A stretch of DNA of 48,891 nucleotides from Akkermansiaceae bacterium (GTDB lineage: Bacteria; Verrucomicrobiota; Verrucomicrobiia; Verrucomicrobiales; Akkermansiaceae): the NCBI GenBank assembly GCA_044373535.1, contig JBILQA010000001.1, forward strand, positions 1 through 48,891. Direction: 5' to 3'. The notes under the pieces were generated by a model. That model did no database searches and was not told where the DNA came from. It worked only from the letters and a program-made list of their open reading frames with translations. Position numbers and translations under genes: made by a program. Shown one piece after another: positions 1 to 48,891 of this stretch. Position 1 is the first letter of the stretch. Every line of letters begins with the position of its first letter.

Positions 1-66
1 GCGCACGCAAATGGGTGCAAGTTGCCGCTGGATATTTCTCCGCCTCGCCCTTTCAGGGCTTGGTGC

Positions 67-1674
67 CTAATCCGGCTTGTCGAGAAACACGAAATCCGGG
101 TTGCGCTCTTGCAGGAGGTTGATGAGCCACTGGTCTGGCAGGAAGACGACGTATTGGCCGTCAATGTCCTTGGCCAGGGCGCTGCCGGACGGGAGCTGCA
201 GGGTGGGGCGCTCGGCCAGCGATTCCGTTGGGTCGGACTTGCGCCGGACCCAGCGGATGACGTCCCATGGCGAGCTCTCGATCCGGCACGGCGCGCCGTA
301 CTCGCCTTCCAGCCGGTACTTGAGGACTTCAAACTGCAGGGGTCCAACAGCTCCTAACAACGGGACGCGCACCAGCGAGCCATCGATCTCAAACATCTGG
401 GCGACGCCCTCCTTGAGGAGTTGGTCGAGACCCTCGCGGAAGCGCTTGTAGTTGGCGGTGCCGTCGCACTGGACGTAGCAGAAGCACTCGGGTGCGAAGC
501 GCGGGATCTCACTGAAGGAGGTTTCACTGTCGCTCGCCAGGGTGTCGCCGACGTGGAAGTCATAATTCCCGACCAGGGCGACGACGTCGCCCGGATAGGC
601 GGTGTCCAACGTCTCGCGCTCCTGGGCAAACAGGCGCTGGGAGTTGGACAGGCGGATTTTTTTCCCGCTGCGGGCGTGGGTGACGTTCATGTCGCGCTCG
701 AAGGCGCCCGAGACGATGCGCACGAAGGCGGCGCGGTCGCGGTGCTTCGGGTTCATGTTGGCTTGGATCTTGAAGATGAAGCCGCTGAAGTCCGGAGCGC
801 TGGGTAGCACCTCGCGGGCGCCGGCCATGCGCGAGGTCGGCTCGGGTGCGAGCTCAAGGAAGCGGTCCAACATCAGCTGGACGCCGAAGTTGTTCATCGC
901 GCTGCCAAAGAAGATCGGCATCTGCTCGCCGGCGCGCACCCGCTCAGGATCTAGCGGTTGGGTAACAGCCTCGAGCAGGTCAATCTCCTGGCGGGCCTCG
1001 GCGAGGACGTCCGAGTCCACGGTGGCGTCCAGCTCCGGGTCGTCGATCCCCTTGGTTTGGACCGGGGCGCGGAACGACCCGTGGGGCGTGCGCTCAAACA
1101 GGTGGACCTGTTTGTTCTCCCGGTCGTAGACGCCTCGAAAGCGCGGACCATCGCCCAAGGGCCAGTTCACCGGCACCGGCGGCAAGCCTAACACCCGCTC
1201 GAGCTCGTCGATAAGCTCCAGCGGCGGGCGTGCGGGCCGGTCGAGCTTGTTAATGAAGACGAAGATCGGGACGCCGCGGCGGCGGCAGACTTCAAAGAGC
1301 TTTAGAGTTTGGGCTTCGATCCCCTTGGCGGCGTCGACGACCATGACGGCGGAGTCCACGGCGGTGAGGACGCGGTAGGTGTCCTCCGAGAAGTCCTTGT
1401 GGCCGGGGGTGTCGAGCAGGTTGACGCAGAGGCCGTTGTAGTCGAACTGGAGGACCGTTGAGGAGACCGAGATGCCGCGTTGTTTTTCGAGCTCCATCCA
1501 GTCCGAGGCGGTTGAGCGCTGGGATTTGCGCGCGGTGACGCTGCCGGCCAGGTGGAGCGCGCCGCCGTAGAGGAGGAGTTTTTCGGTTAGAGTCGTCTTG
1601 CCGGCATCCGGGTGGGAGATGATCGCGAAGGTGCGACGGCGGGCAATTTCCTTGGCGTGTGGCGAATCAGACAT
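67..1674 (-). CDS. prfC: peptide chain release factor 3 (translational GTPase)
   Basis: Uses the internal ATG (MSDSPHAKEIARRRTFAIISHPDAGKTT...) of the 786-aa ORF. GTPase motifs G1 AIISHPDAGKTT, G3 DTPGH, G4 NKLD. About 535 aa, full-length RF3-like. The upstream part of the long ORF overlaps pyrE on the other strand. Confidence 0.93.
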   Translation of the reverse strand: MSDSPHAKEIARRRTFAIISHPDAGKTTLTEKLLLYGGALHLAGSVTARKSQRSTASDWMELEKQRGISVSSTVLQFDYNGLCVNLLDTPGHKDFSEDTYRVLTAVDSAVMVVDAAKGIEAQTLKLFEVCRRRGVPIFVFINKLDRPARPPLELIDELERVLGLPPVPVNWPLGDGPRFRGVYDRENKQVHLFERTPHGSFRAPVQTKGIDDPELDATVDSDVLAEARQEIDLLEAVTQPLDPERVRAGEQMPIFFGSAMNNFGVQLMLDRFLELAPEPTSRMAGAREVLPSAPDFSGFIFKIQANMNPKHRDRAAFVRIVSGAFERDMNVTHARSGKKIRLSNSQRLFAQERETLDTAYPGDVVALVGNYDFHVGDTLASDSETSFSEIPRFAPECFCYVQCDGTANYKRFREGLDQLLKEGVAQMFEIDGSLVRVPLLGAVGPLQFEVLKYRLEGEYGAPCRIESSPWDVIRWVRRKSDPTESLAERPTLQLPSGSALAKDIDGQYVVFLPDQWLINLLQERNPDFVFLDKPD

Positions 1675-1783
1675 GGAGCGGCGCCATCCAAGGGGAAGAA
1701 CGCCGCCGATCAAAGGGGAAAACCTGTCGGTTAGAAATCCATCCGCGCTGGCACACGCGCGCCTGCTGTGCTCCACTGCGCGC

Positions 1784-2359
1784 ATGTCCGCCACCGCCCG
1801 CGCCGCACTGAAGTCCCTGCTGCTAGAAAAATCCGTCCGTACGGGCGAGTTCACCTTGGCGTCGGGCAAGACGTCCGACCTGTACATTGACTGCCGGACC
1901 ACAGCGCTGGACCCGGTGGGCGCTACGCTCATCGGGGAGCTTGGCTGGGCGGCGGTGAAGGAGCAGATGGCCGCGCTGGGGATTCGGCCCGACGCGATTG
2001 GTGGCATGACGCTGGGCGCGGATCCGATCTCGCTGGCCGTCGGGATGACCTCGGCACGGGTTGACCCGCAGTCCCCGATGCAGGTTTTCACGGTGCGCAA
2101 GGAGCCCAAGGGCCACGGGCGCGGCAAGCAGATCGAGGGGAACTTCGCCGCGGGCAACCAGGTGATTGTCGTCGATGACGTCATCACCACTGGGGGCTCC
2201 ACCTTGAAGGCAATTGATGCCATTGAGCGTGAGGGAGGGACTGTTGCCTTTGCGCTGGTCCTCGTCGACCGCGAGGAAGGCGGCCGCGCGGCCATCGAGG
2301 AGCGCGGCATTCCGGTGCTCACTTTGTTTACCCGCACGAGTCTGTTGGGACCCGCGTAG
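1784..2359 (+). CDS. pyrE: orotate phosphoribosyltransferase
   Basis: Start taken at MSATARAALKSLLLEK. Shows FTLASGKTSDLYIDCR and the PRPP-binding loop VIVVDDVITTGGST. About 191 aa. Confidence 0.9.
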   Translation: MSATARAALKSLLLEKSVRTGEFTLASGKTSDLYIDCRTTALDPVGATLIGELGWAAVKEQMAALGIRPDAIGGMTLGADPISLAVGMTSARVDPQSPMQVFTVRKEPKGHGRGKQIEGNFAAGNQVIVVDDVITTGGSTLKAIDAIEREGGTVAFALVLVDREEGGRAAIEERGIPVLTLFTRTSLLGPA

Positions 2360-2438
2360 AGAACTGAGCCGCCTGCCGTCAGAACGTTCGAAGGCCAAAT
2401 GGACTCTCCGCCGCCCCCTCGCCACAAGATAGCCCACC

Positions 2439-3464
2439 ATGCCGATCATCTCGCGCCGCAAGCAGCTTTACCCGGTCACCGCGTCGCTGCGCCAGTACTT
2501 GTACCGGTTTGACCGGCAGTCGGACATACCACTAGTTTACAACGACTTGTGTCGCTTCTCCGGGTCCATGCCGTACGAGGACCCGAGCGGGCGTGAGACC
2601 TTGTGGCTCACGGTGATGTATCCGCCGGAGGTGATGGAGGAGCTGGGTCCGCAACTGACGCGCATCTACGCCAACCTGAAGATCGGCGGCGAGAGCGATC
2701 TGCACAAGCACCTGACGGTTGACCGGATTGACTTCGGCGAGTTTGGCAATTCGCGGCCGTTCCGGATCCGGGTGACCAACCTGTTTAACGACAACTCGGA
2801 CTATTATTATGTGAAGACCGCGGACTCCTCGCGGATTTACGGGCTGGAGATTGAGCACATCCTCTCGCCCAACCGGATCAACTACCTGGTCAACGGCAAC
2901 ACCCTCATCGAGGAGCACATCGCTGGCCTGCCAGGCAGCGTTTTCAACCGCGACTACCTGAGCCGCAGTGACTTCAACCCGGTCCGCATCGCCAAGGAGT
3001 TCGTCAAGTTCAACGAGCGCTGCTTTATCCGGCTGCTCGGCGACATGCGCTCGGCGAACTACGTGGTGGACATCACCCCGGACTTTGAGGAGGTCCAGTA
3101 CCGGGTGCGCCCGATCGACTTTGACCAGCAATCGTATGAGGGGCGATCGGCGATCTACCACGCGTATCGATTCCGCGACAACCATGCGGTGACGCGGCTG
3201 GCGTTTAACGTCCTGCACCGCCGGGTCATTGCCCAGTACATCGAGGAGGAGCGCAGCCAGATGGCCCGCCGCGCCCGCGTTGAACAACAGCGCCTGCGCG
3301 CGCTCTTCAGTGTCATGAAGCGCGACGAAATCGCCCCCATCGCCCACGTCCTCACCCTCAAGGAGGACCTCCGCCGCGCCCACCACACCGAGCGGTTTGA
3401 CGAGTGCAAGAACATGGGCGAACTAACCGCCGAGCACATTCTTCTGATGCTCGAGACAAACTGA
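2439..3464 (+). CDS. hypothetical protein, possibly protein-kinase-like fold
   Basis: 341-aa ORF with coding-like composition. Motifs YYYVKTADSSRIYGLE, EEHIAG, ANYVVD and PIDFDQ loosely resemble the Lys/hinge/catalytic-loop/DFG layout of atypical kinases. No family identified by eye. Confidence 0.6.
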   Translation: MPIISRRKQLYPVTASLRQYLYRFDRQSDIPLVYNDLCRFSGSMPYEDPSGRETLWLTVMYPPEVMEELGPQLTRIYANLKIGGESDLHKHLTVDRIDFGEFGNSRPFRIRVTNLFNDNSDYYYVKTADSSRIYGLEIEHILSPNRINYLVNGNTLIEEHIAGLPGSVFNRDYLSRSDFNPVRIAKEFVKFNERCFIRLLGDMRSANYVVDITPDFEEVQYRVRPIDFDQQSYEGRSAIYHAYRFRDNHAVTRLAFNVLHRRVIAQYIEEERSQMARRARVEQQRLRALFSVMKRDEIAPIAHVLTLKEDLRRAHHTERFDECKNMGELTAEHILLMLETN

Positions 3465-3526
3465 GTCTCCCCGGCGGCCACCCCATTGCGCCCCGCTCTG
3501 AGACGCGCGCAAAAAAGAGAGGCGGG

Positions 3527-3563
3527 CAAAAAAACGCCGCGGACTGGAGTTCCAGCCCGCGGC
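3527..3563 (-). terminator. rho-independent terminator downstream of glnB
   Basis: Hairpin GCCGCGG-A-CTGG-AGTT-CCAG-C-CCGCGGC at 3536-3563. On the minus strand it is followed by a U-run (plus-strand A7 at 3528-3534). It lies 20 nt past the glnB stop. Confidence 0.7.
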
Positions 3564-3583
3564 AGGGGAAAACGTGCGCCCGC

Positions 3584-4006
<423 letters not shown>

Positions 4007-4158
4007 CTAACCGAACGATGGGTTCTCGCCTGCGGGGAATCAAGGGAATACCCAAGTGTGGGGAAAAATTCCGGGGTCGTGCGGCGGGTGCTGTGGAAGG
4101 ATTAGCGGCCGCGCGGGCTTGCCCGGCTGGCCAGGCGAGGTTAACTTCCGCGCGCCCC

Positions 4159-7100
4159 ATGTCCGACTCCTTTGTCCACCTGCATTTGCACACCGAGTAT
4201 TCCACCTTGGACGGGGCGACGCGGACCGACGAGGTGGCTGAGCGAGCGGCGGCCCTGGGGATGCCCGCGGTGGCCATCACCGACCACGGCAACCTCTACG
4301 GCGCCATCGAGTTTTATCAGGCGGCGAAAAAAGCCGGGGTCAAACCGATCCTTGGCTGCGAGATCTACCTTGCGCCCGGCTCGCTGCATGAGCGCAAGGA
4401 CGTCGTCGGGCGCAAGCGCGCGACCCACATGACCCTGCTGGCGAGCAACCTCCAGGGGTGGAAAAACCTCACCAAGCTCGTCACCGTCGGGCACCTTGAC
4501 GGGATGTACTACGGCAAGCCGCGGGTCGACCGCGAGGCGCTCGCCGAGTTTTCCGACGGGATCATCTGTTTGAGCGGGTGCATGAGCGGGCCGGTCAACG
4601 AGTGGATCCGCCTCGACCAGATGGACAAGGCGCGCGAGGAGGTCGCCGCGCTGCGCGACATCTACGGGGCCGGGAACTTCTTCCTCGAGCTGCACGACCA
4701 CGGGTTGGAGATCCAACAGAAGTGCACCGCCGGCCTGCTAGAGCTGGCGCGTGAGTTCAAGATCCAGCCGGTGGCGGCCAACGACGTGCATTTCCTGAGC
4801 CGGGCGGACCACGAGGCGCACGACGTGATGATCTGCATCGGCACCGGGCGCCTGGTGTTGGATGAGAACCGGATGCGCTACTCGCCGGAGGTTTATTTCA
4901 AGACCGCCGAGGAGATGCGCTATTTGTTCCGTGATGTCCCCGGAGCCTGCGATGCCACACTCGAGATCGCCGAGCGCTGCGACGTCGAGCTGAAGTTAGA
5001 CCCGACCAGCTCGGAGAAATACCCGCAGTTTGGCACGCCCGACGGCAGCCCGCGCGAGACGTACTTCCGCGAGCTGTGCTTTGCCGGCCTGGAGAAGCGC
5101 TACGGCGTGGAGCGGGCCCAGAGCGATGCGCCGCTGCGCGCGCGGCTCGACTACGAGATCAAGGTCATCAACGACTTGAGCTTCTCAAGCTACTTCCTCA
5201 TCACGGCCGACTTCATCAACTGGGCGAAGGACAACCGGATTCCCGTCGGGCCGGGCCGCGGATCGGCGGCGGGCTCGCTGGTGGCCTACACGATGGGCAT
5301 CACCGACATTTGTCCGATCCGCTTTGGCCTTCTGTTTGAGCGCTTCCTCAACCCGGAGCGGGTTAGCCCGCCGGACGTCGACATCGACTTTTGCCAGAGC
5401 CGCCGCGTCGAGGTCATCGACTACGTACGCAAAAAATACGGCGAGCGCTGTGTGAGCCACATCATCACCTACGGCACGCTTGGCGCCAAGAGCGTCATCC
5501 GCGATGTCGCTCGCGTCATGGGCATCGCCTACAGCGAGGCCGACCGGATCGCCAAGATGATCGAGGCCAAGCCCGGCGTGAAACTCAAAGAGGAGTTCGC
5601 CAGCAAGGCCGAGCTGCGCGAGCTCATCGAGTCGAGCACCAGCTATCGCGAGCTGTGGGAATATGCCCTTAAACTTGAAGGTCTTACCCGCAACGTGGGA
5701 GTCCACGCCGCGGGCATCGTCATCGGCGACCAAGCGCTCGACGAGCACGTCCCGCTGACCCGCGGCAATGAAGGGGAAGTCGTCACCCAGGCGGACATGG
5801 GCGCCATCACCGAGATCGGCCTGCTCAAGATGGACTTCCTGGGGTTGAAGAACCTCACCGTCATCCAGGAGGCCGAGGACCACATCCGCAAGCACACGCC
5901 GGGTTTTGACATCCACGACATTGCGTTGGACGACCAGCCGACCTTTGACCTGCTCAACCGCGGCGAGACGATGGGCGTCTTCCAGTTGGAAAGTGGCGGG
6001 ATGGTCGAGACGTGCCGCAAGTACGACATCCGCAGCATCGACGACATCATCGACCTTATCGCCCTCTATCGGCCCGGCGCGATGCAGTTCATCGACCAGA
6101 TGATCGAGGTCAAAAAGAGCATCAAGAAGGCCGAGTACGAGCACCCGCTGCTAGAGACGGTGTGCGGAGACACCTTCGGGGTGATGATCTATCAGGAGCA
6201 GGTGCAGAACGCGGCCAAGCTTTTGGCCGGCTACACGCTCGGCGGCGCGGACATCCTGCGGCGCATCATGGGCAAGAAGAAGCCCGAGGAGATGGCCCAA
6301 CAGCGCGACATCTTTGTCAAGGGCTGCGCGGAGACCAACGAGATCAGCGCGCCGCTGGCCAACAAGATTTTCGACAAGATCGCGACCTTTGCCGGCTACG
6401 GGTTCAACAAGTCCCATTCGGCCTGCTACGGGCATATTTCCTACTGGACGGCCTACCTGAAGGCCAACCACCCGGTGGAGTTTATGGCGGCCCTGCTGTC
6501 CAACGAGATCCACAACACCGACAAGATCGGGGTGTTTGTCGCCGAGTGCCACCGGATGGGCATTGAGATCTTGCCCCCGGATGTGAATGCGGCGTGGCTG
6601 CGCTTTGCGCCCGAGAGGATGCCCTCGGGCAATCTGGCGATCCGCTACGGGCTGGCGGCCATCAAGAATGTCGGCAGCGGCGCCATGGAGCAGGCGATCG
6701 CCGAGCGCGCCAAGGCGGGACCGTTCACGTCCCTGGACGACTTTTCCAACCGCCTTGACTCGAAGGTGGTCAACAAACGCATCCTGGAAAACCTGGCCAA
6801 GGCGGGGGCCATGGACTGGACCGGAGAAACCCGCGCCGGGATGGTCGCGCGGCTTGAGCAGGTGACCGCCTCGGCGAGCTCCGCCCAGCGCGACCGCGCG
6901 ACCGGCCAGGGAGCGCTGTTTGACACGATGGATTTCCTCGGTGGCGGCGCCGAGGGGAGCTCCCAGGTGGAGAGCGAGCCGGTCGAGGAGTGGACCAAGG
7001 AGGCGCGGCTCGAGCATGAGAAGGAGCTGTTGGGGTTCTACGTCACCGGCCATCCGCTGGACAAATTCCGCTCGCTGATCGACTCGGACCGCTATTGCCA

Positions 7101-7632
7101 GTTAGGCGCGCTCGACGAGCTCGACGTGAAGAACCCGCGTGACCGGTTTGCCTTTGCGGGGATGATCCGGAGCGTTGAGAACAAGATGACAAAATCGGGC
7201 AAGGCGTTTGGCGTCTTGGTCTTGGAGGACTTCACCGGGAGCCGCGAGGTGCTCCTGTGGAGCGAAAGCTACCTGCCGGCGCGCGAGGCCGGCTTGTTGG
7301 CGCCTGGCCGCGTGATCCGCCTGCGGGCCGCCGTGCAGGTGGACGACCGCACCGAACAGCGCCGGCTAACAGGTTCGGAGGTCAAGGAGCTCAAGCCGGG
7401 CAAGTCCAACAGCAGCGGACCGCTCGAGCTAACCCTGTGGCTGGCGCGCAGCGGCGAGCAGGACCTCAAGGCCATCCGCAGCACGTTGGCCGCCCACCCC
7501 GGACCCAGCGAGGTGCTGCTGCACTTCCAGAACAGCGCCGGACGCCGCGCCACGGTCACCGCCGGTGAGCGACTCCGGGTCAAGCGCAGCCCGGAGCTTG
7601 AAAAGGCCCTCGGCCGCTGGATCGACCTCTAG
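4159..7632 (+). CDS. dnaE: DNA polymerase III alpha subunit
   Basis: PHP domain start MSDSFVHLHLHTEYSTLDGA. Also GLLKMDFLGLKNLT, FNKSHSACY and an OB-fold C-terminal region. About 1157 aa from ATG 4159. Confidence 0.95.
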   Translation: MSDSFVHLHLHTEYSTLDGATRTDEVAERAAALGMPAVAITDHGNLYGAIEFYQAAKKAGVKPILGCEIYLAPGSLHERKDVVGRKRATHMTLLASNLQGWKNLTKLVTVGHLDGMYYGKPRVDREALAEFSDGIICLSGCMSGPVNEWIRLDQMDKAREEVAALRDIYGAGNFFLELHDHGLEIQQKCTAGLLELAREFKIQPVAANDVHFLSRADHEAHDVMICIGTGRLVLDENRMRYSPEVYFKTAEEMRYLFRDVPGACDATLEIAERCDVELKLDPTSSEKYPQFGTPDGSPRETYFRELCFAGLEKRYGVERAQSDAPLRARLDYEIKVINDLSFSSYFLITADFINWAKDNRIPVGPGRGSAAGSLVAYTMGITDICPIRFGLLFERFLNPERVSPPDVDIDFCQSRRVEVIDYVRKKYGERCVSHIITYGTLGAKSVIRDVARVMGIAYSEADRIAKMIEAKPGVKLKEEFASKAELRELIESSTSYRELWEYALKLEGLTRNVGVHAAGIVIGDQALDEHVPLTRGNEGEVVTQADMGAITEIGLLKMDFLGLKNLTVIQEAEDHIRKHTPGFDIHDIALDDQPTFDLLNRGETMGVFQLESGGMVETCRKYDIRSIDDIIDLIALYRPGAMQFIDQMIEVKKSIKKAEYEHPLLETVCGDTFGVMIYQEQVQNAAKLLAGYTLGGADILRRIMGKKKPEEMAQQRDIFVKGCAETNEISAPLANKIFDKIATFAGYGFNKSHSACYGHISYWTAYLKANHPVEFMAALLSNEIHNTDKIGVFVAECHRMGIEILPPDVNAAWLRFAPERMPSGNLAIRYGLAAIKNVGSGAMEQAIAERAKAGPFTSLDDFSNRLDSKVVNKRILENLAKAGAMDWTGETRAGMVARLEQVTASASSAQRDRATGQGALFDTMDFLGGGAEGSSQVESEPVEEWTKEARLEHEKELLGFYVTGHPLDKFRSLIDSDRYCQLGALDELDVKNPRDRFAFAGMIRSVENKMTKSGKAFGVLVLEDFTGSREVLLWSESYLPAREAGLLAPGRVIRLRAAVQVDDRTEQRRLTGSEVKELKPGKSNSSGPLELTLWLARSGEQDLKAIRSTLAAHPGPSEVLLHFQNSAGRRATVTAGERLRVKRSPELEKALGRWIDL

Positions 7633-7663
7633 GCGGAGAGCCGGAAGCGGTGGAGCCGGGAAA

Positions 7664-7685
7664 TTGTTCATATTTAATTGAACAA
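7664..7685. promoter_or_regulatory. AT-rich palindrome TTGTTCA-N8-TGAACAA (candidate operator/promoter element)
   Basis: Perfect 7-bp inverted repeat with an 8-nt spacer (TATTTAAT), 29 nt upstream of the regulator ATG. The right half overlaps a possible -35 TTGAAC (7678-7683), then 17 nt, then TAGGGT (7701-7706). Confidence 0.5.
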
Positions 7686-7713
7686 CGCGGCTCCCTCGGC
7701 TAGGGTCTGCAGC

Positions 7714-8232
7714 ATGGAACAGAGCGTTCTTGAAACCCCCGGTGAACCGCCCGTCGAGCTGAATGCCTTTGAGCGTCAGGTAGTAGACTTTTTCACCGAT
7801 GGGGTCCGGCTTGTTGGTCTGCCAAAGTCGATGGGGGAAATTTACGGCCTGTTGTTCATTTCCCAGCGGCCCTTGGCCCTGGATGACCTGGTGAGCCACC
7901 TCGGCATCAGCAAGGGCTCGGCAAGCCAGGGCCTGCGCGCACTCAAAACCCTCGGCGCGGTGCGCGAGGCACAATGCGAGCAGGCTGGCCGTCGCACCTA
8001 CTTCGAGCCCGACCTCGCCCTCAAGCGCCTTGTCGGCGGCTTCATCCGCGAGCAAGTCCGCCCGCACCTCGAGAGCGGCCGCAGCAAGCTTGAGCTCCTG
8101 CAGGTGGCCACCAAGGCGGTCGAGATTGCCGAGGAGCGCGAGTTCTATCAGGAGCGGATAGAACGGCTGGAAAATTGGCTGCGCAAAGCCCGGATCATGC
8201 TACCGGTAATGCAGAAGATTTTAGGCGAATGA
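7714..8232 (+). CDS. winged-helix transcriptional regulator, MarR/GbsR-like
   Basis: GLPKSMGEIYGLLFISQRPLALDDLVSHLGISKGSASQGLRALKTLGAVR is a wHTH of GbsR/MarR type. ATG at 7714 preferred over the upstream TTG at 7678. Confidence 0.7.
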   Translation: MEQSVLETPGEPPVELNAFERQVVDFFTDGVRLVGLPKSMGEIYGLLFISQRPLALDDLVSHLGISKGSASQGLRALKTLGAVREAQCEQAGRRTYFEPDLALKRLVGGFIREQVRPHLESGRSKLELLQVATKAVEIAEEREFYQERIERLENWLRKARIMLPVMQKILGE

Positions 8233-8786
8233 TCGAACCCTCTGCGCAATCCCCGGGTCCGCGCTGGTACTGCGTACGAACCCAGACCAAGCGCGAGCAC
8301 ATCGCGGCGAAGAATCTGCGCCAGCTCGAGGAGGTCGCCGTGATTTGCCCGATGCTGCGCTACCGCAAGGCGACACGGCGCGGCAAGATCTGGTGGCGCG
8401 AGGCGATGTTCCCGGGCTATGTTTTGGTCAAGTTTGACTTGGCCAGCCATGAGCGGGCGGTGACTTACGCGCAAGGAGTCCGCGGGCTGGTGCGGTTTGG
8501 GGCGCTGATCCCGCCAGTACCCGAGGGGTTTGTTGCCCGGCTTGGCGAGGAGCTCACCCGCGGCGAGGACGCGGAAAACGAACTGACGCTCAACCTCATG
8601 CCGCGGATTGAGCCGGGCGAGGAGGTTGAGGTTGCCCACGGCCCGCTGCAGGGGATGCGCGGGCTGGTCACCGAGGTGCTGCCCGGGCGTGAGCGCGTGC
8701 GGGTTCTCCTCGAGTTCCTTGGCCAGGTTCAACCCATCGAGGTGGACCTTTTTTCGCTGCTGATGCCGCGCCGGCCCTGCCCTTGA
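8229..8786 (+). CDS. NusG-family transcription antiterminator paralogue (RfaH/UpxY-like)
   Basis: NGN-like N-terminus [18 protein letters not shown]...FPGYVLVKF and KOW-like C-terminus [23 protein letters not shown]. The ATG overlaps the regulator stop (ATGA at 8229-8232). It sits at the head of the glycan locus. Confidence 0.75.
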
Positions 8787-8809
8787 GGAGCCCGTGTGGG
8801 CCGCGAGAT

Positions 8810-8829
8810 TTGTTCATTTTGGATTGAAC
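8810..8829. promoter_or_regulatory. second copy of the TTGTTCA-N8-TGAAC motif in the leader of the biosynthetic genes
   Basis: TTGTTCA TTTTGGAT TGAAC has the same half-sites and the same 8-nt spacing as 7664-7685. It lies in the 193-nt gap between the NusG-like gene and the first sugar gene. Confidence 0.45.
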
Positions 8830-8979
8830 TTCCTCGCCATTGGTTACTGGATAGTCACCGCGCCGGGAGGTGGCCGAGTCCTCGGCCAAGATCCCGTGCG
8901 AAGTTGCCGCGGCCTTGGTTTTGCATTTGCGCAATCGACCACCGGCGGCAGCGTGTCGGGCCCCCTGGCGATAACAGTT

Positions 8980-9942
8980 ATGAGCAAGCAGAAAACCGCA
9001 GTGATCACCGGTGGGGCCGGGTTTGTCGCATCCCACCTGGCCGAGCGCCTGCTAGCCGATGGGCTGCGGGTCATCGCGCTGGATAATTTCATCACCGGCA
9101 ACGCGCGCAACATCGCCCACTTGGGTACGACGCCGGAGTTTTCCTTCATTGAGCAGGATGTGGCCAAGCCGTTCAGCGTGGTGGGCCCGGTCGACTACGT
9201 TTTCCACCTGGCGTCGCCGGCGAGCCCGATTGACTACCTGCAGATTCCGCTCGAGACGCTGGCGGCGGGGTCCTACGCGAGCCACCACTGCCTTGAACTG
9301 GCGGAGGCGAAGGGGGCGACATTTCTGTTAGCCTCGACGTCGGAGGTGTATGGGGACCCCGAGGTGCATCCGCAGAAGGAGAGCTACTGGGGGAACGTGA
9401 ACTCGATTGGGCCGCGGAGTTGTTATGACGAGGCGAAGCGCTACGCGGAGGCGGTGACGATGGCCTACCTGCGCGCGAAGCAGGTCGACACGCGGATCGT
9501 GAGGATTTTTAACACGTATGGACCGCGGATGCGGCTTGACGACGGGCGAGTGGTGCCGGCGTTCATCGGGCAGGTATTGCGCGGCGAGCCGATGACGATT
9601 TTTGGTGATGGCTCACAGACCCGGAGTTTCTGCTATGTGTCGGATCTGGTGGAAGGGATCTGGCGGTTGGCGCGCAGCGGGTTCCACGAGCCAGTCAACC
9701 TAGGCAACCCGCATGAGATGAGCATCCGCGACTTCGGCGTGGCGATTGCCAAGAAGCTCGGAGTGGAGCCAAGCTTCAGTGAGCTGCCCTTGCCCGAGGA
9801 CGATCCGAAGGTGCGCAAGCCGGACATCACGCGGGCCCAGACGCTGCTTGGCTGGGAACCGGCGGTTGGCTTTGACACGGGCATCAGCGCCACGATTGAC
9901 TACTTCGCCGAAGTGGTGCGGGGCGAATTGGCCTGTGCTTGA
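8980..9942 (+). CDS. UDP-glucuronate decarboxylase (UDP-xylose synthase), extended SDR
   Basis: Start at [20 protein letters not shown]. Also [11 protein letters not shown], catalytic YDEAKR, and [10 protein letters not shown]. Confidence 0.85.
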
Positions 9943-9957
9943 GCTTTGAGAATTCAC

Positions 9958-10905
9958 ATGTCTGCCCGAACAAAACTACTCATCACCGGCCCGCGAGGGA
10001 TGGTTGGCTCGGCGCTCATCCGCGCGGCGGAGGCGGCGGGAAGCTTCGACCTGTTGACGCCGGACCGGCGGGCGCTGGACCTGCTAGATCAGGCGGCCGT
10101 CGCCGGTTACCTCCAGCGGGAGCGGCCGGAGGTGCTCGTGATAGCCGCGGCGAAGGTGGGCGGGATCCACGCGAACAACACGTTTCCCGCGGAGTTTCTC
10201 TACGAGAACCTCATGATCGCGGCCAACCTGGTGCACGGAGCGTACCGTGCGGGGGTGGGGCGGGTGTTGTTCTTGGGGAGCTCATGCATCTATCCAAAGT
10301 TCGCGCCCCAGCCGATGCCCGAGGACTGCCTGCTGACCAGTGAGCTTGAGCCAACCAACGAGGCCTACGCGGTGGCCAAGATCGCCGGCCTGAAATTGTG
10401 CCAGTACTACCGCAAGCAGTACGGAGTGGCCTACCACTCGGCAATGCCAACCAACCTCTACGGGCCGGGCGACAACTACCACGCGGAGAACTCGCATGTG
10501 ATTCCCGCGATGATCCGGCGCTTCCATGAGGCCAGGGAGCGCGGTGACGCGAGCGTGGCCATCTGGGGCAGCGGGACGCCACGGCGCGAGTTCCTGCACG
10601 TCGACGACCTCGCGGCGGCCTGCCTGCACCTGCTGGGGCTGGCGGACCCGCCTGACTGGGTGAACGTCGGAACTGGCGAGGACATCACCATCCGCGAGCT
10701 CGCCGAACGCGTTGCCCAAACCGTCGGGTTCACCGGCGCGATCACCACCGATGCGTCAAAGCCCGACGGGACGCCGCGCAAGCTGTTGGACATCGGGCGC
10801 ATCAAGGCGACCGGCTGGACGCCGCGGATTGGCCTGGCCGAAGGGCTAGCCGCGGCCTATCAGGATTTCATGGCCACGCTGGGCACCGCCACGGCCCGGC
10901 TCTAA
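9958..10905 (+). CDS. fcl: GDP-L-fucose synthase (GDP-4-keto-6-deoxymannose 3,5-epimerase/4-reductase)
   Basis: [52 protein letters not shown], and [21 protein letters not shown]. Confidence 0.9.
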
Positions 10906-10924
10906 CGCCAGCAGGCGCGCGACG

Positions 10925-11416
10925 ATGGAAGCCCGTAGTGTTAGAACCGTGACCCAGGCGCTCAACGAGGCGGGGGTGCGGTATTATTTTGTGGGCGGCT
11001 TTGCGGTCAACGCGCACGGGTACGTGCGGATGACGCGGGATCTCGACTTGGTCATCGCGTTGGAGCGTGGGAACTTGCTGCGCGGGATTGAAGCGTTGGC
11101 GGCCCACGGCTACCAGATGGCGATTCCGGCGACGGCGGAGGAGTTTGCCGACGCGGAGACGCGCGAGCGCTGGCGCAAGGAAAAGGGCATGTTGGTGTTG
11201 AAGCTCTGGAGTGATGCCCATCAGCGCACGCCGATTGACGTGCTCACCTACGAGCCCTTCGATTTTGATCTCGAGGGCCCGCGCGGGATGCTCATGGAGG
11301 TGGCCCCTGGGGTGGCCGCGCCGATTGTCTCGCTCGAGACGCTCATCGCGATGAAGAGGCACGCCGGGCGCCCGCACGACTTGATTGACATTGAGGAACT
11401 TACCCGCATCGCATGA
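10925..11416 (+). CDS. Pol-beta-superfamily minimal nucleotidyltransferase-like protein
   Basis: VGGFAVNAHGYVRMTRDLDLVI fits the hG[GS]-x9-13-DxD NTase signature. The C-terminus SLETLIAMKRHAGRPHDLIDIEEL is typical of small stand-alone NTases. Confidence 0.6.
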   Translation: MEARSVRTVTQALNEAGVRYYFVGGFAVNAHGYVRMTRDLDLVIALERGNLLRGIEALAAHGYQMAIPATAEEFADAETRERWRKEKGMLVLKLWSDAHQRTPIDVLTYEPFDFDLEGPRGMLMEVAPGVAAPIVSLETLIAMKRHAGRPHDLIDIEELTRIA

Positions 11417-11616
11417 AGCCGTTTCCGACCTATGCCCCGGACTGGCGATGGGGGACGGCCGAGGGGAGCCGTGAGTTTGACCGCCAAGTCGACCGCGCCA
11501 TGACGCTGGCGGACAAGATCCAATGGCTTGAAGAGGCCGAAACGCTTGTGCTTATGATGCACCTGCAGCGGCGCCCGGCGGGGGCGCCAGACGCGTCAAA
11601 CGCGAAGACTTTCTGA
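11413..11616 (+). CDS. small hypothetical protein (67 aa) coupled to the nucleotidyltransferase
   Basis: Its ATG overlaps the NTase stop (ATGA at 11413-11416). No recognisable motif. It ends 8 nt before gmd. Confidence 0.4.
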
Positions 11617-11624
11617 CCACCACT

Positions 11625-12740
11625 ATGAAACGCGCCCTTATCACCGGTATCACCGGCCAAGACGGATCCTATCTCGCCGAGCTGCTTTTGGAAAAAGGCT
11701 ACGAGGTCCACGGCATCAAACGCCGGGCATCGATGTTCAACACCCAACGGGTAGACCACATCTATGAGGATCCGCATGTCGAGCATGCGCGTTTCCGCCT
11801 GCACTACGGGGATCTATCAGACACGTCGAACCTGACGCGCATCATCGCGGAGACCCAGCCCGACGAGGTGTACAACTTGGGTGCGCAGTCGCACGTGGCG
11901 GTGTCCTTCGAGGCGCCGGAGTACACGGCGGATGTCGACGGGATGGGCACGCTGCGGCTGCTTGAGGCAATCCGCTTCCTCGGGATGGAGAAGAAGACGC
12001 GCTTTTATCAGGCGTCGACGTCCGAGCTTTACGGGCTGGTGCAGGAGATTCCGCAGCGCGAGACGACACCGTTCCACCCGCGCTCGCCATACGCGGTGGC
12101 CAAGATGTACGCGTACTGGATCACGGTGAACTACCGTGAGGCGTACGGGATGTACGCGTGCAACGGGATCTTGTTCAACCACGAGTCGCCGCGGCGGGGC
12201 GAGACGTTCGTGACGCGCAAGATCACGCGCGGCTTAGCGAACATCGCGCAGGGATTGGAAAGCTGCCTGTTCCTGGGCAACATGGATGCGCTGCGCGACT
12301 GGGGCCACGCCAAGGACTACGTGCGCATGCAGTGGATGATGCTCCAACAGGACAAGCCGGATGACTTTGTCATCGCCACGGGCAAACAGATTTCCGTGCG
12401 CGAGTTTGTGCGCATGTCTGCGCGGTTTGCCGGCATCGAACTGGAGTTCTCCGGTGTCGGCACCGGCGAGATCGCCACGGTGGCCAGTGTGGACGCGGAG
12501 AAGGCGCCCGCGGTGGCGGTGGGTGATGTGGTGGTGCGCATTGACCCGCGCTACTTCCGTCCGGCGGAGGTCGAGACCCTGCTGGGTGATCCAACCAAGG
12601 CCAAGGAGCTGCTAGGCTGGGTGCCCGAGATCAGCGTAGAGGAAATGTGCGAGGAGATGGTGGCCCACGACATGGACAGCGCCAAGCGCCACGCGCTGCT
12701 AAAGGCGCATGGCCACCACATCTCGGTAGCCAAGGAGTGA
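11625..12740 (+). CDS. gmd: GDP-mannose 4,6-dehydratase (long form)
   Basis: [45 protein letters not shown], and [16 protein letters not shown]. Confidence 0.95.
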
Positions 12741-12808
12741 CACGCGTCGAGGCGCCCGCAGGACGGTTTGCTACCGTGGCTCGGTGGACCTGAATTTTCC
12801 GCTCCACA

Positions 12809-13567
12809 GTGCAAAACGTACCCGTCATTGGCCTGCCTGTGGCTGTGGGGGACTACGCCGCGGCGGTGGCGTGGTGCCTGAGCAAAGCGCGGGCGGGCGA
12901 CCGGGCGTACGCGGTGGCCGCGGCCAACACGCACGTGGCAGCCTTGGCGCGCAGTGACGCGGCCTTCGCGGCGAGCATGGCGCAGTTTGACTTGATCTGT
13001 GCGGACGGCATGCCGCTGGTGTGGGCGATCAACGCGACGCTGCCGGCGCCGCGGCGCATGCGCGACCGGGTGTACGGGCCGACCTTGATGCTGCGCGTGC
13101 TGGAGGCGGCAAGCGCGGAGAGCGGAGGCCGGCACTTTCTGCTAGGCGGGACGCCTGCGATGTTGGGGAAGCTGCGCGCCAAGTTAGGCGAGAGGTTTCC
13201 CGCGACGTGCATCGTGGGAGCCTATGCGCCGCCGTTTGGCGAGTGGCCGGCGGACGAGTTTGAGCGCATCCGCGGGCAACTCGAGAGCAGCGGAGCGAAC
13301 TTCGTCTGGGTGGGTCTTGGCTGTCCAAAGCAGGAGCACTGGATTGCGCGGCACAAGGCCCAGCTGCCCGCGGCCGTTTACTTCGGGATTGGCGCGGCCT
13401 TTGCCTTTCATGCCGGCGAACTCGCGCAGGCGCCAGCGGTCATGCAGCGCCTCGGGCTTGAGTGGGCCTTCCGGCTTGCGCGCGAGCCGCGGCGGCTGCT
13501 GCGCCGGTACCTGACGTTCAACTCGTTGTTTCTCTACCACGTAGTCCGCGAGCGGATGCGCGATTGA
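12809..13567 (+). CDS. WecB/TagA/CpsF-family glycosyltransferase (GT26)
   Basis: GTG start. ADGMPLVWA, GLGCPKQEHWIARH, GIGAAFAFHAG, and LEWAFRLAREPRRLLRRYL. Confidence 0.85.
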   Translation: MQNVPVIGLPVAVGDYAAAVAWCLSKARAGDRAYAVAAANTHVAALARSDAAFAASMAQFDLICADGMPLVWAINATLPAPRRMRDRVYGPTLMLRVLEAASAESGGRHFLLGGTPAMLGKLRAKLGERFPATCIVGAYAPPFGEWPADEFERIRGQLESSGANFVWVGLGCPKQEHWIARHKAQLPAAVYFGIGAAFAFHAGELAQAPAVMQRLGLEWAFRLAREPRRLLRRYLTFNSLFLYHVVRERMRD

Positions 13568-13661
13568 GATTTCCGCGCGCCTCGGCGAGAGTTGGCCGCG
13601 GCGGCCGGCTAAGCCGCCCGATAGTCCCTGAAGCCCCCTCCGCCCGCCGAAAAAAACCTCC

Positions 13662-14258
13662 ATGCCAGCCCACATCCACCCCGAGTTCCACCGGTTTCTG
13701 AACCGCTTCGACAAGGAGCGCCTGCTCAAGCAGCGCGGCGCCGTGGTCTGGCTCTGCGGCCTGTCGGGCTCTGGAAAGTCAACCATTGCCAACGAGGCCG
13801 AGCGCGTCCTCCACCAGCAGGGGCGCATGACGACCATCCTGGATGGCGACAACCTGCGCACCGGCCTGAACGCCAACCTCGGGTTTTCCGACATCGAGCG
13901 CCTCGAGAACGTCCGCCGCGCCGCGGAGGTCGCCAAGCTTTTCGTCGACCAGGGAGTCATCACCTTTGTCTCGCTCATCACCCCGCACGGCGTCCTGCGC
14001 GACCTCGCACGCGGCATCCTCGGATCCGACCTGCTGGAAGTCTACGTCAAGGCAAGCTTCCAGACCTGTGCCGTGCGCGACGTCAAAGGCCTCTACGCCA
14101 AGGCACGCGCCGGGGAAATCGCCGACTTCACCGGCAAGGACAGCCCCTTTGAGGAACCCCTGCACGCCGACCTCGTCCTCAACACGGAAACCCTCAGCCT
14201 CTCGGACTGCGTCATCGAGCTCGTCGAGGCCCTCCAGCAACGCATCGAGCCGGCTTGA
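13662..14258 (+). CDS. cysC: adenylylsulfate (APS) kinase
   Basis: P-loop WLCGLSGSGKSTIA, DGDNLRTGLNANLGFS, and VRDVKGLYAKARAGEIADFTG. Confidence 0.93.
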   Translation: MPAHIHPEFHRFLNRFDKERLLKQRGAVVWLCGLSGSGKSTIANEAERVLHQQGRMTTILDGDNLRTGLNANLGFSDIERLENVRRAAEVAKLFVDQGVITFVSLITPHGVLRDLARGILGSDLLEVYVKASFQTCAVRDVKGLYAKARAGEIADFTGKDSPFEEPLHADLVLNTETLSLSDCVIELVEALQQRIEPA

Positions 14259-14465
14259 GCATAAACTAGAATCCCTTGCCCGGGCGAAAACATTAGTAAC
14301 CTGCCCAACAAGGTAATTATTACTTGCGGGGCGCGCCATTTCCGTTAGGTTGCGCCGCGCCGGGCAGCGGCGAGGGTGGCTGCGCAGGGCGCCACCACGG
14401 CGCGCGCACGGCGAGCAGCAAGAACCTAATCGCCTTCGAGATTTTCATTCCGAGCACTTTTCCCC

Positions 14466-15371
14466 ATGGCCGACTACCAGCTTTCCCACCTTGACCAGTT
14501 AGAGGCCGAGGCGATTTTCATTTTGCGTGAGACCGCGGCGCAGTTTCAGAACGCGGCGTTGTTGTTTTCCGGCGGGAAGGACTCGATCGTGATGGCGCAT
14601 TTGGCGCGCAAGGCGTTCTGGCCGGCGAAATTGCCGTTTCCGCTGCTGCACGTCGACACGGGCCACAACTTTCCCGAGACAATCGAGTACCGCGACCGCT
14701 ACGCGGAGGACCTCGGAGCGCGCCTGGTGATCGGCTCGGTCCAACAGTCCATCGACGACGGGCGGGTGGCCGAGGAAAAGGGACTGGATGCGTCGCGCAA
14801 CCGGCTGCAGACCGTAACGTTGTTAGACACCATCGAGCAGCACCAGTTTGACGCGTGCCTGGGTGGCGGCAGGCGCGACGAGGAGAAGGCGCGGGCGAAG
14901 GAGCGGTTTTTCTCCCACCGGGATGATTTTGGCCAGTGGGACCCGAAGAACCAGCGGCCCGAGCTGTGGAACCTGTTCAACGGGCGGCGCCACCAGGGCG
15001 AGCACTTTCGGATTTTCCCGCTGTCTAACTTCACCGAGATGGACGTGTGGATGTACATGCAGCGCGAGGAGATCGTGCTGCCGAGCCTGTACTACGCGCA
15101 TGAGCGCGAGGTGGTGGTGCGCAACGGGGTGATTTTGGCGGTGAGTGAGTTTGTCGAGCCGCGGGCCGGCGAGGTGGTCGAAACCCGCTGGATCCGTTTC
15201 CGCACGATGGGCGACGCGACCATCACCGGGGCGATCGAAAGCCGCGCTGACACCATGGAGAGCATCATCGAGGAGGTGGCCGCCGCGCGCCAGACCGAAC
15301 GCGGTAACCGCACCGACGACAAGCGCTCGGAGACGTCGATGGAAGATCGGAAAAAGGAGGGATATTTTTAG
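14466..15371 (+). CDS. cysD: sulfate adenylyltransferase subunit 2
   Basis: PP-loop FSGGKDS, HVDTGHNFPE, and the C-terminus EDRKKEGYF typical of CysD. Confidence 0.95.
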   Translation: MADYQLSHLDQLEAEAIFILRETAAQFQNAALLFSGGKDSIVMAHLARKAFWPAKLPFPLLHVDTGHNFPETIEYRDRYAEDLGARLVIGSVQQSIDDGRVAEEKGLDASRNRLQTVTLLDTIEQHQFDACLGGGRRDEEKARAKERFFSHRDDFGQWDPKNQRPELWNLFNGRRHQGEHFRIFPLSNFTEMDVWMYMQREEIVLPSLYYAHEREVVVRNGVILAVSEFVEPRAGEVVETRWIRFRTMGDATITGAIESRADTMESIIEEVAAARQTERGNRTDDKRSETSMEDRKKEGYF

Positions 15372-15372
15372 G

Positions 15373-15392
15373 GAGTCGAAGGTCTGAAAGTC
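15373..15392. repeat. left arm of the 20-nt inverted repeat flanking the four-helix-bundle ORF
   Basis: GAGTCGAAGGTCTGAAAGTC starts 1 nt after the cysD stop. GTCGAAGGTC recurs at 15399-15408. Confidence 0.85.
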
Positions 15393-15412
15393 AAAAAAGT
15401 CGAAGGTCGTGA

Positions 15413-15787
15413 ATGCGGGACATTATGAAGGCGGAAAGATTTGAAGATTTGAGGATTTGGCAGAGTGCAAGACTCCAGGCAGCGCGGCTCTATGGCGTGT
15501 TTGGAGTGGGCACCCCTGCGGCGAAAGATTTCGGATTTCGGGACCAGATTCAGCGCTGCGCCGTTTCGGTGATGAACAACATCGCTGAAGGATTTGAACG
15601 CCAATCCGATCCGGACTTTGCACGCTTTCTCAACATCGCCAAGGGGTCCAACGGCGAGGTGCGCAGCATGCTGTTTCTAGCAGAGGACCTTTCCTCTATT
15701 GATGCTCCGACAGCTACGGGAATGCGCCATCGAAGCGAGGACCTCAGCCGTGGAATCCAGACTCTCTCCAGCTATCTCCGGCACTAG
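15413..15787 (+). CDS. four-helix-bundle protein (23S rRNA intervening-sequence protein / S23p / Avd-like family)
   Basis: FEDLRIWQSARLQAARLY, FRDQIQRCAVSVMNNIAEGFERQSDPDFARFLNIAKGSNGEVRSMLFLA is the hallmark pattern of this family. 124 aa (or start at MKAERF, 15425). Confidence 0.85.
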   Translation: MRDIMKAERFEDLRIWQSARLQAARLYGVFGVGTPAAKDFGFRDQIQRCAVSVMNNIAEGFERQSDPDFARFLNIAKGSNGEVRSMLFLAEDLSSIDAPTATGMRHRSEDLSRGIQTLSSYLRH

Positions 15788-15819
15788 CCGCTCCCCACTT
15801 TCAGACCTTAAGACCTTAA

Positions 15820-15839
15820 GACTTTCAGACTTTCGACTC
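15820..15839. repeat. right arm of the 20-nt inverted repeat
   Basis: GACTTTCAGACTTTCGACTC is the reverse complement of the left arm at 19/20 positions. The single difference gives a G-U pair in RNA. ACTTTCAGAC also occurs at 15797-15806, and there is a tandem ACCTTAAG x2 between the two copies. The arm ends 9 nt before the cysN ATG. Confidence 0.85.
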
Positions 15840-15848
15840 ATCCCTCTC

Positions 15849-17093
15849 ATGGATCTTCTTCGCTTTACCACTGCCGGCTCGGTTGACGACGGCAAATCGA
15901 CGCTTATCGGCCGCTTGTTGTACGACTCGAAATCGATTTTCGAGGACCAGTTAGAGGCGATCGAGGAGAGCTCGCGCAAGCGCGGGGACGAGCATGTGAA
16001 CCTCGCCCTGCTGACGGATGGGTTGAAGGCAGAGCGCGAGCAGGGGATCACCATTGACGTGGCGTACCGATATTTTGCGACGCCGAAGCGGAAGTTCATC
16101 ATCGCGGACACGCCGGGGCACATCCAGTACACGCGCAACATGGTCACGGGTGCCTCGACGGCGAACCTGGCGATCATCCTGATTGACGCGCGCAAGGGGG
16201 TGATTGAGCAGACAAAGCGCCACTCGTTCATCGCGAACCTCCTGCGTATCCAGCACGTGATCCTCGCGGTGAACAAGATGGACTTGGTCGATTACGACGA
16301 GGCGATCTACAATGGGATTTTGCGCGACTACGAGGCGTTCGCCTCGCGCCTGGACAACATTGTGGACATCACCGCGATCCCGATCTCCGCGCTCAACGGG
16401 GACAACGTGGTGGACCGTTCGCAGAACATGCCGTGGTATCAGGGCCCGTCGCTGCTCTACCACTTGGAGAACGTGTACATCGGGGGCGAGGAAAACCACG
16501 TCGAGGCGCGCTTCCCGGTGCAGTGGGTGATCCGTCCGCAGAGCGATGAGTGGCACGACTTCCGCGGCTACGCGGGGCGTGTGGCCGGTGGGGTTTTCAA
16601 GCCGGGCGATGAAGTGACGGTGCTGCCGTCAGGCTTCACGACGCGCATCAAGGAGATCCACGCGGACAGCAAGACGCTGGCAGAAGCGTTTGCCCCGCAG
16701 TCGGTGTGCATGACCCTGGAGAACGAAATCGACATCTCGCGCGGCGACATGTTGGTCAAGGCGAACAACCCGCCGCGGGTTGGCCAGGACGTTGAGGCAA
16801 TGATTTGTTGGTTCTCGCAGAAACCGATGCCGGCGAAGGCGAAGCTGCTAGTCCGGCACACCACGCGCGACACCAAGGCGATCATCCAAGACCTCAAGTA
16901 CCGTGTGGACATCAACACGCTGCACAAGGTGGAGGCGGTGGAGACGTTGGAGATGAATGAGATTGGCCGCATCACGCTGCGCACCGCGGCGCCGCTGATT
17001 CATGATTCATACCGCCGCAACCGGAGCACCGGCTCGTTCATCCTGGTGGATCCAGGGACGAACGAAACGGTGGCCGCGGGGATGATTATTTGA
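15849..17093 (+). CDS. cysN: sulfate adenylyltransferase subunit 1 (GTPase), not fused to APS kinase
   Basis: Start MDLLRFTTAGSVDDGKSTLIGRLL, then DTPGH and NKMD. About 414 aa. The upstream in-frame extension of the ORF merely reads through the repeat region. Confidence 0.93.
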   Translation: MDLLRFTTAGSVDDGKSTLIGRLLYDSKSIFEDQLEAIEESSRKRGDEHVNLALLTDGLKAEREQGITIDVAYRYFATPKRKFIIADTPGHIQYTRNMVTGASTANLAIILIDARKGVIEQTKRHSFIANLLRIQHVILAVNKMDLVDYDEAIYNGILRDYEAFASRLDNIVDITAIPISALNGDNVVDRSQNMPWYQGPSLLYHLENVYIGGEENHVEARFPVQWVIRPQSDEWHDFRGYAGRVAGGVFKPGDEVTVLPSGFTTRIKEIHADSKTLAEAFAPQSVCMTLENEIDISRGDMLVKANNPPRVGQDVEAMICWFSQKPMPAKAKLLVRHTTRDTKAIIQDLKYRVDINTLHKVEAVETLEMNEIGRITLRTAAPLIHDSYRRNRSTGSFILVDPGTNETVAAGMII

Positions 17094-17168
17094 GGACCGC
17101 GGCGCTAGGCGCGGCTGCTGCGGGAAGCTAAGTGCTACCCTTTCCGCCGTTGATCCATTCACGCCGTT

Positions 17169-17199
17169 GAGCCAGTCAATCTGGCTCGGCCCTATTTTT
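17169..17199 (+). terminator. candidate intrinsic terminator after cysN
   Basis: Hairpin GAGCCAG-TCAAT-CTGGCTC, extendable by G-U pairs, followed by GGCCCTA then TTTTT. The T-run is not immediately adjacent to the stem. Confidence 0.45.
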
Positions 17200-17234
17200 C
17201 GCTGGCCTCAGATCAACCGTAGCTTCAGACCGCA

Positions 17235-18044
17235 ATGAAATCCCTGAGCGAGCACTTAAAGCTCTATCTGAGAACCGTCCTTGCCTGTGCGGGCGCATTT
17301 CCCACCAAGCTCACGGCCCAAGAACGAGTGGCGGAGCTAATTTCCAGGCTTTCCCCAGTGATTGCCCCCAAGGAGTTGATCCGGCTTGGCCCCAATGGTG
17401 ATGGGGGTTATTTGCTGCCGGATGATCTCGATGGGGTTCACGCGTGTTTTTCGCCGGGAGTCAGCTTGATATCGGGGTTTGAGAGAGATTGCGCAGAGCG
17501 CGGGATGAAGGTTTTTCTGGCGGATGGATCTGTTGAGGGCCCGGCAGAAAAGCATGATCTTTTTAAGTTCACGAAAAAGTTCATCGGGGTCACCGCCAAC
17601 GCTGAGTTTGTGACTTTAGACCAGTGGGTTGCTGACTCTGTGGCGGATTCCAGCGCTGACCTGTTGTTGCAGATGGATATCGAGGGCTATGAGTATGAGG
17701 TGCTATTGTCGGCCTCCCAGAGCCTAATGAATAGGTGTAGGATCATTGTGGCGGAATTCCACTCGCTCGAGTTACTGTGGAGCGAGCCGTTCTTCAACTT
17801 AGCTGGTCGGGTGTTTGACAAGATTTTGCAAAGCCACTCGTGTGTGCACCTGCATCCGAACAACCACCACGGATCAGTCAAACGGGGAGGGATCGAAATC
17901 CCACGGATCATGGAGTTCACCTTTCTGCGCAACGACCGCATGGGGCCGAGGCGGCAGCAAGCAATCTTTCCCCATCCCCTTGACTGCGATAACACAGACA
18001 ACGCTACGGTTGTGCTGCCAAAATGCTGGTACTCCGCGGTTTAA
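17235..18044 (+). CDS. FkbM-type (Methyltransf_21/22-like) methyltransferase
   Basis: LGPNGDGGYLLPDDL...CFSPGVSLISGFERDCAERGMKVFLADGSV and LLQMDIEGYEYEVLL match the FkbM-like pattern. The gene is visibly more A/T-rich than its neighbours. Confidence 0.6.
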   Translation: MKSLSEHLKLYLRTVLACAGAFPTKLTAQERVAELISRLSPVIAPKELIRLGPNGDGGYLLPDDLDGVHACFSPGVSLISGFERDCAERGMKVFLADGSVEGPAEKHDLFKFTKKFIGVTANAEFVTLDQWVADSVADSSADLLLQMDIEGYEYEVLLSASQSLMNRCRIIVAEFHSLELLWSEPFFNLAGRVFDKILQSHSCVHLHPNNHHGSVKRGGIEIPRIMEFTFLRNDRMGPRRQQAIFPHPLDCDNTDNATVVLPKCWYSAV

Positions 18045-18119
18045 TGTCGCCGCCGGCCTGGCAGCCACGGTTGATGACGCGCGGCGAGTGACAGCCGAGC
18101 GGCCAAGAAGCTCATTAAA

Positions 18120-19127
18120 ATGAAAAGCGCGCTTATTTCCGGGATCACCGGCCAAGACGGATCGTATCTAGCTGAGCTGCTGCTGGCCAAGGGCTACGCG
18201 GTGCACGGGCTGGTCCGGCGCGCGAGCCAGTTCAACCGCGGGCGGATTGAGCATTTGCGCGCAGACGGGCGCGCGCTGGAGCTCCATTATGCGGACCTGC
18301 ACGACCAGACGACGCTGCGGCGGGTTTTTACGCGGGTGCAGCCGGACGAATTCTACCACTTGGCGGGGCAGTCGCATGTGGGGTTGAGTTTTGAGATTCC
18401 GGAGTCGACGGTGGCGGAGACGGCGATAGCGACGCTGTCGTTGTTGGAGATTTGCCGGGATTTGGGGAAGGCGCCGCGTTTTTTCCATGCGGCGTCGTCG
18501 GAGATTTTCGGGGTGCCGGAGAATTTTCCGCAGGATGAGGAGACGGCGTTGCGGCCGGTGAATCCGTATGGCTGCGCGAAGGCATTTGCGGCGAACTTGT
18601 GCCGGGTGTACCGCGAGGCGCATGGGATGTATGTGGTCAATGGGATCATGTATAACCACGAGTCGCCACGGCGTGGTGAGAGCTTTGTGACGCGCAAGAT
18701 CGCGGCGGCGGCGGCAAGGATTGCGGGTGGATCGGCAGAGGTTTTAGAGCTGGGGAACCTGGATTCGGAGCGGGACTGGGGGTATGCGCCGGAGTATGTG
18801 GCGGGCATGTGGGCAGGCCTGCAACAGGAGCGTGCGGAGGATTATGTTTTCGCCACCGGGCAGCTGACGACGGTGCGGGAATTTGCCATCGCAGCCTTTG
18901 AGGCGGCAGGGATCACCTTGGAGTTTGCCGGCGCGGGGCTGGCGGAGACGGCGCGGGATGCGGCAAGCGGGCGGACGGTGCTGACGGTCAATCCAGGGTT
19001 TTTCCGGCGGATTGACAGCCACCGCTTGGTGGGCAATCCGGCGAAGGCCAAGGCGGTTCTCGGCTGGGAGGCAAGCGTCGCCGGCATGGAGGTGGCGCGT
19101 AAACTCACCCGCGCATTTATCGCCTGA
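18120..19127 (+). CDS. GDP-mannose 4,6-dehydratase paralogue (short form)
   Basis: [45 protein letters not shown], and [16 protein letters not shown]. 335 aa. Clearly paralogous to the gmd at 11625. Confidence 0.85.
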
Positions 19128-19140
19128 GGGCGGAAAAGCT

Positions 19141-19914
19141 ATGAAAGCGGTCATACTAGCAGGCGGACTGGGAACGCGTTTGGCGGAGGAGACTTCGCTC
19201 AAGCCGAAGCCGATGGTGGAGATCGGCGGGCGGCCGATCCTGTGGCATATTCTCAAGATTTACAGCGCGCACGGGATTCAGGACTTTATCATTTGTGCGG
19301 GCTACAAGGGGTATTTGATCAAGGAATACTTCGCGAACTACTTCATGCACATGTCGGACGTGACCTTCGACATCCGCAACAACAGCATGGAGGTGCATCA
19401 GAAGAATGCCGAGCCGTGGCGGGTGACGGTGGTGGATACCGGTGAGGAGACGATGACCGGCGGCCGGCTCAAGCGGGTGGCCAGCTATTTGGATGACGGG
19501 CCATTTTGCTTCACGTATGGCGACGGTGTGGCCGACATCGATATCAGCGCGCTCGTTGCCCACCACCGGGCGCGAGGAAAGCTTGCCACGCTCACCGCGG
19601 TCCAGCCGCCGGGGCGCTACGGGGCGCTGGCCCTGAGCGACGAAGGACTGGTGGAGAATTTCCAGGAAAAGCCCGAGGGCGACGGCGCGTGGATCAACGG
19701 TGGGTTCTTCGTCTTAGAGCGTGAGGCGCTTGGGTACATCACCGGGGGGGACGAAATGACCTGGGAGCGCGAGCCGCTGCAGGCGCTCGCCGCCGCCAAG
19801 CAACTCGCCGCGTGGAAACACCGCGGGTTCTGGCGCCCGATGGACACCCTCAGGGACAAAATTGTCCTTGATGACGCATGGGCCGCGGGCAAGGCGCCGT
19901 GGAAAACCTGGTAG
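19141..19914 (+). CDS. rfbF: glucose-1-phosphate cytidylyltransferase
   Basis: Start [37 protein letters not shown]. Also [16 protein letters not shown] and [11 protein letters not shown]. Confidence 0.92.
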
Positions 19915-19918
19915 GCCG

Positions 19919-21016
19919 ATGGCGATGATAGAAACAGCATTCAAGCGCAAGCGGGTCTTGGTCACCGGGCATACGGGTTTCAAGGGCAGCTGGTTGTGCG
20001 AGTGGTTGGCGGTCCTCGGGGCGGACGTCCACGGCTACGCGCAGGACCCCGAGCCATGGCAGACGCTGTTCGGCGAGCTTGGGCTGGCGGACCGGCTGGC
20101 GTCCGACGAGCGGGGCGACTTGGCCGAGCGGGAGCGGCTTGAGCGGTTGATCAGCGAGTTGGAGCCGGATTTTGTGTTTCACCTCGCGGCGCAACCGCTG
20201 GTGAGGCGGTCGTATGAAAGGCCGGTTGAGACCTTTGCCACCAACGTGATGGGCAGCGTGCACGTGCTCGAGGCGCTGCGCCGCGCAGGATCGCGCTGCA
20301 TTGCCGTGATGGTCACCACGGACAAGTGCTATGAGAACCGCGAGTGGCTGCACGGCTATCGCGAGGAGGACCCGCTGGGTGGCCATGATCCATACAGCGC
20401 AAGCAAGGGGGCGGCGGAAATTGCCATTGCCTCGTACCGCGCGGCGTATTTTTCCGCGGTGGATTCGCCGGTGCTGGTGGCCAGTGCGCGAGCCGGGAAT
20501 GTCATCGGTGGTGGCGATTGGGCGCCGGACCGGATCGTGCCGGATTGTTTTCGCGCGCTGCAGCGCGGCGAGGCGGTGGCGGTGCGCAACCCCACGGCGA
20601 CCCGTCCATGGCAGCATGTGCTTGAGCCGCTGTGCGGTTACCTCACGCTTGCGGCGCGCCTCGCGGAGGTGCGCGATGCGCCACGGCGCGAGCTGCCGCC
20701 ATTGAGCGCCTTGACGGGAGCGTTCAATTTTGGCCCGGCGCTGGCGTCCAACCGCACGGTGGCGCAGCTGGTTGAGGAGATCCTCAAGCACACCGGCGGC
20801 GAATGGGTGAACGCTGCCGAGGCGGGGGCGCACCACGAGGCAGGAAAACTTAACCTGGCGACCGACAAGGCGTGGCACTTGCTCGGTTGGCAATCGGTGT
20901 GGGATTTTGCCACCACCGTCGAGGAACTGTGTGCCGGCTATCGCGCGGGTGAGGATGGCGCGGAGGTGACGCGCCGCCAGATCGCGGCCTACACTGCTGC
21001 GGCCAAGCGGAGCTAA
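19919..21016 (+). CDS. rfbG: CDP-glucose 4,6-dehydratase
   Basis: VLVTGHTGFKGSWLCEWL, TTDKCYEN, YSASKGAAE, ARAGNVIGGGDW, and RPWQHVLEPL. Confidence 0.9.
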   Translation: MAMIETAFKRKRVLVTGHTGFKGSWLCEWLAVLGADVHGYAQDPEPWQTLFGELGLADRLASDERGDLAERERLERLISELEPDFVFHLAAQPLVRRSYERPVETFATNVMGSVHVLEALRRAGSRCIAVMVTTDKCYENREWLHGYREEDPLGGHDPYSASKGAAEIAIASYRAAYFSAVDSPVLVASARAGNVIGGGDWAPDRIVPDCFRALQRGEAVAVRNPTATRPWQHVLEPLCGYLTLAARLAEVRDAPRRELPPLSALTGAFNFGPALASNRTVAQLVEEILKHTGGEWVNAAEAGAHHEAGKLNLATDKAWHLLGWQSVWDFATTVEELCAGYRAGEDGAEVTRRQIAAYTAAAKRS

Positions 21017-21020
21017 GGGT

Positions 21021-21575
21021 ATGGAATTAATTTCGACTGATCTTCCCGGTTTGATGATCTGTGAGCCGCGGGTGTTTACGGATGCGCGCGGAGAATTCGT
21101 GAAAACCTTCCATGAGCCGACATTTCGCGAGCGTGGTTGTGAGTTTGAGCAAAAGGAGGCGATGTATTCACTTTCCAAGCGCGGGGTGGTGCGTGGAATG
21201 CATTTCCAATCGCCGCCGGCAGAGCACGCGAAGCTTGTTTATTGTCTGGCAGGAAGCATCACGGACGTGGTGGTGGACATCCGCCGGGGATCGCCAACGT
21301 ACGGGAAATTCCACGCGGAGTTGCTGAGCGCTGAGAACCACCGCGGGCTGTTCATTCCTGTGGGATTCGCCCACGGATTCATCGCGATGGAGGATCACTC
21401 ATTGGTTTCCTATGGCTCGTCCTGTGCCTACGCGCCGGAGAACGATCTGGGGATCCGCTGGGACAGCATCGGCTACGCTTGGCCGCTGGTCGGCGCGGCG
21501 CCGGAGGTGAGCGCGCGGGACGGGGAGCATCCGCGGCTGGCGGACTTTGCCAGCCCGTTTGAGTTCGGCGGCTAG
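21021..21575 (+). CDS. sugar-nucleotide 3,5-epimerase, RmlC-like cupin
   Basis: DARGEFVKTF, VRGMHFQSPP, KLVYCLAGSITDVVVDIRRGSPTYG, and PVGFAHGF. Confidence 0.85.
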   Translation: MELISTDLPGLMICEPRVFTDARGEFVKTFHEPTFRERGCEFEQKEAMYSLSKRGVVRGMHFQSPPAEHAKLVYCLAGSITDVVVDIRRGSPTYGKFHAELLSAENHRGLFIPVGFAHGFIAMEDHSLVSYGSSCAYAPENDLGIRWDSIGYAWPLVGAAPEVSARDGEHPRLADFASPFEFGG

Positions 21576-21581
21576 ACGATC

Positions 21582-22430
21582 ATGCATCTCTTCATCACAG
21601 GGGCATCGGGATTCATTGGATCCCACTGCGTCAATCAGGCACTGCAGGCTGGCCATCAGGTGACAGCCTTGCGCCGCAACGCGCAGTCATCGCCGCGCAT
21701 TCCTTTGCGCGACGGCGCCGTCTGGCTTGAGCGGCCGCTCGATGAGCTCACGGCGGAAGATTTCCGCGGCATCGATGCGGTGATCCATTTGGCGGCGCAC
21801 ACGCCGAATGTCCCGTACGACACGCTGGAGAACTGCCTGTATTGGAATCTCACCGCCTCGCTGGCGATGGCCCGCGCGGCGGCCCGCGCCGGGGTGGGCC
21901 AGTTTGTCATCGCGGGAAGTTGCTTTGAATACGGGACGAGCGGCGAGCGCTACGAGTTCATTCCCGCCGACGCGGCGCTTGAGCCGACCGGCGCCTATCC
22001 CGCATCCAAGGCGGCGGCGTGGATCGCCCTGCGCCAGTTCACCGCCGAGGCTGGAGTGAGCGCGTCCTACCACCGGATTTTCCAGGTTTTCGGGGAGGGC
22101 GAGGCGGCGGGCCGGTTGTGGCCATCGCTGCGCGCGGCAGCGGTGAGAGGGGAGGACTTCCCTCTCACGGCGGGCGAGCAGATCCGAGATTTCATTCCGG
22201 TGGAGGAGGTTGCTGCGGCGCTCCTAGCCGCGGCACAAAACCCGCCCGCACCGGGGACTCTGGTGACAAGCAACCTCGGCACCGGCATCCCGCTATCCTT
22301 GAAGGAATTTGCCCAGTCATGTTGGCGCTCATGGGGTGCCACCGGAAACCTGTTGCTTGGCGCGGTGCCTTACCGCGCCGGCGAGGTGATGCGCTACGTC
22401 CCGAGACTTTCCATGCCCAATTCAGATTGA
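21582..22430 (+). CDS. NAD(P)-dependent sugar-nucleotide reductase/epimerase (extended SDR)
   Basis: MHLFITGASGFIGSH Rossmann motif and YPASKAAAW catalytic YxxxK. Positioned after the 4,6-dehydratase and the epimerase. Confidence 0.8.
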   Translation: MHLFITGASGFIGSHCVNQALQAGHQVTALRRNAQSSPRIPLRDGAVWLERPLDELTAEDFRGIDAVIHLAAHTPNVPYDTLENCLYWNLTASLAMARAAARAGVGQFVIAGSCFEYGTSGERYEFIPADAALEPTGAYPASKAAAWIALRQFTAEAGVSASYHRIFQVFGEGEAAGRLWPSLRAAAVRGEDFPLTAGEQIRDFIPVEEVAAALLAAAQNPPAPGTLVTSNLGTGIPLSLKEFAQSCWRSWGATGNLLLGAVPYRAGEVMRYVPRLSMPNSD

Positions 22431-22431
22431 A

Positions 22432-23202
22432 ATGAAAATCACCATTGATACCGAAAACCGGACCTTGGAAACCGAAGTCGACGGCAAGACCGAGGCGATC
22501 GCGCTCTATTCGAAGCGCGCGTTTGAGATTGTCTCCGACGCTTGGCTGAAACTTGGCTGGGACCAAAAGTACATTTACACGTTTTCCTGGATGGGGCGTC
22601 CCATCATCCAGCTGCCCGAGGACCTCGTCCGGATGCAGGAGGTCATTTACCAAGTGAAGCCGACGCTCATCATCGAGACCGGCGTGGCGCATGGTGGGTC
22701 CTTGGTCTTTTACGCCTCGCTGCTTAAGGGCATGGGCAGTGCCGGCCGGGTCATCGGCATCGACATTGAAATCCGCCCGCACAACCGCAGCGCCATCGAA
22801 GCCCACGAACTTTTTCCGGCCATCACGTTGATTGAAGGCAGCTCGGTGGCGCCTGAACTCGTCGCCGAAGTTCGCCGCCACGTGACGCCTGATGACCGGG
22901 TGCTGGTGATCCTCGACAGCAACCACACCAAGGCCCACGTCGCCGCGGAGCTCGAGGCCTACCACTCGCTGGTTTCACCCGGCTCGTACATCGTGGCCAC
23001 AGACGGCAGCATGGAGGTGCTCCATGATGTACCGCGCGGAACCCCCGGCTGGATCATGGACAACCCGGCGGCAGCCGCCCGCGACTTTGCCGCCGCACAT
23101 CCGGAGTTTGTCATCGAGCAACCCGCTTGGCCATTCAACGAGAGCGAGCTCAGTGCCAACATCACTCACTGGCCGGACGCCTGGCTTAAACGCCGCGGCT
23201 AG
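22432..23202 (+). CDS. CmcI / cephalosporin-hydroxylase-family SAM-dependent methyltransferase (sugar O-methyltransferase type)
   Basis: YTFSWMGRPIIQLPEDLVRMQEVIYQVKPTLIIETGVAHGGSLVFYA and VILDSNHTKAHV are characteristic of the CmcI family. Confidence 0.75.
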   Translation: MKITIDTENRTLETEVDGKTEAIALYSKRAFEIVSDAWLKLGWDQKYIYTFSWMGRPIIQLPEDLVRMQEVIYQVKPTLIIETGVAHGGSLVFYASLLKGMGSAGRVIGIDIEIRPHNRSAIEAHELFPAITLIEGSSVAPELVAEVRRHVTPDDRVLVILDSNHTKAHVAAELEAYHSLVSPGSYIVATDGSMEVLHDVPRGTPGWIMDNPAAAARDFAAAHPEFVIEQPAWPFNESELSANITHWPDAWLKRRG

Positions 23203-23210
23203 AGGGCGCT

Positions 23211-24788
23211 TTGGTTCATTATCCAATCAAGATGTCCGCCGTCACCGGAAAGAACGCCATTGCCAACGTGCTCGGCAATTTCGCCGGGCCCCTAGTGGGC
23301 CTGGTGATGACTCCGTTCTATCTCCGTATCATTGGACTTGAGGGACTCGGCCTTATCGGCCTGATGGCCATTGTCACCACCACGCTGCAAGTCTTTGTTT
23401 CCGGCGCCAGTAAGTCCTACCAGCGCGATGTTTCCCTAGTGCATTCAAGCGCGCCGGAGAATCTAACAGGATTGACGCGCGGCGCCCTGATGGCCTTCGC
23501 CAGCCTGGGATTGTTTCTCGCGCTGCTTGTTTGGGTGGGAGGCCACAGCCAGTTGGAGAGTTTGGTGGCAAAAACCAATTTTGCGCCGGAGATTTTGGCG
23601 CGAACCCTCGGTTTCATCGCCGTTCTTCTGGCGCTGGGGATATTCAACGGAGCGCTCAACGCGACCCTACTGGCCCTGCGCGATCAAGTGTGGCCAACGG
23701 TTTTTGGGGTGGCCACCATGGTAACGACCGCGGCGGTGAACTGGATGGTGTTGTCGCGCATTCCGCGAGTGGATCTTTTCTATTTGGTTCATTTTGGCGG
23801 AGCGCTCGGGTTGTGTGTGTGCCTATGTCTGCGAGCGCGGATGATTCTGGCGCGCCGGTCGGAGGGCGTTAAATCGCTGTCGATACGGGAGGCGTGGCGC
23901 GACCGCCTTGCGCAAAGCGGCCGGCTGTCGCTGGTCCTCATCATTCACGAGGGGCTTGGAACCTTGATCACGCAAATCGATCGGATGCTTGTAACCAGCC
24001 GCCTCCCACTGCTGGCGCTGGGCACTTACAATCTGGGCGCCAATCCGGCGCGTATGACGTCGATTTTCACCAACGCGATCAATTGGGTAAGCTTTCCGGA
24101 ATTCTGTCGCCTCACGAGGGACGAGCGTGGAAGGCGAGTAACGGGTGAGTATTTGGGGCGAGTGACTTTTCTCATGGTCCTGCTGTTTGGCGCGGGCATG
24201 ATCGTGCTGGTTCCTGCTGCCGGGGCGCTGCTGGATCTGTGGTTGGGGCATGCGAATGTGCCGAGCGGCGCGGCGAGTTGCTTGGTCCTGCTGGCGGCGG
24301 GCAATTTTCTTCTGGCGATCGCCGGACCGGCGTACAATTTGACGGTGGCGTTTGGTCGAGTGAGCTATGGCATCACGAAAAACGTGATTGCCTTGGTCGT
24401 ATTACCCCCACTTGGCTACGTGCTGATCGAGCGTTGGGGTCTTGCTGGCGCAGCGATGGTGCCGGTTTGTTACGCCTGCCTGTGCATCGGAGTGTGCGCC
24501 ACGGTGGCCTATTCGCGCCATGCCGAGCTCGGCGCCGCCTCGCGCTGGTTAATTGCCTCGGGCACGTGTCTGGTGGTCGCCGGAATAGTGGCGTGGGCGC
24601 TGGAATCGTTGCCTGTGAGGGGAGTCAATTTGATCGTGCTGGCCTCAGGCAGCGCGCTGGCATTCGTAGCGATGTTTCTCCTCGGGTGCTTTGGCCGGAA
24701 CCCGCGAAAATGGTTTTTGGTTCTCGAGCTCGCTGAGCAAAGCGAGCACGGAGAGAATGCCGAGGCGTTTGCCGGATCGGCGCGCTGA
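23211..24788 (+). CDS. Wzx-like oligosaccharide flippase (MOP superfamily polysaccharide biosynthesis protein)
   Basis: 525 aa, polytopic (about 12-14 hydrophobic segments). N-terminus NAIANVLGNFAGPLVGLVMTPFYLRIIG is typical of Wzx. TTG start; the ATG at 23232 is an alternative. Confidence 0.75.
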   Translation: MVHYPIKMSAVTGKNAIANVLGNFAGPLVGLVMTPFYLRIIGLEGLGLIGLMAIVTTTLQVFVSGASKSYQRDVSLVHSSAPENLTGLTRGALMAFASLGLFLALLVWVGGHSQLESLVAKTNFAPEILARTLGFIAVLLALGIFNGALNATLLALRDQVWPTVFGVATMVTTAAVNWMVLSRIPRVDLFYLVHFGGALGLCVCLCLRARMILARRSEGVKSLSIREAWRDRLAQSGRLSLVLIIHEGLGTLITQIDRMLVTSRLPLLALGTYNLGANPARMTSIFTNAINWVSFPEFCRLTRDERGRRVTGEYLGRVTFLMVLLFGAGMIVLVPAAGALLDLWLGHANVPSGAASCLVLLAAGNFLLAIAGPAYNLTVAFGRVSYGITKNVIALVVLPPLGYVLIERWGLAGAAMVPVCYACLCIGVCATVAYSRHAELGAASRWLIASGTCLVVAGIVAWALESLPVRGVNLIVLASGSALAFVAMFLLGCFGRNPRKWFLVLELAEQSEHGENAEAFAGSAR

Positions 24789-24820
24789 GAGCGCTGGCGC
24801 CCACCTTGTCCCGCAGTGAA

Positions 24821-26362
24821 ATGAAGCTTTCTGTCGTGATTCCAACCCGTGAGCGGGCCGGCTTGCTGAGGCACTGCCTGGAGACGTGCGTGGCAGAAGA
24901 TTACGCGGATGCGGAATTTCTCGTCAGTGACAATGCCAGCACGGATGAGACGCGGGCAATCGTGGCACAATTTCAGCGCCGGGATTCACGCGTGCGCTAT
25001 GTGAACCCTGGGAAGCGTTTGGGAATGTCCGAGCATTGGCAGTTCGCGATTCCGCAGGCGACGGGCGACTACATCATGGTGATAGGCGACGATGATGGCC
25101 TTCTTCCCGGGGGCCTCGGGAGAGCTGCGCAGATGGCCGCCGCCTTTCCAACCGCGGAAGCGCTCCACTGGCCACTGCACATTTTCTACTACCCGGGGCT
25201 GCCCGACGCTGCGCTGCGCGGCCGCTGGAATGCCTGTGGCGGATCATGGATGCAGCTGCGCGCCAGCGGTGACCTTTTCGCTGGCTTCCTTGCGGGGGAA
25301 ATCGCCTACGCTGAGCTACCGGGAATCTATTACGGATTTGTGCGGCGTGACGCGTGCGAGGCAGCGATGCGCTGCGGGATCAACGGGCTGGCGCCGGATG
25401 TATTCATCGCCACGTTTTTGGCGGCGACGACGGCAAGCATTGTGTTTGCTCCGCGGCCAGTGGCGATGGCGGGGGTTTCCTCAGCCAGCAATGGCTTCAC
25501 CACCTTGCATCCGCGTGGGGACAAGAGTCGGGCGGGGCTGCTCCGAGAGGAAAGCGCGATTAGCGCCATCCAGCCGATCGCCGAACTGTCGATGCCCGTG
25601 GACGCTTCCATCGGCCTGCTGCAGATCGATGCCTTGGTGAAACTGCGCGCGCAAGGGTTCATCGCACACGACACAGCGATCCCATGGGCGGCCCACGTCG
25701 CGAACGTTACCAATGAGATGAGGAGCAAGGTGGCGCCCGCTGCCATGATCCAGCTCGGCGCCGAACTCGATGGCTTGCTGACCAAACTCGAAGCACTTGA
25801 GACCGTCAGGCCGGCCCAGAATGCCCACCCCGCAAGCGCGTGCTGGCAGCAGGCGAAGTTTCTCACTGGAAGAGCTCCCCAAGAGGTCAGCGACATCAAG
25901 ATGGGCACCGAGCTCGTTGGCCGCAAGCTGGCTGACCTTGGACTGAAGAGGGATGCTTGGCTTGAGCGCTTTGCTGTGAATTTAGAACGCAGGTTTCTGC
26001 ACGGCCGGCATGAACGATTGGCCCTCGAGGTTGCCTTGGCGTTGCGGATTTTTGGTTGTGGGCTCATCTACCTCTGTGCGGCCGACGAGGATGAATCCGG
26101 CCTGCGCTTTGTGAAGCTCCCGCAGCCGGCGCGCGGGCGCTTCCAGCAGGCGCTGCGCTGCGCGCTGGGATATTATTTTGTGCGGATAATCGAGGATCAT
26201 TCAGCGTCGGCGCTTCTTGATCGGCTTTGTCGAGTGGCGGCACCGGCGGATGAGGACCTCCGTGCTCGGCTGGAGTTTTTGATGCGGCGGCAGCGCCCTT
26301 GGTGGTCGCATCGCGTGCTCTGGCGCAAGGCGGTGGGTTTTGCCACCCGGATGATTCCCTAA
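24821..26362 (+). CDS. GT2 glycosyltransferase with a roughly 400-aa unassigned C-terminal region
   Basis: KLSVVIPTRERAGLLRHCLETC...FLVSDNASTDET...VIGDDDGLLPG is a GT-A/GT2 N-terminal domain with a DxD-like DDD. The remainder shows no motif I recognise. Confidence 0.75.
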   Translation: MKLSVVIPTRERAGLLRHCLETCVAEDYADAEFLVSDNASTDETRAIVAQFQRRDSRVRYVNPGKRLGMSEHWQFAIPQATGDYIMVIGDDDGLLPGGLGRAAQMAAAFPTAEALHWPLHIFYYPGLPDAALRGRWNACGGSWMQLRASGDLFAGFLAGEIAYAELPGIYYGFVRRDACEAAMRCGINGLAPDVFIATFLAATTASIVFAPRPVAMAGVSSASNGFTTLHPRGDKSRAGLLREESAISAIQPIAELSMPVDASIGLLQIDALVKLRAQGFIAHDTAIPWAAHVANVTNEMRSKVAPAAMIQLGAELDGLLTKLEALETVRPAQNAHPASACWQQAKFLTGRAPQEVSDIKMGTELVGRKLADLGLKRDAWLERFAVNLERRFLHGRHERLALEVALALRIFGCGLIYLCAADEDESGLRFVKLPQPARGRFQQALRCALGYYFVRIIEDHSASALLDRLCRVAAPADEDLRARLEFLMRRQRPWWSHRVLWRKAVGFATRMIP

Positions 26363-26378
26363 CATAGGCAGGCACCTG

Positions 26379-27674
26379 ATGGTTGGAACGCGAGACAAAC
26401 TAGCGGAACCCGCATTGCCGCGGGTGCTGATGAACCTCTTCCCACTGGGCGCGGGTTCGCGCACGGGGATTTTCCGGGTTGCCGATGAGGTCGCCAGGGG
26501 GCTGGCGCAGCGCATGGGCGCGGGGATCGGATTTCATGCTCTGGGCGCGAACTTTGGATCGAAAGTCTACTTCGACGGTCACTTGGCAGCCAGCGGAGCG
26601 CGCTGGATGAGCTCGTGGGTGGCGACGTTGCTGCTGCCGGTGTTTGGGGCGCTGGAGTCGCGGGTTGGAGACACGCGTGGCAAGGGGTTGCACCTCAAGG
26701 TGCTGAATCGCTTGGCCCGAGTTTTGCTGAGGCCCTTGGAGCGCCTTGTGCGGACGCTGCCAAGTGCGGCGCTGGAGGATTTCAATGTTTACCATTCACC
26801 CTTTGCACGGATCCCGGAACAGATCCGCGCCCGCGGAGGGTTGGTGTGCTTTACGACCATCTACGATCTCATTCCGCTGAGTCACCCGGAGTTCTTCACG
26901 CCGGGGACGATCCAGACGGTGCGGGCAATCATCGACGGTCTCGGGCCGGATGATTACGCCCTGTGCATTTCGGCGGCAACCCGCAGCGCCTTGCTGGAAC
27001 ATTCACAGTGCCGACCCGAGCGGGCGCTGGTGATTCCCTTGGCCGCCTCGGGAAACTTCTTTCCCGCGCGGGAGGCGGCGGGAAACGCGGCGGTGCTGGC
27101 GCGCTACGGCATTAGGCGAGCGGGCTACGTGTTGTCGCTGTGCACCTTTGAGATCCGCAAGAACCTCGAGACCTTGATTGCGGCCTATGTGGCAGCGCGT
27201 CAAAGCGGGGGTATCCGCGCGGAGATCCAGTTGGTTTTGGTAGGGGGACGGGGCTGGAAATCCGAGCGGGTTGAGGAGGCCTTGGCGGGTGCGGGAGAAT
27301 TCCGCGCGGATATTATTTTGCCGGGCTTCGTGGCGGATGAGGATTTGGCGGTCATTTACTCGAGTGCGCGGGTGTTTGCCTACATGTCGGTAATGGAAGG
27401 GTTTGGGCTGCCGCCCTTGGAGGCGATGCAGTGCGGCACGCCGGTGGTCACATCGAATTGCTCAGCGCTTCCCGAGGTGGTTGGCGATGCAGGCGTGATG
27501 CTTGACCCGCATGATGTTGCGGGCCTCGCGGAGGTCCTTGCGCGGCTTTTCAACGAGGACGACTTCCACCGCGAGTTGGCGGAGAAATCTCTCGAACGTG
27601 CAAAGGTGTTCAGCTGGCAACGGCACATTGACGAGACGCTCAGCGCTTATGAGTCCGCACTGCGGCAAGGGTGA
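26379..27674 (+). CDS. GT4-family glycosyltransferase
   Basis: C-terminal EGFGLPPLEAMQCGTPVVTSNCSALPEVVGDAG is the GT-B/GT4 E-x7-E region. Alternative start at 26430. Confidence 0.85.
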   Translation: MVGTRDKLAEPALPRVLMNLFPLGAGSRTGIFRVADEVARGLAQRMGAGIGFHALGANFGSKVYFDGHLAASGARWMSSWVATLLLPVFGALESRVGDTRGKGLHLKVLNRLARVLLRPLERLVRTLPSAALEDFNVYHSPFARIPEQIRARGGLVCFTTIYDLIPLSHPEFFTPGTIQTVRAIIDGLGPDDYALCISAATRSALLEHSQCRPERALVIPLAASGNFFPAREAAGNAAVLARYGIRRAGYVLSLCTFEIRKNLETLIAAYVAARQSGGIRAEIQLVLVGGRGWKSERVEEALAGAGEFRADIILPGFVADEDLAVIYSSARVFAYMSVMEGFGLPPLEAMQCGTPVVTSNCSALPEVVGDAGVMLDPHDVAGLAEVLARLFNEDDFHRELAEKSLERAKVFSWQRHIDETLSAYESALRQG

Positions 27675-27678
27675 TTTT

Positions 27679-28962
27679 ATGCCGCAGCTATTCGTCGATT
27701 GCTATTTCCGCGGGATGATGAAGATGGTTCTGGGGGATCCGGAGGCATCATTTTTCCGCGGGATCGACCGAGTGTCGCACGAGTACGGGCAGCGGCTTGC
27801 GGAGGGCGGAGGGTTTGGCGCGGTGGAATTGTTTGGCTCGCGCTTGCCTTCAGTGACCGCAGAGAGTTTTCGGACCGCCGGCGTCGGTTTTGGCATCATG
27901 GGTCCTGCGCGGCCGCAGATCAGGGAGAAGCTTCTCACGGCGGTCAACCGGCTGGATCGCCGGTTGGCGAGGGGGAGCCCAACGGTGGCCAAAGCGAGCC
28001 GCTTGAGCTGTGCACTGGCGAGGCGCCTGGCGGTGGCGGGAATGGACGGAGATCTGTTTTTGCCTGCGGAGGTGTCGCGTGGGGACGTGTGGCTAGCGAT
28101 GTGTTCACCGTTGACGCGGAAGATCCGCGCGCTGCCACTCAAGCGCGTGGTGATGTGCTACGACTTCAACCACGTGTACCATTTTCGCGAGATGGGCTTG
28201 GGCGCCCCGGTCGTGGATGTGCGTGGCAATCCGGCGCTCGACGCGCGCCCGGACGAGTGGGTGGTCTGCATCTCGGAGTATACCCGCAAGTGCTTCCTGC
28301 GCTACCATCCGGACTTTCCGCCTGAGCGCGTCCACGTGGTGCCGCTGGGCGCGGACATCGCGCAAATCGCCAAGCCGCGCGAGCCGGGCGAGGTGCTTGC
28401 CAGCCACGGCCTTGAGCCGGGAAAGTATTTCCTCACCCTTGCCGCCGGTGGAGCCCACAAGAACAGCGCCTACCTTATCGAAGAGTTTTTGCGCTGGGCG
28501 GCCGCTCCAACTGCGGACCCGGCGATCAAGCTTGTGCTCGTCGGCCTTGGTCAGAGCGGGCTGATGCCACGGTTGTCCCGTGGTGCACTGAGCGCCATTG
28601 AGGCGGGGCGGATTCTATTCACCGGGTTCCTTGCGGATGACCAATTGCCGGCACTTTACGGCAACACGAGGGCATTTGTTTTTGCTTCCTTGGCCGAGGG
28701 ATTCGGCTTGCCGCCCCTTGAGGCGATGCTTCACGGCGCGCCGGTGGTTTGCTCGAATTCGACAAGCCTGCCCGAGGTGGTGGGTGATGCGGGCCTGCTG
28801 TTTGATCCTGTCGCGCCCGGCGCGCTGGCCGCGCGGCTGACGGAGATCGCCAACGACAAAGCGCTTGGCGATGGGCTTGCGGCTCGCGGGAGGCAGCGCG
28901 CGGGCGAGTTCACCTGGGACCGATCCGCGGGCCGTTTGCGCGAGATCCTCCAGTCCCTCTAG
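27679..28962 (+). CDS. GT4-family glycosyltransferase
   Basis: Start at MPQLFVDCYF. EGFGLPPLEAMLHGAPVVCSNSTSLPEVVGDAG. Confidence 0.85.
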   Translation: MPQLFVDCYFRGMMKMVLGDPEASFFRGIDRVSHEYGQRLAEGGGFGAVELFGSRLPSVTAESFRTAGVGFGIMGPARPQIREKLLTAVNRLDRRLARGSPTVAKASRLSCALARRLAVAGMDGDLFLPAEVSRGDVWLAMCSPLTRKIRALPLKRVVMCYDFNHVYHFREMGLGAPVVDVRGNPALDARPDEWVVCISEYTRKCFLRYHPDFPPERVHVVPLGADIAQIAKPREPGEVLASHGLEPGKYFLTLAAGGAHKNSAYLIEEFLRWAAAPTADPAIKLVLVGLGQSGLMPRLSRGALSAIEAGRILFTGFLADDQLPALYGNTRAFVFASLAEGFGLPPLEAMLHGAPVVCSNSTSLPEVVGDAGLLFDPVAPGALAARLTEIANDKALGDGLAARGRQRAGEFTWDRSAGRLREILQSL

Positions 28963-29019
28963 CGAGGTTAAGCCGCCTTCCGATCCATGCTTCGAGCCCG
29001 AACCCTTGCATTGTAATTT

Positions 29020-30012
29020 ATGATCTTCGTTAAGCTTAAGTATTTTTTGCGCACCCGCCACCCTGCGGTGTTCCAGCGGCTTGTGTCGATGCGCTACTGC
29101 GGTCTGGGCAGGGAATGCCGGGCGCTGTGGCGGCGGCGTGAGGCGCGGCGCGTCATCCGCTCGAGCGCACCGTATTTTGCGATCCGCCTGTATGCGCGCT
29201 GCGGGTTTGGCGCGCTGCTCTCCCACACGCTCGACTACCTGCGCTATTGCGAGCTGCACAACTACCTGCCGGTGCTGGAGTTTCACAATCCACTGTATGC
29301 CGCCAAAGAGGGTGATGACTGGCTGCCGGAGTTTTTCACCGCGCAGGCGTCCAGCGTTCCCGACCGCGCCGCACTGCGATTTCTTGCGGTGGATACCTTC
29401 CGTGACTATGCGCGAAACGAGCTTGCCGGCGAGTTGTCTCTGCCGGAGGCCGCCGCGGTTTTCCGGCGCCACCTGACCATCAAGCGCGAGTGGCATGACG
29501 AGGTGGATGCCTTTGTGGCCGCCAACTTCCGCGGCCGGGTGCTGGGAGTACATTTCCGCGGGACGGACAAGTTTCTCGAGTCTGGCGCGCTCTCGCCTGA
29601 GGCATTCATGCAGGAGGTCGATAGGCAACTCGCAGAGGACCCCGGCATCGAAAGCGTCTTTGTGGGGACCGACGAGCCGGCGTTTCTGGAGTCCTTCACC
29701 AAACGCTTTGGCCATCTGCAGCTGTCGAACTACCATCTGGGTCCCCCGCTGAGTTCCGAGCGGCCGCGGCATCTTTCAAATTTTCCAGGGCCACTGCTGG
29801 CGCGCGAGGCGCTGGTGACCCTGTTGTTGTTTGCCCGCTGCGATGTGTGCGTGCGCACTTGCTCGCATCTCTCCGGTTGGTCGCGGGTCTTTAACCCGGA
29901 TCTGAAAACCGTGACACTCACGCTGGGCAAGCCAGAGACTCTCGGGTTTCCTGACCGCCAGATTGTCGCGGCCGAAAAGCGCGCCGTTCAGCGTGCCTTG
30001 CAGGGTGCCTAG
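29020..30012 (+). CDS. putative fucosyltransferase-like GT-B enzyme (NodZ/GT11/GT23-like motifs)
   Basis: ARCGFGALLSHTLDYLRYCELHNYLPVLEF (G-x-G plus partner helix), GVHFRGTDK (HxRxxD-like), and LLLFARCDVCVRTCSHLSGWS (C-terminal motif-III-like). Assigned by motif resemblance only. Confidence 0.4.
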   Translation: MIFVKLKYFLRTRHPAVFQRLVSMRYCGLGRECRALWRRREARRVIRSSAPYFAIRLYARCGFGALLSHTLDYLRYCELHNYLPVLEFHNPLYAAKEGDDWLPEFFTAQASSVPDRAALRFLAVDTFRDYARNELAGELSLPEAAAVFRRHLTIKREWHDEVDAFVAANFRGRVLGVHFRGTDKFLESGALSPEAFMQEVDRQLAEDPGIESVFVGTDEPAFLESFTKRFGHLQLSNYHLGPPLSSERPRHLSNFPGPLLAREALVTLLLFARCDVCVRTCSHLSGWSRVFNPDLKTVTLTLGKPETLGFPDRQIVAAEKRAVQRALQGA

Positions 30013-30046
30013 ATCTTCCCGCTCCACGGGGCGCAAAGAACAATCC

Positions 30047-31135
30047 ATGAAGCGAGTCGACCTCATTCCAGCACATCCGTCCTACGGCGGTATCTCGATG
30101 TTGCGTTACTGGCAGTTGCTGGCGGCAGCACGCCAGCCGGACGACCGCTACGATTTGGTGCCAGTGCTCAAAGGCAAGTACGAGGCCCACACGCTTGCGA
30201 GCGAGTCGAAGCTGCGGCGGGCCTTGATCCGCCGCGTTGGCTATCCGTTGTGGCTCAGGATGAGCCGGATCGGCCCCATTGCCCATGTGCTTGACCACAG
30301 CTGGGCGGATCTGCTCGCGCATCTCCCGCGCGCGACGCGCAAGGTGGTGACCGTCCACGATGTCATTCCGCTCTATCAACCTGAGCGCCTCAGCACGGCC
30401 CAGCAGGCGCGGTTTGCCACCACGGTGGGAATGATCCATCAGGCCGATGCAATCATCGCGGATTCAAATTATACCAAGGCGGACATTCTTAAGTATTTGA
30501 AAGTTCCTGAGGAGCGAATCCACGTCGTTGCTCCCGGAGTCCTTATGCCCAGCGTCGCGGAGCTTGAGCACGCCAGTGCCCAAGCGGAGCGCCTGCGGGT
30601 ACCCGGCACCTTGACGATCGGAAGCATTGGCGCGACGGGTGAGCGGAAAAACCTCGCCCTTTTTGCCGAGGCCATCGGCGGGCTCGCTGAGCGCCTCGGG
30701 ATGCCGGTGCGGTTGCTGCGCGCCGGCCACCCCTTGCCCGCGCCCCTTGCCGCGGCGATCCGGCGCAACGGCGGAGATGCCTCGCTCGTTGAGCTCGGCC
30801 GCCTGCGAGACGACGAGATCGGCGGGTTCTATCGGCAACTCGACGTGCTGGCGTGTCCCTCGCTGTTTGAAGGATTCGGTTTGCCCGTGCTTGAGGCAAT
30901 GGCTTGGGGGGTGCCCGTAGTCAGCAGTCACGGGGCGAGCCTCATGGAAGTCGGTGGTCAGGCAGCCATCTACTTTGATCCGCGCTCGGCGGCTGAATTC
31001 CAGGCCGCAGTTGAGAAGCTGCGTGACCCGGAAGTGGTTGCGCAGTGTGTCCGCCGAGGGCTTGAGCGCGCCGCCGAGCTTTCCTGGCGGCGCTCTCTGA
31101 CAGAGGTCTACCACGTCTATGACACCTTGAGCTAA
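30047..31135 (+). CDS. GT4-family glycosyltransferase
   Basis: Start at MKRVDLIP. EGFGLPVLEAMAWGVPVVSSHGASLMEVGG. Confidence 0.85.
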   Translation: MKRVDLIPAHPSYGGISMLRYWQLLAAARQPDDRYDLVPVLKGKYEAHTLASESKLRRALIRRVGYPLWLRMSRIGPIAHVLDHSWADLLAHLPRATRKVVTVHDVIPLYQPERLSTAQQARFATTVGMIHQADAIIADSNYTKADILKYLKVPEERIHVVAPGVLMPSVAELEHASAQAERLRVPGTLTIGSIGATGERKNLALFAEAIGGLAERLGMPVRLLRAGHPLPAPLAAAIRRNGGDASLVELGRLRDDEIGGFYRQLDVLACPSLFEGFGLPVLEAMAWGVPVVSSHGASLMEVGGQAAIYFDPRSAAEFQAAVEKLRDPEVVAQCVRRGLERAAELSWRRSLTEVYHVYDTLS

Positions 31136-31184
31136 AGCTAGAGGTGACGCCAGCCATGTTCCCGCCTACCCTGCGCGCAGCGAA

Positions 31185-32765
31185 ATGAACGGACGAAAAA
31201 TTATTGAGACGGTCTTTTTGATCCTCTCGCTCGCGGCGGTGCTTTGGCTGGTGACCACGGTGACCACGCTGCCAGGCATCATCCAAGTGGTGCTGTTGGT
31301 CATGCTCATCATGGGAACGACGATTTACTTCGTCTATCCGACGCTGCCGTTTGACTTCAAATTTCTAGCGCTGCTGCTGCTGGGCTGCGCGTTGCTCGGC
31401 AAGGGGTTTTCCTACCTTTCGCCAGTGGAGCCGATCTATATCGCCGAAGTCACTCTCATGCTGTGTCTTGTGGGGATGCTCCTGCGCTGGCTCAGCGGGC
31501 AGGGGTTTGTTCTCACCCCGGCGCATGGGGTTGTTTTCATCTGGATGGCGGTGGTTGGGTGTTACCTGTTTGATGGGTTTCCGAAGTTTGGCAAGCTGGC
31601 CCTGCGGGACAGCGCGATGGGTTATTACGGGTTATTTTTCTTTGCCGCGTTTACCATTTTCCAGCGCGAGCGAGCGATGAAGGCCTTCGGCACGTTAGTC
31701 CGCTGGATGCTGTTGTTCGGCTGGATCGGGGCGGTCTATCTCATGGCAATGGCGCATTTCGGACCGCTGTCATGGCCCATGGCCGGCCTTGTGCTGCCGC
31801 AGCCTGACACCTATTTGCCGCTGATTAGTGGCTTTGCGGCGACCTGCTTTATCCTCGGCGCGGCGCGCAAAAAGCCGGTCTTCTTCGTCCTCGGGATCGC
31901 GGCGACGCTCTTGTTGTTAGGCAATAAGACCGCGGGAATCTTCTCATTTGGCTGCGTGATGCTGTTCCTAGTGATCTTTGCGAGGAGGATTGAGCTGCTG
32001 GTTGCCGGGTTGGCGACCGGAGTGGTGGCGGTGCTTGTTTCAGCGATCATGATTTCCGCGGAATCGAAGTTTTTCGAGGAAGTCATCATGAAGAGTGACC
32101 AGGTACAAACGGTCATTGACGTTGGTGATGCGGGCTACGAACACGGCTCAGGGAATGATTCCACGTCGGACTGGCGGGTGACATGGTGGAAATTCATCAT
32201 TGCCGACACGATGGCGGAATCGCCGATGTTCGGCATGGGACTCGGCGCGGACATCACCGGGCACTTCACCGAGATGGTTTTGGGGCGCAGCAACGTTTCG
32301 GACTACGCGCGATACCCGCACTCGATTCTTTTCACCGTCTTTGGCCGGATGGGATTTTTGGGGCTTGCGGTGTTCTTGGGGTATTTTGGTTTTGTGCTGG
32401 TGTTTGCGGCGAAGTTTGCGCGGCGCCACTTTGTTGGCGGGGAGATCGACACGAACGCCTTGGTGATCTTCTCGGTGTTTTTAGGCGGCTTGGCCAACTC
32501 GCTCGTGCAGGCGACCTATGAGGCGCCGTATGCTGCGGTTCAGCACTGGGTATGCTTGGCTTATCTCGTAGCCTATCATCATCGCTATGGCCGGCGACCG
32601 CGGCTGCTGGTTCTCATGGAATCTGCGCCGAGCGCAGTGGTGGCTCCGCGGCGTGAGCGGCGTGAGCGGCCGCCGGTGGACGGCGAGCGCGCGGCGCCGC
32701 GTTGGACGGCGGACGACTGCGCGAACCGCCAGATAACCGTGGCGCACGCTGCGGATCTCCCTTAG
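31185..32765 (+). CDS. Wzy / O-antigen-ligase-family polytopic membrane protein (candidate polymerase)
   Basis: At least 10 hydrophobic segments. Periplasmic-loop region WRVTWWKFIIADTMAESPMFGMGLGA and YPHSILFTVFGRMGFLG (Wzy_C-like His motif). Arg/Pro-rich soluble tail. Confidence 0.7.
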   Translation: MNGRKIIETVFLILSLAAVLWLVTTVTTLPGIIQVVLLVMLIMGTTIYFVYPTLPFDFKFLALLLLGCALLGKGFSYLSPVEPIYIAEVTLMLCLVGMLLRWLSGQGFVLTPAHGVVFIWMAVVGCYLFDGFPKFGKLALRDSAMGYYGLFFFAAFTIFQRERAMKAFGTLVRWMLLFGWIGAVYLMAMAHFGPLSWPMAGLVLPQPDTYLPLISGFAATCFILGAARKKPVFFVLGIAATLLLLGNKTAGIFSFGCVMLFLVIFARRIELLVAGLATGVVAVLVSAIMISAESKFFEEVIMKSDQVQTVIDVGDAGYEHGSGNDSTSDWRVTWWKFIIADTMAESPMFGMGLGADITGHFTEMVLGRSNVSDYARYPHSILFTVFGRMGFLGLAVFLGYFGFVLVFAAKFARRHFVGGEIDTNALVIFSVFLGGLANSLVQATYEAPYAAVQHWVCLAYLVAYHHRYGRRPRLLVLMESAPSAVVAPRRERRERPPVDGERAAPRWTADDCANRQITVAHAADLP

Positions 32766-32772
32766 GGACAAG

Positions 32773-33882
32773 ATGGAAGCGCAGCTAAGGATCGCCGCGT
32801 ATTTGGCGGATCAGAACCAAGGCGACGGCCGGAGTCTGGGGATTTCGCGGATGTCGCTGCTGGTGCTGGAGGCCCTGGCGCGACGCGGGGAGGTCTCGAT
32901 GGAGGTGCTGGCATCAAAGACTTCCGAGCAAGGGCCGCGGAATAGAGCGAGCATTGAAGTCTGGCCGTGGGGGACGCGCTCCAGGGTGATGCGCGTGCTT
33001 ACCGACAACCTGCATCCGCTATTGCCATCGAGGATGCCGCGGCCGGATCTTTATTATTACCCGAAGGGATTTTTGCCGCGCTTTGGCGGCGGGAGAACTC
33101 CAACGGTGGTGACGGTTCACGATGCGATCATTCAGCATTATGCTGAAAACTATCCGGCCAGTCGGCATCCGCTGGACTATTCCTACTGGACCGAAAGTTT
33201 GAAATTCTCGCTGCAGCGCGCGAGCGCGGTCTTCACCGTGTCAGAGACGGCGAAAGGGCAGATCGAGCGGTTTATGCGCCTCCACGGGCTTGGCCCGCGG
33301 GACATCCGCGTCACCTATGAGCCGTGTGCGTATGAAGCAACCGAGCAGCCGCTGGATCCCCCCAAGGGGGGCTATGCGCTCCACCTGTGCTCAACCGAGC
33401 CGCATAAGATGACCGCGCCGCTCGTCGAATGGTGGCTTGGATCCGCCCAGCAGATGCCCCTGCACTTGGTTGGCGCCATCAGCAAGGACATCGCCGCGCT
33501 TATCGCTGGGCGCAGCCAGGTGATTAAATTTCCGTTTTTGTCCGATGCGCAGCTCGAGGAGCAGATCCGGGCGGCCAATGTGTTGGTGCTGCCATCCGAG
33601 ATCGAGGGGTTTGGCCTGCCGGGCATCGAAGCGTACTATCTGGGCACTCCCGTGTGCCATGTTGAGGAAACCTCCGTGGCCGAAATCCTTGAGCACGCAA
33701 CCCGCAAAGGGCGCTTCTCGCTGGACGCCTGGGAGAGCCTTCAGCACGCTCTGGACGAATGCTTGGCGATGAGTTCCGGAGAAATTCACGCGGTCGGTCT
33801 GGCGCTGCGCAGACGCTACGCGACTGAGGCCGTGGTTGACTCGATGCTGCAAGGATTCCGCGAAGTTGTCGGCAGCCAATGA
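32773..33882 (+). CDS. GT4-family glycosyltransferase
   Basis: LVLPSEIEGFGLPGIEAYYLGTPVCHVEETSVAEIL. Confidence 0.8.
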   Translation: MEAQLRIAAYLADQNQGDGRSLGISRMSLLVLEALARRGEVSMEVLASKTSEQGPRNRASIEVWPWGTRSRVMRVLTDNLHPLLPSRMPRPDLYYYPKGFLPRFGGGRTPTVVTVHDAIIQHYAENYPASRHPLDYSYWTESLKFSLQRASAVFTVSETAKGQIERFMRLHGLGPRDIRVTYEPCAYEATEQPLDPPKGGYALHLCSTEPHKMTAPLVEWWLGSAQQMPLHLVGAISKDIAALIAGRSQVIKFPFLSDAQLEEQIRAANVLVLPSEIEGFGLPGIEAYYLGTPVCHVEETSVAEILEHATRKGRFSLDAWESLQHALDECLAMSSGEIHAVGLALRRRYATEAVVDSMLQGFREVVGSQ

Positions 33883-34027
33883 CCCCAGTGGGCAAGCGGC
33901 CTGTTTGAAATGTGATTTTAGATTGCCACTGCGCGCTGAGCGTTCACCATCCATTCCTCTAATTAATCAAGAGGACTTTCCCAAAGCCGCCGGGTGCCAC
34001 CGGCGGGCTGCCTGCAAAACTTGCCCG

Positions 34028-35455
34028 ATGTCGACGCCGCGTCACCGCTCCTTCACTATCCAGCTGCTCCAAATCACGGACATGCTGTTGGTCGTCGTGG
34101 CTTTTGTGGCGGCGGTGATGCTGCGCAATCCTGTGAGTGATTTGGCCGACTGGATCCTCGCCTGGTTCGGTGAGGAGATTTGGCGTCAGGAAGCGGTGCT
34201 GGCCAACTTTTACGAGATGATTCTCGTGTTGATGCCCTTCACGCCGCTGGTGCTTGAGGCGATGGGCTTCTACAAATCCGAGCGCAAGCCATTGCGCGTT
34301 TCGCTCTGGCAGATGATGCGCGCCATGGTGGTGCTGGGCGCGGGGGTGGGGATCCTGGTGGTGTTTTTCAAGTTTCCGCTGCTGAACCGTTCGGTTTTGG
34401 GCGTGGCTGCGCTGCTCTCCTGCGGGCTGATTCTTGCACGTGACCGGATGGCCGTGGCGTGGGCGCGGCGGCGCATGGTGCGTGAGAACCTCAAGGAGTC
34501 CATCGTCTTGGCTGGACGCCCGGACGACGTTGCCGAGTTGCTTGGTCAGCTTCCCGAGGAGGTTACTGGCTATTGGCGGGTGGTTGGACACATTGACCCA
34601 AATGAGGAAGGGTGGGACGCGCTGAACCGGATGCTGGATGACGGCGCGGTTGAGCGGGTCGTCTTTGCGCCAAAGAACACGCCGTTTAAGAAACTCGCGG
34701 AAGCGATCGAGATCTGTGAAGTGCGCGGCATCGAAGCGTGGGTGGCAGCCAGCTTCATTCAGACGCAGGTGGCCCGGCCGACGTTTGATTTGTTGGGTGG
34801 AAAGCCGATGCTGGTACTGCGCTCGACGCCGGAGTTGTCCTGGGAGCTTTTCGTCAAAGGGGTCTTTGACCGCCTCTGCGCGATGGTGATGATCATCGTT
34901 GCGCTGCCGGTGTGGGTGCCGGCGATCATCGGCATCATGATTGCGAGCCCAGGCGCGCCGGTCTGGTACTCGCAGCAACGCGTCGGACGGTATGGCAAGA
35001 CGTTCCGGATGTGGAAGCTGCGCACGATGGTGGCCAACGCGGAGGATCTTCTCCAAGAGATCAAGCAAGAGCATGGCAACGAGATGGGTGGGCCGGTCTT
35101 TAAACTTGAGCGCGATCCGCGGGTGTTTCCATTTGGCGCGCTGTTGCGCCGCCTAAGCATTGATGAACTCCCGCAGCTCATCAACGTGCTGCGCGGAGAG
35201 ATGAGCATCGTTGGCCCGCGGCCGTTGCCGACCTACGAGGTGGAGGCGTTCGAGCGCTCCGAGCACCGCCGCCGCCTAAGCATCAAGCCGGGGATGACCT
35301 GCATCTGGCAGGTCAGCGGGCGCAATAAAATCTGCAGCTTCGACGAATGGGTCAGGATGGACCTCGAGTACATCGACCGCTGGTCGCTCTGGTTGGACGT
35401 CAAAATCTTATTCAAAACCGTGCCCGCCGTGCTGCTGGCAAAAGGCGCCAAGTAA
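34028..35455 (+). CDS. priming polyprenyl-phosphate glycosylphosphotransferase (WcaJ/EpsB-type bacterial sugar transferase)
   Basis: Start at MSTPRHRSF. N-terminal TM segments, a central Rossmann-like region, and a C-terminal domain with SPGAPVWYSQQRVGRYGKTFRMWKLRTM, DELPQLINVLRGEMSIVGPRP and KPGMTCIWQVSGRN. Confidence 0.9.
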   Translation: MSTPRHRSFTIQLLQITDMLLVVVAFVAAVMLRNPVSDLADWILAWFGEEIWRQEAVLANFYEMILVLMPFTPLVLEAMGFYKSERKPLRVSLWQMMRAMVVLGAGVGILVVFFKFPLLNRSVLGVAALLSCGLILARDRMAVAWARRRMVRENLKESIVLAGRPDDVAELLGQLPEEVTGYWRVVGHIDPNEEGWDALNRMLDDGAVERVVFAPKNTPFKKLAEAIEICEVRGIEAWVAASFIQTQVARPTFDLLGGKPMLVLRSTPELSWELFVKGVFDRLCAMVMIIVALPVWVPAIIGIMIASPGAPVWYSQQRVGRYGKTFRMWKLRTMVANAEDLLQEIKQEHGNEMGGPVFKLERDPRVFPFGALLRRLSIDELPQLINVLRGEMSIVGPRPLPTYEVEAFERSEHRRRLSIKPGMTCIWQVSGRNKICSFDEWVRMDLEYIDRWSLWLDVKILFKTVPAVLLAKGAK

Positions 35456-35456
35456 C

Positions 35457-35861
35457 ATGGCCGCAAAGACCAGAATTGTTCTGACCTATGGGACCTACGA
35501 CCTGCTGCACCCGGGGCATATTCATTTGCTCCGGCGTGCCAAGGCGCTCGGGGACTTTTTGATCGTGGGTCTATCGTCGGACCGGTTTAATGCGGTGAAG
35601 GGGAAGGATGCCTACTATCCCTATGCCCAGCGCAAGGTGGTCGTGGAGGCGCTGCGTGATGTGGACTTGGTGATTCCCGAGAATGATTGGGACCAGAAAG
35701 TCCGCGATGTGCAGGAATATGCCGTGGACGTCTTCGTCATGGGGGCCGACTGGGAGGGCAAGTTCGATTTCCTGCGGGAGTGGTGCGAGGTGGTTTATCT
35801 GCCGCGCACCGAGGGGATCTCAACCACTCAAATAAAGAACGATTTTGCCACCGGCGGCTAA
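35457..35861 (+). CDS. tagD: glycerol-3-phosphate cytidylyltransferase
   Basis: VLTYGTYDLLHPGHIHLLRRAK (HxGH), and RTEGISTTQIK. 134 aa. Confidence 0.9.
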   Translation: MAAKTRIVLTYGTYDLLHPGHIHLLRRAKALGDFLIVGLSSDRFNAVKGKDAYYPYAQRKVVVEALRDVDLVIPENDWDQKVRDVQEYAVDVFVMGADWEGKFDFLREWCEVVYLPRTEGISTTQIKNDFATGG

Positions 35862-35879
35862 GGTGCCGGTGGCGCGGGA

Positions 35880-37028
35880 ATGATGAGAAACCTAGCCATA
35901 GAGCTTATCCGGGTGGGCTTCAATGCGGTCCACCGGTGGCTGCCGAAGTGCGACTATGCCATTGTGTATGGCTGGCCGGACTTCGAGGACAACGTGCTCG
36001 CGTTGCAGCGCGAGCTCCAAGCGAGTCGGCTGCGGCGGGTGATCTTGTTTGTCTCCGCGGCCAAGCCGGCGACGACCTATGCCTTGGAGGCCAAGGTGAA
36101 GGTGGTGCGCAAGGATAGCCTTGTTGGGGTGGGGTACTTCCTTTTTGCGCGCTATGTGTTTTTCACGCACCGCTGTTTTGTTCGGCAGTTTCCAGCCAAT
36201 GTGGTGGCAATCAATGTCTGGCACGGGATGCCGATGAAGCGCATCGGTTGGATGCTTGAGGAGGGAGATGCCATCAGTGCCAACTATGCGCTGGCCACCT
36301 CGGAGTTCTGGCGGCCGATCATGGAGGAGTCGATGCGCCCGACGGAGAAGGTTCTCACCACCGGGTTGCCGCGCAACGACCGGCTGTGGGCCGTGCCGGC
36401 GGACTTGTGGCCCCGCCTGGGGGCGCCGGCTGCCGCTAAGTGTGAGCGCATAGTGGTTTGGCTGCCAACCTACCGCCACAGTGTCGTCGGCAAGCGGCGC
36501 AACGATGGCCACGAGACTGGCAGCGTGTTTGGGATCGAAGGGATTGGTGTGGACGACTTCAACGAGTTTCTGCGTCAGCGCAATGCGTTTGGCATCGTGA
36601 AGCCCCACCCGATGGCGAGGTTTGAGGGCCGGAAGGATCTCAGCCATTTGCGGGTGATCAACGACGAGCAATTGCGGGACTGTGGGGTATCGCTGTATGA
36701 GGTCCTTGGCGCAAGTGATGTGCTAATAACTGACATCTCAAGTGTTTACATCGATTACCTGCTGCTGGACCGGCCGATCATCCACAGTTTCGCGGACATG
36801 GCGCAGTACGATGCATCACGTGGGTTCTCGGTCTCACCGGTGGAGGATTATTTTGCCGGCCCGCTGGTGACCGATGCGGAGGAATTGCTGGGCAAGCTCG
36901 GGAGCATCCTTGCGGGTGAGGATGAGGATGCGGACAAGCGCCGAGCGCTGGGTGCGCTGTTTCATCGCCATCATGATGCCGGAGCTGCGCGCCGATTGCT
37001 CGAGGAACTAGGGCTAAGTTCATCGTGA
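35880..37028 (+). CDS. CDP-glycerol glycerophosphotransferase (TagB/TagF family)
   Basis: WHGMPMKRIG, VWLPTYRHS, IVKPHPMARF, and LITDISSVYIDYLLLDRPIIHSFAD. Confidence 0.8.
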   Translation: MMRNLAIELIRVGFNAVHRWLPKCDYAIVYGWPDFEDNVLALQRELQASRLRRVILFVSAAKPATTYALEAKVKVVRKDSLVGVGYFLFARYVFFTHRCFVRQFPANVVAINVWHGMPMKRIGWMLEEGDAISANYALATSEFWRPIMEESMRPTEKVLTTGLPRNDRLWAVPADLWPRLGAPAAAKCERIVVWLPTYRHSVVGKRRNDGHETGSVFGIEGIGVDDFNEFLRQRNAFGIVKPHPMARFEGRKDLSHLRVINDEQLRDCGVSLYEVLGASDVLITDISSVYIDYLLLDRPIIHSFADMAQYDASRGFSVSPVEDYFAGPLVTDAEELLGKLGSILAGEDEDADKRRALGALFHRHHDAGAARRLLEELGLSSS

Positions 37029-38962
37029 GAACTCTAGGGGGGCAATTGTGCCGCTGGGTGTGCCATGCGCTGCTTGCTGGCGGGATGGTCGCAGCGGTGT
37101 TGTTTGCGGGCGGAACCACGCTGTGCGCCATGGGGCTGCCAGTCGCCCTGCTTGCCATGGCCCTGGTGGCCGCGGGGACCGGCCGCGCACTCGAACGCCA
37201 GGCGGCACCGGTTGAGTGGAAGGCGGCAGTGGCGCTGGCCTTGGTCTGCGGCTACTTTGTTTGGCGCATGGCCACCTCGCCGGTTCAAGACCTTGCGCGT
37301 TATGATTTCCTGCTGCTGGCGGGCGCTTGCTGCTTATGGGTGACACTGCGGTTCGCGCCACCCGTCTGGCGCTTGGAGCGTTCCCTTTGGCTGGTCATGG
37401 GCATTGCGGTGGCAGGCAATGCGGGGATCGCAGCCTATCAGTTCTGGGGTGACCCGGCGTTCACGCCAATCCATGCGGGGCGTCCGCAGACGGGATTTGG
37501 CAGCGGGTTTTATGCGCGCTACAACGACTTGGGGCCATTTTTAGCGGCGGCGCTGATGCCTCTGCTTGCGCTCATCGGCTGGCCGGGGATCCGCTGGTGG
37601 GTACGCGTTGCGGCGGGGATGCTCGCGGCGGTGGCCTTGGCGGGCCTTGTGGCGGCCCAGGCACGCTCGGGTCTCATTGCGCTTGGTGCGGGAACCTCGC
37701 TGCTGGTCATGCTGTGGTTGGTTTTGCCCGCCAGCGCGGGTGGGAAGCGCGGGATGATCCTGCTGGTTTCCCTGCCGATTTTGCTGTTTGGCGGCTGGAA
37801 GCTCACGACCGCCATGCTGGCTAACCGCGGATCCGCCGAGGAGGGCTCGAGTCTATTGCAATACAACGAGCGGCTATTCTATGCGGGCATGGCCATCGAG
37901 CAGATCGTGGAGCGCCCGGTGCTGGGATCCGGCAGCCAAAGCTACTCGTACATTCATCCGCGTTTCTGGCCGCAACGGGGCTGGGGCGCCTCGCGCAATC
38001 CGCGCTGGGCACACAATGAGTTCCTCCAAGTCACCGCAGACTACGGACTGCTCGGGTTGCTTTTGCTGCTTGGCGGCCTCGGCTGGCTATGGTTGAGGGG
38101 GGCCGTCGCCGCCATCTCTTGCAATACCCGGGAGAAGGCCACCAGCCAAGCCCTGCGCGCTGGCGCGGTTTGCGCCATGGTGGCATTGGCCGCCGCCGCG
38201 CTCTTCAGCTTTATTTTCCACCTTCTGCCGACGCTGCTCGTGCTCGCCTTCCTTGCCGCAGTCTGCGTGCCGAAAGGGGGGAAACCGCCGCACCGGGGCG
38301 GAAAGCTCGCGCTTGCTGCGGCCATGGGCATCATCGGCCTTGGGGTGTTTCCTGCTGCCGCCCGTGAAGCTCACGCGTGGTGGGCTAGCCGGGCACTTTG
38401 GCAGCCCTCGTCACTCCAGGCACGGCAAGCGGCTCTTGAGGACAGCTTGCGCATCAGCCCTTCGTTTGACCGCCACGTTGATCTCGGGGTCATCCATGTT
38501 GCCGCCGGGGAGCGGGCCGCTGATCCGCACGCGCGCCAGAAGTTCCTTCAACTCGCTGAGCATGAATTTGCCGCGGCCCAGCAGCGGCACCCCTTCGAGT
38601 TGGAGATCATTCACAACCGCGCCAACCTGCTCGACAGCCTCGGGCGCTTTGCCGAGGCTAACCCGCTGCATGCCCAGGTCGTTGCTGTTGGCGATCCGCG
38701 CGAGATCTGGTGGCGCGGGCGCTTCTATCGCGGCCGCCATTATGACCTCTGGGCCAGAAGCCTCTGGGCCCAGCGCCGGCCCGAGGAGGCACTCTGGCTG
38801 CTCCATCGCGCGCGCGAGGAGTTTTCCCGCGCCGAAAAACTCGCCCCGTTCCCGCCGGCGTCCGCACTTGCCGCCGTGGTGGCCCAGAATGCCGCCACCA
38901 TCACCCTGCTCGAGACCGCCCGGGTCCTTCCGCTGCGCCCCGCCTTCTTAGCGGGGGATTGA
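37025..38962 (+). CDS. O-antigen-ligase/Wzy-family membrane protein with a C-terminal helical-repeat (TPR-like) domain
   Basis: GTG start overlaps the tagF-like stop (GTGA). The polytopic N-terminal ~430 aa carry NPRWAHNEFLQVTADYGLLGL (Wzy_C His motif). The C-terminal ~200 aa are soluble and Ala/Leu/Arg-rich helical. Confidence 0.7.
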   Translation: MRTLGGQLCRWVCHALLAGGMVAAVLFAGGTTLCAMGLPVALLAMALVAAGTGRALERQAAPVEWKAAVALALVCGYFVWRMATSPVQDLARYDFLLLAGACCLWVTLRFAPPVWRLERSLWLVMGIAVAGNAGIAAYQFWGDPAFTPIHAGRPQTGFGSGFYARYNDLGPFLAAALMPLLALIGWPGIRWWVRVAAGMLAAVALAGLVAAQARSGLIALGAGTSLLVMLWLVLPASAGGKRGMILLVSLPILLFGGWKLTTAMLANRGSAEEGSSLLQYNERLFYAGMAIEQIVERPVLGSGSQSYSYIHPRFWPQRGWGASRNPRWAHNEFLQVTADYGLLGLLLLLGGLGWLWLRGAVAAISCNTREKATSQALRAGAVCAMVALAAAALFSFIFHLLPTLLVLAFLAAVCVPKGGKPPHRGGKLALAAAMGIIGLGVFPAAAREAHAWWASRALWQPSSLQARQAALEDSLRISPSFDRHVDLGVIHVAAGERAADPHARQKFLQLAEHEFAAAQQRHPFELEIIHNRANLLDSLGRFAEANPLHAQVVAVGDPREIWWRGRFYRGRHYDLWARSLWAQRRPEEALWLLHRAREEFSRAEKLAPFPPASALAAVVAQNAATITLLETARVLPLRPAFLAGD

Positions 38963-39667
38963 CGGCAGGTCGACAACCTTGCCAATGACCTTGCTGGCGA
39001 ACTCCTGCAGCAATCGCTCAGCTTCCTCCTCGCTGGTTTCCAGGTTGAGCTCCGGCACATCGCCATAGCGCATGGACACCGTGATGTAGGCCCAACGCTG
39101 GTCATAGCCGTTAAACAATCGGTCGCGCATGTCCATGAACGTGCGCTTCAGGTGGTCGTGGGTCATTTGCTGGTGACCAACGAAAAAATAATACATCAGC
39201 GAATCCAGCACGATCTCGTCCGTCTCATTGAGGCGGACTTTTTGTTTCGTCTTCAAGCGCCTCACCCCAATCCGACGCCCGTCCGCGAGCTCCACCACCG
39301 ACTTGGATCCCACAATGCCAAAGTGACCCTGCGAGGGCAAACACCTCTCCGGCCGATGGATCGAGTTGTTGAGATCCACTCCGGAAAGCACGATCGAGGC
39401 GCTGATGATGTCCTGCTTCTCTCCCAGAATGCTCGTCATCCCACGCTTGCTCTTCACGTAGTCCGCCTTCTCAAACTCCGTGTCTTCCGCCAGAATCTCA
39501 ATCTCCTCGCTCGTCGGCGGCCGCTTCACCCCAATCCACCCACCCAGCTCCAGCGGCAACTCCATCCGCACGCTCGACTGCGCCACACTCCCGCGCTGCG
39601 GAAGAATGTAAATCATCCCTAACAGCATCACCAGCGCCACCGGCAGCACGTACGTCTTGCGCATCAC
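38948..39667 (-). CDS. EpsI-family exosortase-associated protein
   Basis: N-terminal TM anchor MRKTYVLPVALVMLLGMIY and hallmark SIHRPERCLPSQGH. GTG at 39667, or ATG at 39664, overlaps the exosortase stop. Confidence 0.8.
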   Translation of the reverse strand: MMRKTYVLPVALVMLLGMIYILPQRGSVAQSSVRMELPLELGGWIGVKRPPTSEEIEILAEDTEFEKADYVKSKRGMTSILGEKQDIISASIVLSGVDLNNSIHRPERCLPSQGHFGIVGSKSVVELADGRRIGVRRLKTKQKVRLNETDEIVLDSLMYYFFVGHQQMTHDHLKRTFMDMRDRLFNGYDQRWAYITVSMRYGDVPELNLETSEEEAERLLQEFASKVIGKVVDLPSIPR

Positions 39668-40683
39668 CTCGCCGCCCCCCCGGATCTAATCGATAGCCGC
39701 CGCCGCGCCGCCGCACGCCAGGGCGTCCCGCCCTCAAGCAGCGCGTGCAGACCTAACATCATAGCCAGCGACACCGGATAGAACAGCAGCAGCCCCGACC
39801 AATCGTGCCATGTCCCGGCGGCGAACTTTGCGTCCCCATGCTGGGCGAGGATGACGATCGAGCCCACCCGCAGTGCGTTGCCAATGATCGCCAGCGGCAC
39901 CGCCGAGGCTAACAACACCGCGCGCTTCCACAGCGCCAGCGGCGCCACGTACGCCCACGCGCTTGAAATCATGATCAGCGCCATGAGCGAGCGGATCCCG
40001 CTGCAACCACCGGAGATCTCCAGCGGGTTCCACTTCTGCGTAGGCGACACCACCGTGGTGCCCTGCACGAAATTCTCCACCCCGGCTAACAACGCCACGT
40101 GGTGCGCCAAGTACGCCGCGAGCCGCTGGAGGTGCACCGTGGCTTGTTGGAAGCTCGGCAGCGGGATGGCCAGGTAGAGGAAAAACAGCGGAAAGGCTAA
40201 CAGCACCGCCACCCGCCGGCCCCACAGGAACCAGCAGCTGCCCAACAGCACAAACGGCAGCGAGGCCACCGCGATGCGGGCCTGGATGGTGCGGAAGGCG
40301 GCGAGGTAGAGCAGAGCGCCGAGGACGACAAGGATGAGGCCCGCCCAGTCGGGATGGCCGGCGGCGGCGCGGATGCGTGGCCATGAGAAGCGGATGAGGC
40401 CGGCGATGATGACCGGAACGAGGATGCCGTGCTCATAATCGGTGGCAGGGTTCCACGAGCGGTAGAGCCAATAGAGCGTTGAGAAGCCGCGGCGCGGACC
40501 ATAGAGGTCAATCCCGAGGTAGAAAAAAGCCAGCACCGCCATGGAGATGGCGGGGACCCACCAGACGCTCGGATCGGAACGCCCAGGGGCGGCATGCGGA
40601 GCGCTTCCGGAACTTGGCTGACTCATGGACTCGAGGGTCGCGCTTTCTAGGAGTGAAGCGGGATTGCGGGAAAAATTCGCCAA
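39664..40683 (-). CDS. exosortase (EpsH/Xrt family transpeptidase)
   Basis: Polytopic. Active-site region LEISGGCSGIRSLMAL (Cys) and IIGNALRVGSIV (Arg). TTG start at 40683; the ATG at 40626 (MSQPSSG) is an alternative. Confidence 0.85.
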   Translation of the reverse strand: MANFSRNPASLLESATLESMSQPSSGSAPHAAPGRSDPSVWWVPAISMAVLAFFYLGIDLYGPRRGFSTLYWLYRSWNPATDYEHGILVPVIIAGLIRFSWPRIRAAAGHPDWAGLILVVLGALLYLAAFRTIQARIAVASLPFVLLGSCWFLWGRRVAVLLAFPLFFLYLAIPLPSFQQATVHLQRLAAYLAHHVALLAGVENFVQGTTVVSPTQKWNPLEISGGCSGIRSLMALIMISSAWAYVAPLALWKRAVLLASAVPLAIIGNALRVGSIVILAQHGDAKFAAGTWHDWSGLLLFYPVSLAMMLGLHALLEGGTPWRAAARRRLSIRSGGAAR

Positions 40684-40737
40684 AGGGTTGCCGATCGGCT
40701 CTTAGCTGTCAACATCGCGCCCCCCGGCCCTCGTAAT

Positions 40738-41667
40738 ATGAAAATCATCAGTGGAACCGCCCACCGCGCGCTCGCAGAACGCATTGTCTCTTACTTGGAT
40801 GTCCCGCTCGCGGACGTCCAGGTGACGTCGTTTCCCGACGGCGAGACCTTTGTCCGCATCGACGAAAACATCCGTGGCGAAGACGTCTATATCGTCCAGC
40901 CGACTTGCCCGCCAACCAACCACAACATCATGGAGCTGTTGATCATGGTAGACGCGGCTCGGCGGGCCAGCGCGGGCCGAATCAACGTGGTGATCCCATT
41001 TTTCGGCTACGCGCGGCAGGATCGCAAGGACCAGCCGCGGGTCCCCATCACCGCCAAGCTGGTGGCCAACCTGATCTCGGCTGCCGGGGTCAACCGGGTC
41101 ATCACCATGGACTTGCACGCCCCACAAATCCAAGGGTTCTTTGATATCCCGGTCGACCATCTTTACGCCAAGCCCATCCTCATCAACGACCTGCGGCAGA
41201 AGCACGAGGCTGCCGACGGCGGCCTGACGGTGGTTTCGCCCGACGTCGGCGGCGTCAAGATGGCCCGCGCCTATGCGGATGCCATTGGTGCGGAGTTGGC
41301 TATCGTTGCCAAGCACCGCGTCAACGCGACCAAGGTCGAGGCGATGAATGTCATCGGCGAGGTCAGTGGCCGCGATGTCATGCTCGTCGACGACATGACC
41401 GAGACGGCCGGCACCCTATGCGCGGCTGCGGAAATCCTAAAAGCCCACGGGGCAAAGCGCATCTACGCGGCGGTTTCCCACGCGGTGTTGGGCGACCTTG
41501 GGCATGAGCGGATTGCCGCGTCCTGCATCGAGGAGGTTATCACCACCGACTCGGTCCCGATGGCCTGCGGCCCCAAAGTGCGCGCCCTGAGCATCGACAG
41601 CTTGCTTGGCGAGGCCATCCGGCGCATCCACCACGGCGAATCGGTCACCTCGTTGTTCGAATTTTAA
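40738..41667 (+). CDS. prs: ribose-phosphate pyrophosphokinase
   Basis: ARQDRK, DLHAPQIQGFFDIPVDHL, and VMLVDDMTETAGTL. Confidence 0.95.
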   Translation: MKIISGTAHRALAERIVSYLDVPLADVQVTSFPDGETFVRIDENIRGEDVYIVQPTCPPTNHNIMELLIMVDAARRASAGRINVVIPFFGYARQDRKDQPRVPITAKLVANLISAAGVNRVITMDLHAPQIQGFFDIPVDHLYAKPILINDLRQKHEAADGGLTVVSPDVGGVKMARAYADAIGAELAIVAKHRVNATKVEAMNVIGEVSGRDVMLVDDMTETAGTLCAAAEILKAHGAKRIYAAVSHAVLGDLGHERIAASCIEEVITTDSVPMACGPKVRALSIDSLLGEAIRRIHHGESVTSLFEF

Positions 41668-41776
41668 TCCGCCCGATGGGCGCCCCTGCGGCAGCCATTC
41701 CCTTGAACTAGCAGTGTTTCCCCGCTGAGGCGACCATCGCCCCGGCGCAGTCGCCGGCGTTGGATTGAACAAATTT

Positions 41777-41805
41777 TTGACAATTCCGCGCCACCCAGCT
41801 AAAGA
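41777..41805 (+). promoter_or_regulatory. candidate sigma-70-type promoter for rplY
   Basis: TTGACA (41777-41782), then 17 nt, then TAAAGA (41800-41805), preceded by an A/T tract. About 60 nt upstream of the rplY ATG. Confidence 0.4.
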
Positions 41806-41865
41806 ACCGCCCCCCGGACCCCCGGGACGACTCACCAACCAATCTCACACAAGGACCCTCAAGCC

Positions 41866-42468
41866 ATGGCCAAGACCCACACACTGAAGGCGGAAAGCCG
41901 CATTCGCACCGGTTCCGGATCGCTCAAGCAAATGCGCCGCGAAGGCTGGGTTCCGTCCGTCGTCTACGGCCGCGGCGTGGAGAGCAAGAACGTCAAGGTC
42001 AACGCCAAGACCTTCTCCGAGCTTCTCGGCAACAGCGCCTCGGAAAACATCCTCGTCACCCTGGATGTCGACGGCACCAACCAACTTGTTTTCCTCCAGG
42101 ACGTTCAGCACCACCCGATCACCGCCAAGGTGCTCCACGTGGACTTCCGCGCGATTGACGAGACGACCAAGATCACCGCCCACCTGCCGCTCGAGTTCAT
42201 CGGCGAGCCGGAAGGCGTGCGCGCCGGCGGCCTGCTTGAGCAACTCGTTCACGGCCTCGAAGTCCGCTGCCTTCCGAAGGATCTGGTTGACGCCATTCCA
42301 ATCGACGTCAGCCACCTTGGCGTTGGCGAAGTGATCCACATCGGTGAAATCACCTTCCCACAAGGCCTTACCCCGGTCCTCAACCCGAACGTTCTTGTCG
42401 CCTCGGTCGTCAAGACCCGCGTTGCCGCCTTGGCCGAAACCGCCGCTGCTCCTGCCAAGAAGAAGTAA
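41866..42468 (+). CDS. rplY: 50S ribosomal protein L25 / general stress protein Ctc
   Basis: LKAESRIRTGSGSLKQMRREGWVPSVVYG and the Ctc-type C-terminal extension. Confidence 0.92.
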   Translation: MAKTHTLKAESRIRTGSGSLKQMRREGWVPSVVYGRGVESKNVKVNAKTFSELLGNSASENILVTLDVDGTNQLVFLQDVQHHPITAKVLHVDFRAIDETTKITAHLPLEFIGEPEGVRAGGLLEQLVHGLEVRCLPKDLVDAIPIDVSHLGVGEVIHIGEITFPQGLTPVLNPNVLVASVVKTRVAALAETAAAPAKKK

Positions 42469-42481
42469 GCAACCAATCATC

Positions 42482-42521
42482 AAAAAGCCCGGCCCGCCCC
42501 AGTGCGCGCCGGGCTTTTTTG
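42482..42521 (+). terminator. rho-independent terminator after rplY (A-run and T-run flanked)
   Basis: AAAAAGCCCGGC...GCCGGGCTTTTTT. 8-bp GC-rich stem (42486-42493 / 42508-42515) with additional inner CGC/GCG pairs, then T6. Confidence 0.8.
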
Positions 42522-42588
42522 TTCCCACCCGCCGGCGCGTGGCGACTTGCTCCTTCCGCAGCTGCCCTAAACCGCCTAAACCACCGCC

Positions 42589-43164
42589 ATGGATGACGCC
42601 ATCAAGCTCGTCGTCGGCTTGGGCAATCCAGGCCGACAGTACGAGGGAACACGCCACAACATTGGCTTCGAAGTCCTCGACCGGCTTGCCCAGCGCGCCG
42701 GCGTGAAGTTTGACAACCACCTGCGCTGGCAGGCCCACGTCGCCAAGCTCCCGGGTGGCGTCCATTTGCTCAAGCCGCAGACTTTCATGAACCTCAGCGG
42801 CCGCTCGGTTGGCCAAGCGCTGCGGTTTTTCAAATGGTCGGCCAACCAGCTGCTCGTCGTTTACGATGACGTTGCCCTGCCGCTCGGCTCCCTGCGCTTT
42901 CGTGCCAATGGCTCGGCGGCCGGCCACAACGGCCTGAAGTCGCTCATCGAACACCTTGGCACCAGCGACTTCCCGCGCCTCAAACTCGGCATCGGCGCCT
43001 CCGCACCCGGCGAGATGACCGGCCACGTCCTGGGAAAATTCACTCCTGAGGAACGTCAGAGAGTCGAAAACACGCTTGCCACCGCTGAAGAAGCCGTGCA
43101 GCTTGCGCTCTCCCAAGGCCTGGCCCCAGCGGCAAATGCCTACAACGTTCGCACAGAACCCTAG
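42589..43164 (+). CDS. pth: peptidyl-tRNA hydrolase
   Basis: LVVGLGNPGRQYEGTRHNIGF, MNLSGRSV, DDVALPLG, and GHNGLKS. Confidence 0.95.
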   Translation: MDDAIKLVVGLGNPGRQYEGTRHNIGFEVLDRLAQRAGVKFDNHLRWQAHVAKLPGGVHLLKPQTFMNLSGRSVGQALRFFKWSANQLLVVYDDVALPLGSLRFRANGSAAGHNGLKSLIEHLGTSDFPRLKLGIGASAPGEMTGHVLGKFTPEERQRVENTLATAEEAVQLALSQGLAPAANAYNVRTEP

Positions 43165-43175
43165 AAACCATTCAA

Positions 43176-43463
43176 ATGAGCAGGAAATACGAAGGCCTTA
43201 TCGTCCTTAACACCAAGGGCATCGAAGGCACCGTCGACGATCTCGTCAACGCCGTGGCCAAGGAACTCATCGCCGAAGGCGCCAAGCTTGACGAAGTCCA
43301 GCAGCTCGGCCGCAAGCAGTTCGCCTACAACGCCCGCCACCTCGAGGGCGGCCTCTACGTCAACTACATCTTCGAAGGGGACCCAAGCCTCGTCGAAAAG
43401 ATCCAGTCCCGTCTGAAGCTCAACGATAAGGTGCACCTCCAGCACTATCAGCGGGTTTCCTGA
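43176..43463 (+). CDS. rpsF: 30S ribosomal protein S6
   Basis: MSRKYEGLIVLN...LGRKQFAY...GLYVNYIFEG. 95 aa. Confidence 0.9.
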   Translation: MSRKYEGLIVLNTKGIEGTVDDLVNAVAKELIAEGAKLDEVQQLGRKQFAYNARHLEGGLYVNYIFEGDPSLVEKIQSRLKLNDKVHLQHYQRVS

Positions 43464-43525
43464 GCCCGCGGGCCCAGCGATTGAAGGATTGCTGCCAATA
43501 AAATTTCTCCCTAAGGTCGCAAGCC

Positions 43526-43984
43526 ATGGCCAACGTCAATAAAGTGATTCTCATGGGGAACCTCACGCGGGACCCCGAGCTCCGCTACACTCCCAAAGGG
43601 ACCGCGGTTGCCGATGTCGGCTTGGCCATCAACCGGGTCTTCGGCACCGATGGTGGCGAGCGCCGCGAGGAAACCACTTTTGTGGATGTCACCCTGTGGG
43701 GACGCCAAGCCGAGCTTGCCCAGCAGTACCTGGGCAAGGGCCGTGGCGTTTACATTGAGGGCCGCCTCCAGATGGACACCTGGGAGGACAAGGCCAGCGG
43801 CCAGAAGCGCAGCAAGCTCAAGGTGGTTGCCGAAAATCTCCAGTTTCTGCCCGGTAGCGGGACCGGCGGCCAAGCCGGCGGCCGGCCGAATCCTCCGCGC
43901 GAGGAAACCGGCCACACCCACCAGGAAGGTGCCTCACCCGCCGGTCACGGCGAGTACGAAGAGGAAGACGACATCCCGTTTTAA
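43526..43984 (+). CDS. ssb: single-stranded DNA-binding protein
   Basis: MANVNKVILMGNLTRDPELRYTPKG, FVDVTLWGRQAE, a Gly/Pro-rich linker, and the acidic tip EEEDDIPF. Confidence 0.95.
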   Translation: MANVNKVILMGNLTRDPELRYTPKGTAVADVGLAINRVFGTDGGERREETTFVDVTLWGRQAELAQQYLGKGRGVYIEGRLQMDTWEDKASGQKRSKLKVVAENLQFLPGSGTGGQAGGRPNPPREETGHTHQEGASPAGHGEYEEEDDIPF

Positions 43985-44094
43985 ACGGTCCAAGCGGCCG
44001 ACGCGGGCTACGGGTGAAGCGCCGCAAAAGGGCGGCCGCCTTCGTCAGGCCTTCCGGCGGCGCCACCACTGAACGAGCGCAGCCAATTGAAAGA

Positions 44095-44598
44095 TCAGCC
44101 CTGCCCGAGCGGGGCGATGACGTGGACGTGCTCCACGCCGTTGCTGGCGAACTCGTCCCAGTAGCGTTTCTCCTCCTCGCTGGCGATCTCGCGGCGTTCC
44201 TCCTCGGGAATCGCCTCCCAGGCCTCTACGCCGCGCTTTTTCATGAAGTCGCGGTCGGCCATGCGGATCATGAGCTCCTCCCAGAACGACTCGTTGCGGA
44301 ATTCCTCGTAACACTCGTGCGCAAACGCCTTCTCGAGGTATTCGTTGGTCAGCCCGTAGCTCTGGGACTCCTCGTCGAATTCGATGATGTCACCAAACCC
44401 GGCATGCGCCGCGCGCTCGAGGATCTTGTTTTCCAGCGCCTCAAAGGCCGCAACGCCCTCCTCGGCGCCCGGCTTGCGGTTCCATGACGCCACCAGACTT
44501 GCCAGAGAAACCATCTCCAGCAGCACGCCCAGCTCCTCGTCGGTGAATCGCAAATGCATATCCGCCCGCACCCTTTCACCCATCCGCACCAGCGGCAA
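44095..44598 (-). CDS. hypothetical acidic helical protein
   Basis: 167-aa ORF, 9 nt downstream of bioD on the same strand. TTG start; ATG alternatives at 44583 and 44559. No motif recognised. Confidence 0.55.
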   Translation of the reverse strand: MPLVRMGERVRADMHLRFTDEELGVLLEMVSLASLVASWNRKPGAEEGVAAFEALENKILERAAHAGFGDIIEFDEESQSYGLTNEYLEKAFAHECYEEFRNESFWEELMIRMADRDFMKKRGVEAWEAIPEEERREIASEEEKRYWDEFASNGVEHVHVIAPLGQG

Positions 44599-44607
44599 GC
44601 ACTGAGA

Positions 44608-45252
44608 CTAACCTCTGCCAAGCAGGGCCAAAAACCCCTCCACCTCGATGTCCTCCTGACCGCGGATGATGTCCGTGAGCACGGGAATCCCGCACAGGTC
44701 CTCGATGACACCCTTGTTGGTGATGGCGGCGGTGTCGAGCTCGTCGGCCGCATTATTGAAGACAAGTCCCGCGCAGGCCAGCCCGCGCGCCTGGATCGCC
44801 TTGACGGTCAAAATCGTGTGGTTGAGCGCGCCAAGCTTGTTGGAGACCACCAACAAGACTGGCAGCCCGAGGTCGGCCGCCAGGTCCGGCACGCCGTAGC
44901 CCGGCGCCAGCGGCACCTCCCAGCCGCCGACACCCTCGACGAGAACGATCTCGTGCCGCGCCGCCAGCGAGCGGTAGCCGGCCAACAAGCCGGCCGGGTC
45001 GAGCGGGCGGCTCTCCAACAATCCTGCGACGTACGGGGCGACCGCCGATGAATACCACAACGGATTGACCGCATCCATCGGCTCGGCGTGGCCGCCGGCC
45101 GCCACCAAGGTGACGGCGTCATCGCGGTCGCCGCAGCTCACCGGCTTGTAGCCGACTGCATCGCAGCCCTCGGCACGCAGTGCGCGCAGCAGCAGCGCGG
45201 TGACATAGGTCTTGCCGGCTCCGGTGTCCGTGGCGGTGATGAAGAAGCTCAT
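44608..45252 (-). CDS. bioD: dethiobiotin synthase
   Basis: MSFFITATDTGAGKTYVT P-loop, YKPV, and VLVEGVGGW. Confidence 0.9.
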   Translation of the reverse strand: MSFFITATDTGAGKTYVTALLLRALRAEGCDAVGYKPVSCGDRDDAVTLVAAGGHAEPMDAVNPLWYSSAVAPYVAGLLESRPLDPAGLLAGYRSLAARHEIVLVEGVGGWEVPLAPGYGVPDLAADLGLPVLLVVSNKLGALNHTILTVKAIQARGLACAGLVFNNAADELDTAAITNKGVIEDLCGIPVLTDIIRGQEDIEVEGFLALLGRG

Positions 45253-45353
45253 GCCCCGCTGTGCCTTCTCAGCGCGGCGCGGTCAAGGGTTCGGGCACAG
45301 GAATGGCCCGTGGAGGCCGCTCATCAAAGCCACCGGTCTCCTCAAGGTAGCCC

Positions 45354-46202
45354 TTAATCAGGAACCAGATCGCGATCGCCAGAATCAGAGAGGCGATCTT
45401 CGCCGGCCAGTTCTTCCGTAGCGCTTTTGTCATTGGTGGTGTCTGGGATAAATAGGGAAGCGAGCCGTTCGCGGAACTCCTCGTCGCTCAGGTCGCGGCT
45501 GAGCTTGCCATCCTCGCAAATTGAGATGGCACCGGTTTCCTCGGAGACAATCACCGCAATGCAATCCGTCTCTTCGGTCACGCCAATCCCCGCGCGGTGG
45601 CGCAGGCCCAGCGAGCGGTCGCTAAGCTCCCCTTGGCTAACCGGGAAAACGCAGCCCGCGCCGGCAATCCGGTCATCCGCGATGATCATCCCGCCATCAT
45701 GCAGCGGCGTCTTCGGGTGAAAAATCGTCAGCGCCAATTCCGAGGAAAATTGCGCCCCAAGGACCACGCCGGTCTCCAAGTGCGGCTTCAGGCTGATATC
45801 CCGCTGAATCGCGAACAAGGCCCCGATCCGGTGCTTGGAGAGCTTGATGACCGCGTCGGTGAATGTCTCAATGAACGCCAGCCGCCGCGTGTTGTTGAAC
45901 GACAAAAAACGACTGCTCCCGACCCGAAACAAAAATTGCCGCAGCTCGGGCTGGAAAATAATCACCGCCGCGAGCGCCAAGCCCACCATCGCGTTGCGGA
46001 TGATGAAGCCGATGACCTTGAAATCAAACAGCTGCGTCACCAGCGTCAAGGCCACCAGGATCGCCGCCAAACCCACGAGAATCCGCGCCCCGCGCGTCGC
46101 CCGGAACGCCCGGAATATCTGGTAGATCCCGACCGCCAGCAGCAGGATCTCGATGGCGTCAGGCCAATGGTTTTTGAAGGAGTCGAGCATTTCGCGCAGC
46201 AA
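45354..46202 (-). CDS. cdaA: diadenylate cyclase (c-di-AMP synthase), membrane-anchored CdaA type
   Basis: Three N-terminal TM helices, then the DAC domain: GALFAIQRD, PLHDGGMII, GLRHRAGIGVTEETDCIAVIVSEETGAISI. TTG start; the ATG at 46190 is an alternative. Confidence 0.9.
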   Translation of the reverse strand: MLREMLDSFKNHWPDAIEILLLAVGIYQIFRAFRATRGARILVGLAAILVALTLVTQLFDFKVIGFIIRNAMVGLALAAVIIFQPELRQFLFRVGSSRFLSFNNTRRLAFIETFTDAVIKLSKHRIGALFAIQRDISLKPHLETGVVLGAQFSSELALTIFHPKTPLHDGGMIIADDRIAGAGCVFPVSQGELSDRSLGLRHRAGIGVTEETDCIAVIVSEETGAISICEDGKLSRDLSDEEFRERLASLFIPDTTNDKSATEELAGEDRLSDSGDRDLVPD

Positions 46203-46231
46203 CCACTACCTAAGCGCCTTTGGCCCTTCTG

Positions 46232-47092
46232 TCAGCCTGTTTCCGCCCCGGCGGCAGAAATCCCGTGGAGAATCGCCTCGGTCATGCGCAGCGCCTCGAC
46301 GTTGCGCCGCACTTCATGCACACGGTGGATCCTTACCCCGGCCTCACGGCCCCAGGCCGTGAGGGCCACCGTCGGCCACTCCCGCTGGTCCATCGCCAAA
46401 TCCCCGAGGACCTTCCCGATGAACGATTTCCTCGATACGCCCAACAACAACGGCCGCCCGTCCACCGGCAATCGGCCGAGGTGGCGCAGGAGTGCTAGGT
46501 TGTGCTCAACGGTTTTGCCGAAGCCGATGCCGGGATCATAACACAGCGCGGCTGGGTCGATCCCCGCGGCTGTGAGCGTGGTGTGGCGTTCATGGAAGAA
46601 CCCGGCGACCTCGCCGACGACGTCGGTATAATGCGGGTCCTGCTGCATGCTGCGTGGCTCGCCGCGCATGTGCATGATGACGACGCCGCAGCGCGCTTGG
46701 CGGCAAACGTCGACCATTCGGTCATCGCGCAAGCCGGTGACATCGTTGACGATGTCGGCCCCGGCGGCAAGTGCGGCGCGGGCAACTTCGGCCTTTGAGG
46801 TGTCAATCGAGATGAGCACCTCGGAACCCTCGCGCAGAGCGGCGATGAGCGGCAGCACGCGGGCCATCTCCTCCTCGGCGCTCACTGGAGCGGCTCCCGG
46901 GCGGGTTGACTCGCCGCCGATGTCGAGAATCTCCGCGCCTTGGGCGATCATTTCCCGGGCGTGCTGCAAGCCCGCCGCCAGAGTCCAATGCCTCCCGCCA
47001 TCGGAAAACGAGTCAGGTGTGGCATTGAGAATCCCCATGACCACCCCGCGGCGCGTGAGATCAAGGGAACGGCGGCGATTCGTCCAGCGCAT
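46232..47092 (-). CDS. folP: dihydropteroate synthase
   Basis: Start at the internal ATG (MRWTNRRRSLDL). VMGILNATPDSFSDGG, DIGGESTRPG, NDVTG, DPGIGFGK, and GVSRKSFIG. Confidence 0.93.
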   Translation of the reverse strand: MRWTNRRRSLDLTRRGVVMGILNATPDSFSDGGRHWTLAAGLQHAREMIAQGAEILDIGGESTRPGAAPVSAEEEMARVLPLIAALREGSEVLISIDTSKAEVARAALAAGADIVNDVTGLRDDRMVDVCRQARCGVVIMHMRGEPRSMQQDPHYTDVVGEVAGFFHERHTTLTAAGIDPAALCYDPGIGFGKTVEHNLALLRHLGRLPVDGRPLLLGVSRKSFIGKVLGDLAMDQREWPTVALTAWGREAGVRIHRVHEVRRNVEALRMTEAILHGISAAGAETG

Positions 47093-47195
47093 GGCGCCAC
47101 TCTGCAACCATGATGCGCCGCCCGGCGACACCGAAATCCGCTGCGGAAACTGCCGTCTTGCGCCGGCCAGCCGCGCCCGGTAGCCTTGGCCAATC

Positions 47196-47798
47196 ATGAA
47201 TCTGGCGCGGAATTTCCTTTTGCTCGTCACCGTCGCCCTTGGTTTGGCGGGCGCCGACGCGTCCGCCCAGAGCGCTCCGGACAGCAAGACCGGGTGGGAG
47301 TCCAACGGTCCGTTTGTCCGTATCCAGCGTGGCGAGGATGGCTCGCGCACCGAGTTTAAGCGCGAGCCGAACAACCGCGTGCTGACCAAGCGCACCTTCT
47401 CTGTTGGCGGCTCGCTGGAAGTGCGCACCGAATACCGCATGGACGAGCACGGCAACCCACGCTCATGCCGGATCTTTGACGGCCAAGGCAATGAGCTCTT
47501 CAAGGTGCGCTACGGCTATGACCGCACCACGGGCCTGCTCATGGAGGAGCAGATGTTCAGCTCTCAGGTGAAGCACATCAATCCGGCCGACAAACAGGAG
47601 ATGCCGGTGCGCCGCTTCATTTACAGCTATGATGCCAACGGCCAGCGCAGCAAGCCGGTTGCCATCGTCCTGATTGCTGGCAAATACGCCGAGGACCTTT
47701 ACGGCGCCCCGTCCGCCCTGACGGTCAACCCGTTTGAAAAGGAGATGAAAAAAACCGCCAACCCCGCTGCACGTCCGCTGCGCGGCGGTGGTCGCTAG
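47196..47798 (+). CDS. secreted hypothetical protein with YD/RHS-like repeat motifs
   Basis: Signal peptide MNLARNFLLLVTVALGLAGADASAQ. Repeated YxxD-x-xG motifs (EYRMDEHGNPR, RYGYDRTTGLL, YSYDANGQR). Confidence 0.65.
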   Translation: MNLARNFLLLVTVALGLAGADASAQSAPDSKTGWESNGPFVRIQRGEDGSRTEFKREPNNRVLTKRTFSVGGSLEVRTEYRMDEHGNPRSCRIFDGQGNELFKVRYGYDRTTGLLMEEQMFSSQVKHINPADKQEMPVRRFIYSYDANGQRSKPVAIVLIAGKYAEDLYGAPSALTVNPFEKEMKKTANPAARPLRGGGR

Positions 47799-47857
47799 GC
47801 CCGGGCCTCCCGGCGCTTGCGCCCAGGTGGTTCCGCCTTATTCTTTGCCTACACCGC

Positions 47858-48130
47858 ATGATCTCCCGCCACGTGATTTTCGAAGGCCGCGTCCAGGGCG
47901 TTGGCTTTCGCTACGCCACCAAACAGCTTGCCCGCGGCTTTGACGTCACCGGCTGGGTTCGCAACCTTCCCGACGGCACCGTTGAGCTCCAGCTGCAAGG
48001 CGAACGCGAGGAGGTCGACGGCTTCCTCCATGAGCTCAGCGAGGAGTCCGCTTTGGCCCACCACATCAAAAACATGTGCGTTGAACTCAGCGAGCCGCTC
48101 GCCGAGCTCAGCGGCTTCACCATCCGTTGA
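47858..48130 (+). CDS. acyP: acylphosphatase
   Basis: FEGRVQGVGFRYATKQLARGFDVTGWVRNLPDGTVE. 90 aa. Confidence 0.9.
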   Translation: MISRHVIFEGRVQGVGFRYATKQLARGFDVTGWVRNLPDGTVELQLQGEREEVDGFLHELSEESALAHHIKNMCVELSEPLAELSGFTIR

Positions 48131-48196
48131 TTTTCCGCCAGCCATTGACCCGCCGATCTGGCTGGAATACTTTCCCGTCAATCCGCTCCCATCCAC

Positions 48197-48748
48197 ATGA
48201 ACTTCAGGACCTTCCTTGTTCTCAGCACGTCCCTCACCGTCGCCTTGGGCGCCGTCGCCTTTAGCCAGAAGCCCGCCACCACACCCATGGAAACCGCCTC
48301 ATCCGCCCCTGAGCAGCCGACCGGAAAGGTCGAAAAATCCGCCGAAGAGTGGAAAAAAACCCTCACCCCTGAGCAATTCCGCATCCTGCGCCAAGCCGGC
48401 ACCGAGGCCGCGCACGGCGCCGTCTATGAGGAGTTCAAAAAGCAGGGCGGGGGAACCTACTATTGCGCTGGCTGCAATGCCGAGCTGTTCTCCTCGGCCC
48501 AGAAATTTGATTCGCGCTGCGGCTGGCCGTCGTTCTACGACCCGTCCCAAGCGCAGAACGTCATCACCCGCACCGACCTGTCCGGCGGCGCGGTGCGCAC
48601 CGAGGTCCTCTGCGCCAAGTGTGGCGGCCATCTTGGCCACGTCTTCACCGGCGAGGGATTCGATACGCCCACCGACAAGCGCTACTGCATCAATGGCGTC
48701 GCGCTGAAGTTCGTCCCGGCCAAGGAGCGCGACGCAGAGAAAAAGTAG
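48197..48748 (+). CDS. msrB: peptide-methionine (R)-S-oxide reductase with an N-terminal signal peptide
   Basis: The SelR domain has two CxxC pairs ([19 protein letters not shown]) and the catalytic RYCING. The N-terminus [24 protein letters not shown] looks like a signal peptide. Confidence 0.9.
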
Positions 48749-48780
48749 CCGCGGCGCGCAAATCAGCTACGCTCGCCGGC

Positions 48781-48891
48781 ATGATCCGTGCACTCCTCCC
48801 AGCCCTATCGTTGTTTCTGGCAAGTCCGCTGGCCGTGGCTGGGCCGCAGGTGTCATTTCGGGATTTCCCCGTCGGTGACGTGGTAACCGTC
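48781..48891 (+). CDS. 5' fragment of a secreted protein (runs off the window)
   Basis: ATG at 48781, then MIRALLPALSLFLASPLAVAGPQ..., which is signal-peptide-like. Open to the window end. Not in the ORF track because it has no stop. Confidence 0.35.
   Translation, partial: MIRALLPALSLFLASPLAVAGPQVSFRDFPVGDVVTV

Follow-up and report, generated by a model that had tools for sequence, protein, structure and literature searches.

The closest described relatives of the element reported here are the intervening sequences (IVSs) of 23S rRNA that carry an open reading frame (ORF) of the PF05635 (S23p) family, as in Leptospira, Coxiella burnetii, Brucella and Xanthomonas. In Coxiella the IVS is 428-444 nt long, is excised by RNase III at a 28-bp stem and has on its 5' side 2-3 tandem copies of the heptamer GACAGAT, the number being strain-dependent; its ORF is eroding and has no usable ribosome-binding site after processing (PMC4990558). 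The ORFs of these IVSs lie in sense orientation in the host transcript, at helix 25 or 45 of the rRNA.

Other systems resemble the element in part. The foldback (FB) elements of Drosophila have long terminal inverted repeats made of a variable number of short tandem sub-repeats, which allow many pairing registers, and sometimes have coding DNA inside; they are eukaryotic, of kilobase scale and with unrelated proteins, so that the analogy is one of architecture only. The cyanobacterial STRRs, reportedly described by Mazel and co-workers in 1990, are said to be heptanucleotides repeated in tandem in transcribed intergenic regions of cyanobacteria that form heterocysts, and were described with neither a gene nor an inverted partner. 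Avd, the accessory protein of diversity-generating retroelements (DGRs), forms pentamers and binds both nucleic acid and a reverse transcriptase. The Correia elements of Neisseria (CREE/NEMIS) measure 100-155 bp, have fixed 26-bp terminal repeats and no ORF, duplicate a TA target and exist in hundreds of near-identical copies. One account of them (PMC2649163) presents them as RNase III-binding hairpins in mRNA that are either cleaved or protected. PF05635 proteins have been said to resemble Avd (PMC10053308), and PF05635 genes have been reported inside cas loci (PMC3936711).

We analysed a window of 48,891 nt (48.9 kb) from an Akkermansiaceae bacterium, the window being that whole stretch of DNA. 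A sequence-only reading of it had placed an ORF of this type, with complementary flanking arms, between cysD and cysN, and every coordinate and sequence that it gave for the ORF, the arms and the flanking genes was correct on re-reading. The features are:

13662-14258, + strand: cysC (APS kinase; PF01583, 8.3e-56), which opens the host operon cysC-cysD-cassette-cysN
14466-15371, + strand: cysD (sulfate adenylyltransferase small subunit; NF003587, 9.7e-137, also PF01507)
15373-15408, + strand: left (5') arm, a purine-rich array of 7-9-nt units (GTCGAAG / GTCTGAAA / GTCAAAAAA / GTCGAAG; inverted and direct repeat search), core 20-mer at 15373-15392
15413-15787, + strand: PF05635/TIGR02436 four-helix-bundle ORF, 124 codons plus stop from ATG 15413
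15797-15839, + strand: right (3') arm, a pyrimidine-rich tandem array (ACTTTCAG / ACCTTAAG; TRF period 8, 5.4 copies), core 20-mer at 15820-15839
15840-15848, + strand: 9-nt remnant spacer ATCCCTCTC from the stem base to the cysN ATG, read from the sequence
15849-17093, + strand: cysN (sulfate adenylyltransferase GTPase subunit; TIGR02034, 1.9e-172)
17166-17190, + strand: terminator-like hairpin, then a T-run, 3' of cysN (terminator scan)

The hairpin at 17166-17190 is the sole terminator-like site on the + strand within 13400-17400 and lies 3' of cysN, which makes the cassette internal to the transcription unit; promoter and terminator scans found no promoter-like or terminator-like site inside 15373-15839. 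The left arm begins 1 nt beyond the cysD stop (TAG, 15369-15371), and 9 nt separate the right arm from the cysN ATG, as had been claimed. On direct reading, the spacer at 15840-15848 is without a Shine-Dalgarno sequence. Its length is comparable to that of the native 4-27-nt spacers of two relatives (L019 and L037).

The two 20-nt core arms, GAGTCGAAGGTCTGAAAGTC and GACTTTCAGACTTTCGACTC, are 95% complementary as DNA and pair in the sense RNA through 19 Watson-Crick pairs and one G-U. The short sub-repeats pointed out in the sequence-only reading were also recovered, GTCGAAGGTC twice on the left (15375 and 15399) and ACTTTCAGAC twice on the right (15797 and 15821), with ACCTTAAG occurring twice in between. 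The units of the right arm are the reverse complement of those of the left. Taken whole, each arm is a tandem array of 7-8-nt units, and the two arrays (15373-15408 and 15804-15839) form an imperfect inverted repeat of 36 nt, a better description than the 20-mers. The duplex of the two core arms has an energy of -33.1 kcal/mol, 18 of the 20 core pairs have an ensemble probability of 1.0, and the proposed fold, computed over 15360-15860 (-189.2 kcal/mol, z = -4.06), contains the closing stem in both the MFE and the centroid structure. With up to 3 mismatches allowed, the 20-mer has only its two arm sites in the 48.9-kb window, and none of 100 shuffles matched.

The likeness to ORF-bearing 23S rRNA IVSs had been proposed on the basis of this architecture, and the anatomy agrees: a PF05635 ORF, a long terminal stem and heptamer or octamer repeats of variable copy number in the stem region. 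Size is similar to that in Coxiella (467 bp here, 428-444 nt there), as is the stem (20-36 bp against 28 bp); variable tandem repeats of 7-8 nt lie upstream of the ORF in both, those of Coxiella being known from the text of one paper, and both ORFs are sense-oriented in the host transcript. What differs is the host RNA, here the spacer of a polycistronic mRNA, and the state of the ORF, decaying in Coxiella and under purifying selection here; RNase III excision has been demonstrated there, whereas here it is an analogy. An rRNA IVS proper is ruled out by the cysD and cysN flanks and by an Rfam search of 15200-16000 (E <= 1), which returned no rRNA and only one chance match, so that we class the unit as an element of this kind that is housed in a different RNA. 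Like the Correia elements and similar bacterial MITEs, the cassette is short, bounded by inverted repeats and located in an intergenic part of a transcription unit, but it has a conserved gene, lineage-specific tandem-repeat arms and no target duplication. A MITE or Correia-like element is ruled out by the conserved ORF, the lack of a flanking direct repeat and the lack of a second copy, as neither another PF05635 ORF nor another copy of the arms exists in the 48.9-kb window. Compared with an integron cassette, the unit has mirrored repeats on both sides of its ORF and not a single 3' site, and it stands alone between housekeeping genes, with no integrase family listed within +/-6 kb.

The ORF matches PF05635 at 99.7 bits (cutoff 33.8; 1.3e-28) and TIGR02436 at 89.7 bits (cutoff 24; 1.3e-25). 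Gene callers and homologues prefer ATG 15425, which gives 120 aa. A candidate Shine-Dalgarno sequence, GAAGG (15402-15406), precedes ATG 15413; the product would have 13-14 kDa. The AF2 monomer model (pLDDT 91.2) has four helices, and Foldseek aligns it with 2GSC (Xcc0516) and 2RLD (BT_0352) at TM 0.82-0.88, and with the Avd structures 4DWL and 8UB7 chain C at TM 0.73-0.83, with a sequence identity of only 9-13% to the latter; the closest Foldseek structures each list five chains, A-E. With a phmmer match to 2GSC (4.2e-11) in addition, the protein models as an Xcc0516/BT_0352/Avd-like four-helix bundle. The model has the same fold as Avd, but unlike Avd the window protein matches PF05635 and not the bAvd model; a paralogue at the cys site of L013 matches bAvd PF22296 below cutoff. 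Among the called genes within +/-6 kb no reverse transcriptase Pfam is listed, the families being epimerase, glycosyltransferase, cys and rml.

The motif described for the family is GxxRxxxSxxxNxxE (Lin 2006; Zhang 2013, PMC3936711). In the stretch QIQRCAVSVMNNIAEG of the window protein its positions R44, S48, N52 and E55 are present and Q41 replaces the first-position G; Q41, R44, S48 and E55 are invariant in alignment A1, and 27 positions are invariant among 37 homologues. Estimates of dN/dS among orthologues (0.07-0.21, with dS saturated) indicate that the cassette protein is under purifying selection. The GC3 of the ORF is 0.61-0.62, against 0.85 in both cysD and cysN, and GC3 is below that of the host genes in 12 of 12 cassettes. 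Searched against the PADLOC defence models, three cassette proteins gave no match at E <= 0.01.

That cysD and cysN are normally adjacent had been stated, and the gap between them is indeed below 100 nt at most of about 78 related junctions. The C-terminus of CysD (...KKEGYF-stop) and the N-terminus of CysN (MDLLRFTT) are conserved, the former in relatives with and without the insertion, and between these two landmarks the empty site can be read directly, as TAA-AATT-ATG in L019, as 27 nt in L037 and as 58 nt in L017. Since the junction measures only 4-58 nt in relatives without the 467-bp unit, this comparison shows that the unit is DNA inserted precisely in the cysD-cysN junction. The reported lack of a target-site duplication was confirmed, no direct repeat being found outside the arms (TTTTTAGG and ATCCCTC at the outer edges).

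The cysD-cysN junctions of Luteolibacter ambystomatis (L003), of Akkermansiaceae MAGs (L014, L028) and of metagenome contigs (L001, L004-L011) contain orthologues with 65-85% identity, and the order cysC-cysD-cassette-cysN recurs in L001-L011. The insertion at cysD-cysN is old, inherited across the Akkermansiaceae and not recent, an age that the sequence-only reading had overlooked. The orthologous arms of L001, L003, L004 and L014 have the same units as the left arm of the window in other copy numbers, and repeat number varies even between contigs with an identical protein (L004, L005, L007, L009). The divergences of CysD and of the cassette protein are weakly correlated (Spearman 0.38, p = 0.09), which agrees with vertical descent plus relocation without settling the matter.

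The same junction has been occupied in several ways. PF05635 genes of at least 3 subfamilies lie at cysD-cysN in 7 of 80 species-level cysD loci (L013, L014, L028, L047, L066, L069, L075), and only 2 further PF05635 copies exist elsewhere in the same ~1.1 Mb around those 80 loci. The different lineages at this site have different self-complementary units: CGGAGTT in L047, GGGAGAT in L069, CCGGTAAC in L066 and GCTTCGG in L013. Hairpins with tandem-repeat arms and without an ORF are found at cysD-cysN elsewhere (L020, L021/L022/L026, L024, L056). Other cargo at the junction (PIN-RHH toxin-antitoxin pairs, a nucleotidyltransferase, a 430-450-aa protein, an aldose epimerase) has no flanking inverted arrays, so that the site itself does not account for the arms.

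As an alternative, the unit had been proposed to be a small non-autonomous mobile cassette. Mobility is supported by empty sites, many relatives being without the insertion, and by the same arms at other loci, as the arm family is shared by other four-helix-bundle genes; the term non-autonomous is unproven, because the ORF, under purifying selection, could itself serve the element. In Haloferula sargassicola NBRC 104335 (L013), a strain with two cassettes, GTCTGAAAGTC / GACCTTCGAC arms lie between an fcl-like epimerase gene and gmd, and the ORF there is of the same clade, 81-82% identical to those of L003 and L014. The same octamer family is present upstream of a T2SSE ATPase gene (L092/L093), between DegT and oxidoreductase genes (L095) and downstream of sucC (L101), where the next gene is by eye sucD. 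The nearest protein relatives occupy the junctions fcl|gmd, sucC|sucD, leuA|leuC, tdh|kbl and exbB|exbD, as well as pntA and ABC transporter genes. At the level of sequence comparison, ORF and arms are thus shown to have moved together from one operon junction to another in the course of evolution, a mobility that we infer from phylogenetic distribution only; no recombinase or transposase is associated with the cassette.

We extended the comparison to 80 diverse PF05635 loci from metagenomes, with control windows. TRF arrays with a period of 7-9 were found upstream of the gene in 41 of 68 loci (60%) and downstream in 48 of 65 (74%), against 5.3% of control windows, with a median of 4.4 copies; half of the sampled loci have TRF-called arrays on both flanks. 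In 59 of 66 loci the two arms of the locus pair with each other better than the mean of pairings across loci (p = 2.5e-10). Neighbours are co-oriented upstream (49/54) and downstream (48/51), and the paired region fits closely between them: pairing sets in a median of 3 nt after the upstream stop codon and ends a median of 8 nt before the downstream start codon. Weak stems exist too, at the fcl site of L013 (-18.7 kcal/mol) and in L075 (-19.1 kcal/mol), neither of which beats shuffles. An Rfam search of 20 of the 80 metagenomic loci, those without a clear co-oriented neighbour, found no rRNA beside the gene. The tandem-repeat arrays, rather than one 20-mer, are the defining general feature, and this was absent from the sequence-only reading.

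The layout has named carriers as well, in Nostoc punctiforme, Trichormus variabilis, Nostoc ATCC 53789 and Riemerella, on cyanobacterial and Bacteroidota plasmids. Heptamer arrays flank PF05635 genes on plasmids of Nostoc, Trichormus and Calothrix, a likeness to the STRRs, and the arms on pNPUN01 of N. punctiforme read TCAGGAG x n / CTCCTGA. Evidence from about 150 related places suggests that the repeat-armed cassette is the usual packaging of the whole PF05635 family, for which a single-sequence search returned 12,420 representatives at 50% identity. This layout of PF05635 genes is apparently undescribed so far: a full-text literature search, in which subscription journals were thinly covered and which leaves an earlier description possible, found no account of PF05635 genes outside rRNA as repeat-armed cassettes.

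We propose that a 'foldback' gene cassette of the rRNA-IVS type occupies this operon junction as the 467-bp unit, acting through steps at both the RNA and the DNA level, and give this reading as a package a probability of about 0.65; the identity and class of the element, an rRNA-IVS-type cassette, can be assigned with high confidence. The cassette, having no promoter of its own, would be co-transcribed in the cysC-cysD-cassette-cysN mRNA. There its arms would pair as a stem of 20 bp or more, with the cargo in the loop and no more than about 10 nt between the cysD stop and the cysN start. About a dozen pairs at the start of this stem would be opened by a ribosome that terminates at UAG 15369-15371, which would expose the stretch from -21 to -10 before cysN, so that translational coupling could survive the insertion. 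The stem is predicted to be a long dsRNA of the type that RNase III cuts in rRNA IVSs and would probably be cut at some rate, which would part the cysD, cassette and cysN RNAs; by this analogy, cutting in vivo seems slightly better than an even bet. In DNA, the complementarity of the arms would be renewed by replication slippage within the arrays together with template switching or gene conversion between the arms, and would not be kept pair by pair through selection on the RNA.

The mismatches between arms bear on this last point. There are 93 of G.U type, 104 of A.C type (p = 0.48) and 134 transversions, so that G.U is not enriched in the sense RNA; the pattern offers no positive evidence of selection on an RNA stem, and the complementarity looks DNA-maintained. 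One may go further and see the arms as purely a matter of DNA, an insertion or copy substrate or its footprint made palindromic by template switching, with an inert stem, one uninterrupted four-gene message and no role for RNase III. The common transversions and the fast shifts of copy number between contigs with identical proteins are in keeping with this, as are the equal stability of sense and antisense duplexes over 66 loci and the purine-rich 5' arm, a strand-symmetric property that holds on both strands (mean purine fraction 0.62, below 0.4 in 1 of 66). An antisense or ssDNA hairpin, for its part, was considered and dropped, as the antisense duplex is the stabler in 12 of 13 cys-site cassettes and this bias is gone in the 66 loci (27/66, p = 0.10). 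We nevertheless hold the DNA-only account to be unlikely: more than 90% of cassettes are co-oriented with host transcription, so that transcription matters at least for the ORF, and an RNA stem of at least 20 bp with a probability near 1 would be hard to hide from RNase III, the enzyme that cuts the stems of rRNA IVSs and of Correia elements. Moreover, the wobble test is weak if arms turn over fast, the mismatches then being too young to have a signature of selection.

Two further readings concern the gene itself. It might be a resident member of a PAPS/sulfation operon, for instance a regulator or assembly factor of CysD-CysN, whose stem is a dedicated coupling device and not the mark of a mobile element. 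Its conservation and purifying selection at this junction across the Akkermansiaceae would fit, as would the geometry of the stem and the presence of at least 3 subfamilies at this one junction (7/80 loci, against 2 copies elsewhere in ~1.1 Mb). We consider it very unlikely all the same, as most cysD-cysN junctions, those of close relatives included, are without the gene, its nearest relatives occupy unrelated junctions such as fcl|gmd, sucC|sucD and leuA|leuC, the junction also gathers unrelated selfish cargo (PIN toxin-antitoxin pairs, the nucleotidyltransferase), and GC3 stays under that of the host genes in every one of the 12 cassettes. Or the ORF might be a decaying relic, unexpressed as proposed for the S23p of Coxiella, with the hairpin persisting as neutral junk or as a stabiliser of the cysD mRNA. 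The erosion of the Coxiella ORF and its want of a usable ribosome-binding site (PMC4990558) are a precedent, ORF-less hairpins are found at the same junction in other species, and in the L001 orthologue the N-terminus is altered and the ancestral stop codon is gone; yet the ORF of the window is intact and gives a confident four-helix model, and the low dN/dS across orthologues (dS saturated) and the 27 positions invariant among 37 homologues make decay extremely improbable.

One might speculate, beyond the foldback cassette reading of this locus, that PF05635 cassettes form a very large and so far unrecognised class of autonomous bacterial 'foldback' elements, of which the rRNA IVSs are the subset that landed in rRNA, and in which the protein reads its own arms. 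An Avd-like pentamer would bind these with about one subunit per 7-9-nt unit (the median array having 4.4 units) and through them would copy the cassette, insert it or keep it in transcribed spacers, while the arms would make the insertion tolerable, by looping out the cargo and keeping coupling or allowing excision by RNase III. This is a doubtful proposition at present; if true, it would supply an origin for the cyanobacterial STRR heptamers.

The nature and origin of ORF-bearing rRNA IVSs have been a question since the early 1990s, and their protein was still termed functionally uncharacterised in 2024. Should the rRNA IVS prove to be one landing site among those of a much larger cassette family, the question would become testable in ordinary operons of culturable bacteria such as Luteolibacter, Haloferula, Nostoc and Riemerella. 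The PF05635 genes in cas loci or near DGRs may be mere promiscuous insertions at operon junctions. Annotation gains a simple and specific signature in the flanking arrays, found beside 60-74% of the genes of the family and in 5% of control windows. For the hosts, the cassettes would put long dsRNA stems, at which RNase III could act, between genes that encode subunits of one enzyme (cysDN, sucCD, pntA, exbBD), and such dsRNA bears on the stoichiometry of operons and on the interpretation of transcriptomes.

The unit between cysD and cysN was read again from the cysD stop to the cysN start, and the coordinates and arm sequences given by the sequence-only reading, which had proposed a stem-closed cassette of the 23S rRNA intervening sequence (IVS) type, were borne out exactly. 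The identities of cysD, cysN and the cassette ORF are secure, as judged from family profile matches.

14466-15371, + strand: cysD, TAG stop at 15369-15371 (NF003587, 9.7e-137)
15373-15392, + strand: left arm core 20-mer GAGTCGAAGGTCTGAAAGTC, read from sequence
15413-15787, + strand: cassette ORF, 124 codons (PF05635, 1.3e-28; TIGR02436, 1.3e-25)
15820-15839, + strand: right arm core 20-mer GACTTTCAGACTTTCGACTC, read from sequence
from 15849, + strand: cysN (TIGR02034, 1.9e-172)

The cores are 95% complementary as DNA and the sole exception pairs as G.U in sense RNA, in agreement with the earlier claim of pairing at 20 positions with one G-U; repeat searches likewise recovered the sub-repeats at the positions reported in both arms. 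Each full arm spans 36 nt (15373-15408 and 15804-15839) and is an imperfect array whose units measure 7-9 nt. With <=3 mismatches allowed, the core 20-mer was found within the 48.9-kb window at the two arm positions only, and 0 of 100 shuffles matched. When 501 nt of the region were folded, as the sequence-only reading had called for, the MFE and centroid structures agreed on the closing stem (z = -4.06), and 18 of the 20 core pairs had probability 1.0. Pairing of this extent far exceeds what chance would give. Three tandem 8-nt units (AAGATTTG AAGATTTG AGGATTTG) also lie at 15436-15459, in the 5' end of the cassette ORF, where they code for the conserved ERFEDLRIW motif; they may be a coincidence or belong to the repeat system.

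The Coxiella 23S IVS has the same anatomy: a 28-bp stem closes its 428 nt and RNase III excises it, with two to three tandem GACAGAT heptamers, variable among strains, just 5' of the S23p ORF, and the 5' cut at the first heptamer (PMC4990558). The window protein is confidently modelled as a four-helix bundle (pLDDT 91.2), its top structural matches being Xcc0516 (2GSC) and BT_0352 (2RLD), followed by the DGR accessory protein Avd. Of the defining features of an ORF-bearing IVS that were tested, the cassette shares all but the location in 23S rRNA, and it is therefore classed as an element of this kind residing in another host RNA. The core of the earlier reading holds. Among other classes, a MITE identity was rejected, no sign of an integron cassette or of a DGR component was seen in the Pfam families listed for genes within 6 kb, and the protein had no PADLOC defence-protein match. 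The full-text literature searched, a scope mostly outside subscription journals, contained no description of a repeat-armed layout for non-rRNA PF05635 members. The PF05635 domain was reportedly still termed functionally uncharacterised in a 2024 paper.

In species-representative genomes we surveyed about 78 related cysD-cysN junctions, and in most of them the gap is <100 nt. The empty sites that the sequence-only reading would look for exist in three verrucomicrobial loci, between the conserved ...KKEGYF* and MDLLRFTT... (L019, TAA-AATT-ATG; L037, 27 nt; L017, 58 nt). Cassette-protein orthologues with 65-85% identity are encoded at this very junction in Luteolibacter ambystomatis (L003), in several MAGs of the Akkermansiaceae and in many metagenome contigs. 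These comparisons show that the cassette was inserted, and that it has been at this site for a long time. Its dN/dS of 0.07-0.21, at saturated synonymous sites, indicates that the protein is under purifying selection.

Over evolutionary time, the ORF and its arms have been mobile as one unit. The cys junction of Haloferula sargassicola (L013) holds a different PF05635 gene with arms GCTTCGG/GTTTCGG, and the orthologue of the window's clade lies 4 kb farther upstream, in the gap that separates an fcl-like epimerase gene from gmd; its protein is 81-82% identical to the copies in L003 and L014 (an Akkermansiaceae MAG), and the ORF is flanked by GTCAAAGGTCTGAAAGTCTAAAAG and GACCTTCGACCTTCGACCTTCCGAC. 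The window's octamer vocabulary recurs upstream of a T2SSE ATPase gene (L092/L093, proteins 67% and 63% identical to the window's), between DegT and an oxidoreductase gene (L095) and downstream of sucC (L101, where the next gene is sucD by eye), so that the proposed search for the arms at other four-helix-bundle loci found the same octamer family at all of these and in L013. By protein similarity, the copies from other junctions fall within the group of cys-site copies. Neither a transposase or recombinase nor a target duplication was found with the cassette.

Arm-repeat number differs among contigs with identical protein (L004, L005, L007, L009). The right-arm array of L009 (4399-4500) contains a run of N bordered by at least nine repeat units, so assembly evidently falters in such arrays and their copy numbers are uncertain in drafts. 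Between cysD and the cassette ORF, L014 (4030-4145) and L004 (3900-4000) carry a complete local hairpin, a left-type array followed directly by a right-type one. A second right-type array lies 3' of the ORF, so the left array can pair locally or around the ORF; this could be an RNA or DNA switch.

Small cargo of unrelated kinds also gathers at the cysD/cysN junction, which is a hotspot (L054:892-1640, L079:8901-9646, L041:8901-10043, L025:8907-9772, L088:8904-9787 and the L015/L016/L018 junctions), comprising PIN_3 and RHH toxin-antitoxin pairs, an NTP_transf_5-like protein with an Rv0078B-like antitoxin, a 430-450-aa protein and an aldose 1-epimerase; no flanking inverted arrays were found around any of these kinds. 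In other species, otherwise 'empty' junctions are filled by ORF-less hairpins with arms of tandem 7-9-nt repeats such as ATCAGTG, CACAGAGAA, GGTTCTT/AATCAAC and TAATGAT (L020:4144-4254; L021/L022/L026 junctions, e.g. L022:8906-9074; L024:2264-2524; L056:8906-9022; L072:8906-9135). These may be MITE-like derivatives or remnants of cassettes.

At the cys junction, inverted tandem arrays accompany each of the independent PF05635 lineages, and the unit differs from lineage to lineage (L047, CGGAGTT; L069, GGGAGAT; L066, CCGGTAAC; L075, TTTAGG). In 80 diverse metagenomic PF05635 members, which share 42-67% identity with the window protein, TRF arrays of period 7-9 (median 4.4 copies) lay <=130 nt from the gene upstream in 41/68, downstream in 48/65 and on both sides in 28/56, against 5.3% of control windows. 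A locus's own arms out-pair cross-locus combinations in 59 of 66 cases (p = 2.5e-10), and the 5' arm is purine-rich (mean fraction 0.62; <0.4 in 1/66). The genes are co-oriented with their neighbours (upstream 49/54, downstream 48/51), and the stem base adjoins them: the median distance is 3 nt on the side of the upstream stop codon and 8 nt on that of the downstream start codon. Further sites, with Pfam-confirmed flanks, are after leuA and before leuC, after tdh and before kbl, between exbB and exbD, after pntA, and between an ABC-2 permease and its ATPase; named plasmid examples come from Nostoc punctiforme (TCAGGAG heptamers), Trichormus variabilis, Nostoc ATCC 53789 and Riemerella anatipestifer. 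The repeat-armed architecture appears general for the family, which numbers 12,420 representatives at 50% identity in a single-sequence search. In some loci (L127:860-1640, L135:1100-1700, L143:2900-3530) the ORF has a right-type array on either side, or several arrays follow one another, and L127 carries an extra 116-aa ORF downstream; this suggests tandem or nested cassettes.

The source of the window is a verrucomicrobial genome of the Akkermansiaceae: the nearest CysD matches (84-85%) are from an Akkermansiaceae MAG and Haloferula sargassicola, and the best named matches of the cassette protein from Akkermansiaceae, Luteolibacter and Haloferula. The operon runs cysC-cysD-ORF-cysN within a polysaccharide-synthesis cluster (epimerase, WecG, rml genes). 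Our scan gave no promoter-like or terminator-like site within the cassette and, on the + strand of 13400-17400, a single terminator-like site, at 17166-17190, 3' of cysN. The GC3 of the cassette ORF is 0.61-0.62, versus 0.85 for cysD/cysN, and a deficit of 0.06-0.37 relative to both genes recurs in 12 of 12 cassettes (window, L001, L003, L004, L014, L028, two from L013, L047, L069, L066, L075), even at old insertions, which suggests that horizontal flux continues or that codon adaptation is weak. A Methyltransf_21 (FkbM-type) gene 3' of the operon (17235-18044; GC 0.51-0.57 versus about 0.62 around it) may likewise have been acquired by the glycan cluster. Toxin-type genes sit in the same polysaccharide clusters: a 163-aa AbiEii-domain ORF followed by a 67-aa ORF in the window (~10925-11616), and a PIN gene with a small partner directly upstream of cysC in relatives L004-L011 (~1537-2132).

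The cassette is a promoter-less, sense-oriented gene that ends in repeat arrays on both sides and has been inserted into the spacer of an operon. Within the polycistronic RNA, the arms would pair into a long stem, looping out the cargo and bringing the cysD stop and the cysN start side by side; as a ribosome terminated at the cysD stop, some dozen pairs at the stem base would open and the region directly 5' of the cysN AUG would be freed. The stem would be a canonical RNase III substrate, by analogy with rRNA IVSs (PMC4990558) and Correia elements (PMC2649163). We saw no trace of RNA-level selection in the arm sequences: mismatches are 93 G.U-type versus 104 A.C-type, and sense and antisense stems are equally stable. 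With no G.U excess and equal stability, complementarity is probably renewed at the DNA level, which slippage within arrays and template switching between quasi-palindromic arms would achieve, a process known from E. coli genetics.

The cassette is real and opens onto a family-wide pattern. Eighteen 23S_rRNA_IVP genes within cas loci have been read as a functional link to Cas4 and Cas6 (PMC3936711); the operon-junction habit of PF05635 genes would be a simpler explanation for their presence there.
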